Shown here: positions 1 to 32,000 of the stretch, one piece after another
How positions within the stretch are numbered: position 1 is the stretch's first letter
Layout: each line of letters opens with the position of its first letter
Assembly: GCA_001790095.1 (NCBI GenBank)
Contig: MGBH01000001.1
Location: 690,001 to 722,000 of the forward strand
Reading direction: 5' to 3'
DNA length: 32,000 nt
Source of the DNA: Candidatus Saccharimonadota bacterium
Lineage (GTDB): Bacteria; Patescibacteriota; Microgenomatia; UBA1406; GWC2-37-13
The notes under the pieces: generated by a model
What the model was told of the DNA's origin: nothing
Seen by the model: the letters and a program-made list of their open reading frames with translations, nothing else
The model's database searches: none
Translations under genes and position numbers: made by a program

Positions 1-822
1 GACTCATACTTCGGAACCAATACAACAATATCAAAAATAAAAGAAGATCCAGATGTCTTCCGTGTTCACAGCTTAAACCCTCGGAATATAAACATGATCC
101 AATCGGTTGAGTCCACCTATGGATATCACACTATCGAGACTAAGGCATATCATTTTGTTGTCCCCTACCTTGAAAACAGCAACATTCTTGACTTATTAAA
201 CGTAAAATATGCGCTTTCAGCCCCTACCCCCCCGTCTCGTTTTATCCAACTACAACCCTCTCTTTGGCTTAATACCTCTTTTTTAAATAGAGTTTCGTTT
301 ATACCTTCATATCGTTTGGTGGACCAGGTAGAACAAATTGTGCCGGTTTTAACCAGTCAGACTTTTGAGCCCAAAAAAGAAGTCGTCATTCAAAATACTG
401 ACACAAACACAAAAGCACTTCAAGATTTCAACATCCCTCTTAATAAAAATAATGTGTCACGCGCTACTCCTAAGTCCTCTGTCATCATACATGAAATAAA
501 ATCAACATACGTAAGGGCAGAGCTTGATGTGTCACACGACGGTTTGGTCCTATTTTCTCAATTCATTTATCCAGGATGGCGCGCTAAAGTGGATGGCAAA
601 GAACAGACATTGCTTGAGGCAAATGGGTTTCAGTATGCAACTCCCATTCATAAAGGACATCACATGATAGAGTTTTATTTTCAGTCCAACCCTTTGATAT
701 ACGGAGCGATACTTCAAATAAGCGCCTTGCTGGGAGTCATTTTATTTATAAGCCTCAATAATAAAACGAAAGGCAAACAACTTAAAAAAGGGCAAATCGC
801 CAAGAAAATAATTGAGTTTTGA
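1..822 (+). CDS. YfhO-family membrane protein, C-terminal part (5' end lies off-window)
   Basis: Frame 1 is open from base 1 with no stop before the first ATG at 94, so the gene starts upstream of the window. The block FIYPGWRAKVDGKEQTLLEANGFQYATPIHKGHHMIEFYF followed by a single terminal hydrophobic helix is the usual YfhO-type C-terminus. Stop is TGA at 820-822. Confidence 0.7.
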   Translation, partial: DSYFGTNTTISKIKEDPDVFRVHSLNPRNINMIQSVESTYGYHTIETKAYHFVVPYLENSNILDLLNVKYALSAPTPPSRFIQLQPSLWLNTSFLNRVSFIPSYRLVDQVEQIVPVLTSQTFEPKKEVVIQNTDTNTKALQDFNIPLNKNNVSRATPKSSVIIHEIKSTYVRAELDVSHDGLVLFSQFIYPGWRAKVDGKEQTLLEANGFQYATPIHKGHHMIEFYFQSNPLIYGAILQISALLGVILFISLNNKTKGKQLKKGQIAKKIIEF

Positions 823-1440
823 AAGCAAATATATACGATTGAAAAGAGGGGGCGGAAACAAACCAAAACCAGATAATTTAATATCCTTAAAACCATACCG
901 TTTTAACTTCGATATAAGATTAAAATAGCTACATTGCAGTATACCCTTCTCTACTTCCCAATTCCCTCCTATTAAAATGTGTATAAACCAAAATATATGC
1001 CACGCGTTTGGTTCAGAAAAAATAATACGGCCATCCTTTGACAAACTGTCATAAAAATCAGGAAGATAAGATGCAATGTCTACATGGTGAAGAACATCTG
1101 CCCCAATAATTGCCTTTTTATTTTTTTGCTTTGTCAAATCAACAGCAGTTTTTAAATACACACTTTTATGTATGTTTTTGGCGAATAGAACAAGGGTTTT
1201 AAGGGACTGTTTGCTTATATCAACAGCAGTGATCTTATATTTTTTTTGTATAAGAGGTATTGTCACTCTTCCTACTCCCGCACCAAAATCAACTATCTCT
1301 TCTTTTATACCGCCAAGTTTTTTTTTGATTATTTCTAATTCCTCCCTTACATGTCTTTTTGGGTGTAAAAGAAGAGTCTCATCATACTGGTTTTGTTTGA
1401 CGTTGAAAAACGCCCTTTGTTTCGGATCAACGCGCATCAT
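742..1440 (-). CDS. Class I SAM-dependent methyltransferase
   Basis: Gly-rich SAM motif I is present (VDFGAGVGRVTIPL), with an acidic residue after the next strand (ITAVDIS) and GRIIFSEPN. I took the start at the MMRVDPK ATG (1440), which overlaps the upstream gene by 14 nt. An in-frame ATG at 1506 is the alternative. The 3' end overlaps the convergent YfhO-like gene by 81 nt. Confidence 0.75.
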   Translation of the reverse strand: MMRVDPKQRAFFNVKQNQYDETLLLHPKRHVREELEIIKKKLGGIKEEIVDFGAGVGRVTIPLIQKKYKITAVDISKQSLKTLVLFAKNIHKSVYLKTAVDLTKQKNKKAIIGADVLHHVDIASYLPDFYDSLSKDGRIIFSEPNAWHIFWFIHILIGGNWEVEKGILQCSYFNLISKLKRYGFKDIKLSGFGLFPPPLFNRIYLLSKLNYFLGDLPFFKLFAFRFIIEAYK

Positions 1441-3109
1441 GGGTTTTTTTTGAGTTCTGAAAAATAAATACTGAAGGATGATCATAGACGGTAAATGACT
1501 CATCAAACCAGTTGTTTAACCAAGACGACGGATGAAAGGGAAAAAATGATTGATAGAATGGAATAAATTTCTGTATTAATTTATACTTTGTCTTCCCATC
1601 AAACAAATCCTTGTAATATTGGCCCATGCGTGGATACTTATCTGGTATCGTTGGAACACTCGCCCAGGCACGATTTGACGAAAGGATGTAGTAATCGGCT
1701 TGTTCAAGCTGTTTTTCTATTTTGTTCCATTTTTCCGGTGTATCCGGATCAAAAACTCCCATTGACTCAATAGTGAACTGTTTATTGTCTTCACCATCAA
1801 GCATCATAGGCAATGCATCATCCCAATATTCAGCTAGTATGACCGATTTCTTCGGGAGATTCTGATGTATCCAAAAAGATGCCTGGTAACGGGTATGTTT
1901 TTGCAGATAAATGCTTGAAAAAATAAGCGACCAAGCCAATAATATAAAAAGTATAAAGTATCTAGTATTAAGTATTTTGTATCTTCGAATAAACTCCCTT
2001 ATGCCAAAGGCAGCAAAGATACTTAAGAAGGGGTAAATGAGGATAAGATAACGCATCGTTTTTGCAAACTGGATAGAATAATATAGGAAGTATCCAATAA
2101 CCCACAAAATAATCATGACTAATTCTATTGATGTATGGCGTTTGCTCCATCTTTTAAATAACAAATAGATCCCCATTATGCTAAATACAAAATAAGGTAC
2201 GCCTAAGCCAAAAAAAGATAGGTTAAATAAAGAGAAGAGAATGGGTGTCTTACTATACCATTGCACAGCGGGTGGAAAAAAAACCTTTCCGGAAGACAAG
2301 CCGGTGAGTTCTTTCATATTTTTAATAAACAAAAGGCTTGGTTGTAAAGAAAAAAAATCTGATGATTCAAAATAGTAAGGTTCAGTAATACGCAAAGTAA
2401 AATAACTCACACAAACAAATAATGCCACTATCACCGCTGCCGCAATGAACTGCTTTTTTATGAGTAAACGGAAACACAATAAGAAAAGAACAAGTGGCAG
2501 TATATATACTGCATTTATCTTTGATGCAAGAGCCAATCCGAAAAAGAAAGCACTCATTATTCCATCCCAAGATTTATCTGAATAGAAAAAGGAAAGAGAA
2601 AAATAAAAGGAAGCAAAGACAAAGGTATTTAGAAATGTATCTGTGGCAAAGAAATGGGATAACTGAATGGGCAATACAGATATCGCATATAAAAAAGTTG
2701 CCCAATATTTGATACTAGTATGAAACTTTAATTGTTTTTCAAACAACTTAGATGTTTTATAAACAAAAAAAAGAATGATAAGATCTGCCAACCCTGACAA
2801 TATTCTTCCTTGAATAGCAAATGCATTATATCCATCGTTTTGCGCAACTACTGCTAGTATTTTATTTAATACAACCGGAAAAACACCATAGACAAAAAAT
2901 GGGTATCCAACATTGGCGGGGTTTAGGCTTGAGACTGTTGGATCAAAATATTCTTCCCAAGTGGTTGGCACTTTCATCGCATTGCCAACCATTGTCAAGA
3001 ATCGTTCGTCAGGATGAAGGTGGAGATTTGAATCCCAGTTAATATTTTGAAATCGTAAGAAAATACCAAGCAATAAAATCCCTATCAGTAGAACTTTATG
3101 AACTTTCAA
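1427..3109 (-). CDS. GT-C fold membrane glycosyltransferase (GT39 / ArnT / PMT_2-like)
   Basis: The 560-aa ORF encodes a polytopic membrane protein. It has an HPDERF acidic motif just after the first helix and a soluble C-terminal domain. This layout is typical of lipid-carrier-dependent GT39-type transferases. Confidence 0.7.
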   Translation of the reverse strand: MKVHKVLLIGILLLGIFLRFQNINWDSNLHLHPDERFLTMVGNAMKVPTTWEEYFDPTVSSLNPANVGYPFFVYGVFPVVLNKILAVVAQNDGYNAFAIQGRILSGLADLIILFFVYKTSKLFEKQLKFHTSIKYWATFLYAISVLPIQLSHFFATDTFLNTFVFASFYFSLSFFYSDKSWDGIMSAFFFGLALASKINAVYILPLVLFLLCFRLLIKKQFIAAAVIVALFVCVSYFTLRITEPYYFESSDFFSLQPSLLFIKNMKELTGLSSGKVFFPPAVQWYSKTPILFSLFNLSFFGLGVPYFVFSIMGIYLLFKRWSKRHTSIELVMIILWVIGYFLYYSIQFAKTMRYLILIYPFLSIFAAFGIREFIRRYKILNTRYFILFILLAWSLIFSSIYLQKHTRYQASFWIHQNLPKKSVILAEYWDDALPMMLDGEDNKQFTIESMGVFDPDTPEKWNKIEKQLEQADYYILSSNRAWASVPTIPDKYPRMGQYYKDLFDGKTKYKLIQKFIPFYQSFFPFHPSSWLNNWFDESFTVYDHPSVFIFQNSKKTHDAR

Positions 3110-3139
3110 CTTTATAACCTTAAAATTTTATAACTTAAT

Positions 3140-4207
3140 TTATCTTTCTTCTTTTTTCTTTACTTTGTTAAGTACTTTCGATAGGTCTTTCCCCTCTTCT
3201 TGTATGATCTTCGGTTCTCCTTTTTTAGGAATAAATGAAAGCATTACTTTAAACAATCCCCCATCTTTTTCTTCTTTCACTAACAGTTTTGTCTTTTCTA
3301 CATCCGGCTTTTTTTTCACCCAGAATTTCAAATGTTCAAAAAAACCACTAAGCTTTCTTCTGCTGTCTTTCGAAAGATTTTTGCTTGTTACTTCAATTCT
3401 TTCCTTTGTACTCTCTCTCACAAACAATGAAAGGAGGTCTTTGGTTGTTATGATATTTATAGGGCGGTTTTGACCATCAACTATCACGACACTTCCAATT
3501 TTCTTTTCTAAAATCAGATGTAGAGCGTCTCGAAGATAGTCGTCTTTACTCAAGGTGAGAACGTACGTCTTTAAAAAGTGTCGAACACTTTTACTCTGCA
3601 ATCCAACCTTATCGCCTGATTTGTCTTGCTTTTCTCTTTTTTTCGGGCTTGCAAGATAAGCAATAAGATCATAATAACTTAAGATCCCTCGCAACCTCAT
3701 CTCCTTATTTACCACAACAAGTTTTGATACTCTAAATTTTTTCAGTTTTTGCATTGCGTATACAAGAGGATCATCTTCAAATACGGTAATAAGGGGTATT
3801 TTTTTTCGTGATAAAACCTCTTCTATTTTTGTAGTAAAGATATCAAGATTCTCCAATCTTCTAAGAAGGCTTCGAGCTGAGATATAACCAACAAATTCTT
3901 CTTTGTCGTCAAAGACAGGTAAATAATGGATTTTTGACTCGATCATAAGTTGCGCTATCTTTGAAACCGGATGTCGCAGTTTGACATGAGGAGCGTGATA
4001 AAGAGCATGCTCCACTTTTGCATTGGATGGTGATGAGGTTTTTATGACACAATAATAAGGATTAATCACTCCAAGATATTTATTTTTATCCGAAAAAACA
4101 AAGGCTGCATCGTGAGCGCTTGATAATTTGTTTAAAGCAAAAGAAAGCGTATCATGCGGACTTACCTTGATTGTATCCTCTGTTTGTATTATGTTGTATA
4201 GCTTCAT
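3140..4207 (-). CDS. CBS-domain protein (four CBS motifs = two Bateman modules) with an HPF/RaiA-like C-terminal domain
   Basis: Four CBS-like repeats are visible: ...FVFSDKNKYLGVINPY, ...HYLPVFDDKEEFVGYISARSLL, ...SKLVVVNKEMRLRGILSYYDLI and ...GSVVIVDGQNRPINIITTKDLL. The last ~85 aa (IEVTSKNLSKDSRRKLSGFFEHLKF...LLVKEEKDGGLFKVMLSFIPKKGEPKIIQEEGKDLSKVLNKV) follow the beta-alpha-beta-beta-beta-alpha pattern of ribosome hibernation factor domains. The gene starts 6 nt after the pepA stop. Confidence 0.7.
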   Translation of the reverse strand: MKLYNIIQTEDTIKVSPHDTLSFALNKLSSAHDAAFVFSDKNKYLGVINPYYCVIKTSSPSNAKVEHALYHAPHVKLRHPVSKIAQLMIESKIHYLPVFDDKEEFVGYISARSLLRRLENLDIFTTKIEEVLSRKKIPLITVFEDDPLVYAMQKLKKFRVSKLVVVNKEMRLRGILSYYDLIAYLASPKKREKQDKSGDKVGLQSKSVRHFLKTYVLTLSKDDYLRDALHLILEKKIGSVVIVDGQNRPINIITTKDLLSLFVRESTKERIEVTSKNLSKDSRRKLSGFFEHLKFWVKKKPDVEKTKLLVKEEKDGGLFKVMLSFIPKKGEPKIIQEEGKDLSKVLNKVKKKEER

Positions 4208-4213
4208 GAGTTT

Positions 4214-5749
4214 TTAAGTTGCCAAGTAACTTATAATACTTAATACACCCCATCCTGTTGCTCCACTATTCGCTATGCCACTACTGCTTGTTACATATGA
4301 AGGTCCTGCAATGTCGATGTGAATCCATTTTGCCTTTACCACAAACTCGCCAATAAATAAAGCTCCTGTGATAGCTCCACCCCATCCACGGCTTGAAACA
4401 TTCTTTAAATCTGCAATATCGCTTTTTAGCAGTTTGAGATATGGCTTGTATAAAGGCAGCTGCCATACCTCTTCTCCCTCTTCTTGAGTTATTTTTATAA
4501 AACGTTTTGTAAAGGTGTCGTTGTTACCAAAAAGGCCTGCGATATTTTCACCAAGCGCTACCTTACAAGCACCTGTAAGAGTCGCTAAATCAATTATTTC
4601 ATCTGGTTGTATGTATTTTTCCGCATATGCAACTGCATCGGCAAGCGTAAGACGACCTTCTGCGTCAGTATTTATGACCTCTGCAGTTTTACCATTGAGA
4701 CCACGTACCACATCGCCTGGTTTGAGAGCTTTTCCAGACGGCATATTTTCACATGCAGGTAAAATACCATATATTTCACCATAAGAAGATATATTAACTA
4801 TTTTATCCAAATGTGCTAAAATTTTAAACACACCCAATACTGTTGCCCCCCCCGCCATATCAGATTTCATCTCTTCCATACCTAAGGATGGTTTGAGGGA
4901 AATTCCTCCTGAATCAAATGTGATTGACTTACCAATAAGACAAATCTTTTTTGCTTTATCCGCAGTAGCCTTGACGAAGGCAGATGTAGCCGACTTTGGA
5001 TTATATTTCAATATGATGAATTTCGGTTCCCTTTCGCTTCCTTTTGCAACTCCCAAAAAAGCTCCCATACCAAGCCGTTCGCACTCTTGTCTATCTAGTA
5101 CCTGTGCGGTGATTGTCCCTTGAGACTCCTTTTCAATATTAAATGCTTCTTTCATAAGAGTCTCGGGATGTACAAAAGATGCTGGTTCATTGACTAAATC
5201 ACATGCAGTAGTAACACCTTTTACTATGTATTCTCCATACCGTATCCCTTGTTCAAATTCTGGAGAAAAATCTTTTTCACTATATACATACATATCTTGT
5301 ACTATGTGATTCTTTTTCTTTTGTTCTTTGCTCTTATATTTATCAAACCGATAATTTCCCATATAAAATCCTATTGCACAATTTTTACCTAAGTCAAAAA
5401 AATCATCTCCCATAATGGGAATATAATAAAGATGAATTGATGAGCTTTTTAAGGACGAAGCCAAACGTACTGCATTTGCTAACCCGTCTCTTATTGAGAC
5501 AAGGGGGCGTTCTTTTGATTTACCTAAACTATAAATAATGATATTTTCATATACGTCTCCACCTTCAACTATGATTGACTCATCTTTTTTGCCTGTAAAT
5601 TCGTGGCGTTTTATTTTTTTTGCAATTCTTTCGCCAGTTAAAATATTAAGTCTCTTTAGAAAGATATCCCCTTTTAAGGCGTCCTCGTATGTGAAGTAAA
5701 TAAGTGTATTTCCTTTATGAGGAAAAGTTTTTTTTTCCAAATAAATCAT
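4214..5749 (-). CDS. pepA: Leucyl aminopeptidase (peptidase family M17)
   Basis: The canonical M17 signature NTDAEGRLTLADA is present, together with TFDSGGISLKP and MKSDMAGGA metal-ligand blocks. The 511-aa length fits the family. Confidence 0.92.
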   Translation of the reverse strand: MIYLEKKTFPHKGNTLIYFTYEDALKGDIFLKRLNILTGERIAKKIKRHEFTGKKDESIIVEGGDVYENIIIYSLGKSKERPLVSIRDGLANAVRLASSLKSSSIHLYYIPIMGDDFFDLGKNCAIGFYMGNYRFDKYKSKEQKKKNHIVQDMYVYSEKDFSPEFEQGIRYGEYIVKGVTTACDLVNEPASFVHPETLMKEAFNIEKESQGTITAQVLDRQECERLGMGAFLGVAKGSEREPKFIILKYNPKSATSAFVKATADKAKKICLIGKSITFDSGGISLKPSLGMEEMKSDMAGGATVLGVFKILAHLDKIVNISSYGEIYGILPACENMPSGKALKPGDVVRGLNGKTAEVINTDAEGRLTLADAVAYAEKYIQPDEIIDLATLTGACKVALGENIAGLFGNNDTFTKRFIKITQEEGEEVWQLPLYKPYLKLLKSDIADLKNVSSRGWGGAITGALFIGEFVVKAKWIHIDIAGPSYVTSSSGIANSGATGWGVLSIISYLAT

Positions 5750-5816
5750 CGTACAGATATGTTAATCCCTCTCTTTAAAAGAGTCAATAGGAAAATGAAG
5801 CAAAACTATGTATAAG

Positions 5817-6821
5817 TCAGGTGATAAAATCAAGATTTATTTGTTGCCATAAAGTATTTAGTCCTTTGTTTTCTTGTGCTGCATACATAATTTTTTTTGG
5901 GACATCAAAGATAACTGAGGCAACTGTTGAGGTCTCTTTTGTCCGGTAAACCGATGAATCATCGTTGGTTGTATAAAGAAGAAGGTCTTTCAAGACGTTA
6001 ACAGTATGTACCTGCGAAAGAACTGATCGGATATGTTGATAGCGTCCTAGGCTTTGCATCTCTTCTTTATATTGTTTCTCTACTTCCTTAAGTGTTCCAA
6101 TATAGTGGTTAGTGTGTACGTAGTTTTTGTTTGTTTCAAAGAATTCGTAACGCCGTGCGGAACTTTCAATACTTAAGACCTTTGTCTTCTTTGACATGTT
6201 GTAACAATACCCTGCGGCTCGCCTCAATTTGGGGAATTCTTCTTTTACTTCTTCAAGACTTTCTCGAGATGAAAGCCAACGAGCGACGATTTGTTTTGGA
6301 ATCCCAATTTGATAATCAGTGTGATACAGTGAGTTAATCGCCTGTATCATACCGCTTGAATTAATACAAATGGTGCCTCCGGATATAAGTCCTGCCAACC
6401 CTAGTTCAACTACCGTTTTATTATCAAGGGTCCGCTTCAATATAAAAAAATACTCCCCTGTCCATACGTCCCAATCTTCGTTGTGTCCAACGATGTATCC
6501 AGATCCATTTTCTTGTTTCAAAAAGATTGATGTACATCTTTCAATATGTTGTTTTTCCATGACCTCATCAATACAATGAAATACCCACAATTTTTCAAAG
6601 GGAATTTTTGCGCCGTTAGCCAAACCATTAATTTCATCTATATACTGAGGAAATACTTTTTTTGTAACATCTAAAAAAGGTAGAGATTTTTTGATTAATA
6701 TATCCCACGGTGCGGGCAAATGAAATGCTTTGATATAGGCCGTTTGCATCTTTGCAGTCAATTGGCCCAACAAATACCCCGCTTCATAATGGTCCTTTGC
6801 ATGAACCTCAATTATTTTCAT
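5817..6821 (-). CDS. Peptidase C45 family protein (acyl-CoA:6-APA acyltransferase-like, Ntn-type hydrolase/acyltransferase)
   Basis: The N-terminal block EVHAKDHYEAGYLLGQ, the candidate nucleophile Cys in ERCTSIF and the GHNEDW block are characteristic of the C45 family. Confidence 0.65.
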   Translation of the reverse strand: MKIIEVHAKDHYEAGYLLGQLTAKMQTAYIKAFHLPAPWDILIKKSLPFLDVTKKVFPQYIDEINGLANGAKIPFEKLWVFHCIDEVMEKQHIERCTSIFLKQENGSGYIVGHNEDWDVWTGEYFFILKRTLDNKTVVELGLAGLISGGTICINSSGMIQAINSLYHTDYQIGIPKQIVARWLSSRESLEEVKEEFPKLRRAAGYCYNMSKKTKVLSIESSARRYEFFETNKNYVHTNHYIGTLKEVEKQYKEEMQSLGRYQHIRSVLSQVHTVNVLKDLLLYTTNDDSSVYRTKETSTVASVIFDVPKKIMYAAQENKGLNTLWQQINLDFIT

Positions 6822-6900
6822 ACTATATAGAAGATTGTATCATTTTGTCGCCTCAAATTATTCTTATTTTATTGATGAATATCAATCTTTTAAATTGGTC

Positions 6901-6930
6901 TTGACATTTTGCAAAAATAGGTAATAATGT
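6901..6930 (+). promoter_or_regulatory. Sigma70-type promoter candidate for the ATP-grasp operon
   Basis: A perfect TTGACA lies at 6901-6906. An AT-rich -10 region (gGTAATAATg) follows about 16-18 nt downstream. The ATG is at 6949. Confidence 0.45.
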
Positions 6931-6948
6931 AATAGCTTTCAAAAAAAA

Positions 6949-8394
6949 ATGAAAAGTGATCAAGAGGATAAGCCTCCAAGCAAACCCTCCCTAAACAATT
7001 TACAGAAAAAAAAGAAAAACGGTTACGGTTCAAGCAAAGATGAACTTCTTGTATATGTCTATAATGTGGTTGAAGACGAATGGTCATATATCTCAACCAT
7101 CACTGATAAGGAAGAACGAAAAAAAGAAATTGAGCGAGACAATAACACTGCAGAATGTTATCTTTTTGCAAATGCGGATGAAGACGAATTTGTTTACATT
7201 TCGCCCAAACCAATTACACCAAATTTCAAAAAATATTTTCAGAATTTAGTCGGAGCAAAAAAGATTGAGATATTGGTTCCAAAAAAAGATACCGGCCTCA
7301 TATGTAAAGATCTTTACAATGATATGGCTGTCTTTCACAAATTAGTCAATAAAGCAAAACGTTATAAACGTCTTACTATCGTTAGCTATGCCGCCTCCCC
7401 TCAGTTGTACGAATTGAAGGAACGTCTTGAAAAACGTGGGTTAAATGTCTATATTCCCGAGGCACCAACGATTGATTGTTCATGGACGGTCAATTTTTTT
7501 GGAAGTAAATCAGGAATACGGCAACTTGCACAACAAAGCAGTGCTCTTGAACCAGATTTCATCATGCCAGAAGGCCTCATATGTGTCGGAAAGCTCGACG
7601 CTGCACGTATAGCGGCAAATAAATTTATTAAGGATAACGGCGTAGTTATAAAAACTAATAAAGGTTCAAGCGGTAATGGAGTGCTTATCTTCCGAGACGG
7701 GCAGCTCCCTAAAGATTATAAAAAATGTGAACGCTCCATATATTCGTACCTTAAGCAAGATGAGTATTGGGAACGCTACCCCATCATCATTGAAGATCTT
7801 ATCCCAGTCAATTTCAGTAACGGAGCAAGTAGTTTCCCCAATATTGAATTTAAAATCCAAAAAAGCGGAAAGATCGATATGTTGTATTTTTGTACGATGA
7901 AGATCACTGAGGAGGGAGAGTTCTATGGACTAGATATGCATGAGGACGTCATCAATGAACGTCTTGCAGCTCGAATCATTGATACTGGATATTATATAGC
8001 TGAACGTTACAGCGCAGAGGGATACAGGGGTCATTTTGACATCGATATGATCGCAACCAAATACAATCAAGTGTTTGTAAACGAATCAAACACCAGAAAT
8101 ACGGGGGGTACAGATGTATACAAAGTCGCACTTGAACTCATAGGAAGAGATTTTTTTTCCGATTCATACGTGATAAGCCGAAGCAAATTTCCTCTCCATA
8201 ATGTCCCTCGCCCGTCCTTCCCCACTGTGTTAAAAAAACTTCAACCTCTCCTATTTAACAAAAAAACAAAGGAGGGCATCGTTATTAGCTCTGAAAATAT
8301 CATCAAACAAAAAGAACTTATCTATATAATATTTGGAAATTCAAAACGAAGAGCATATCAAATCGAACAAGATATGCGTTCGCTTCTTCATTAA
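6949..8394 (+). CDS. ATP-grasp ligase with ~200-aa pre-ATP-grasp N-domain (paralogue 1; PGM1-like peptide-ligase family is a tentative placement)
   Basis: ATP-grasp motifs are present: VVIKTNKGSSGNGVLIF (Lys strand plus Gly loop), IIIEDLIP, and GHFDIDMI...VFVNESNTRNTGGTD (Mg/ATP ligands E-x-N). It is clearly paralogous to the next gene. Confidence 0.7.
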   Translation: MKSDQEDKPPSKPSLNNLQKKKKNGYGSSKDELLVYVYNVVEDEWSYISTITDKEERKKEIERDNNTAECYLFANADEDEFVYISPKPITPNFKKYFQNLVGAKKIEILVPKKDTGLICKDLYNDMAVFHKLVNKAKRYKRLTIVSYAASPQLYELKERLEKRGLNVYIPEAPTIDCSWTVNFFGSKSGIRQLAQQSSALEPDFIMPEGLICVGKLDAARIAANKFIKDNGVVIKTNKGSSGNGVLIFRDGQLPKDYKKCERSIYSYLKQDEYWERYPIIIEDLIPVNFSNGASSFPNIEFKIQKSGKIDMLYFCTMKITEEGEFYGLDMHEDVINERLAARIIDTGYYIAERYSAEGYRGHFDIDMIATKYNQVFVNESNTRNTGGTDVYKVALELIGRDFFSDSYVISRSKFPLHNVPRPSFPTVLKKLQPLLFNKKTKEGIVISSENIIKQKELIYIIFGNSKRRAYQIEQDMRSLLH

Positions 8395-8398
8395 ATGC

Positions 8399-9772
8399 AT
8401 GACTAAGAAAATACCTGTATATATCTACAATTCTGTGGAGGATGAATGGCAATACATAAGCGGTTTAAAAAGTAAAAAAGAACAAAGTATTCGAACTACA
8501 CTTTCAAATGCTTTTGCAGATTGTTATTTATTTTCAAACTCCGGAAGGGCAGAATTTATTTTTATCTCCCCTATTGCAATTTCCCCGGATTTTATTTCTT
8601 ATTTTCAGACACTCACCAATTCGCATGTACATGTTCTCACTCCTCACATGATTACTCCATTTATTTCGCTCAATCTCATCTTGGATAAAAAAGTTCTAAA
8701 ACAGCTTATTTCTTTTGCACTTCCCCAAGGGGGTATTGAACTATATCCTTATGCAACAAGTAAACAAATATACATGCTGAAAAAAACTCTTGAAAAAAAT
8801 AATATTTTTACCTCTTTTCCTGAGTCTCCTGATGAGAAAAATTATTGGACTGTTTCCGCTTATGGTTCAAAAACAGGGTTTCGGGAATTGGTCAGCGAGA
8901 TGAATAAAAAAAAAGATTGTCCAGTTAAGATGCCTTATGGCAAAGTCTTTAATAAAAAATCCCAGGCTATTGACTTTGCAGCTAAAATAGTGCTAAAACA
9001 GGGAAAAGCTCTTCTTAAAATTGCGAAAGGATCTGGTGGGCATGGTACGTTTGTCCTGAAAAGAAACGATTTAGGAAAAAACCATACGTTAATAAAGCTA
9101 AACATAAAAAAACTGCTTGGAGATGACCTCTTATGGAAAAAAAATAGAATGGTTGTTGAGGAATATATAAAAACGGATCCAAATAATCCCGTGCAGTTTC
9201 CAAGCATCGAATGTAGGATTGATGAACATGGAATAAACCATATACTTTATCACTGCGCCATGCTTGTCTCGGGGGCGGGAAGTTTTTATGGAATGGAAGT
9301 GGGGAGGGAAGCAGTTCCATCCTTTATAGTCCGAAAGATGAATGCTATCGCAAGAAAAGTAGGTGATGTATATGCATTAAATGGATATAAGGGTCATTTT
9401 GATATTGATATGATCTATGGAAAAGATGGGAAACTATATGTGAATGAGTCAAATGTACGAAATACCGGAGGAACAGATGCATTTAAGCTCTGTCTTCACC
9501 TTCTGGGTAAACGTCTCATGCAAAAATCATTTATCCTCAGTAAATTTGTCGATTTTAAAACCAATACAAAACTTCCTAACTTTAACCAGATTTTAAGCTT
9601 CGTTAAACCAATCCTATACTCAATGAAAACAAAAAGTGGATTGATAATCAGTTCACAAGCTTCCCTTTACGAGCGATCTCTAACATACTTTATAATCGCA
9701 CGTTCAAAGAAAGGGGCATATAAAATGGAGAAAAAACTGTTACAAATTATTCAAACCAGTATCACAAAATGA
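8399..9772 (+). CDS. ATP-grasp ligase with pre-ATP-grasp N-domain (paralogue 2)
   Basis: It shares collinear blocks with the upstream gene: VYIYNSVEDEWQYIS, FISPIAISPDFISYFQ, LLKIAKGSGGHGTFVL, and GHFDIDMI...LYVNESNVRNTGGTD. I took the start at the MTKKIP ATG (8399), 4 nt after the upstream TAA (8392-8394). The listed ATG at 8333 would overlap the upstream gene by 62 nt. Confidence 0.7.
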   Translation: MTKKIPVYIYNSVEDEWQYISGLKSKKEQSIRTTLSNAFADCYLFSNSGRAEFIFISPIAISPDFISYFQTLTNSHVHVLTPHMITPFISLNLILDKKVLKQLISFALPQGGIELYPYATSKQIYMLKKTLEKNNIFTSFPESPDEKNYWTVSAYGSKTGFRELVSEMNKKKDCPVKMPYGKVFNKKSQAIDFAAKIVLKQGKALLKIAKGSGGHGTFVLKRNDLGKNHTLIKLNIKKLLGDDLLWKKNRMVVEEYIKTDPNNPVQFPSIECRIDEHGINHILYHCAMLVSGAGSFYGMEVGREAVPSFIVRKMNAIARKVGDVYALNGYKGHFDIDMIYGKDGKLYVNESNVRNTGGTDAFKLCLHLLGKRLMQKSFILSKFVDFKTNTKLPNFNQILSFVKPILYSMKTKSGLIISSQASLYERSLTYFIIARSKKGAYKMEKKLLQIIQTSITK

Positions 9773-10800
9773 AAAAAAATATCACCATTGCACTTCTTTA
9801 TAACGTCCGCCATACTTTTCCCGATCCGAAAGACCCCAAAACCTTTCTTGAAACAGATTTTGACGATCCGGAGACTACCCGCTTGCAGATAAAACACCTA
9901 AAGAAACTCGGGTATAAAGTCGTTCCGATCGAGGCTAATGATAAAGCCTATCTAAAATTATATAGATATAGGGCTCAGATCGATTTAGTATTTAATGTAT
10001 CTGAAGGCATGCATGGAAATGATCGTGAAGCACAGATACCAGCTATGCTTGAGATGTTACAAATCCCCTATACCGGTTCTCCTCCTCTTGCTCAAGCGCT
10101 CATTCTGGACAAAGCAAAAACAAAAGAAGTTCTTATAGCAAATAATGTTTCAACACTCCCCTTTCAACGCTTCACCGATGCAAATCAGGCACTAAAAAAG
10201 GGTCTTATCTATCCCTTGATGGTAAAACCTGTGTCTGAGGGATCATCTGCTGGAATAACAAATAAAAGTGTTGTACATACGCTGAGTGAGTTGCGCAAAC
10301 AGATAAAATTCATCAGAAAAGTATTTCATGAAGATGCTCTTGTTGAGCCATATCTTGAAGGTCGTGAGTTCTCAGTAGCCATGCTTGGCAACCCCCCTCA
10401 AATACTTCCAATCCTTGAATCTGATCATTCTATGCTCCCAAAAAAATATCTCCCTTTTGACTCCCTTGAGGTCAAATGGTTTTATGAGTCTGAAACAAAT
10501 GGACAACACCTTAAATGCCCTGCTCTCAATATTTCAACCCGATTAGAACGGCAAATACATACCATTTGCCTTGACGCATGGAAGGCTTTAGGAATCAAAG
10601 ATTGGTGTCGGATCGACATACGTTGCGACAGGAAAGAAAATCCTTTTGTCCTTGAGGTAAACTCGCCCCCCGGATGCATGCCCCCTGAACACGACGTTGC
10701 ATCCTACTTCCCTATGATCGCCCGCGCTGCAGGTATCCCATATGAGAGACTTCTTCAGAAAATCATATCGGAAGCACTTAAAAGGTATAAAAGGTTATAA
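9769..10800 (+). CDS. D-alanine--D-alanine ligase family ATP-grasp protein (non-canonical N-terminus)
   Basis: Ddl-like core blocks are present: MLEMLQIPYTGSPPLAQALILDKAKTK, LMVKPVSEGSSAGI, EFSVAMLG and CRIDIRCDRKENPFVLEVNSPPG. The N-terminus (IALLYNVRHTFPDP...ETDFDDPET) lacks the GG-S-E-EVSL block of cell-wall Ddl. Its ATG overlaps the upstream TGA as ATGA (9769-9772). Confidence 0.7.
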   Translation: MKKNITIALLYNVRHTFPDPKDPKTFLETDFDDPETTRLQIKHLKKLGYKVVPIEANDKAYLKLYRYRAQIDLVFNVSEGMHGNDREAQIPAMLEMLQIPYTGSPPLAQALILDKAKTKEVLIANNVSTLPFQRFTDANQALKKGLIYPLMVKPVSEGSSAGITNKSVVHTLSELRKQIKFIRKVFHEDALVEPYLEGREFSVAMLGNPPQILPILESDHSMLPKKYLPFDSLEVKWFYESETNGQHLKCPALNISTRLERQIHTICLDAWKALGIKDWCRIDIRCDRKENPFVLEVNSPPGCMPPEHDVASYFPMIARAAGIPYERLLQKIISEALKRYKRL

Positions 10801-10809
10801 GTGCTTATA

Positions 10810-10818
10810 TGCTATAAT
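10810..10818 (+). promoter_or_regulatory. Extended -10 promoter element TGCTATAAT
   Basis: An exact TGnTATAAT lies 17 nt upstream of the tRNA-like 5' fragment. The same 9-mer recurs at 23644-23652 (+) and 18007-18015 (-). Confidence 0.45.
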
Positions 10819-10835
10819 TGATAATTGAAGTTTTT

Positions 10836-10853
10836 GGGCGCGTAGTTTAATGG
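10836..10853 (+). pseudogene. Truncated/decayed tRNA copy (5' 18 nt identical to tRNA-Ile)
   Basis: GGGCGCGTAGTTTAATGG is identical to 10975-10992, but what follows cannot form the D, anticodon or T arms. Its upstream promoter-like sequence is also a diverged copy of the one before tRNA-Ile. Confidence 0.5.
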
Positions 10854-10947
10854 CCCCACAAAAAGCTTTCCATTCCCGAGGCCTACGTCCTCGCATCATG
10901 GTGGCGCTTTAGCGGGGCAAGCAGTATTGTCTTTTCAGCTCAAATTT

Positions 10948-10956
10948 TGGTATAGT
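10948..10956 (+). promoter_or_regulatory. Extended -10-like element TGGTATAGT upstream of tRNA-Ile
   Basis: A TGnTATAgT element lies 18 nt upstream of the tRNA 5' end. It aligns with the TGCTATAAT copy at 10810. Confidence 0.35.
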
Positions 10957-10974
10957 TTATCTGTTTTCGTTCTT

Positions 10975-11046
10975 GGGCGCGTAGTTTAATGGTAAAACAG
11001 TTCTCTGATAAAGAACAGAGCGATGGTTCGATTCCATCCACGCCCA
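10975..11046 (+). tRNA. tRNA-Ile (anticodon GAT), no encoded CCA
   Basis: I folded a 72-nt cloverleaf by hand. The acceptor is GGGCGCG/CACGCCC (one C-A mismatch at 6:67). The D arm is GTTT-AATGGTA-AAAC. The anticodon arm is GTTCT-CTGATAA-AGAAC. The T arm is GATGG-TTCGATT-CCATC. The discriminator A is followed by CTT. Confidence 0.85.
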
Positions 11047-11080
11047 CTTCGTCCCGCAAAGCGGGACTCAGTGTAAACAC
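11047..11080 (+). repeat. Conserved tRNA 3'-trailer element, copy 1 (two tandem hairpins)
   Basis: CTTCGTCCCGCAAAGCGGGACTCAGTGTAAACAC contains a 7-bp stem GTCCCGC/GCGGGAC with an AAA loop, then GTGT-AA-ACAC. It is near-identical to 21842-21876. Confidence 0.8.
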
Positions 11081-11138
11081 GATTACCACCAAAGCACAAG
11101 TAAGGTAAAGGTTTACCCTGAGGAACAAAGTGACCAAG

Positions 11139-11213
11139 GGACTCGTAGCTCAACGGTAGAGCGCTTCGTTTACATCGAAGATGTTGGGGGTTCAAATCCC
11201 TCCGGGTCCACCA
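11139..11213 (+). tRNA. tRNA-Val (anticodon TAC), CCA encoded
   Basis: The acceptor is GGACTCG/CGGGTCC (one G-U pair). The D arm is GCTC-AACGGTA-GAGC. The anticodon arm is CTTCG-TTTACAT-CGAAG. The T arm is GGGGG-TTCAAAT-CCCTC. The discriminator A is followed by CCA (11211-11213). Confidence 0.88.
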
Positions 11214-11229
11214 AACACTTAGGTATCCA

Positions 11230-11258
11230 TTGCCAACTTCTCTTAACCTCTCTATAAT
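11230..11258 (+). promoter_or_regulatory. Sigma70-type promoter candidate (TTGCCA-17-TATAAT), near-leaderless
   Basis: TTGCCA lies at 11230-11235, followed by a 17-nt spacer and TATAAT at 11253-11258. The ATG at 11268 is only 9 nt after the -10 element. Confidence 0.45.
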
Positions 11259-11267
11259 GAATATGAG

Positions 11268-13505
11268 ATGAAAAAGAACGTCCCGCTTTTCGCAAAAAAA
11301 TCAATTCATAACTTTTTTGAGGCAACTCTTAATTTATTTCTTTTCTTTCCCTATTTTTTTTCCGTCTCTACCCTCTTTAAGACTTTTTTCCATCCTTGGA
11401 AAAATATAATTACCAAAAAGACTGTGCGGGGTTTTTCTTTTAGCGAGCTTATGGGGCGCATATTTTTTAATCTTGTCTCACGTCTCATCGGGGCTTTTAT
11501 GCGCCTTTCTATTATCCTTTTTTATATGTTGTTTCAGTCCCTGTATGTCATATTTCTTCCCTTTATCATTGGTGTCTATTTTCTTTTATTACCTTTTCTT
11601 ATATGTATATATATACTTGAGAAGACAGAGGAGGAAAAAAAAGCTTCTTTCAAAGCAGTGTTTATTGCATCCCGCATGTTAAAACAAGAAAACTACCAGG
11701 CAGTTGAGAATTGGTTTGAGATGTACTATCAAAAGTATCTGCACAAAAAGGCATGGTGGAAATTGTCCAACCTTTTGACCATACCACCCCTTGCACGAGA
11801 TTGGGCTGTAGGATACACTCCCCTTTTAGATGAGTTTTCGCAGGATTTGACCAATGATACTTATCAAGCCCAGATGAAAAGCGTCATTGGGCGGTCAAAA
11901 GAAATCCAGCAAATACAACAAGCTTTGTTAAAGAATGAGGAGGCAAATGTGCTCATAGTTGGTGAAGAAGGTGTTGGAAAGCATACGATAGTAGATGCCC
12001 TTGCAAAAAAAATTTATGAGGGTCAAACCAACTCTGTCCTTGCTTACAAACGCATTTTGAAATTAAATCTGGAAAAAATATTGACCGTTTATACCGATAC
12101 TGAACAAAGAGAGAATTTTCTTGAAGATCTATTTCTTGAAGCTGCAACCGCCAAAAACACTATTCTTCTTATTGAAAACTTTGACAAATACGTAAGTTTC
12201 GGACAAGGGAGAATCGATCTTTCAACTTCTTTTGAAAAATACGGAAAAACTAGCACAATTCAATTTATCGGCATCACGTCTCCTTTTTTTTACCAACGCT
12301 TCATATTTGGCAACGATAAAGTAAACCGGTTATTCACTCGCATAGATGTACAGGAAATCTCACTTCAAGAGGCAAAACTCACACTTCTTGAAGCAGCGCA
12401 TCTTTTTGAGGAAAAAAATAAGGCCATCATCCCCTATGAGACAATTATTGAAACTATCGATAAAAGTGAGTTCTATATAACCTATATTCCTTTTCCAGAA
12501 AAAGCGTTTAATCTCCTTGATATGGCTTGCGCTTATGTAAAAAATACCAATTCTCAGACCGTCACTCCAAACATAATAAATATAGTCCTTTCGGAGAAAA
12601 CCCATATCCCAACCTCTCTGACGGGTGAGATGAAGAAGAAACTTATTACATTAGAACAACTTCTTGGGTCCCGTGTCATATATCAAACCGAGGCGGTACA
12701 AAAACTGGCTGGGGCTATGCGAAGATCTTTCATACTACTTGGTAAGCGTAGAAAACCTCTGGCCAGTTTCCTTTTTCTTGGACCAACAGGTGTTGGAAAG
12801 ACCGAAACTGCAAAAGCACTTGCAGATATATTTTTTGGCAGTAATAAATTCTTACTTCGGTTTGACATGTCCCTTTATCAAACAACTGCAGATATAAAAA
12901 CACTGATTGGATCAATCGAATCAAGTATGCCGGGACTTCTCAGCAATGCAATACGGGAAAATCCATATGCCGTTCTCTTGCTTGATGAGATAGAGAAAGC
13001 AGACAAAGACCTTCTCAACATATTCTTAACATTGGTTGATGAAGGATACTTTACTGATGGATTCGGCAAAAAGGTAGATTGTAAAAACCTCATCATTATC
13101 GCAACGAGTAACGCTGGTGCCGATTATATTTATAAAAAACAAACCTCTCTAATTGCGTCGGTTAAAGAATCAGACCTCATAGATTATCTTGTCTCCCAGC
13201 ATCTTTTCTCTCCAGAATTCCTCAATCGCTTTGACGGTGTGGTAACATATCGCCCTGTCACTGAGCAATCCATCTTCACTCTCGCATCGAAGATGATTGA
13301 TACGATAAAAGAAACGATTTATAAGCTATATAAAATTCATATCACCGTCACTGATGAAACCTTGAAGAGTGTAGTTGCAAAAGGCTATAATCCTGCATTT
13401 GGTGCACGAAATCTTGAACGGGTTATCACCCAAGAACTGGAAGACAAGATAGCAAAGCTTATTCTTGAAGAAAAAGCGAAGGAAGGTGATACAATATCTT
13501 TATAA
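11268..13505 (+). CDS. Clp/Hsp100-family double AAA+ ATPase with a hydrophobic (membrane-anchor-like) N-terminal region
   Basis: In D1 the Walker A is GEEGVGKHT and the Walker B position reads ILLIENFD. In D2 the Walker A is GPTGVGKTE, the Walker B is VLLLDEIEKA, sensor-1 is ATSNAG, and FLNRFDG and GARNLERVI are also present. The first ~120 aa contain long hydrophobic stretches in place of a Clp N-domain. Confidence 0.8.
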   Translation: MKKNVPLFAKKSIHNFFEATLNLFLFFPYFFSVSTLFKTFFHPWKNIITKKTVRGFSFSELMGRIFFNLVSRLIGAFMRLSIILFYMLFQSLYVIFLPFIIGVYFLLLPFLICIYILEKTEEEKKASFKAVFIASRMLKQENYQAVENWFEMYYQKYLHKKAWWKLSNLLTIPPLARDWAVGYTPLLDEFSQDLTNDTYQAQMKSVIGRSKEIQQIQQALLKNEEANVLIVGEEGVGKHTIVDALAKKIYEGQTNSVLAYKRILKLNLEKILTVYTDTEQRENFLEDLFLEAATAKNTILLIENFDKYVSFGQGRIDLSTSFEKYGKTSTIQFIGITSPFFYQRFIFGNDKVNRLFTRIDVQEISLQEAKLTLLEAAHLFEEKNKAIIPYETIIETIDKSEFYITYIPFPEKAFNLLDMACAYVKNTNSQTVTPNIINIVLSEKTHIPTSLTGEMKKKLITLEQLLGSRVIYQTEAVQKLAGAMRRSFILLGKRRKPLASFLFLGPTGVGKTETAKALADIFFGSNKFLLRFDMSLYQTTADIKTLIGSIESSMPGLLSNAIRENPYAVLLLDEIEKADKDLLNIFLTLVDEGYFTDGFGKKVDCKNLIIIATSNAGADYIYKKQTSLIASVKESDLIDYLVSQHLFSPEFLNRFDGVVTYRPVTEQSIFTLASKMIDTIKETIYKLYKIHITVTDETLKSVVAKGYNPAFGARNLERVITQELEDKIAKLILEEKAKEGDTISL

Positions 13506-13506
13506 T

Positions 13507-14628
13507 ATGAAAGTCTACTTCACCGCTGCAACATCATTTAATGGAGAACTTCATGAAACGAACAAAAAGATTGTTCATTATATTCTTAAAAGTCGTGTGA
13601 TGCTTATCTCAGGTCAACAGATAGTAGATAAAAAGCTTCTGGAAGAAGATAAAAAACTTCCCTCTGAACAAATATATATGCGAGAACACCACCTGATTGA
13701 GCAGGCCGATCTTATCATAGCTGAGGCTTCAAGACCGTCTCTTGGTGTCGGAACAGAGATAGCATATGCTCTAAGTATAAATAAACCTGTTCTCATACTT
13801 ATCTCAACTCAGTATGAAGATCGGATCTCACCCATGATAAAAGGTAATCCATCAGAGACTCTTTATCTACAGTTCTATAATGAAGACAACCTCCATCTTA
13901 GGATAAGCGATTTTATCAAACATATTTCTTCTCTTAAAAAGAGACGGGGCAAACTAATTGTCATTGACGGGGCTGATGGATCAGGTAAAACAACACAGGC
14001 TGAGTTGTTAGTCCAGCATCTGAAAAAACAGCATGTCGCTGTTAAATATGTTGACTTCCCTCAGTATTATCATTCATTTCACGGAAAAACAGTTGCTAAG
14101 TTCTTAAGGGGAGAGTTTGGCAATATAAATCAAGTATCACCCTACCTTGCTTCACTTGCCTATGCGCTTGACCGAGCATCGATCAAGGGAGAAATGGATG
14201 ATTTTTTACTAAAGGGGGGTTATATTATTGCCAATAGATATGCAACATCAAGCATGGCTCATCAAGCTGCGAAATTTCAGGATGAGTCAGAGCGAAAAGA
14301 ATATTTGAAGTGGGAGTATGAACTTGAGTATAAAATCCATAAAATTCCCCGTGAAAATCTGGTTATTTACCTTTATGTACCATGGAAAATTAGCTTAGAG
14401 CTTACCAAAAAGAAGACAGACCGTGCATATCTTAAGGGTCAAAAACAAGATATCGCGGAAAAAGACCTTGCACACAGGATAGCATCAGAAAAAATGTATC
14501 AATACTTGGCTAAAAAATACAAGCACTGGGTCACTGTAAATTGTATCCATAATGGAAAACTAAGAAAAAAGGAGGATATCTTTGATGAAATAGTCCATAT
14601 CATCAATCCTCTTCCTTTTTCTCATTAA
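13507..14628 (+). CDS. tmk: Fusion protein: DNPH1/Rcl-like (nucleoside 2-deoxyribosyltransferase superfamily) N-domain + thymidylate kinase
   Basis: In the N-domain, EQADLIIAEASRPSLGVGTEIAYALSINKPVLIL aligns with the DNPH1 block QQADVVVAEVTQPSLGVGYELGRAVAFNKRILCL. The C-domain has the Tmk P-loop IVIDGADGSGKTTQ, and also LDRAS and ANRYATSS. The start ATG at 13507 lies 1 nt after the upstream TAA (13503-13505). Confidence 0.85.
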   Translation: MKVYFTAATSFNGELHETNKKIVHYILKSRVMLISGQQIVDKKLLEEDKKLPSEQIYMREHHLIEQADLIIAEASRPSLGVGTEIAYALSINKPVLILISTQYEDRISPMIKGNPSETLYLQFYNEDNLHLRISDFIKHISSLKKRRGKLIVIDGADGSGKTTQAELLVQHLKKQHVAVKYVDFPQYYHSFHGKTVAKFLRGEFGNINQVSPYLASLAYALDRASIKGEMDDFLLKGGYIIANRYATSSMAHQAAKFQDESERKEYLKWEYELEYKIHKIPRENLVIYLYVPWKISLELTKKKTDRAYLKGQKQDIAEKDLAHRIASEKMYQYLAKKYKHWVTVNCIHNGKLRKKEDIFDEIVHIINPLPFSH

Positions 14629-14642
14629 AACGCAACTGGGGT

Positions 14643-14671
14643 TTGTTAAGCAATAAGATTTGCGTTATAAT
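14643..14671 (+). promoter_or_regulatory. Sigma70-type promoter candidate (TTGTTA-17-TATAAT) for dcd
   Basis: TTGTTA lies at 14643-14648, followed by a 17-nt spacer and TATAAT at 14666-14671. The ATG at 14683 is 11 nt after the -10 element. Confidence 0.4.
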
Positions 14672-14682
14672 AGAGACATCAT

Positions 14683-15252
14683 ATGATCCTTTCAGACCGC
14701 GACATCAAAAAAGCCCTTTCTCAAAAACGCATCGTTATCAAGCCTCTTCCTGATTTTGAGCAAGCTCTTTCAGCTTGCGCTATCGATCTTCGGCTCCATA
14801 ATGATTTTGAAGTCTTTGCTCACACCTCCATCCCCTACTTTGACCTTAAGAATATGAGTAATGTACAGGTAACTCAGAAGATAACGATTGAAAAAGATAA
14901 ACCTTTTATATTGCAGCCGGGTGAGTTTGCCCTCGCATCCACCCTTGAATGGATTGAGTTGCCTGATGATATCGCAGGGAGGCTTGAGGGCAGATCATCA
15001 CTTGGACGCCTCGGGATCATCGTCCACTCAACTGCAGCACTTGTACATCCAGGTATGAAAGGTAGGATCGTGCTTGAACTTTCCAATCTGTCACAGATTC
15101 CAGTCGCTCTCTATCCAGGCCTTCGCGTATGTGCATTATCTTTTGAGACACTTACAAGTCCTGCCGAAGTCCCCTACTCCAAACAAAAGAATGCAAAGTA
15201 CTGTAATCAGCAAGGAGTAACAGGAAGTAGGATAAATAAAGACATCTCTTAA
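14683..15252 (+). CDS. dcd: dCTP deaminase (dUTPase-fold)
   Basis: The N-terminus MILSDRDIKKAL, the blocks IDLRL, LEGRSSLGRLGI and ELSN, and the 189-aa length are all typical of Dcd. Confidence 0.9.
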   Translation: MILSDRDIKKALSQKRIVIKPLPDFEQALSACAIDLRLHNDFEVFAHTSIPYFDLKNMSNVQVTQKITIEKDKPFILQPGEFALASTLEWIELPDDIAGRLEGRSSLGRLGIIVHSTAALVHPGMKGRIVLELSNLSQIPVALYPGLRVCALSFETLTSPAEVPYSKQKNAKYCNQQGVTGSRINKDIS

Positions 15253-15255
15253 GTT

Positions 15256-16254
15256 TTACTGTTTTCCCTGCACTATTGCACTTTTTGCAGGACCTCCATA
15301 AGGATATTCCAATCCTTTCCAATACCAACCATGAGGCATCACATGAAGCAACGATTGATATTCTTTTTGCATATGATCATGGAGAGATTGTAAATCCGTT
15401 GAAGATGGACTATCCGGTCGAAGCAGGAAAGGATCAAGAACTTTTACACCGATACTAAAATCTGATCTAACTCCCATAGCAAGCGGTAAAATAGTAACAG
15501 GACGCCCCGATGCAGTTGCATATTGTTGAGATGCTACAAAAATACCACCATGAAAAGGGGCTAATACTTCTACTGTCGTTTTAGAATTACCACCCTCAGG
15601 AAAAGCCACTACTACAGGTATTTGAGCAGACCTATTTTTATCAAATACTCGATTAACTCCTGCACTCAGTGCTTCAAACCCTCCCTGGCCTCCCTGACCA
15701 TAGGGAACAACAATTGAACCATCATTATCTTGTATAGTACTCATGGGGGGATCATCAAATTTAGCTCCAACAACTGAAAAACCAAAAGCTTGACCTGGTA
15801 AAAGTTGACTCAATATGGAATTTATTACTCCTCGTCTAGCAATAACACCCGGTAAATGAGCGGTTGTACCCTCTACTAGTTCACTTCTACCCAATTCATT
15901 AAGTGCATGTTGGAATTGAGCAGCGTCAGGCTTAATAGCTTTCTCAAATGGCGGATGGTTAGATATTATAACCACTGGTCCATCAAAATCAACACGCGCT
16001 AGTCGATCTCTTGCAGTTTCCAGAGATTCAACATCGACGGGAGCAATCTGACCAAACTCGGTAAAAAACTGTTGTTGAGCTGCCCTCAATCTAACAGCTA
16101 GATCTTGTGGACTGTCAACACAAGAGGCATAAGATGAGGCTATATAACGGGCAGTTGCATCAGTAAGTCTTCCTATACGTCCTTGCGCAATTGCATTTAT
16201 CTCTGCGACTCTTTGCGCTTCTGTTTTTGTTTTATCCATATAAAGGAATTTCAA
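15256..16254 (-). CDS. Hypothetical protein with PlsC/LPLAT-like acyltransferase blocks (tentative)
   Basis: VVIISNHPPFE (an NH block, but not a clean HX4D) and VVVAFPEGGNSKT (an FPEG block) suggest a glycerolipid-type acyltransferase fold. The protein is Lys-poor and Ala/Gln/Gly-rich, unlike its neighbours. The start could instead be the ATG at 16239. The stop lies 3 nt from the convergent dcd stop. Confidence 0.45.
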   Translation of the reverse strand: MKFLYMDKTKTEAQRVAEINAIAQGRIGRLTDATARYIASSYASCVDSPQDLAVRLRAAQQQFFTEFGQIAPVDVESLETARDRLARVDFDGPVVIISNHPPFEKAIKPDAAQFQHALNELGRSELVEGTTAHLPGVIARRGVINSILSQLLPGQAFGFSVVGAKFDDPPMSTIQDNDGSIVVPYGQGGQGGFEALSAGVNRVFDKNRSAQIPVVVAFPEGGNSKTTVEVLAPFHGGIFVASQQYATASGRPVTILPLAMGVRSDFSIGVKVLDPFLLRPDSPSSTDLQSLHDHMQKEYQSLLHVMPHGWYWKGLEYPYGGPAKSAIVQGKQ

Positions 16255-17014
16255 ACTCGTAAAAATCTATCAATTCCTTAAGTATTTTTTTTGCATGAAC
16301 AAGTCCGAAAATATTCTTCCCTGAAAACATGTGGTTTACCCCCTGAATCCTACTATATGTTGCAAATTTAGGATTTTTGAGTGATGAATATGCTAAAAGA
16401 GCGTCATTGATTGGTACGATTTCCTCCGCATAACCTTGGAGTACTTTAAAATAACCGGAGAAGTTTTCAAATTTCGATAAAATCCATTTCTTTGAAGGAT
16501 ATCCTCTCAGCACGGGAAGATTTTTTCTTTTTGTGGAAATCGCCGAACCAATCGCACAAAGTTTGACTACTTGAGGAAATTTTGAAGACAAAATTATTGC
16601 TAAAGTTCCTCCAAGGGAAAATCCAAGCGAATATATTTTGTTTATTTTTTTCGGAAACAATGTTCTTTTGGTTAAAATAAATTTGTAGACTTTTTCTACA
16701 TCATCTAGTTCCTGTCCAAACACTTTCCCCTGGAAAATCTCTTGCCAGTAGTTTAACCTCAAAGCAGGTATTATCTTGGGGTCTGGTTTTCTTGCGGTTT
16801 GATACCAGACGATATGGGGCCGCTCTTTCATGTTTTTTTGTAGCCAAAGAAGGATATGCTTATATCTATCTGTATCTCCAAATGCCTTTTCAAATGCTCC
16901 CCCATGCAAAATAAGTGCTGTTCTTGAACCAAGATTCCCTTGTTTTATATATACACATACTGGCAGTTTTTGATAAGTGCTGGTTAAATGAGAAATAATT
17001 ATTTTATTGCTCAT
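16232..17014 (-). CDS. Alpha/beta hydrolase (esterase/lipase-type)
   Basis: The GFSLGG nucleophile elbow (GxSxG) and the ALILHGG oxyanion-type block are present, along with late D/H candidates (NDAL..., GVNHMF). I took the start at MSNKII (17014). The listed ATG at 17056 would overlap the upstream gene by 53 nt. Confidence 0.7.
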   Translation of the reverse strand: MSNKIIISHLTSTYQKLPVCVYIKQGNLGSRTALILHGGAFEKAFGDTDRYKHILLWLQKNMKERPHIVWYQTARKPDPKIIPALRLNYWQEIFQGKVFGQELDDVEKVYKFILTKRTLFPKKINKIYSLGFSLGGTLAIILSSKFPQVVKLCAIGSAISTKRKNLPVLRGYPSKKWILSKFENFSGYFKVLQGYAEEIVPINDALLAYSSLKNPKFATYSRIQGVNHMFSGKNIFGLVHAKKILKELIDFYEFEIPLYG

Positions 17015-17975
17015 GGGAAGGAAAAAAAATAGGTAACATCTCTGGAAGTAGTTCATACTTTACACCGTTGTAATAGACATCAACAGTTGTGTTTCCTTTT
17101 TCGTCTCTTTTGAGTTTAAAATGAAGATATGAAAGGTAGTCTGGGGCACCGCCTACATCCATAAAAGACTGGATTGGTTCAACAGTGTCGCCATTTCTTT
17201 TACCCAACATGCCCTTTATGATTCCTGCAATATTAAAATCATGAGTTACTCCCATTATAAGTGTGCTCGTATTTGAGATTTGGTTTGGGAGGGTTCCGAG
17301 AACTAGACGTTTTAGATATTCAAGCGGATTTTGTATATATAATCGTACTTCTTCCGGATCAATAAACGTATCATATAGTGTAGATGCTATTTTCAAAGCC
17401 ATGTCTTTTGCAGTTTGGGGAGGAAAATGTCTTTCTAAAAGAGCCGGAAGAACAGAGTTGTCTGTTGCGATGGCTTTCTGAATAGCAGCCACCACAGCTT
17501 TATAATCCTGGCCATACTGATTACATAATGCGCTCATCTCTGAAGAAAGACCCCCACCTTCTTGAAAGATTTTCTCTCCTGCAGCTATTATTTTTTGATT
17601 ATTCCATTGCTTTCCATCTGGTCTTAACCTAAGAGTATTGTCAAACCCTTGCCCTTTTTCCGGTACTTGACCGGTCTTTTTAACCTTAGCAGTCAAACTC
17701 GCACCCTCATCGATAAGTTGTACCGTATGATGTGTTCTTGGTATTGAGGTTCCGGTAAAAAATATTCTGTCATAATGAGATTCAACATGATTTGAATGAA
17801 GGACTGATCTTCCCCATTCACGCGCGCGACCCATACCTTGTGCAGTTAATGCAGGAGACCGACGTTCAGCTATCATCTCAGGAGTCACGGGCTCCCTTTC
17901 AGCATGGCGGACAAAGATCACATCAATAAGAACATTTGTACCTCTTACACTCTCTTTTGCTTCTGGATGACCCAT
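17004..17975 (-). CDS. Histidine phosphatase superfamily protein (branch 1, PGAM-like)
   Basis: The catalytic RH(G/A)E block VIFVRHAERE is followed by PALTAQGMGRAREWG, TSIPRTHHTVQ and the later GVTHDFN. Confidence 0.7.
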   Translation of the reverse strand: MGHPEAKESVRGTNVLIDVIFVRHAEREPVTPEMIAERRSPALTAQGMGRAREWGRSVLHSNHVESHYDRIFFTGTSIPRTHHTVQLIDEGASLTAKVKKTGQVPEKGQGFDNTLRLRPDGKQWNNQKIIAAGEKIFQEGGGLSSEMSALCNQYGQDYKAVVAAIQKAIATDNSVLPALLERHFPPQTAKDMALKIASTLYDTFIDPEEVRLYIQNPLEYLKRLVLGTLPNQISNTSTLIMGVTHDFNIAGIIKGMLGKRNGDTVEPIQSFMDVGGAPDYLSYLHFKLKRDEKGNTTVDVYYNGVKYELLPEMLPIFFPSHEQ

Positions 17976-18006
17976 ATTAATATAATAAAATTGATCTTTG
18001 GAGCAT

Positions 18007-18015
18007 ATTATAGCA
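18007..18015 (-). promoter_or_regulatory. Extended -10 element TGCTATAAT (minus strand), internal to the udk operon
   Basis: The plus strand reads ATTATAGCA, which is TGCTATAAT on the minus strand. It sits in the 49-nt gap before the histidine phosphatase ATG (17975). Confidence 0.4.
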
Positions 18016-18024
18016 AATAATAAC

Positions 18025-20436
18025 TTAGCTTGTCTCTGTCATCTCTGTAAGATGCGCTACTGCTATATTAAGAAGTTTATAGGCTTCTTGGGTATTTGCT
18101 TCATATTGTATTTTTTCTTTCCCTCCATGCCCGTTAGCTTTGTTTTTATACAGTCGGTATAGAATCAGGTAGCGATACACCATAGATATTGCATCAATCG
18201 CTTGTATGCCTAGTTCTGCTTCTCTAACCTCAGATGCATCCATATCTTCAATTCCAATTCGGCTTCGGTATAGCCTATCATACTCACCCCAAAATGCTTC
18301 TGCTTCATCGACTTCTCCATGTACCAATAGGTCGGCATATAAAAAGGCCGCATCCATGCGTTTACTATTGATTCGCCAATCTACCCACGGTGCAACGTCA
18401 AGTATCTGAATTCCACCGTTTACTGCCATATTGTCCATTTTTATATCTCCATGCGCCATAATGGGTTCATGAAAACGGACCCCATACTCAGCAATCACTG
18501 AACCAAATCGGTTGAGGAAAGCTTCTATGGGTTGAGATAGTTCTTCAAGATATGCTGGTTCTTCTTTTAATCGATCACGTAAAATACCTATCTCTCCAGG
18601 TATTGGTTCTCTTCCCTGTATCCTTCCCCCTAATAAAAGTGAGCGGATAAATGTCTCCATTGATTCACCTTCTTCCAAATCAACCTCAGGACAAAACTCT
18701 GGATTAAAATGATAATCGATGATGTATCTTGCAACTTCCCGATATTGTTCTGATGTAGGACGTGCATTGAAACTTTCAGGATTTAGCCTGTCCATTTTAA
18801 TACCCACATCATGAAACCAACCATTCCAAAAATTTTCTGGCTTAGTGATCACTGCTACTGCATTGAGCGACTGTGCCAAAATTCCTAAGACATTTATTTC
18901 ATCTCTAATAAGACCTGTACGATATTCAGGATCACCTATAGGAATAAAATCCCATAGCTCTTTTTCCCTTTCACCTCCATGTAAATATTGTTTAACCACC
19001 TGACCTGGGTTATCAATCTCATGAAATGTTGAGGTTGCTCCTTGGAAATCAAGAGTCTGCCCCAAAGTTACTATCTCTATGGGGTTCTGAATCCTTATCT
19101 CCTCATATACTGCATTACACAGTTCATCAAAGTCTGCTACATCATCTTCTGTATATATTCTTGGGTCAGCATCTACGGGCAGTCTTTGTCCTCCTTTTTC
19201 CAAAGGTTTTTGAGCAAAATTCTGAGCTATTTTGATTGCTTCTCGCTCGCTAGCAAACTTATCAAAGACAGTGTAATCTCCACTCATAACTGCATGTCCA
19301 ATCAATCTAAATAGCTCTACTTGACTTAATGCATTTGAGACGAGAAGATTCCTAAGTGCCGTGTTGTTTGCAAAAAGTGGGTTTTGTAGTAAAAGTGTGT
19401 CTTGACGGTAAGCTTGCCATAATACTCTATATACGTCTGAATCAAGCTTCATTTCTTCTCCATTTCCATTTCCGTTTCCGTTACGAATAAGTTGTAATAT
19501 TTCCTCACGGTGTCCTGATACATGAAATGGCCTGTTTTGTGAGTATTGAGTCAGAAATAACCGTACAAGTGCTGCTTCTGGAGGAATAACCATATCAAGT
19601 ATGTCACCCGCCAAAGCAATATCAGCCGCCAATCTCAAACCCTCCAGTTCTTTGCCTGTTGTGTCTGCAAGAAGAGGTCTTAAGTCTTGTGCTAACTGTG
19701 CTAATTCTTCAGAAAATGTCGCTTCAAAAGCCGGATGTAATCCAATTGAGTTTTCACCCGGTGCTTTTTCAAGACGGGTAAGTTCAACTATATTTTTTGG
19801 CGAAAGTGTAAACTGGTTTAATGTTCCATTTAAAAGAAGACTGTTCAGGTCTTCAGTAGACTGTCCCTCTGCAGATATATCTCCACGAAGCGCCTCGGAA
19901 AATGAAAGTATATCATCGTGTCTTAACATCATCATGGCTGCACCGGCGCAGATTCTCTTTGCTTCAGGGAGCGGCAAACCATTTTCTACGGCGTATTGAT
20001 CAGCCAATGCAAGTATCATGGTTGCGGCACCTCTACCATGTCCTTTTTTTACATTTAACACCGATTGCTTATCCTGACCTCCTCTTAATTCATCCTCATT
20101 ACGTTGTATGCCTAAAAGTTGATCAGCATCATGAAGAGGACCAAACAAGGCAATGGAATCAAGCCAAGGAGTAATAAGCATTCTATTTTCCTGCGATAAA
20201 CCTCGTATAAGAAAATCTGTATGTTTCTGAACGTTTCTAATATGGAAACCATTATGGTCTTGGCTTTCTGGATTTTGAAGAGCTCTGGATAGTACGGGCA
20301 CTATGGGAAGAGGTGAGACACCATGACGATCAACTCTCTGGAGACTACCAAATAACGCAGCTGCTTTTCTTTTTGCTCCGCTCCACAGAGGACCAAATCT
20401 TTCACCTTGTTGTAGTTCTATTGTATTTCCTGCCAT
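18025..20436 (-). CDS. Fusion protein: HD-type phosphohydrolase-like N-domain + aminoglycoside/choline-kinase-fold (APH-like) C-domain
   Basis: The N-terminal third has an H...HD...H...D pattern (FHIRNVQKH, LFGPLHDADQ, GHGRGAA, LRHDDI). The C-terminal third has a kinase Lys strand (QVVKQY), the catalytic loop HGDIKMDN and the metal-binding ILDV...DAAFLYADL. A GNGNGNG linker lies between them. The ATG at 20434-20436 is 1 nt from the udk stop. Confidence 0.55.
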   Translation of the reverse strand: MAGNTIELQQGERFGPLWSGAKRKAAALFGSLQRVDRHGVSPLPIVPVLSRALQNPESQDHNGFHIRNVQKHTDFLIRGLSQENRMLITPWLDSIALFGPLHDADQLLGIQRNEDELRGGQDKQSVLNVKKGHGRGAATMILALADQYAVENGLPLPEAKRICAGAAMMMLRHDDILSFSEALRGDISAEGQSTEDLNSLLLNGTLNQFTLSPKNIVELTRLEKAPGENSIGLHPAFEATFSEELAQLAQDLRPLLADTTGKELEGLRLAADIALAGDILDMVIPPEAALVRLFLTQYSQNRPFHVSGHREEILQLIRNGNGNGNGEEMKLDSDVYRVLWQAYRQDTLLLQNPLFANNTALRNLLVSNALSQVELFRLIGHAVMSGDYTVFDKFASEREAIKIAQNFAQKPLEKGGQRLPVDADPRIYTEDDVADFDELCNAVYEEIRIQNPIEIVTLGQTLDFQGATSTFHEIDNPGQVVKQYLHGGEREKELWDFIPIGDPEYRTGLIRDEINVLGILAQSLNAVAVITKPENFWNGWFHDVGIKMDRLNPESFNARPTSEQYREVARYIIDYHFNPEFCPEVDLEEGESMETFIRSLLLGGRIQGREPIPGEIGILRDRLKEEPAYLEELSQPIEAFLNRFGSVIAEYGVRFHEPIMAHGDIKMDNMAVNGGIQILDVAPWVDWRINSKRMDAAFLYADLLVHGEVDEAEAFWGEYDRLYRSRIGIEDMDASEVREAELGIQAIDAISMVYRYLILYRLYKNKANGHGGKEKIQYEANTQEAYKLLNIAVAHLTEMTETS

Positions 20437-20437
20437 C

Positions 20438-21073
20438 TTATATCTTTCTTTTACTTTCTTTATATAACTGCTCTATCGTATGTATGATCATCTGTACTCC
20501 TATTCTATTGTTTCCTCCCTGCGGGATGATTATGTCAGCGTATTTTTTGTTTGGCTCAACAAACGCCAGATGCATGGGGCGTGACATGGTGACATATTGA
20601 TTGAGAGCATGTTCTAGAGTCCTCCCTCTTTCCTGTATGTCTCTTGTGATCTTTCTCCCAAGTCTTAAGTCTGCATCTGTATCTACAAATATTTTTATAT
20701 CCATAAGATTTCGAAGATCTTCATTTTCAAATATAAGAATGCCTTCGATGATAATGACCTTTTTTGGTGTTAATAAGACTGTTTCCTTTTTGCGATTTGA
20801 TATGGTGAAGTCGTATTGAGGCATCTCGATGGATGTGCCTGCAAGTAGTTTTTTTAGGTGTTTAACTAACAGTTTGGTATCAAGTGAGTTAGGATGATCG
20901 TAGTTAACTTTTGCCCTCTGTTCTAAAGTAAGATGAGATTGATCTTTATAATAATTGTCATGGGCGATGAAGATAACCTCATGTTTGAAGTGGTCTCTGA
21001 TTTTTTGGGTTACGGTTGATTTACCTGAACTCGTGCCTCCCGTTATACCAATGATCAGCGGTCTTTTTTTCAT
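20438..21073 (-). CDS. udk: Uridine kinase
   Basis: The blocks IIGITGGTSSGKSTV (P-loop), YDHPNSLDT, IIEGILIF and VDTDADLRLGRKITRDIQERGR are present. I took the start at the ATG at 21071-21073. The track's M at 21077-21079 is a TTG codon. Confidence 0.9.
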   Translation of the reverse strand: MKKRPLIIGITGGTSSGKSTVTQKIRDHFKHEVIFIAHDNYYKDQSHLTLEQRAKVNYDHPNSLDTKLLVKHLKKLLAGTSIEMPQYDFTISNRKKETVLLTPKKVIIIEGILIFENEDLRNLMDIKIFVDTDADLRLGRKITRDIQERGRTLEHALNQYVTMSRPMHLAFVEPNKKYADIIIPQGGNNRIGVQMIIHTIEQLYKESKRKI

Positions 21074-21162
21074 ATCCAAAAAAAATCCCTCCGATTCGGA
21101 GGGTTATTGTAATAGGCTATTTTCCTGCAGAAAATTGCTGCAAAAAATAGGGCTTCATCCAT
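21070..21162 (-). CDS. Candidate 30-codon leader ORF (uORF) of the udk operon
   Basis: The ATG at 21160-21162 is preceded by AAGGA with a 7-nt spacer. It translates to MDEALFFAAIFCRKIAYYNNPPNRRDFFWI. It reads through both arms of the hairpin, and its TGA (21070-21072) overlaps the udk ATG as ATGA. It is below the size cut-off of the ORF track. Confidence 0.3.
   Translation of the reverse strand: MDEALFFAAIFCRKIAYYNNPPNRRDFFWI
21078..21103 (-). promoter_or_regulatory. Intrinsic-terminator-like hairpin plus U8 tract immediately upstream of the udk ATG (candidate attenuator)
   Basis: The minus strand reads CCCTCCG-AAT-CGGAGGG-A-TTTTTTTT-GGAT-ATG. This is a perfect 7-bp GC-rich stem with a 3-nt loop and eight U residues. 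The 3' arm contains the only GGAGG in the leader. Confidence 0.55.
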
Positions 21163-21181
21163 AATTTTATCCTTAATATAT

Positions 21182-21209
21182 ATTATAACTTATAAAAGCT
21201 GAGAATCAA
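21182..21209 (-). promoter_or_regulatory. Sigma70-type promoter candidate (TTGATT-16-TATAAT, minus strand) for the udk operon
   Basis: On the minus strand, TTGATT lies at 21209-21204, followed by a 16-nt spacer and TATAAT at 21187-21182. This predicts a leader of about 100 nt. Confidence 0.4.
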
Positions 21210-21281
21210 TATACATTTAGTATGTAGAACTATATCAATTTTGAAAACGCTTTTTTTTCTATAAGAGATTATAATTATATT

Positions 21282-21716
21282 ATGGATCAAAAAGAACAGC
21301 TTCCCCCTATTGTGCAAGGACACTCTCCTCAAGGACCTGAGAGACAAAGAAGTGTCTTAGAAGAAATCCGCTGCTTACGACATGCTTATTCTGATCAAAT
21401 ACCAAAAGATATCGTTCACAGCAATGGAGATAATCCGTACACAAAGGCGCGAAGAGGTTGGTGGACCGCACTGATTGGAAATCTGCAACTTGCAATGAGG
21501 ACAGGTGAGGTACAGGATGAAACGCTCATTGACCTTATCAAACGATTCTCTGCTTGGTATACTAATCCGCAACATCTTTCAAGTAAAGCTCTTACTACGG
21601 CAGATGATATCCGTCACGCTAATGCAATGATAACTATGGTACTAGGAGAAAAGGATGAGGTAAAGAAAAAGGAAGCCCTACAAGCGCTTTCATTTTTGTT
21701 TGATGAAAATGAATGA
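21282..21716 (+). CDS. Hypothetical protein (144 aa), no recognisable motif
   Basis: This is a clean ORF in an otherwise non-coding gap. TATAAT at 21270-21275 lies 6 nt before the ATG, giving a leaderless-type layout. Its composition is Lys-poor and Gln/Arg/Ala-rich compared with most genes here. Confidence 0.6.
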   Translation: MDQKEQLPPIVQGHSPQGPERQRSVLEEIRCLRHAYSDQIPKDIVHSNGDNPYTKARRGWWTALIGNLQLAMRTGEVQDETLIDLIKRFSAWYTNPQHLSSKALTTADDIRHANAMITMVLGEKDEVKKKEALQALSFLFDENE

Positions 21717-21727
21717 TGAGATATGTC

Positions 21728-21736
21728 TGATATAAT
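21728..21736 (+). promoter_or_regulatory. Extended -10 element TGATATAAT upstream of tRNA-Leu
   Basis: A TGnTATAAT element lies 22 nt upstream of the tRNA-Leu 5' end. Confidence 0.4.
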
Positions 21737-21758
21737 TTAAATGCTTTAAGCGAGTAAT

Positions 21759-21841
21759 GCCGGGGTGTTGAAATGGCAGACAAGCAAGTCTCAAAAACTT
21801 GTGAGGGCAACCTCGTGAGGGTCCGACTCCCTCTCCCGGCA
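21759..21841 (+). tRNA. tRNA-Leu (anticodon CAA), class II, no encoded CCA
   Basis: The acceptor is GCCGGGG/TCCCGGC (one G-U pair). The anticodon arm is CAAGT-CTCAAAA-ACTTG. The long variable arm is GAGG-GCAA-CCTC. The T arm is GAGGG-TCCGACT-CCCTC. The discriminator A is followed by CTT. Confidence 0.85.
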
Positions 21842-21876
21842 CTTCGTCCCGCTAAAGCGGGACTTAGTGTGAACAC
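21842..21876 (+). repeat. Conserved tRNA 3'-trailer element, copy 2
   Basis: CTTCGTCCCGCTAAAGCGGGACTTAGTGTGAACAC differs from 11047-11080 by one inserted T in the loop and two substitutions. The substitution at 21871 (G for A) lies in the loop of the second hairpin, and the one at 21865 (T for C) lies in the linker between the two hairpins. Confidence 0.8.
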
Positions 21877-21895
21877 TTGCATAAACCATATTGCA

Positions 21896-23590
21896 TTACC
21901 AACTTCCTCCTCCCCCACCCCCACCTCCTCCTCCTGAAAATCCTCCTCCTCCAAATCCTGAAGAATGACCTGTTGATGAACGGACAGGAGTCGCTGATGA
22001 CCGAAATGTTGAAAATGAGGAATGCATACTGCTTAATAAATAGGCAGTGGTAAAACTATGATTGTCATATCCCTGATACCAGTCTGGGTTATGAAGAGGG
22101 ATATCTTTAAATCGATTTGCCCAGACCTTTTCAACGCCAAATGCCACTGCATAGGGCAAAAGTTTTTCAAAAAACATCTGATTTCTCGCTTGAAATTCAA
22201 GCTGGCGTTCTTGCGTGACCAAAAAGTTCTTGAGGGATTTGCCCACATTGGCTTGCCCTGCGCCAAATGCAGTTTTGCGCGGCATTACACGTGCAAATAT
22301 AAAAGCTACAATAGCAAGAAATATGTTGCCGGTAAATAACGCCACGCCTGCTATGACATACCAGATAGTACGAATAGTGTTTGGATTATGGGGGAAAAAT
22401 CCTTGAGCAGTCATATCTTCATAAAGCATCGTGGTAACTTTTTCAATAGGTGCCACCAGCTTTGCATCCTTAAGTCTTACCTCATCTTTACCTCCAGAAA
22501 AAATTCCATCATATAACTTTTTTTCAAATGGCTGTAATATGTCTTTATCATTCTTTCTTTCTTCGCGAATAAAATAAAAGTCTCCTTTTTTCTTCTCAAC
22601 AAGCTTAAAATATCCCCGTCTTGCAAGATCGATGACGCCTGCAAATATGTCTTTCATATCCACCTTCTCATCTACCAACATACCAGTCTCAGACGGTGTT
22701 AGGAAGCGACCTTTATTGTCTTTGGGCGGATCAAACCAGGCGCGCACTTCACCTGTTGTGGTCTTTGGATCACGCCCTTTCATCCACCAATAAAGCGGTA
22801 TTCCAAAGGGCAAGCCCATATACCAAATAAAGGCTAGTTGAGCCACGATAAGCATCACTATTTTTCCAAAGATAGTATCAGTAAATCTCACAACAAGTTT
22901 TGGTTCAACAACCGCGATAAATCCTGGAGGAAGACTGATCACCCCGGTCAAGCCTTGGTGTGAAGATAAACTTTGAGTGATCTGTCCAATGATCTTATTA
23001 TCTCTTAGTCTGGTCTCACAGTTTTTATCAGTACTGCCATAACTGCCAGTGAAACAATCAACCCTTATCTTATCTTGAGGAATATCAGGCGGAATCACTA
23101 CCTCATATTGCGCATTTTCAATAAAAACATCCCACTTATCACCTGTCATATTCCAATACAGTTCATCATGTTCAGAAAAATATCGCATTGCTCCCCTAGC
23201 TTGGTAGGTAATGATATATGTCTTTAATCCTGTGACAAATCTGTTGGCGTCACCGATCTTGATACGAAGTATCTCTCCTCCCATTGAAGGAGTAGTGTAA
23301 TGATATGGATTACCCGTCTCATCCAACACTGAAACTATCTGAACTTCAAGGCGATATTTTTTTCCGTCCTGATTGAGAATAACGGTTGAGATGTCTCGAT
23401 AAATACCGTGTTTGCTTAAAGAACCAAAATCATACTCAATACGCTCTTCTACACGTATAGTTGCATCTTTTTGAACCGAAATCTTTGTATTAAAGTTATT
23501 GATACTTTCTGCTTGAACAAGGTTAGGAAAAATAGTGAATAAAAAAGAGAATGCAAGAAAAAAAAAGCCTCGTTGAAGTGATTGTTTCAT
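21896..23590 (-). CDS. DUF2207-family membrane protein with Gly-rich C-terminal tail
   Basis: A signal peptide is followed by INNFNTKISVQKDATIRVEERIEYDFGSLSKHGIYRDI, the typical DUF2207 N-terminal block. Internal TM helices and a terminal GFGGGGFSGGGGGGGGGGSW tail are also present. Confidence 0.8.
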   Translation of the reverse strand: MKQSLQRGFFFLAFSFLFTIFPNLVQAESINNFNTKISVQKDATIRVEERIEYDFGSLSKHGIYRDISTVILNQDGKKYRLEVQIVSVLDETGNPYHYTTPSMGGEILRIKIGDANRFVTGLKTYIITYQARGAMRYFSEHDELYWNMTGDKWDVFIENAQYEVVIPPDIPQDKIRVDCFTGSYGSTDKNCETRLRDNKIIGQITQSLSSHQGLTGVISLPPGFIAVVEPKLVVRFTDTIFGKIVMLIVAQLAFIWYMGLPFGIPLYWWMKGRDPKTTTGEVRAWFDPPKDNKGRFLTPSETGMLVDEKVDMKDIFAGVIDLARRGYFKLVEKKKGDFYFIREERKNDKDILQPFEKKLYDGIFSGGKDEVRLKDAKLVAPIEKVTTMLYEDMTAQGFFPHNPNTIRTIWYVIAGVALFTGNIFLAIVAFIFARVMPRKTAFGAGQANVGKSLKNFLVTQERQLEFQARNQMFFEKLLPYAVAFGVEKVWANRFKDIPLHNPDWYQGYDNHSFTTAYLLSSMHSSFSTFRSSATPVRSSTGHSSGFGGGGFSGGGGGGGGGGSW

Positions 23591-23601
23591 AGTACATCTT
23601 T

Positions 23602-23630
23602 ATTCTAAACCAAGGCTTTTCTAATTGCAA
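23602..23630 (-). promoter_or_regulatory. Promoter candidate for the DUF2207 gene (TTGCAA-17-TAGAAT, minus strand)
   Basis: The minus strand reads TTGCAA (23630-23625), a 17-nt spacer, TAGAAT (23607-23602), then 11 nt to the ATG at 23590. The -35 hexamer is palindromic and shared with the plus-strand promoter. Confidence 0.4.
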
Positions 23631-23652
23631 ACCATATGTATTATGCTATAAT
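23625..23652 (+). promoter_or_regulatory. Promoter candidate (TTGCAA-16-TATAAT with TG extension) for the 663-aa orphan gene
   Basis: TTGCAA lies at 23625-23630, followed by a 16-nt spacer and TGCTATAAT at 23644-23652. The ATG is at 23684. Confidence 0.5.
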
Positions 23653-23683
23653 ATTGTACTATAAGATAAATTGTCTATATTAT

Positions 23684-25675
23684 ATGGCATCACTTGAAGC
23701 AAGAGTCGCACAACTTACCGAGTTTAACTCCGAAAAAAGAGGAAGAGCAATACATACAATTGTTGAATCATGTATTACTGATGTATCTCACCTCAACGAA
23801 GCGCTTGGCATATTACCAAGCCTGCAAGGACCATATGTTGATAAAGTAACAGAAAGTCTTCGAAGAAAAACACACAAGGGCTTTAAAGAAGGTTCTTCAC
23901 CTCCTACAGTACAAGACATGGGGCTTATCATCGATTCGCTTAATGGACCACACGAACAAGTAATGCTTGATGCTTTAGGAGGATTGTTTGAAAGACCCCA
24001 ACAGCATTTTAATATACGCAAACCTACTCAGGATGCTTTCAAAAAAGCATACCCTATAGCAGTGCAGGTTTTTTCTTCTTTTGCTGAGGCAGTTGCAAAA
24101 TGTGAGGATCCTGAAAAAAAGGAAAAAATTCTTTCTATTTATCGAGATGCGGTTGTTCCAAGTAGAGATAGTAACGCTTTTTTTTCTTTTCAAATATTGA
24201 ACTATGGAATACCAGATATGCCGTATAACCTAGTTGAGAGAGCCTATGCAACAAAAGTGCTCTTAGACGCTGAAGAGATTCGTACGATCGGAGATATAAG
24301 CAAATTCTCCTTCACTCAAGATCAATTAGATACAATTGAACGTATCGAAAAAGCAGGTATTACTCATGGGAAATTTGAAACATCTCTTGCATACAAAGTT
24401 GCTTATCTTATCCATGAAGTATTAGATCCGTTAATTAAAGGAGACGAGAAACTTACTATTTTCTGTGCTGAACCAGAAGATGATCGATTTTGTGACTTTG
24501 CACTTGAACGGCGTACTAAACAAATGGCGATCTGGTTATCTAATAAATCTAAAGATGGAAAACAATTGAGGGGAGAAATTGTCCTCTTACCTGGAAAATT
24601 AAGAGCATTTACCGGGTACAGAAACGATGTGCATATCTCAGAAGTACGATCACTTCAAGCAGATCTTATGAAACAAAGAATAATAAATATGCGTTCTGAG
24701 GAAAAACCGCATAACCCCATTACTATGTCGGAGTTCAATACTGTTACTGATTATCTCTTACCTCCAATTGAAAATGTTGAGCAGTTAATAGATATTGAAA
24801 CTACGCAACAGATGAAAGAAAGAGCTCAGTGCGGCCTCTATTCACTCAGCCAAAGAGGTGCTCATATATCGTTTGATCATTCATCTGAACAGTTCCTCCA
24901 TGATGCCGGACTTGATCATCTTGTACTCAAACAGCTTACGCTTGGCCGCGCTCATAAAGCGTATGGGAAAAAGGTTGCCATACCTGAAGGTCGTGCTGAT
25001 GATTATTGTTATATTGCAGAATTTACTGTGCTTGGACAAAAAATGGCAGCAGTAATTGATGCTGATTTTAATTTTATTCCTCCTACTGGGCTCGGTTCTC
25101 ACGCTACTTCTTGGCTTGAACGAATATCTTTTGCCTATTTAGCTGATCTTCGCAATCTTGATGAATCTCAAGCAACTGAAGAAAATAGAAAAACATCATC
25201 TAGCGGTGAGATAAAATTCCTCGGAAGAACTGCATCGCTTCATGTACTACCCCTTGATGCACGGCCAACTATAGACGCGCAAACTGAAAGAGAGATCCGA
25301 AGACGATTTACTCATATCGGACATAAAGAGTTAAATAGACTTTTTACCTTAGTTCAAATTAATCGGGATTTCCTCGACACTATCCCCGAAAAATCAATAA
25401 GAGATCTTCTCAGTAAGCTACTGCAAAGAGTTCATAAAAAGGTTGTTGAAGGAAGACCTATGAAAAGCACGTGGACTGCAGGTGAAGAGGATACGTATGG
25501 GACAAGAATACCAAGCACCCATTTACAAGTTAATAATCCTCCTCATCCTGATACTTATTCACCACTATACAACTATTTTCAGATAGCCTATGTACCCGAA
25601 TCAGAAGCTGATCCAAATGCCCCCCCTATCCCATTTAATTGTCCCCATGCAGCAGCTAACATACTCCCAACATAA
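23684..25675 (+). CDS. Hypothetical protein (663 aa), no recognisable domain
   Basis: This is a long uninterrupted ORF. I took the start at MASLEARV (23684), downstream of the promoter. The listed ATG at 23636 lies inside the promoter. No catalytic or repeat motif is recognisable by eye, and there is no signal peptide or TM helix. Confidence 0.6.
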   Translation: MASLEARVAQLTEFNSEKRGRAIHTIVESCITDVSHLNEALGILPSLQGPYVDKVTESLRRKTHKGFKEGSSPPTVQDMGLIIDSLNGPHEQVMLDALGGLFERPQQHFNIRKPTQDAFKKAYPIAVQVFSSFAEAVAKCEDPEKKEKILSIYRDAVVPSRDSNAFFSFQILNYGIPDMPYNLVERAYATKVLLDAEEIRTIGDISKFSFTQDQLDTIERIEKAGITHGKFETSLAYKVAYLIHEVLDPLIKGDEKLTIFCAEPEDDRFCDFALERRTKQMAIWLSNKSKDGKQLRGEIVLLPGKLRAFTGYRNDVHISEVRSLQADLMKQRIINMRSEEKPHNPITMSEFNTVTDYLLPPIENVEQLIDIETTQQMKERAQCGLYSLSQRGAHISFDHSSEQFLHDAGLDHLVLKQLTLGRAHKAYGKKVAIPEGRADDYCYIAEFTVLGQKMAAVIDADFNFIPPTGLGSHATSWLERISFAYLADLRNLDESQATEENRKTSSSGEIKFLGRTASLHVLPLDARPTIDAQTEREIRRRFTHIGHKELNRLFTLVQINRDFLDTIPEKSIRDLLSKLLQRVHKKVVEGRPMKSTWTAGEEDTYGTRIPSTHLQVNNPPHPDTYSPLYNYFQIAYVPESEADPNAPPIPFNCPHAAANILPT

Positions 25676-25712
25676 GATATACAAGATATATAAAGTAAGT
25701 TACAATAACTAA

Positions 25713-26258
25713 ATGATGTTTTTTTTTCTAGCCCTATTCATTATAATTCTTTGCATCATAGCTCTCTTCTCCTTCCCTCAATTCTCCCCTATCCCTTATT
25801 TTCCGTCCAATATGAAGGATAAAGAGATTATACTAGCGGGCCTCAATATAAAAAACGATCAAACTATTTTCGATCTTGGCGCAGGAGATGGAGTAGTCAT
25901 ATTTGAGGCAGCATATGAAGCCCTAAAACATAGATTAAACACTCGATTTGTTGCTCTTGAGATAAATCCTATACTTATTACTTTAATGTATATAAAATGG
26001 CTACTTCACCCAAATAGAAAGAATGTAAAGATCGTGTGGGGCGACATGTTCAAGATAAAGTTCAAATCTCAAATGTCAAATGTCAAACGTATCACGTTTT
26101 ATTTGTATATCTCTCCATGGTTGATTGAAAAGGTCATCACAAGAATCAAAAAACAAATTCCTCATGCTCAGTATGTATCTTACTATTATCCAATCAAATC
26201 TTTGAAAAAAAAGGAGGTAATTAGGGAAGGAGTGCACACATTATATCTATATGAATAA
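25713..26258 (+). CDS. Small class I SAM-dependent methyltransferase with N-terminal TM helix
   Basis: The hydrophobic N-terminus (MMFFFLALFIIILCIIALF) is followed by the SAM motif I IFDLGAGDGVVIFEAA and then VALEINP. TACAAT at 25701-25706 lies 6 nt before the ATG. Confidence 0.65.
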   Translation: MMFFFLALFIIILCIIALFSFPQFSPIPYFPSNMKDKEIILAGLNIKNDQTIFDLGAGDGVVIFEAAYEALKHRLNTRFVALEINPILITLMYIKWLLHPNRKNVKIVWGDMFKIKFKSQMSNVKRITFYLYISPWLIEKVITRIKKQIPHAQYVSYYYPIKSLKKKEVIREGVHTLYLYE

Positions 26259-26325
26259 GGTCTTTATCTTATCTATAAAACTCTAACCAGTGTTGGATTT
26301 GGAGCATGATTACAGTTAATCTTTT

Positions 26326-29300
26326 TTACTTTGGTGAAGGAGCAGGAGTAAGAGTTGGCGCCAAAGAAGAACATCCATCTTCTAGAGAAATATTCAGATT
26401 TCCAGGAAGACATCTATTAGAACAGGAATAATAGCTACAATCCGCTTTATTGCATGCATTAAGATCATAATTATGGATATAGCAAGGATATGCGGTAGGA
26501 AGTGGAACTAATGTCGGACAACCTAAAGTCGCACATCCATCCACTACAATCTTGAAATTAGCCGTTCCTTTTCCTGAAAATATACATCTATCTCCTCCTG
26601 TCCATTCTCCTGAACAAAAAACCACACTTACGGTATATGGAAGAGCAATCGAAGTATCATATAACTCATACGGTCTTATACGATAAGTCTTATTTGCTTC
26701 TAACTTAATTACTTTTGATCCAATACTGTCCGGAATAACAAATCTATAAGGAATATCCTTTTCGGGGTTTTCTGCTACTTTGATTGAGACAACTTTATTC
26801 CATATATTATTGCTAATAGGTATGCTCTGATTCTCTTTTTCTTCTAAATCAACCATAAGACTATCAGGACGCGCTCCTTGAAGATATGAAGAGACTATTG
26901 TACCCTCAAACAGAATATTTTGCGCTGGTTTGATTGGACAAGGATCGGGTTGATAAGTGTTTGCATCTTTATTAGACATGCACATACTACATCCACCATA
27001 CCAACTACATCCATATCCTCTCTTTTGGCTAGCTACGCAACCCTCAAAATTATCATTAAACTGGGAACAGTAATTTGGACAGACCTCAGAAAGCAACAAA
27101 TTAGAAGTTCCACACTTTTTGCATGCCTTATAATAAGAAAGACCATTACTTTTACAGGACTCTTCATTTTCTACTTCTTTTAAAGGTAGTTTATATGGCT
27201 TCACAGGATTATGGTAATTGAATGGCTTTTTATAGATATACAGACTTCCACGATTTAGTTCCGCGATATAGAGGTTGTCTTTTGCATCAAATTCCATAGT
27301 AAATGCCTGCGCATAATAATCTCTTATCTTACTATCGGGTGTAAACTCTGTTTTCGTAAGAATATTGTTAAAAACAGAGGGAAAACGATTAGTACTTGCT
27401 GCAAATGGATAATGTCCAACTACCATAACATTTTGTGAATTAAATGCTGGTTTCCAAGATTCAGCTTGAGGAAAAACTTTATATGCATCGTCGGCCATTA
27501 AAACAAGTAAATTACTATCTGGTTGAAGTTCTTCATATTTATATATAAGAAAGCGTCTACTCCCTGCATTTTCAACCATCATGTCAGAAATATAAAGATT
27601 CCCCCATTTATCTTCATTCAGATTGCCAGGATAACAAAGCGATTTTGGATAGTTTTTATGTTCATCGCATTTCAATTCCCATCCAGGAGTACGATCTGGA
27701 ATATCTTTACCTCCAATTACTGCATCTATAGTATAGGAAGAATAGGATTTACCTGGTATGCGTATACGTATAACTCGATCGTTCCAAGGTAAGGCAACCC
27801 ACATATATGCATTTTCTTCATCCACATATATATCAGAAGGCGCCATTATTTTACTATCTGGGAACTTACTCTTCCCAAGCATATTAAGTTGATTAAGAAA
27901 AATGGTTTCCTCAGGTTTTTGATCTTGATATACAGGAAGACTATATTTTTGTATTGTATTCAACGAAGGATTGTTTATATCTATAGTAAGTGCCCAAAGA
28001 TATTTTGTTCCTTTTGCAATCCGATAATAACTTTTTGCTGAAAACAATTTTCCCTCATCATTACCAAAATAACCATCAATTGCCTCCCCATTTTGAACTT
28101 GATTTATCTCTGTTTTATTCCAAAAAGATAACCTATGAGCATCTGCTACTATGATCTGTTTGTCAGTAATAGTAATACCTCTCAATGAATGAAAGCCTTT
28201 GTTGGAAATAAAGTTGTGCGCATCATATCCATTTTTTTCCGCTTCTGGATCATCAAATAAAGAAGTAAGCTGTTCTGTTTTGTCGTAATAAGATACAGAC
28301 TGCCAGCTGTCAGAGTTAGAAAATATAAATGATCCATCACTAAAAACACCAATTGAACCGAAACTATCATTTGAAGGATATTGTTTTGATAAAGTAATAG
28401 AGGGTTGATTTGCTTTTATAAAATTATAGTTATATGAATTAATATGTTTTTCTACTGAAACAAGGATCTTTTTTTTATCTTCAAGCAATTGCACTGCATG
28501 AGGAAAAGCTAACTTATCAAGCAAAATAACACCATCCATTCCATTCTTTTGAGGAAAGGAAAATAAAAGTATCCTCTTATTCCAAAAGTCAGAAACATAT
28601 ATGTTGCCAGAAGAATCAGACGTAACCATGTTTGGAGCATTAAATTTATTTATCTGTGTACCGCTTGATCTTGAAGAAAAATCAGACTGCCCCAGCACTA
28701 TGTCTGCTTTTTTTGCAATTTGTTTTGTTTGAGGATTATAAAGAAAACGTAACACTCGATTATTCCCTATATCGGCTACCCAAAGATTTCCATATTTATC
28801 AATATCAACAGCGGGTTTTGCATAGGTTGCATGTACAAAACAAAGTGATGAATTATCAATTGGCTTATCACTAATCCCCTTGTTACACTCATTCATTGTA
28901 AAATTATCTTGACCCCAGACTTCATCTGCAACTATGTCTGAGCTAAAAGGATCAGTATACTTTAAAATCCTATGATTAAATGGATCGGGTAAATAAAGAT
29001 TTCCGTTTTGGTCAGCATCCATACCTGCAGCCGATCCCCCTTCAAAATAGCTAGGCTCATCTTCTCTCATGGTACATAAAGTTGAGGCTGAGGCTGGAGC
29101 TTTCTTAGGATAATTCATATATGAACCATCCATATTACACGCTGCATAATCTGTATATGAAGGTTGACCAATTACAATATCAGGCAATCTACCATTTTTC
29201 TTTCCAATTGATATTTGACACTGCCTTCCACCTTCACAATCACTATCTGTTGAGCACTGATTTGTAAAAGAACTCCCCACACATACTCCAATACTCTTAT

Positions 29301-29661
29301 AGCCTAATACTCTACTATTCATTCCATCAAATAAATATAATCTATTGTTTTTATCCACAAAGACCCCAGCAGGACCAGAAACCTTATAGGGAACTATCTC
29401 TTTAGGTATTACTTCTTCAAATCTCTTTTTTCCTAAAATAATATCTGCAATCATATCTGAAGGGCCATTTCTCATAGATGAAGAAAATAAACCAAGATCT
29501 TTTTGTTCTGAAGCCTTAGCCTTATATCCTATTTTATTTTTTTGTTCACTTATCTTACTTATACCAATCACTGTAGTGATGGCCACTATGCAAATGATAT
29601 ATACAAGGATTTGTTTTTTTGAAAAACAGAGTGTACTTCTTATTGGGTTTTTCTCTATCAT
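26326..29661 (-). CDS. Large secreted/surface NHL-repeat protein with Cys-rich C-terminal modules
   Basis: An N-terminal signal-anchor is present. There are at least six NHL-type blades, for example NRLYLFDGMNSRVLGY, GNLYLPDPFNHRILKY, GNLWVADIGNNRVLRF, GNIYVSDFWNKRILLF, MWVALPWNDRVIRI and DNLYIAELNRGSLYIY. The C-terminus has Cys-rich segments and a TLTPAPSPK tail. Confidence 0.75.
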   Translation of the reverse strand: MIEKNPIRSTLCFSKKQILVYIICIVAITTVIGISKISEQKNKIGYKAKASEQKDLGLFSSSMRNGPSDMIADIILGKKRFEEVIPKEIVPYKVSGPAGVFVDKNNRLYLFDGMNSRVLGYKSIGVCVGSSFTNQCSTDSDCEGGRQCQISIGKKNGRLPDIVIGQPSYTDYAACNMDGSYMNYPKKAPASASTLCTMREDEPSYFEGGSAAGMDADQNGNLYLPDPFNHRILKYTDPFSSDIVADEVWGQDNFTMNECNKGISDKPIDNSSLCFVHATYAKPAVDIDKYGNLWVADIGNNRVLRFLYNPQTKQIAKKADIVLGQSDFSSRSSGTQINKFNAPNMVTSDSSGNIYVSDFWNKRILLFSFPQKNGMDGVILLDKLAFPHAVQLLEDKKKILVSVEKHINSYNYNFIKANQPSITLSKQYPSNDSFGSIGVFSDGSFIFSNSDSWQSVSYYDKTEQLTSLFDDPEAEKNGYDAHNFISNKGFHSLRGITITDKQIIVADAHRLSFWNKTEINQVQNGEAIDGYFGNDEGKLFSAKSYYRIAKGTKYLWALTIDINNPSLNTIQKYSLPVYQDQKPEETIFLNQLNMLGKSKFPDSKIMAPSDIYVDEENAYMWVALPWNDRVIRIRIPGKSYSSYTIDAVIGGKDIPDRTPGWELKCDEHKNYPKSLCYPGNLNEDKWGNLYISDMMVENAGSRRFLIYKYEELQPDSNLLVLMADDAYKVFPQAESWKPAFNSQNVMVVGHYPFAASTNRFPSVFNNILTKTEFTPDSKIRDYYAQAFTMEFDAKDNLYIAELNRGSLYIYKKPFNYHNPVKPYKLPLKEVENEESCKSNGLSYYKACKKCGTSNLLLSEVCPNYCSQFNDNFEGCVASQKRGYGCSWYGGCSMCMSNKDANTYQPDPCPIKPAQNILFEGTIVSSYLQGARPDSLMVDLEEKENQSIPISNNIWNKVVSIKVAENPEKDIPYRFVIPDSIGSKVIKLEANKTYRIRPYELYDTSIALPYTVSVVFCSGEWTGGDRCIFSGKGTANFKIVVDGCATLGCPTLVPLPTAYPCYIHNYDLNACNKADCSYYSCSNRCLPGNLNISLEDGCSSLAPTLTPAPSPK

Positions 29662-29756
29662 ATACCTGTACCTCTCTAGTAACGAATTTATTATCTCTTG
29701 ATGTTTTATATCTAAATATTATATATTAAATTATTATACTAATTTATTTTTAAGTA

Positions 29757-30620
29757 ATGTCTACCCAAACCAAACTTTGTCTTCCTAAATCTGCATTCAT
29801 GGGAGTTCTTATCATTAGTATGCTAGTTGGTATTGTATTAGTATACAGATACTTCTCCTCTTATACTCTTTCTGTTAAGTCCAGAGCTGAAGGTCCTTAT
29901 TGTTATATGGGTACTTCTGCACCTTCTGCATATCCCTCATTACAACAATGTAGAATCTGTACAACTACCGATCTTAGTAAATGCAATGCGGGAGAAGCGT
30001 GTGTTGTACAAACTGTCATCTATACCTCAACCAATAATACTCCTAACATGTATGTGTGTGAGATAAAGGATAGTGAACCAACTATTACCAATACTCCTAC
30101 ACCAAAACCGACGGTTATACTACCCTCACCTATTACTGCCCCTACCTCTTCTGTCTCGTTTAATACAGACGCAGGTGTACATTGCTATATTAAAGGAACA
30201 ATAAAATATAAAACAGATTCAACTGACCAACCTCTTCCAAGCACCCTTCGGATAGGAGTACGATTAAGAGAGATTAATCCCAGCACAAGAGAGCTTATTA
30301 GCAGTTTAAAAGGAGAGACAGACGTCTATGACCCTGTAAATAATCAATCTTATCACTTCTTTATTGACGGATTAAAAAGAGGTAAAACATATAATGTATA
30401 TGGATATATTGAAGATTATGGTAGCAATCAAGGCATCAATATTAAAAATGGATCAAACATTTTCCAGGTATTTGACTGTACAGGAGAAAAAAGCTATCGA
30501 TACAGTAATGGGGAGCCCATACAGAATTTTCCTGTCTGTGATCTAAAGCCAGTCTGTGACACCATGTCAAAGATAGATAATAATGTTAATTTCAGATTAA
30601 ATCCACAGGACTTTAAGTAG
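29757..30620 (+). CDS. Hypothetical membrane-anchored/secreted protein (Cys-rich segment, Thr/Pro linker, beta-sandwich-like C-domain)
   Basis: An N-terminal TM helix (GVLIISMLVGIVLVY) is followed by the Cys-rich block CYMG...CRIC...CNAGEAC...CE. A TP-rich linker (EPTITNTPTPKPTVILPSPITAPTSS) comes next. The C-terminal ~150 aa is beta-rich. Confidence 0.6.
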   Translation: MSTQTKLCLPKSAFMGVLIISMLVGIVLVYRYFSSYTLSVKSRAEGPYCYMGTSAPSAYPSLQQCRICTTTDLSKCNAGEACVVQTVIYTSTNNTPNMYVCEIKDSEPTITNTPTPKPTVILPSPITAPTSSVSFNTDAGVHCYIKGTIKYKTDSTDQPLPSTLRIGVRLREINPSTRELISSLKGETDVYDPVNNQSYHFFIDGLKRGKTYNVYGYIEDYGSNQGINIKNGSNIFQVFDCTGEKSYRYSNGEPIQNFPVCDLKPVCDTMSKIDNNVNFRLNPQDFK

Positions 30621-30636
30621 AATCTATAAAACAGGA

Positions 30637-32000
30637 TTATTCTTCAAACTTAATCCTTATTTCTATTGAGTTGTTAATCGTATCTTCCTCCCCCACTGTG
30701 ATCTGTAGCTTATTTATAGTATCATGAAATATCTCATTACCTTGCATACCGTAAGGTTCTTTTCCCATAGCACGAAGGACTACCATACTTTTTTGATCTT
30801 TCATTAAATAAATAAAAACCACTCTGTTTTTTTTGCTTTCAGTAAAGTACCCTTTTGATCTATATTCTAGATAATAAAACTCGTTTGTATCTTTTTTTCT
30901 TATCTTTATCATCCTTGGCTGTTCTGGTCCTATGAGAGTTACTGAATTGTTTGCATCCAGTAGTTTAAGCTTCTCTGTCTTTGTTACTTCGTATACCGAT
31001 GTCGATGTGGGTACCCATTTTAAAAAACGTTTATACATCCCATTCATAGAAGAATAAAGACCTGATCCTCCCATTATGTCATAAGGATTGCCATCTTCTT
31101 TGTATACACATGTTTTTTCATCAAAAGCAATCCTTTCTCCAGAACAATCAAGCGATCCTGAGTGTTCAAGTCCCAGATTATGCCCAATTTCATGTGAATA
31201 GTCTCCGGAAAAGTTGAAACCGTTTATCCATATTTTTTTCCCATTCATCTCACCCATTCCCTCCCACTTACAATAAAGATTTTTTGGGAATAGATATATC
31301 CTTCTTTGGTATTTTTTGTATGAATTAGAAAGCTTATCAACCTGGATATCTGCCTCTTTACTCCACTGACGAAAAGCACAATTACCCTCTGCGTCTACCA
31401 TATCAAAAGATAGTGTTATAGGAACCCATTCTGATGCAACTTCACCACTTAAAAATGCTTTGTTTGAGGACATAGTATAAATAAAATTACGGGTTGAATA
31501 TTTGTTTTCAAGCGAGAAAACCTCATTTTCTATCTGTTTTTTTGTATAAGGAGGAGTGTATACCGTATCACCACTACCGGGTGATTTAAAATAAAAAGGT
31601 ACCACAAGATAATCAAGAATAGTAGATGGTGTAAAGAAAGAAAGAGGATCATCAATCTGAGATAGTTCATGTGGTATATATATACGATCTCCCAAAATCA
31701 TTCCTTTTTGTATGTGTATTGTTGAGCCGGATGATATTGATTGATCAAAGTCTGTTATCATCTCGTATTCCTTCTCACTTTGAGAACCCGATAAAGATGT
31801 AAATAGTACCGTTATTTTTTTTGAAGACGTCTTACGCGATCGCCAACTATCCATCTGATACACCTTTATGATGCCTTCCAGATCTTGAACGTATTGTTCC
31901 AATAATCCTTTTTTTCTCAAAGACAAAACATAGTCTTGAGGCATCGCATTGATCTCATCCTCACTTAATAATTCAGGTTTGACGAATATGTTCTTTGGTT
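30637..32000 (-). CDS. Zinc metalloprotease, metzincin-type HEXXHXXGXXH (M11/M66-like); 5' end off-window
   Basis: HEIGHNLGLEHSG is an exact HEXXHXXGXXH zinc site. The reading frame stays open upstream of the listed ATG (31944) all the way to base 32000, so the true start probably lies beyond the window. Confidence 0.7.
   Translation of the reverse strand, partial: PKNIFVKPELLSEDEINAMPQDYVLSLRKKGLLEQYVQDLEGIIKVYQMDSWRSRKTSSKKITVLFTSLSGSQSEKEYEMITDFDQSISSGSTIHIQKGMILGDRIYIPHELSQIDDPLSFFTPSTILDYLVVPFYFKSPGSGDTVYTPPYTKKQIENEVFSLENKYSTRNFIYTMSSNKAFLSGEVASEWVPITLSFDMVDAEGNCAFRQWSKEADIQVDKLSNSYKKYQRRIYLFPKNLYCKWEGMGEMNGKKIWINGFNFSGDYSHEIGHNLGLEHSGSLDCSGERIAFDEKTCVYKEDGNPYDIMGGSGLYSSMNGMYKRFLKWVPTSTSVYEVTKTEKLKLLDANNSVTLIGPEQPRMIKIRKKDTNEFYYLEYRSKGYFTESKKNRVVFIYLMKDQKSMVVLRAMGKEPYGMQGNEIFHDTINKLQITVGEEDTINNSIEIRIKFEE

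Follow-up and report, generated by a model that had tools for sequence, protein, structure and literature searches.

A candidate modular short-peptide ligation pathway encoded by three ATP-grasp genes, one of them a non-canonical Ddl-family gene, in a Roizmanbacteria genome

Results

Three consecutive ATP-grasp genes form a predicted operon

The window (the whole analysed stretch of 32,000 nt) comes from the complete 1.2-Mb genome of a groundwater bacterium of the Roizmanbacteria, and its ORF listing contains three consecutive, tightly packed ATP-grasp genes on the plus strand, here called g1, g2 and g3. g1 (6949-8394, +) encodes a predicted PGM1/BesA-type ATP-grasp amide ligase of 481 aa, in which disordered residues 1-28 precede a pre-ATP-grasp region and the ATP-grasp core. 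Its paralogue g2 (8399-9772, +) encodes 457 aa, and g3 (9769-10800, +) encodes a predicted Ddl-fold ATP-grasp ligase of 343 aa from a distinct orthologous family with an LYN...DxDDP signature. Read directly, the TAA stop of g1 (8392-8394) is followed by ATGC and then by the ATG of g2 at 8399, leaving a 4-nt gap, and the ATGA at 9769-9772 serves as both the stop of g2 and the start of g3. Counted from ATG 8399, the g2 product agrees in length with its orthologues (454-456 aa); a start at the listed TTG 8333 was rejected, as it would overlap g1. Public gene calls place the g3 start 38 codons late (305 aa, P0001), and we favour the start at 9769 because the orthologues are 337-344 aa long.

Divergent from g1 lies a gene for a C45-family Ntn autoproteolytic acyltransferase/hydrolase (5817-6821, -; NF040521, 156.6 bits; PF03417, 73.3 bits), followed by the context gene for an M17 leucyl aminopeptidase (4214-5749, -; PF00883, 366.5 bits). 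The C45 gene, which starts at 6821, and g1 share a spacer of 127 nt (6822-6948). Within it, a consensus scan found the promoter-like site TTGACA-16 nt-AATAAT (6901-6928, +; TTGACA at 6901-6906), which is the top site in 6700-11400 and matches 11 of 12 consensus positions, a consensus match only. An Rfam search found no regulatory leader or riboswitch upstream of the ligase genes. Downstream, ARAGORN and Rfam RF00005 identified tRNA-Ile(GAT) (10975-11047, +; 71.4 bits) and tRNA-Val(TAC) (11139-11213, +; 70.6 bits), and this tRNA pair (10975-11213) bounds the ligase operon on its downstream side. Based on the 4-nt gap, the ATGA overlap, the single strong promoter-like site and the terminal tRNA genes, g1-g2-g3 are predicted to be one operon. 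The first-pass annotation had described ATP-grasp ligase motifs in all three genes, the same spacing and overlap, a 127-nt divergent region with a perfect TTGACA, and a divergent C45 and M17 operon; all of these were borne out, with the three genes intact and tightly packed.

g1 and g2 resemble the peptide ligases PGM1 and BesA

The g1 and g2 proteins align over residues 32-478 with 34% identity (E 1.5e-88), far beyond chance, and the motifs on which their paralogy had been proposed were all found in the translations. Pfam PreAtp-grasp matched both proteins below its cut-off of 27.5 (21.1 bits for g1 and 18.7 bits for g2). The full-length AF2 AlphaFold model of g1 (pLDDT 83) matched PGM1, the Streptomyces ligase structure 8ynd and BesA over the whole length in Foldseek searches (E 1e-22 to 1e-24, TM 0.66-0.79), seven orders of magnitude ahead of other ATP-grasp classes; individual values were E 7.6e-24 for 8ynd, TM 0.72/0.79 for PGM1 (3wvq) and TM 0.70/0.73 for BesA (8yi6). 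At the sequence level, g1 itself matched 3wvq with E 1.2e-6 and a profile of 21 g1-type homologues matched PGM1 with E 7e-10. g2 has every invariant column of the 21-sequence family alignment, including GHFD.D and ESN.RNTGGTD, and g1 and g2 have 69 invariant columns in common with 19 homologues. We thus assign the PGM1/BesA peptide-ligase fold to g1 as modelled and to g2 by paralogy. An orthologue of g1 in genome G003 is 86% identical, and g2 has orthologues in G003 (54%) and G001. Public homologues of g1 are all named "hypothetical protein" and none carries a precomputed Pfam domain.

g3 is a Ddl-fold ligase outside canonical Ddl

The assignment of g3 to the Ddl family without the N-terminal GG-S-E-EVSL block, made in the first-pass annotation, agrees with its PF07478 score (106.7 bits) and with its alignment to E. 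coli DdlB. g3 scored below the NCBIfam Ddl cut-offs (NF002378, 179 bits against 243), and in phylogeny its clade is separate from canonical Ddl (SH-aLRT 99). The best PDB matches to its AF2 model (pLDDT 90.7) were all Ddl, over the full length (TM 0.72-0.86). The alignment further showed that g3 keeps equivalents of DdlB K97, K144, S150/S151, E180, K215, R255, D257, E270, N272 and S281. As its ATP-, Mg- and acyl-phosphate-handling residues match those of Ddl, g3 most likely catalyses Ddl-type chemistry. The GGxSxExEVSL block with Glu15 is absent and replaced by LYNxR, an 18-residue loop and DxDDP; Tyr216 and Leu282 of Ddl correspond to an invariant Trp and an invariant Tyr in the g3 family, and four extra residues precede the Ser281 equivalent. 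By sequence, g3 is therefore a non-canonical Ddl-family enzyme of a separate, uncharacterised family that is also present in archaeal-labelled bins.

In Ddl, Glu15 binds the free alpha-amino group and Ser281 binds the free carboxylate. By alignment, the position of Glu15 is taken in g3 by an acidic patch (D30, D32, D33) immediately ahead of helix 1, and Ser312 corresponds to DdlB Ser281, a pattern that fits free amino acids as substrates. An alignment of 29 g3 orthologues, drawn from CPR, Chloroflexota, Desulfobacterota and contigs labelled archaeal, has 54 invariant columns. In a set of 61 g3 proteins covering four contexts, the candidate pocket residues do not vary except at position 157, which is E in g1-linked copies and Q elsewhere. 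Since the pocket is invariant in every genomic context, the substrates of g3 are probably one fixed pair of common amino acids, whatever the context.

g3 is conserved together with exchangeable partners

The exact g1-g2-g3 triad occurs only in the nearest relatives, G003 and G001. In CPR genomes g3 is almost always found beside a variable partner, which may be a PGM1-like ligase, a Ddl-like ligase ("DdlX"), both of these, a fused L-amino-acid ligase, a MurL paralogue or a KamA-like aminomutase. Counted without the fused ligase, these partner types adjoin g3 in 58 of 78 loci and in 8 of 11 phylum-sample matches. A fused L-amino-acid-ligase::Ddl-like protein occupies the same syntenic slot in relatives. 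The conserved unit is thus g3 with at least one partner, the partner being swapped between genomes; the expected linkage in related genomes was retained for g3 and a partner, but not for the triad beyond G003 and G001. g3 usually stands alone in Chloroflexota, Desulfobacterota and archaeal-labelled contigs, suggesting that it works there without a neighbouring partner and that the notion of an "assembly line" may not fit the whole family.

The peptidase side of the locus is less tightly linked. The C45 gene adjoins g1 only in G000, G003 and G004, and M17-CBS-PMT_2 is a conserved block beside the variable ligase slot, which also adjoins the fused LAL-Ddl gene (G014) and DdlX with g3 (L097). The C45/M17 operon is present here, but its C45 linkage is confined to the genus, and the M17 neighbourhood seems to reflect synteny at the family level and not a functional tie. 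The C45 Ntn enzyme is a possible accessory partner of the ligases.

g3 is probably not the housekeeping Ddl

g3 is the sole Ddl-family (PF07478) gene of the host genome, in which the search for another ddl that had been suggested from the sequence found none. MurC, MurD, MurE and a divergent, membrane-anchored MurF-like ligase are present, whereas alanine racemase (Alr), glutamate racemase (MurI) and D-amino-acid transaminase (Dat) were not found in the genome. These facts, and the retention of most Ddl catalytic residues, would suit a cell-wall role. In that case g3 would either provide the MurF-like ligase with a dipeptide (D-Ala-D-Ala or a variant) for addition to the stem peptide or form a side branch, residues of the stem or cross-bridge would come from g1 and g2, and, in place of the missing racemases, a MurL-type paralogue would turn already ligated residues into D-residues. 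MurL acts on the C-terminal residue of a peptide, which it epimerises in one direction only and in an ATP- and Mg-dependent manner (PMC5808125). The host has a true MurL gene, located between mraY and murD in its dcw cluster, so ligation followed by epimerisation is already the route to D-Glu in this lineage. The host also has a MurL paralogue, about 690 kb from g3, with only ~20 bits against the MurL model; its family matches the host true MurL with an hhalign probability of 97.9% (E 5.8e-13) and adjoins g3 or the fused ligase in many genomes. Within the genus, close orthologues of this paralogue (>50% identity) were found only in g3-bearing genomes (4 of 5; fusion-type 0 of 3). Two clusters, those of G033 and G023, additionally encode an epimerase-type enzyme of the enolase superfamily and an enzyme resembling Orn/DAP decarboxylases, and that of G033 also a FemAB-like transferase. 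Against this role, canonical Ddl (~250-260 bits) coexists with g3 in G012 and G026, and the counts over 41 relatives (Ddl and cassette, 4; Ddl only, 8; cassette only, 15; neither, 14) show no complementarity between true Ddl and the cassette. A MurF-like ligase is present in 40 of the 41, and 10 of the 14 with neither are at least 92% complete and have MurF-like without any PF07478 match. g3 was found in just 12 of 401 evenly sampled Patescibacteria, and a mur gene lies within ~7 kb of it in 2 of ~100 loci. Its orthologues, 54-75% identical, extend from CPR bacteria to Chloroflexota and Desulfobacterota, where g3 usually stands alone, and to contigs from bins labelled Aenigmatarchaeota and Bathyarchaeia (55-58%); to our knowledge, archaea make no murein. 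Together with the replaced Glu15 block and Tyr216, we consider the cell-wall role unlikely. Because of its own clade, sub-cut-off scores, coexistence with Ddl, patchy distribution, archaeal-labelled contigs and rare mur linkage, g3 is probably not the housekeeping Ddl. The case that the first-pass annotation had set against itself, with the paralogues in a known housekeeping family and g3 as the only functional cell-wall Ddl, probably does not describe this locus.

Two further explanations place the ligases outside the cell wall. The enzymes could make simple proteinogenic dipeptides for storage, osmoprotection or starvation, with C45 and M17 releasing the amino acids again. LdmS, which is structurally related to g1 (7r8q, E 4e-15), is encoded in an operon that includes a peptidase (PMC9486568). 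Peptidase genes likewise diverge from the ligases across the 127-nt spacer, the invariant g3 pocket suggests common substrates, and loci of other lineages contain GNAT acetyltransferase and KamA-like genes alongside g3, a combination that makes the compatible solute N-epsilon-acetyl-beta-lysine; no KamA-like gene was found in the host genome. However, a coupled operon with three distinct ligases points to reactions in series, not in parallel; in addition, the peptidases are not conserved with the ligases and the upstream region yielded no leader or riboswitch, which makes dipeptide housekeeping rather improbable. Still less probable is that at least one ligase attaches residues to a protein or ribosomal peptide, at its terminus or on a side chain, as do RimK, LysX and PGM1. 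PGM1, as cited in PMC9486568, joins an acid to a ribosomally made peptide, and a macromolecular substrate could explain why g3 is so highly conserved between domains (54-75% identity). Yet no conserved precursor-peptide or carrier-protein gene (e.g. LysW) was noticed among ORFs of at least 70-80 aa in ~100 loci, RimK and graspetide families gave no match above threshold, and the acidic patch and Ser312 fit free amino acids. Modification of a protein C-terminus, also raised in the first-pass annotation, gained no specific support.

Discussion

On balance, we lean towards g1-g2-g3 being three active ATP-grasp carboxylate-amine ligases in one operon that serve as an accessory short-peptide assembly line independent of ribosome and NRPS. 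The pathway is most likely accessory and modular, with stepwise, ribosome-independent peptide building as the most economical reading; sequential ligation to a small peptide had been proposed at the outset and is partly supported by the intact ligases in one operon. What follows on the step order, the substrates, the product and its physiological role is inferred, the ligation order being a guess. By Ddl chemistry, g3 would use ATP to phosphorylate the carboxylate of a free amino acid, and attack on the acyl-phosphate by the amine of another amino acid would give a dipeptide, a step that would form the constant core of the pathway. PGM1/BesA-type ligases activate an amino-acid-like carboxylate and accept the amine of an amino acid or peptide. 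g1 and g2 might each add one residue to give a tri- or tetrapeptide, or might make two alternative products. A residue may be brought into the D form by the MurL-type paralogue, a predicted ATP-dependent peptide epimerase whose gene lies elsewhere in the genome, and trimming, transfer or recycling of the product may fall to the C45 Ntn hydrolase and the M17 aminopeptidase.

Small peptides are made by ATP-grasp L-amino-acid ligases in the pathways of rhizocticin (RizA/RizB) and bacilysin (BacD). LdmS of Staphylococcus aureus is an L-amino-acid ligase that makes L-Asp-L-Met (PMC9486568). The locus resembles all of these in having stand-alone ATP-grasp ligases that would make a di- or tripeptide independently of ribosome and NRPS, and LdmS also in the neighbouring peptidase. 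They belong, however, to the LAL class (ATP-grasp_4/LAL_C2), which is represented here only in the fused version of relatives, and the locus here has no warhead-biosynthesis genes. In the Xanthomonas oryzae MurD2/MurL route (PMC5808125, PMC8788868), an L-amino acid is likewise ligated first and the C-terminal residue is then epimerised in an ATP-dependent manner, but here the paralogue is not next to g3 and the cassette has no Mur ligase. With E. coli DdlB (2dln; EC 6.3.2.4) and the Van-type variants, g3 shares a three-domain fold and the residues that handle ATP, Mg and acyl-phosphate, and it differs from them in coexisting with true Ddl and in having no mur, ftsQ or alr linkage. The closest architectures are PGM1 of pheganomycin (3wvq/3wvr), described as a peptide ligase by Noike et al. 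2015 as cited in PMC9486568, the Streptomyces "ATP-grasp peptide ligase" 8ynd and the L-propargylglycine--L-glutamate ligase BesA, whose whole-length combination of pre-ATP-grasp region and core is matched by g1 in its model and by g2 through paralogy. g1 and g2 are only 14-18% identical to these enzymes, with the PreAtp-grasp hit under the gathering score. Unlike the loci of PGM1 and BesA, this one has no amidinotransferase, precursor-peptide or halogenase/alkyne genes nearby, its host is a CPR bacterium rather than an actinomycete, and the partner of the PGM1/BesA-type ligases is Ddl-like.

Organisation of the ligase operon

The host genome (G000) is a single contig of 1,216,931 bp, of which the window covers positions 690001-722000; it is 98% complete and has 37% G+C, and the names of its closest homologues are consistent with Candidatus Roizmanbacteria, a CPR/Patescibacteria lineage. 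Three consecutive ATP-grasp ligase genes lie on the plus strand of the window: g1 (6949-8394, 481 aa), g2 (8399-9772, 457 aa) and g3 (9769-10800, 343 aa). When the junctions were read directly, the TAA stop of g1 (8392-8394) was followed by ATGC and then by the ATG of g2, and the ATGA at 9769-9772 was common to the g2 stop and the g3 start. The plus-strand triad described in the first-pass annotation, with its 4-nt spacing and its overlap, was thus confirmed, as was the divergent C45 Ntn-hydrolase gene (5817-6821, minus strand), which is separated from g1 by a 127-nt spacer containing TTGACA. The TTGACA-16 nt-AATAAT in this spacer is the best promoter-like match of the region, and an Rfam search found no riboswitch, leader or other regulatory RNA in it. 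Downstream of g3 are genes for tRNA-Ile and tRNA-Val. None of g1, g2, g3 or the C45 protein matched the PADLOC anti-phage defence models, and a reading of the operon as a defence system was dropped on this ground.

The public gene call for g3, P0001 (305 aa), begins at a TTG 38 codons downstream of 9769. This late start loses the conserved LYN...DxDDP N-terminus (9769-9882) and masks the g2/g3 overlap; the orthologues are 337-344 aa long, which argues for the start at 9769. Further to the right is a ClpB/ClpC-type double-AAA+ gene (11268-13505, plus strand; AAA_2, ClpB_D2-small), the first ~120 residues of whose product resemble several membrane helices. Family-wide, this gene is conserved on the right-hand side of the variable ligase slot, in either orientation.

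g1 and g2 resemble PGM1-type peptide ligases

The paralogy of g1 and g2 proposed at first pass is borne out by 34% identity over almost their full length (E 1.5e-88). The Pfam PreAtp-grasp domain PF18604 scored 21.1 bits in g1 and 18.7 bits in g2, under its gathering score of 27.5, and the NCBIfam matches, to BesA, LdmS and PRK06524, were weak and partial. Sequence comparison linked them to just three solved proteins, namely PGM1 (3wvq), a Streptomyces ATP-grasp peptide ligase (8ynd) and BesA. A profile built from 21 homologues matched PGM1 more strongly than a single sequence did (hmmsearch, E 7e-10). The AlphaFold model of g1 (pLDDT 83, pTM 0.83) was compared with solved structures by Foldseek, and over its whole length it matched 8ynd (7.6e-24), 3wvq (1.8e-22; TM 0.72/0.79) and 8yi6 (3.4e-22), with TM-scores of 0.66-0.79 for the three; LdmS and then PurK-type enzymes followed at E 1e-15 or weaker. 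As predicted from structure and profile, g1 is therefore similar over its whole length to PGM1, 8ynd and BesA, and g2, the model being of g1 alone, is assigned to this class by paralogy. PGM1-class enzymes activate an amino-acid-like carboxylate and accept the amine of an amino acid or peptide (for PGM1 itself, Noike et al. 2015 as cited in PMC9486568).

An alignment of 21 sequences of the family, g2 included, is invariant at 69 columns, including those of the GHFD.D and ESN.RNTGGTD motifs, so both enzymes look catalytically intact. Every public homologue goes by the name 'hypothetical protein', and of the 120 listed, 119 carry no precomputed Pfam domain; those among the 120 that are named by organism come from Roizmanbacteria, Microgenomates and unclassified Patescibacteria.

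The comparison with ATP-grasp subfamilies spoke for PGM1-type similarity in g1 and g2 and against the RimK and cyanophycin synthetase types. None of g1-g3 matched the RimK-type domain PF08443 at E <= 0.01, and no small conserved carrier gene (such as LysW) or precursor-peptide gene was noticed beside the cassette (g3 or its fused version with its partners) among ORFs of at least ~70-80 aa, which speaks against a RimK/LysX-type ligase acting on protein tails. Cyanophycin synthetase, in which the ATP-grasp domain is fused to a Mur-ligase-like one, does not fit either: g1-g3 have no Mur_ligase domain, and the genome carries its five Mur_ligase_M genes at other sites.

g3 belongs to a separate branch of Ddl-like ligases

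The description of g3 as a Ddl-family protein that lacks the usual N-terminal block was upheld. It matched Dala_Dala_lig_C (PF07478) with 106.7 bits (cut-off 24) and fell far under the cut-off of all NCBIfam equivalog models (NF002378, 179.2 vs 243; TIGR01205, 146.1 vs 245.65). Its AlphaFold (AF2) model has a pLDDT of 90.7, and the top 50 PDB matches were all Ddl (TM 0.66-0.86), those at the head of the list having TM 0.72-0.86 and 21-29% identity. g3 is thus predicted to combine the ATP-grasp fold with N- and C-terminal domains of the Ddl type.

We aligned g3 with E. coli DdlB and five canonical Ddl proteins of relatives (MAFFT, and also a HMMER alignment). The Ddl residues K97, K144, E148, S150/S151, E180, K215, R255, D257, E270, N272 and S281 all have equivalents in g3. 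Ten of these, K115, K153, S159, E200 and K236 (for K97, K144, S150, E180 and K215) and R281, D283, E296, N298 and S312 (for R255, D257, E270, N272 and S281), are invariant in 29 orthologues except for E296 and S312, the latter at least 90% conserved; in a wider set of 61 sequences, position 296 holds either E or D, and S312 does not vary. The Ddl substrate site, namely the triad Glu15-Ser150-Tyr216 together with Leu282, is not retained as a set. The GGxSxExEVSL block that carries Glu15 is gone and is replaced by LYNxR, a loop of 18 residues and, immediately preceding helix 1, an invariant DxDDP; Tyr216 is replaced by an invariant Trp237 and Leu282 by an invariant Tyr313, and four residues are inserted before the Ser281 equivalent. 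The acidic patch would lie at the position of Glu15, through which Ddl binds the first D-Ala by its alpha-amino group, and Ser312 would correspond to Ser281, which binds the second D-Ala by its carboxylate. With these two features, g3 most likely still joins two free amino acids via an acyl-phosphate.

The candidate pocket residues are invariant in 61 proteins from all four genomic contexts, and this argues that g3 may catalyse the same reaction everywhere. Position 157 alone differs, being E in the copies linked to PGM1-like genes and Q in the rest; the search for context-specific specificity residues thus offers no clue to the substrate.

In a quick maximum-likelihood tree, 79 g3 proteins formed one clade (SH-aLRT 99), separate from canonical Ddl, from DdlX (a second Ddl-like ligase family) and from the C-terminal halves of the fused ligases found in relatives. 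The family, with about 54-75% identity, spans CPR bacteria, Chloroflexota, Desulfobacterota and archaeal-labelled contigs. Scanning one genome per species in GTDB yielded 538 relatives; among the best 80 of these, proteins 53-59% identical to g3 came from Chloroflexia, Anaerolineaceae, Desulfobacterales (including Desulfosudis oleivorans) and Desulfovibrionaceae, as well as from bins that carry Aenigmatarchaeota and Bathyarchaeia labels. The Chloroflexota, Desulfobacterota and archaeal-labelled sequences nest among those of Roizmanbacteria in the tree. On the Aenigmatarchaeota-labelled contigs (L112, L114, L138), g3 is flanked by genes that by eye look like GalT, glycogen-debranching and GH57 genes. 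We conclude that g3 is part of a distinct orthologous family, of which searches of the literature on the family itself, on aminomutase and ATP-grasp pairs and on Ddl or racemase loss in Patescibacteria returned no description.

g3 is probably not the housekeeping Ddl

When the genome was searched for another canonical ddl, g3 proved to be its sole PF07478 match, and for this reason a role as housekeeping Ddl was considered first. Besides MurC, MurD, MurE and FolC, the genome encodes a single divergent MurF-like ligase that has a membrane region at its N-terminus. It also has two genes of the MraY/WecA family (Glycos_transf_4), and one of these sits in the dcw cluster next to murL and murD. The sole MurF-like gene (genome positions 671150-672463, plus strand) lies ~18 kb upstream of the window; predicted membrane helices, ~120 residues in all, take the place of its N-terminal domain, and its score was 174 bits with a cut-off of 288.6. 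Three close relatives (G003, G004, G006) have this type together with a second, more typical MurF-like gene of ~420 aa, which is apparently missing from the host genome.

An even sample of the phylum contained g3 in 12 of 401 Patescibacteria genomes (E <= 1e-60). True Ddl, counted as canonical genes of ~250-265 bits or intermediate ones of 125-170 bits, was present in 12 of 40 relatives, and two of the intermediate genes adjoin murF or alr. With the host included, 19 of 41 genomes have a g3 orthologue or the fused version, and 40 of 41 have a MurF-like ligase. Raw counts in these 41 genomes, which are kin, gave four with both true Ddl and the cassette (G012, G023, G026, G036), eight with true Ddl only, 15 with the cassette only and 14 with neither; a complementary distribution of g3 and true Ddl was thus not seen. 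Near g3, mur genes occurred in 2 of about 100 loci. Its rarity in the phylum, the 14 genomes with neither ligase, the archaeal-labelled contigs and the scarcity of mur neighbours are unlike a peptidoglycan housekeeping gene, which would be expected wherever MurF occurs and often in linkage with mur, ftsQ or alr. On the phyletic, tree and archaeal-contig evidence we set this reading aside as the main one, and g3 is probably not the housekeeping Ddl. Members of this well-defined, conserved family are publicly named 'D-alanine--D-alanine ligase' or just 'ATP-grasp domain-containing protein', so metabolic reconstructions that take g3 for the cell-wall Ddl are probably wrong.

g3 is conserved with interchangeable partners

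The neighbour of g3 varies between Roizmanbacteria genomes. It is a pair of PGM1-like genes in the host, G003 and G001; a single PGM1-like gene in G004, G006, G026 and numerous others; DdlX, which shares 25-28% identity with g3, in G008, G018 and G028; two DdlX copies in G012; and DdlX with a PGM1-like gene in G032, L070, L071 and others. The slot in G005 and G014 was seen directly to be occupied by one ~820-aa protein, which borders the ClpC-like gene and, in G014, also an M17-CBS-PMT_2 block. The same fusion is found in six further relatives (G002, G007, G023, G033, G036, G040), and it combines an L-amino-acid ligase N-half (ATP-grasp_4 and LAL_C2) with a Ddl-like C-half. Elsewhere, in other CPR classes as well as in a deltaproteobacterium and a Bdellovibrionota bin, the gene after g3 encodes a radical-SAM aminomutase of the KamA family (191-493 bits with the AblA model), sometimes joined by a GNAT and a second Ddl-like gene; no KamA-like gene was found in the host genome. 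A C39-like peptidase is upstream of the ligases in G032, and the two ORFs that flank the ligase genes in G004 (504 aa and 974 aa) have no Pfam match.

A ligase, a MurL paralogue (a distant relative of the ATP-dependent peptide epimerase MurL) or an aminomutase lay within three genes of g3 in 58 of 78 loci, and the same held for 8 of 11 matches of the unbiased phylum sample; the 20 loci lacking such a partner are mostly non-CPR. What is conserved is therefore g3 with a swappable partner, not the triad. The C45 gene adjoins the ligases solely in this genus, and the M17 gene (4214-5749, minus strand) is part of a conserved flanking block; both were dropped as obligatory partners.

A MurL paralogue is linked to Ddl-like ligases

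A ~460-500-aa protein with no Pfam match and a weak NCBIfam match to MurL occurs in the neighbourhood of 8 of 80 loci. Its gene is directly upstream of g3 or DdlX in seven loci, and in L112, an Aenigmatarchaeota-labelled contig, it is about 5 kb downstream of g3. Profile-profile comparison with the true MurL of the host (hhalign) gave a probability of 97.9% and E 5.8e-13 over 266 columns, and the two share a GKDS P-loop-like motif and RWCxxCxKCA. The paralogue also adjoins the fused ligase in G033 (L143, G033:C22:461-8843) and G023 (L144, G023:C25:1886-10287), in co-directional clusters of fusion, MurL paralogue, MR_MLE enzyme, a further ATP-grasp protein and an Orn/DAP-decarboxylase-like PLP enzyme; the G033 cluster further has a divergent FemAB-like GNAT and the G023 cluster a weakly DegT-like protein. 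The enolase superfamily (MR_MLE) includes L-Ala-D/L-Glu dipeptide epimerases. No enolase-type dipeptide epimerase was found in the host genome, where the weak MR_MLE_C matches are ORFs of 424-428 aa, probably enolase.

The host has an intact MurL paralogue of 466 aa far from the window (genome positions 10337-11737, minus strand), flanked by genes for a GT8-like glycosyltransferase and a CNNM/CorC-type transporter. Among genomes of the genus, its close orthologues (>50% identity) were found in 4 of 5 g3-bearing genomes and 0 of 3 fusion-type genomes. The true MurL (434 aa, NF041275 313.9 bits; 357670-358974, plus strand) is in the dcw cluster, between mraY (356614-357651) and murD (358979-360211). 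With true MurL present and neither MurI nor a D-amino-acid transaminase found in this genome, D-Glu is probably made by the MurD2/MurL route, in which L-Glu is ligated and then epimerised; weak matches in relatives suggest that this route is general in the order. According to a 2018 review (PMC5808125), Gamma- and Alphaproteobacteria and actinobacteria have MurL orthologues, and others of low similarity occur in cyanobacteria, a fungus and an amoeba; CPR bacteria are unmentioned among the holders.

A proposed modular peptide-building cassette and its alternatives

The operon is most likely a modular, ribosome-independent peptide-building cassette. Folds, residues and linkage are observed, whereas the sequence of reactions, their substrates and product and the physiological role are our inference. 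In this scheme g3 would join common amino acids into a dipeptide, g1 and g2 would lengthen it as PGM1-type enzymes, and once ligation is done the MurL paralogue may epimerise one residue. The C45 and M17 enzymes may trim or recycle the product, and neither is conserved with the cassette. The earlier proposal that sequential ligations build a small peptide was broadly right; it is refined here in that g3 represents a distinct family and the unit is g3 with an exchangeable partner.

A link of the cassette to D-amino-acid peptide chemistry is plausible, and the strongest alternative is a role in the cell wall, as a parallel route to the D-Ala-D-Ala end or to a cross-bridge. The host lacks every recognised source of D-Ala or D-Glu (no alanine racemase, Asp/Glu racemase or class-IV aminotransferase was found in its genome), and since its true MurL sits between mraY and murD, it probably already uses ligation followed by epimerisation for D-Glu. 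MurC, MurD, MurE and a MurF-like ligase are present with g3 as the only Ddl-type protein, and in relatives the MurL paralogue, a FemAB-like gene and an epimerase-type enzyme stand beside Ddl-like ligases. However, g3 also occurs on archaeal-labelled contigs and as solitary non-CPR copies, is not complementary to Ddl and is rare in the phylum, and for these reasons we consider a cell-wall role unlikely. Simple dipeptide metabolism and modification of a protein are less likely still.

The cell-wall reading has a more specific form, in which g3-type ligase, swappable partner ligases and MurL paralogue together make a racemase-independent route that ligates L-amino acids and then epimerises them into a D-amino-acid cell-wall peptide; to this we give a slim chance. 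If true, epimerisation after ligation would supply the MurF substrate or a cross-bridge in Roizmanbacteria and other CPR bacteria that have no Alr, glutamate racemase or canonical Ddl.

The three ligase genes cost ~3.9 kb although CPR genomes are very small, and about half of the relatives (19 of 41) keep some version of the cassette. Being small, soluble-looking enzymes, g1-g3 should be easy to express, and identification of the product would give hundreds of detected family members a function and show the role of the MurL-like paralogues. It would also bear on how bacteria with no recognisable racemases obtain cell-wall D-amino acids. Peptide synthesis by ATP-grasp enzymes independent of NRPS is of a known kind, and the g1-g3 cassette is a variant of it; the ligate-then-epimerise route to the cell wall, if true, would join MurD2/MurL as a second alternative branch in the making of peptidoglycan precursors.

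Follow-up and report, generated by a model that had tools for sequence, protein, structure and literature searches.

We propose, with a probability of roughly 60%, that the five genes at positions 15256-21073 of the 32,000-nucleotide stretch analysed here (the window), from Candidatus Roizmanbacteria RIFOXYB2_FULL_38_10 (Microgenomates, candidate phyla radiation), form an attenuator-controlled accessory operon for nucleoside or nucleotide salvage, with a core of udk, a gene fusing two enzyme modules and a histidine phosphatase gene. All five open reading frames of the original prediction were found, close-packed head to tail on the minus strand (Table 1), in the architecture described there. 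The udk stop (20438-20440) lies 1 nt from the ATG of the 803-aa gene (20434-20436), and a gap of 49 nt (17976-18024) separates the fusion and histidine phosphatase genes. The last two junctions are overlaps, as had been noted; the one at 17004-17014 (11 nt) is correct, but the other measures 8 nt (16232-16239) and not 23 nt, since public gene calls and homologues place the start of the acyltransferase-like gene at the ATG at 16239. The block of 803-, 323-, 260- and 327-aa genes recurs in the same order in the relatives L004-L007 and L009, whose 803-aa proteins are merely 51-61% identical to that of the window, and L008 (40% identity) keeps udk, the fusion gene and the histidine phosphatase gene, at which point its contig ends. 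The five genes are a real, conserved operon and, as had been stated beforehand, the set corresponds to no pathway characterised so far. Immediately downstream in the window, Pfam identifies dcd and NDT-tmk, a fused nucleoside-deoxyribosyltransferase/thymidylate-kinase gene.

Table 1. Positions in the window of the genes, protein domains and regulatory elements of the operon.
Feature	Positions	Strand	Remarks
Acyltransferase-like gene	15256-16254; 15256-16239	-	332 aa from TTG; 327 aa from ATG at 16239; LPLAT (PlsC/LpxM)-fold protein, non-canonical motif I
Hydrolase gene	16232-17056; 16232-17014	-	274 aa; 260 aa from ATG at 17014; alpha/beta-fold serine hydrolase
Histidine phosphatase gene	17004-17975	-	323 aa; divergent member of the histidine-phosphatase (branch 1) superfamily, insertion of about 150 aa
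Extended -10 element TGCTATAAT	18007-18015	-	probable internal promoter in the 49-nt gap
Fusion gene	18025-20436	-	803 aa
Fusion gene, C-terminal half	18025-19086	-	about aa 451-803; APH/choline-kinase/fructosamine-kinase-type small-molecule kinase (predicted)
Fusion gene, N-terminal half	19087-20436	-	about aa 1-450; all-helical, PDE-like HD metal-site pattern
udk	20438-21073/21079	-	
Leader uORF	21070-21162	-	30 codons (MDEALFFAAIFCRKIAYYNNPPNRRDFFWI*); own AAGGA Shine-Dalgarno; spans the terminator
Intrinsic terminator, putative attenuator	21078-21103	-	CCCTCCG-AAT-CGGAGGG + T8; 4 nt upstream of udk ATG
Leader hairpin 1	21117-21150	-	stem up to 13 bp, U-rich loop, inside uORF; RNAalifold consensus of seven leaders
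Sigma-70-like promoter of the leader	21182-21209	-	TTGATT, 16-nt spacer, TATAAT; 10/12 consensus matches

The first gene of the core, udk, certainly encodes a uridine/cytidine kinase (211 aa), with matches to Pfam PRK (1.1e-43) and to the NCBIfam uridine-kinase equivalogs NF004018 (291.5 bits; cut-off 180) and TIGR00235 (261.9 bits; cut-off 220.3). In Pfam and structure searches the domain calls made for the other four products stood at superfamily level for all but the 'HD' half of the fusion protein; these window proteins score below the Pfam thresholds, and their assignment draws on relatives, conserved catalytic residues and two AlphaFold models (the 803- and 327-aa proteins), both mediocre (pLDDT 66-69). 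All of the motifs listed beforehand are present and invariant across the family alignments. The 803-aa protein joins two modules that other Microgenomates encode in separate genes. When 1.84 billion representative proteins were searched with a profile, 176 relatives were recovered, and among the best 150 of these, 101 are 480-740 aa long (those examined match the N-domain alone) and 32 are 300-400 aa long (those examined match the kinase alone); in L014 the two modules are encoded by neighbouring separate genes. At superfamily level the C-terminal module is an APH-like kinase, as predicted, with K482, E513, D664, N669 and D680 invariant in 24 sequences. Pfam APH matches 2 of 6 close and 6 of 24 distant relatives, the best of them (P0026) at 33.3 bits (cut-off 23.2), and the window domain itself has no Pfam match. 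Its top Foldseek matches in the PDB are choline kinases (E 0.07, probability 1.0), from a model in which the kinase N-lobe is unmodelled, and a PDB profile search leads to ribulosamine 3-kinase (6e-4). The module shares with APH, choline kinase and fructosamine-3-kinase (PF01636, PF03881) the catalytic Lys and Glu, the HGDxKxxN loop and the metal-binding Asp, but it is consistently linked to udk, dcd, dNK and a histidine phosphatase gene and not to antibiotic, choline or glycation contexts.

The N-terminal module belongs to a family so far undescribed, putatively of PDE-like HD-type metal-dependent phosphohydrolases. Profile searches with the window protein and its relatives gave zero significant sequence matches in Pfam, HD-clan families included, or in the PDB; PDEase_I is matched by 1 of 25 members, at E 0.008. 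The pattern HNxxH...HD...H...H...D is invariant, and 25 diverse relatives share H61, H65, H102, D103, Q106, K130, H133, H173, D278, R292, R302 and R337, so that six candidate metal ligands are kept as well as one Lys and three Arg; D60 and N62 are invariant in alignments of 8 and 6 sequences. The AlphaFold model is all-alpha (pLDDT mostly 60-90), and its Foldseek matches to PDE4 have E values above 1 and probabilities of at most 0.07. The 'HD' call is weaker than had been claimed, its basis being the conserved motif pattern and very weak PDE matches. Like class I cyclic-nucleotide phosphodiesterases and the HD phosphohydrolases (YfbR 5'-deoxynucleotidase, dNTP triphosphohydrolases), the domain is all-helical; D-H-N-x-x-H followed after 36 residues by H-D and then by a distal Asp is the metal-site pattern of PDE4, which we take to be numbered H160/H164, H200-D201 and D318. 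It has the nucleotide-metabolism setting of the HD phosphohydrolases, and its extra invariant Lys and Arg residues appear suited to phosphate binding. It differs from the PDEs in HDxDQ in place of HDxxH, in two further invariant His (H133, H173), in a conserved TQYSxxRPF motif, in its size of about 400 aa and in its fusion to a kinase in the window lineage. The histidine phosphatase call was borne out at superfamily level: His_Phos_1 matches 5 of 5 family members (best 9.4e-6; window protein 15.1 bits, below the 21.7 cut-off), R23-H24, R80, H82 and H245 are invariant, and the best PDB profile matches are phosphoglycerate mutase and phosphoserine phosphatase (E 0.015-0.4). To judge from the residues kept in the kinase, the phosphatase and the N-domain, the core enzymes look active.

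Nucleotide salvage is favoured over membrane-lipid remodelling because the relatives of these modules sit among nucleotide-recycling genes. In all recovered loci of useful length the fusion modules are part of gene clusters for nucleotide salvage or pyrimidine synthesis (pyr genes, udk, dNK, tmk, tdk, PNP, ADA, IMPDH, guaA, glyA, dcd), an association that comprises about eight independent loci, several of them on short contigs. For instance, L013 carries carB, pyrC, pyrD, pyrE, pyrF, udk, the fusion gene and, directly after it, a histidine phosphatase orthologue (8.5e-93), with NDT/tmk adjoining. The N-domain gene is found with the kinase, dNK and dcd in L014, and with tmk, tdk, PNP/UDP phosphorylase, His_Phos fragments and glyA in L010. 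The Gottesmanbacteria locus L016 combines it with dNK, HAD, two copies of tmk, tdk, PNP, adenosine deaminase, IMPDH and glyA, a set repeated in L019 with guaA in addition. A udk-like gene, the kinase and a canonical His_Phos_1 are found in L017/L018, and the kinase is near dcd in L022; in L012, lysyl-tRNA synthetase alone stands beside the kinase.

The leader of the operon (promoter, uORF, U-rich hairpin, terminator) is kept in seven loci in which the first gene is udk or the fusion gene. Counterparts of the promoter (TTGAC...TATAAT/TATAGAAT) align in L008, L004, L020 and L021; its support comes from this conservation and not from a promoter scan of the region, since promoter-like matches there showed no excess over shuffled sequence. 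The TGA of the uORF overlaps the udk ATG as ATGA. An ORF of equal start context is present in 7 of the 7 leaders found, ending at the udk ATG (window, L008) or 0-5 nt 5' of the terminator stem (L004, L007, L009). Most pairs of hairpin 1 are kept or altered on a single side, several being broken in L008, and the terminator, kept in all seven loci, has compensatory changes in two stem pairs. Covariation in the leader is limited (double changes in 3 of 18 pairs over seven leaders), and the mechanism could differ from attenuation. In L021 the leader precedes a gene for a Ham1-like NTP-pyrophosphatase/GNAT protein and then an ASCH protein gene. The N4-acetylcytidine amidohydrolase YqfB is a member of the ASCH family (PMC6972931), and the L021 cargo is also nucleotide-related; in L020 the leader is followed by a gene for an unassigned protein. 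Within the operon, the 49-nt gap does carry the noted TGCTATAAT at 18015-18007 on the minus strand. The TGnTATAAT element is kept in four lineages of the window sub-clade (CTATTTGnTATAATrT aligns in L004 and L007, TATAAT in L009) and is absent from L008 and L013, where the gap measures 4-16 nt; it is a probable internal promoter for the histidine phosphatase, hydrolase and acyltransferase genes.

A point against the salvage reading is that classical nucleotide salvage offers no obvious role for an esterase or an acyltransferase. The alpha/beta hydrolase call held at superfamily level: Abhydrolase_1 matches 4 of 4 members (best 1e-5; window protein 19.5 bits, cut-off 25.8), GFSLGG (with Ser133 in the 260-aa numbering), D204 and H228 are invariant, and the PDB profile search yields alpha/beta hydrolases and esterases (3.6e-5), monoacylglycerol lipases among them. 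The PlsC-like fold was likewise recovered, in an AlphaFold model (pLDDT 66, pTM 0.70) whose top Foldseek matches are Thermotoga maritima PlsC (5kym; 2.6e-4, probability 1.0) and LpxM (5kn7; 1e-3), and Pfam Acyltransferase matches 4 of 4 members (best 1.2e-3, 18.9 bits, cut-off 23), covering motifs III-IV alone. NHPPFEK (94-100), ARR (134-136), FPEGG (213-217) and P252 are invariant. The predicted fold, with a pair of long helices at the N terminus like those of T. maritima PlsC, and motifs II-IV (ARR, FPEGG, V-x-x-L-P) are those of an LPLAT. However, as the original prediction had cautioned of its NH block, motif I is HX3E (NHPPFEK) instead of HX4D/E and, by reading of the sequence, the helices are polar and not membrane-embedding. 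About five homologues were found among 5.8 billion proteins. Both genes occur in a single Roizmanbacteria sub-clade, that of the window, and are missing from L013 and all distant loci examined, which places them outside the conserved core; this distribution makes the hydrolase and its soluble-looking PlsC-fold neighbour, the acyltransferase, a lineage-specific addition.

In the phospholipid or head-group remodelling first hypothesised, the esterase would deacylate host phospholipid, the PlsC-like protein re-acylate lysolipids, the choline-kinase-like domain phosphorylate the head-group alcohol, the HD and histidine phosphatases strip phosphate, and udk supply CTP precursors for head-group activation. 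The lipid acyltransferases, choline kinases and lipases among the closest matches all fit this scheme, the overlaps among the distal three genes suggest translational coupling and, to our knowledge, bacteria of the candidate phyla radiation lack de novo lipid synthesis. We nevertheless consider it distinctly improbable, given that the kinase, N-domain and histidine phosphatase accompany nucleotide genes in all informative loci and lipid genes in none, and that the L013 core lies inside a pyr operon without hydrolase or acyltransferase. Moreover, choline-kinase matches are generic to APH-fold kinases, and at sequence level the profile favours fructosamine/ribulosamine kinase; the acyltransferase deviates in motif I and, with the sequences read by eye, no product has an obvious hydrophobic segment. 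Quite unlikely, too, is that two unrelated units, a nucleotide unit (udk, fusion, histidine phosphatase) and an independent esterase/acyltransferase pair, share only a transcript. The sub-clade restriction of the pair, the genome-typical composition of the hydrolase beside atypical neighbours and the conserved internal promoter would agree with this, but that promoter lies 5' of the histidine phosphatase gene and not of the esterase gene, the overlaps of 11 and 8 nt hold in 4 of 4 sub-clade lineages, and the L021 cargo likewise joins a nucleotide hydrolase, an acyltransferase and an acyl-hydrolase.

The patchy composition reported for the operon is real at the protein level: the 803-, 323- and 327-aa genes have K/(K+R) of 0.35-0.53 and first-position GC of 0.55-0.61, whereas the hydrolase, udk and most neighbours have about 0.7-0.8 and 0.39-0.50, so that the hydrolase is indeed typical of the genome and unlike the genes around it. 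The nucleotide contrast was overstated by spot counts of single 60-nt lines, since overall GC spans only 0.36-0.43 across the operon and the third-position GC of the three genes is low (0.20-0.29), host-like or below. The Lys-poor composition is found throughout the family irrespective of genome GC (loci of 37-53% GC); being a family trait, it is no evidence of recent transfer. These results bear on the other reading originally offered, a horizontally acquired cassette, here taken as a variable, island-like unit in a hot spot beside tRNA-Leu whose resistance-like enzymes would modify or inactivate a small molecule, for example a nucleoside antibiotic or a toxin. Such a cassette would account for the varied cargo behind the leader in L020 and L021, the tRNA-Leu adjoining the site in the window (21759-21842), the tRNA-like sequence upstream of the leader in L004 and L007, and the APH, GNAT, esterase and acyltransferase folds typical among drug-modifying enzymes. 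It would also suit the atypical amino-acid composition of the three proteins and the fusion gene, which diverges much faster (40-42% identity) than the flanking NDT-tmk (62%) or udk (76-78% between the window and the copies adjoining the fusion gene in L008 and L013). We regard it as unlikely, because the composition belongs to the family, third-position GC bears no sign of foreign origin, all homologues with an organism name are Microgenomates (Roizmanbacteria or Gottesmanbacteria), no integrase, repeats or other mobility genes were found at the site, and the stand-alone N-domain occurs amid long housekeeping salvage operons (L016, L019).

Returning to nucleotide salvage, we infer that the core (udk, the PDE-like HD-type phosphohydrolase/APH-type kinase fusion and the divergent histidine phosphatase) would phosphorylate and dephosphorylate substrates derived from nucleosides or pentoses, its products feeding or trimming the pyrimidine/deoxynucleotide pool jointly with the neighbouring dcd and NDT-tmk. 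Genetic coupling of a kinase to a branch-1 histidine phosphatase is reminiscent of PFK-2/FBPase-2 and suggests that the two enzymes act in opposition, one phosphorylating and the other dephosphorylating a single metabolite. In sequence the two systems are related at superfamily level only; the kinase is protein-kinase-like here and of the P-loop type in PFK-2/FBPase-2, the two activities are on separate polypeptides, and the phosphatase has its insertion of about 150 aa. Escherichia coli pyrBI and pyrE are reportedly controlled by UTP-sensitive, translation-coupled attenuation. The leader described here differs from theirs in having no sequence similarity and matching no Rfam family, in the position of the U tract within the hairpin loop, in its candidate-phyla-radiation host and in the salvage or house-cleaning, not biosynthetic, genes downstream. 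It resembles them in a leader ORF that reaches or crosses an intrinsic terminator, a U-rich tract and hairpin 5' of that terminator, and pyrimidine-metabolism genes downstream. By analogy with pyrBI, the leader may set operon expression through translation-transcription coupling and respond to UTP: when UTP is scarce, RNA polymerase would stall in the U tract, allowing the ribosome to catch up and mask the terminator, and the salvage genes would be read through.

The five-gene operon on the minus strand of the window, in a genome that we treat as Candidatus Roizmanbacteria (Microgenomates; candidate phyla radiation, CPR), is real and conserved, and its best-supported role is accessory nucleoside or nucleotide salvage under a putative attenuator rather than the phospholipid remodelling of the original prediction. 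All five tightly packed open reading frames (ORFs) are present: udk, an 803-aa fusion gene, and the genes for a 323-aa histidine phosphatase, a 260-aa alpha/beta hydrolase and a 327-aa acyltransferase-like protein (see table). The end of udk lies 1 nt from the ATG of the 803-aa gene, the 49-nt gap 3' of the latter carries TGCTATAAT, and the phosphatase gene overlaps that of the hydrolase by 11 nt, all as predicted. The 23-nt overlap proposed between the hydrolase and acyltransferase genes presupposed an upstream TTG; with the ATG at 16239, which is backed by public gene calls and homologue alignments, it is 8 nt. Three things are new: a PDE-like domain family, not described before, that is fixed in the salvage operons of Microgenomates; the fusion of this domain to an APH-type kinase; and a conserved leader.

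Features of the operon, its predicted leader and the compared loci of relatives (L numbers); locations without a locus are window positions
Feature	Location	Strand	Remarks
Operon	15256-21073	minus	
Sigma-70-like promoter	21209-21182	minus	
Shine-Dalgarno and 30-codon uORF	21162-21070	minus	uORF TGA overlaps udk ATG
Hairpin of up to 13 bp, U-rich loop	21150-21117	minus	
GC-rich hairpin, then T8 (intrinsic terminator)	21103-21078	minus	
Leader, window copy	21070-21209	minus	
Leader, other copies	L008:1085-1232; L004:9860-10003; L009:425-556; L007:135-262; L020:4424-4518; L021:1313-1405		
Fusion gene	18025-20436	minus	
TGCTATAAT	18015-18007	minus	
NDT-tmk fusion gene	13465-14628	plus	373-387 aa
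144-aa ORF	21282-21716	plus	
679-aa ORF	23636-25675	plus	
tRNA-Leu(CAA)	21759-21842	plus	
Alternative cassette	L021:1372-3513		same leader, DUF2207/dcd site; 585-aa Ham1-like/GNAT protein, then 128-aa ASCH protein
Alternative cassette	L020:4489-5562		same leader, DUF2207/dcd site; unrelated protein of >358 aa
Gene neighbourhood	L013		carB, pyrC, pyrD, pyrE, pyrF, udk, fusion gene, phosphatase; without hydrolase and acyltransferase
Gene neighbourhood	L014		N-domain gene, kinase, dNK, dcd
Gene neighbourhood	L010		tmk, tdk, PNP, N-domain gene, glyA
Gene neighbourhood	L016		Gottesmanbacteria; dNK, HAD, two tmk, tdk, PNP, N-domain gene, adenosine deaminase, IMPDH, glyA
Gene neighbourhood	L019		the L016 set and guaA
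Gene neighbourhood	L017/L018		udk-like gene, kinase, canonical His_Phos_1
Gene neighbourhood	L022		kinase close to dcd
N-domain gene in two overlapping ORFs	L016:8704-10691		361 and 339 aa
Conserved ~230-250-aa protein	L019:7407-8090; L016:6930-7628; L010:1787-2539		just 5' of N-domain gene

The domain reading made from the sequence is largely correct, for udk by threshold and for the other four products only at the level of their families. The udk product, the sole one of the five above curated thresholds of Pfam and NCBIfam, matches Pfam PRK (1e-43) and, over residues 3-208, the NCBIfam equivalogs NF004018 and TIGR00235 (291.5 bits, cut-off 180, and 261.9 bits, cut-off 220.3); its P-loop, of the form GxxxxGKS, is GITGGTSSGKST. 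The window's 323-aa protein scores 15.1 bits against His_Phos_1 (PF00300), under the cut-off of 21.7, but all five members of its family match (best E 9.4e-6), and the catalytic residues of the RHG/Arg/His type, R23-H24-A25 (RHA), R80, H82 and H245 (VTHDFN), are invariant in the five sequences. Likewise, Abhydrolase_1 matches four of four members of the hydrolase family (best 1e-5), although the window protein stays below the cut-off (19.5 versus 25.8); GFSLGG, D204 and H228 are invariant, which gives GxSxG, Asp and His in the canonical order, and the Ser and His regions align with solved hydrolases (PDB profile search, 3.6e-5). The PlsC-like call for the 327-aa protein holds in part. Motif III (FPEGG, 213-217) and motif IV (VT-x-LP-x-x-MGV) are present together with a predicted LPLAT fold, but the four of four members that match PF01553 do so sub-threshold and over motifs III-IV only, and motif I is an invariant N94-H95-P-P-F/Y-E99-K100 (NHPPFEK). 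This is HX3E, so that the HX4D (or HX4E) defining PlsC/LPLAT proteins is missing, which bears out the earlier caveat about an unclean motif.

The 803-aa protein consists of an N-terminal domain (N-domain, about residues 1-450) and a kinase half (about residues 451-803). In the latter, the set expected of the APH/choline-kinase type, namely the catalytic Lys (K482) and Glu (E513), the HxDxxxxN loop (H662-G-D664-x-K-x-x-N669, HGDIKxDN) and the metal-binding Asp (D680), is invariant or almost invariant across 24 sequences, and the best PDB sequence-profile match is ribulosamine 3-kinase. The window sequence itself has no match to Pfam APH (PF01636) at the gathering score, whereas the relative P0026 exceeds it (33.3 bits, cut-off 23.2) and 6/24 relatives match at E <=0.01; the predicted kinase membership thus stands at the level of the relatives, not of this sequence alone.

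For the N-domain, Pfam gave no match in the window protein and five close relatives, and among 25 members one to PDEase_I (E 0.008) and one to HD-CE (E 0.22). Comparison of the 803-aa protein (single-sequence and profile) and of a broad N-domain alignment with PDB sequences returned nothing relevant, and a literature search on HD-CE/ParB-CE unrelated papers only. The original HD call therefore lacks a significant HD-clan match in Pfam and PDB-sequence profile searches, but retains a conserved metal-site pattern: across 25 relatives (23-40% identity) the invariant residues are H61, H65, H102-D103, Q106, K130, H133, H173, D278, R292, R302 and R337, and these include the H...HD...D metal-binding set of the HD/PDEase superfamily (H61, H65, H102-D103, H133, H173, D278). 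D-H-N-x-x-H, followed 37 residues on by H-D, mirrors the metal site of class I phosphodiesterases, taking PDE4 as reference, and the single PDEase_I match and the very weak PDE4 fold matches agree with it. Both structure models are moderate and were built on alignments of 3-6 sequences: the N-domain is all-helical in its AlphaFold model, with very weak fold matches to PDE4; the best Foldseek matches of the kinase model in the PDB are choline kinases; and those of the 327-aa model (pLDDT 66, pTM 0.70) are Thermotoga maritima PlsC (2.6e-4) and LpxM (1e-3). On its sequence pattern, the N-domain is treated here as a putative HD/PDE-like phosphohydrolase of unproven family membership. The locus reveals a protein domain without a Pfam family or a solved relative, comprising about 100 clusters at 50% identity. 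One N-domain relative, P0095 (1136 aa), carries a long C-terminal extension with motifs (HPLAV...HD...EISHDLVED) that recall HD hydrolases of the RelA/SpoT type, and had no Pfam match at E <=0.01. In Gottesmanbacteria RBG_16_52_11 (L016) the N-domain gene is read as two overlapping ORFs, a frameshift or an assembly error of the metagenome-assembled genome.

Word-indexed searches of 5.8 billion proteins gave 5, 3 and 1 relatives of the 803-aa protein, the acyltransferase in its originally predicted 332-aa form and the 323-aa protein, respectively, and a locus search of GTDB species with alignment A9 gave just two loci. What alone opened up the family was an exhaustive profile search across 1.84 billion representative proteins, with 176 relatives. 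Among the best 150 of these, 101 are 480-740 aa long and, in those examined, contain the N-domain only, and 32 are 300-400 aa long and, in those examined, contain the kinase only; the 803-aa protein thus joins two modules that also occur on their own. The gene order does recur: three more lineages (L004-L007, L009; 51-61% identity) keep fusion gene, phosphatase, hydrolase and acyltransferase, and there the block adjoins dcd, NDT/tmk and clpB, and an extended -10 element of the gap 5' of the phosphatase gene is kept in four lineages. The fusion gene diverges far faster than its neighbours (40% identity to L013, against 78% for udk and 62% for NDT-tmk). The nearby NDT-tmk gene fuses a nucleoside 2-deoxyribosyltransferase to a thymidylate kinase (Pfam 6e-10 and 2.4e-15) and is conserved (62-69% identity) across L004, L007 and L013.

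It is the wider neighbourhoods that decide between salvage and lipid remodelling. With their minimal genomes, CPR bacteria are believed to depend on other cells, from which they scavenge nucleotides, lipids and cofactors. The N-domain, kinase and phosphatase genes consistently lie among nucleotide genes, and lipid-metabolism genes are absent from L010, L013, L014, L016-L019 and L022, so the lipid model is left without its main components; the esterase and the acyltransferase, both specific to one sub-clade, are all that still fits it. This tempting but unsupported annotation is now removed. The N-domain, in turn, holds a fixed place in Microgenomates nucleotide-salvage operons; its Roizmanbacteria version is joined to a small-molecule kinase and has a histidine phosphatase as partner. 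The reaction of the domain, once identified, would close a gap in the metabolic reconstructions of these organisms. A literature search on uridine kinase in CPR nucleotide salvage found no paper. The canonical His_Phos_1 beside the stand-alone kinase in L017 was considered as a member of the 323-aa subfamily and rejected, no such relationship being detectable. The conserved ~230-250-aa protein of the large Microgenomates salvage operons has weak P-loop (AAA/nSTAND-like) matches only and may be another unannotated nucleotide kinase.

A horizontally acquired modification cassette had been put forward as the alternative, and the operon had been described as compositionally patchy. The patchiness is borne out at the protein level: the lysine share of Lys plus Arg, K/(K+R), is 0.35-0.53 and first-position GC 0.55-0.61 in the 803-, 323- and 327-aa genes, against about 0.7-0.8 and 0.39-0.50 in the hydrolase gene, udk and most neighbours, but bulk GC spreads only from 0.36 to 0.43 across the operon. 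Stand-alone N-domain proteins (median K/(K+R) 0.45, n=103) and stand-alone kinases (0.41) are Lys-poor too, in loci ranging from 37% to 53% GC. This family-wide composition, together with a third-position GC that is host-like or lower (0.20-0.29 in the three Lys-poor genes), argues against recent horizontal acquisition, which we reject as the source of the odd composition. Two further ORFs, of 144 and 679 aa, are also Lys-poor (K/(K+R) 0.50-0.51), acidic and without a Pfam family; among the loci fetched they occur in this genome only.

The site between DUF2207 and dcd behaves as a variable slot for nucleotide-related cassettes, with other cargo behind the same leader in L020 and L021. ASCH proteins include the N4-acetylcytidine amidohydrolase YqfB (PMC6972931), so that the L021 cargo is also nucleotide-related; in it, too, a nucleotide hydrolase occurs together with an acyltransferase and an acyl-hydrolase. 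A tRNA-Leu(CAA) was called by ARAGORN, Rfam at the gathering threshold giving only the window's two other tRNAs; a tRNA-like sequence also lies immediately 5' of the leader in L004 and L007, and on these observations the variable site adjoins a tRNA gene. A bolder proposal, which we consider unlikely, is that, in Roizmanbacteria, a UTP-sensing attenuator would control a slot lying between tRNA-Leu/DUF2207 and dcd, in which interchangeable non-homologous cassettes would recycle pyrimidine nucleosides and nucleotides, modified or acylated, that the bacterium scavenges from a host, for instance N4-acetylcytidine-type compounds. The window cassette would comprise the PDE-like HD phosphohydrolase/APH-type kinase fusion, the histidine phosphatase, the alpha/beta hydrolase and the LPLAT-fold acyltransferase; in that of L021, GNAT domains would be fused to a Ham1-type NTP pyrophosphatase, with an ASCH amidohydrolase next. 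In either cassette an acyltransferase and an acyl-hydrolase would accompany a nucleotide phosphohydrolase. If this were true, the N-domain would constitute a new family of nucleotide-processing enzymes that fills a conserved position in Microgenomates salvage operons.

The leader stands directly 5' of the first operon gene, which is udk in the window and L008 and the fusion gene in L004, L007 and L009; udk also precedes the fusion gene in L013, and in the L004 group the leader leads straight into the latter. The copies in L020 and L021 were found by scanning JGI metagenomes for the leader pattern. Each of the seven leaders has a predicted uORF, U-tract hairpin and terminator, the uORF ending 0-5 nt 5' of the terminator in L004, L007 and L009. 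Rfam has no family for the leader at gathering thresholds, and relaxed thresholds gave chance-level matches to Phe, His and PyrR leaders only. An antiterminator pairing of hairpin 1 with the terminator was rejected, because inspection of the sequence revealed no complementarity. All seven leaders show, as read from sequence, a leader ORF running to the terminator with a U-rich tract 5' of it. This architecture resembles that of E. coli pyrBI, whose attenuation is UTP-sensitive and translation-coupled; the leader thus has the appearance of a leader-peptide attenuator of the pyrBI type, here in a CPR bacterium, and, by analogy, may sense UTP. It would exemplify leader-peptide attenuation in the CPR, and it offers a testable regulatory link to pyrimidine supply.
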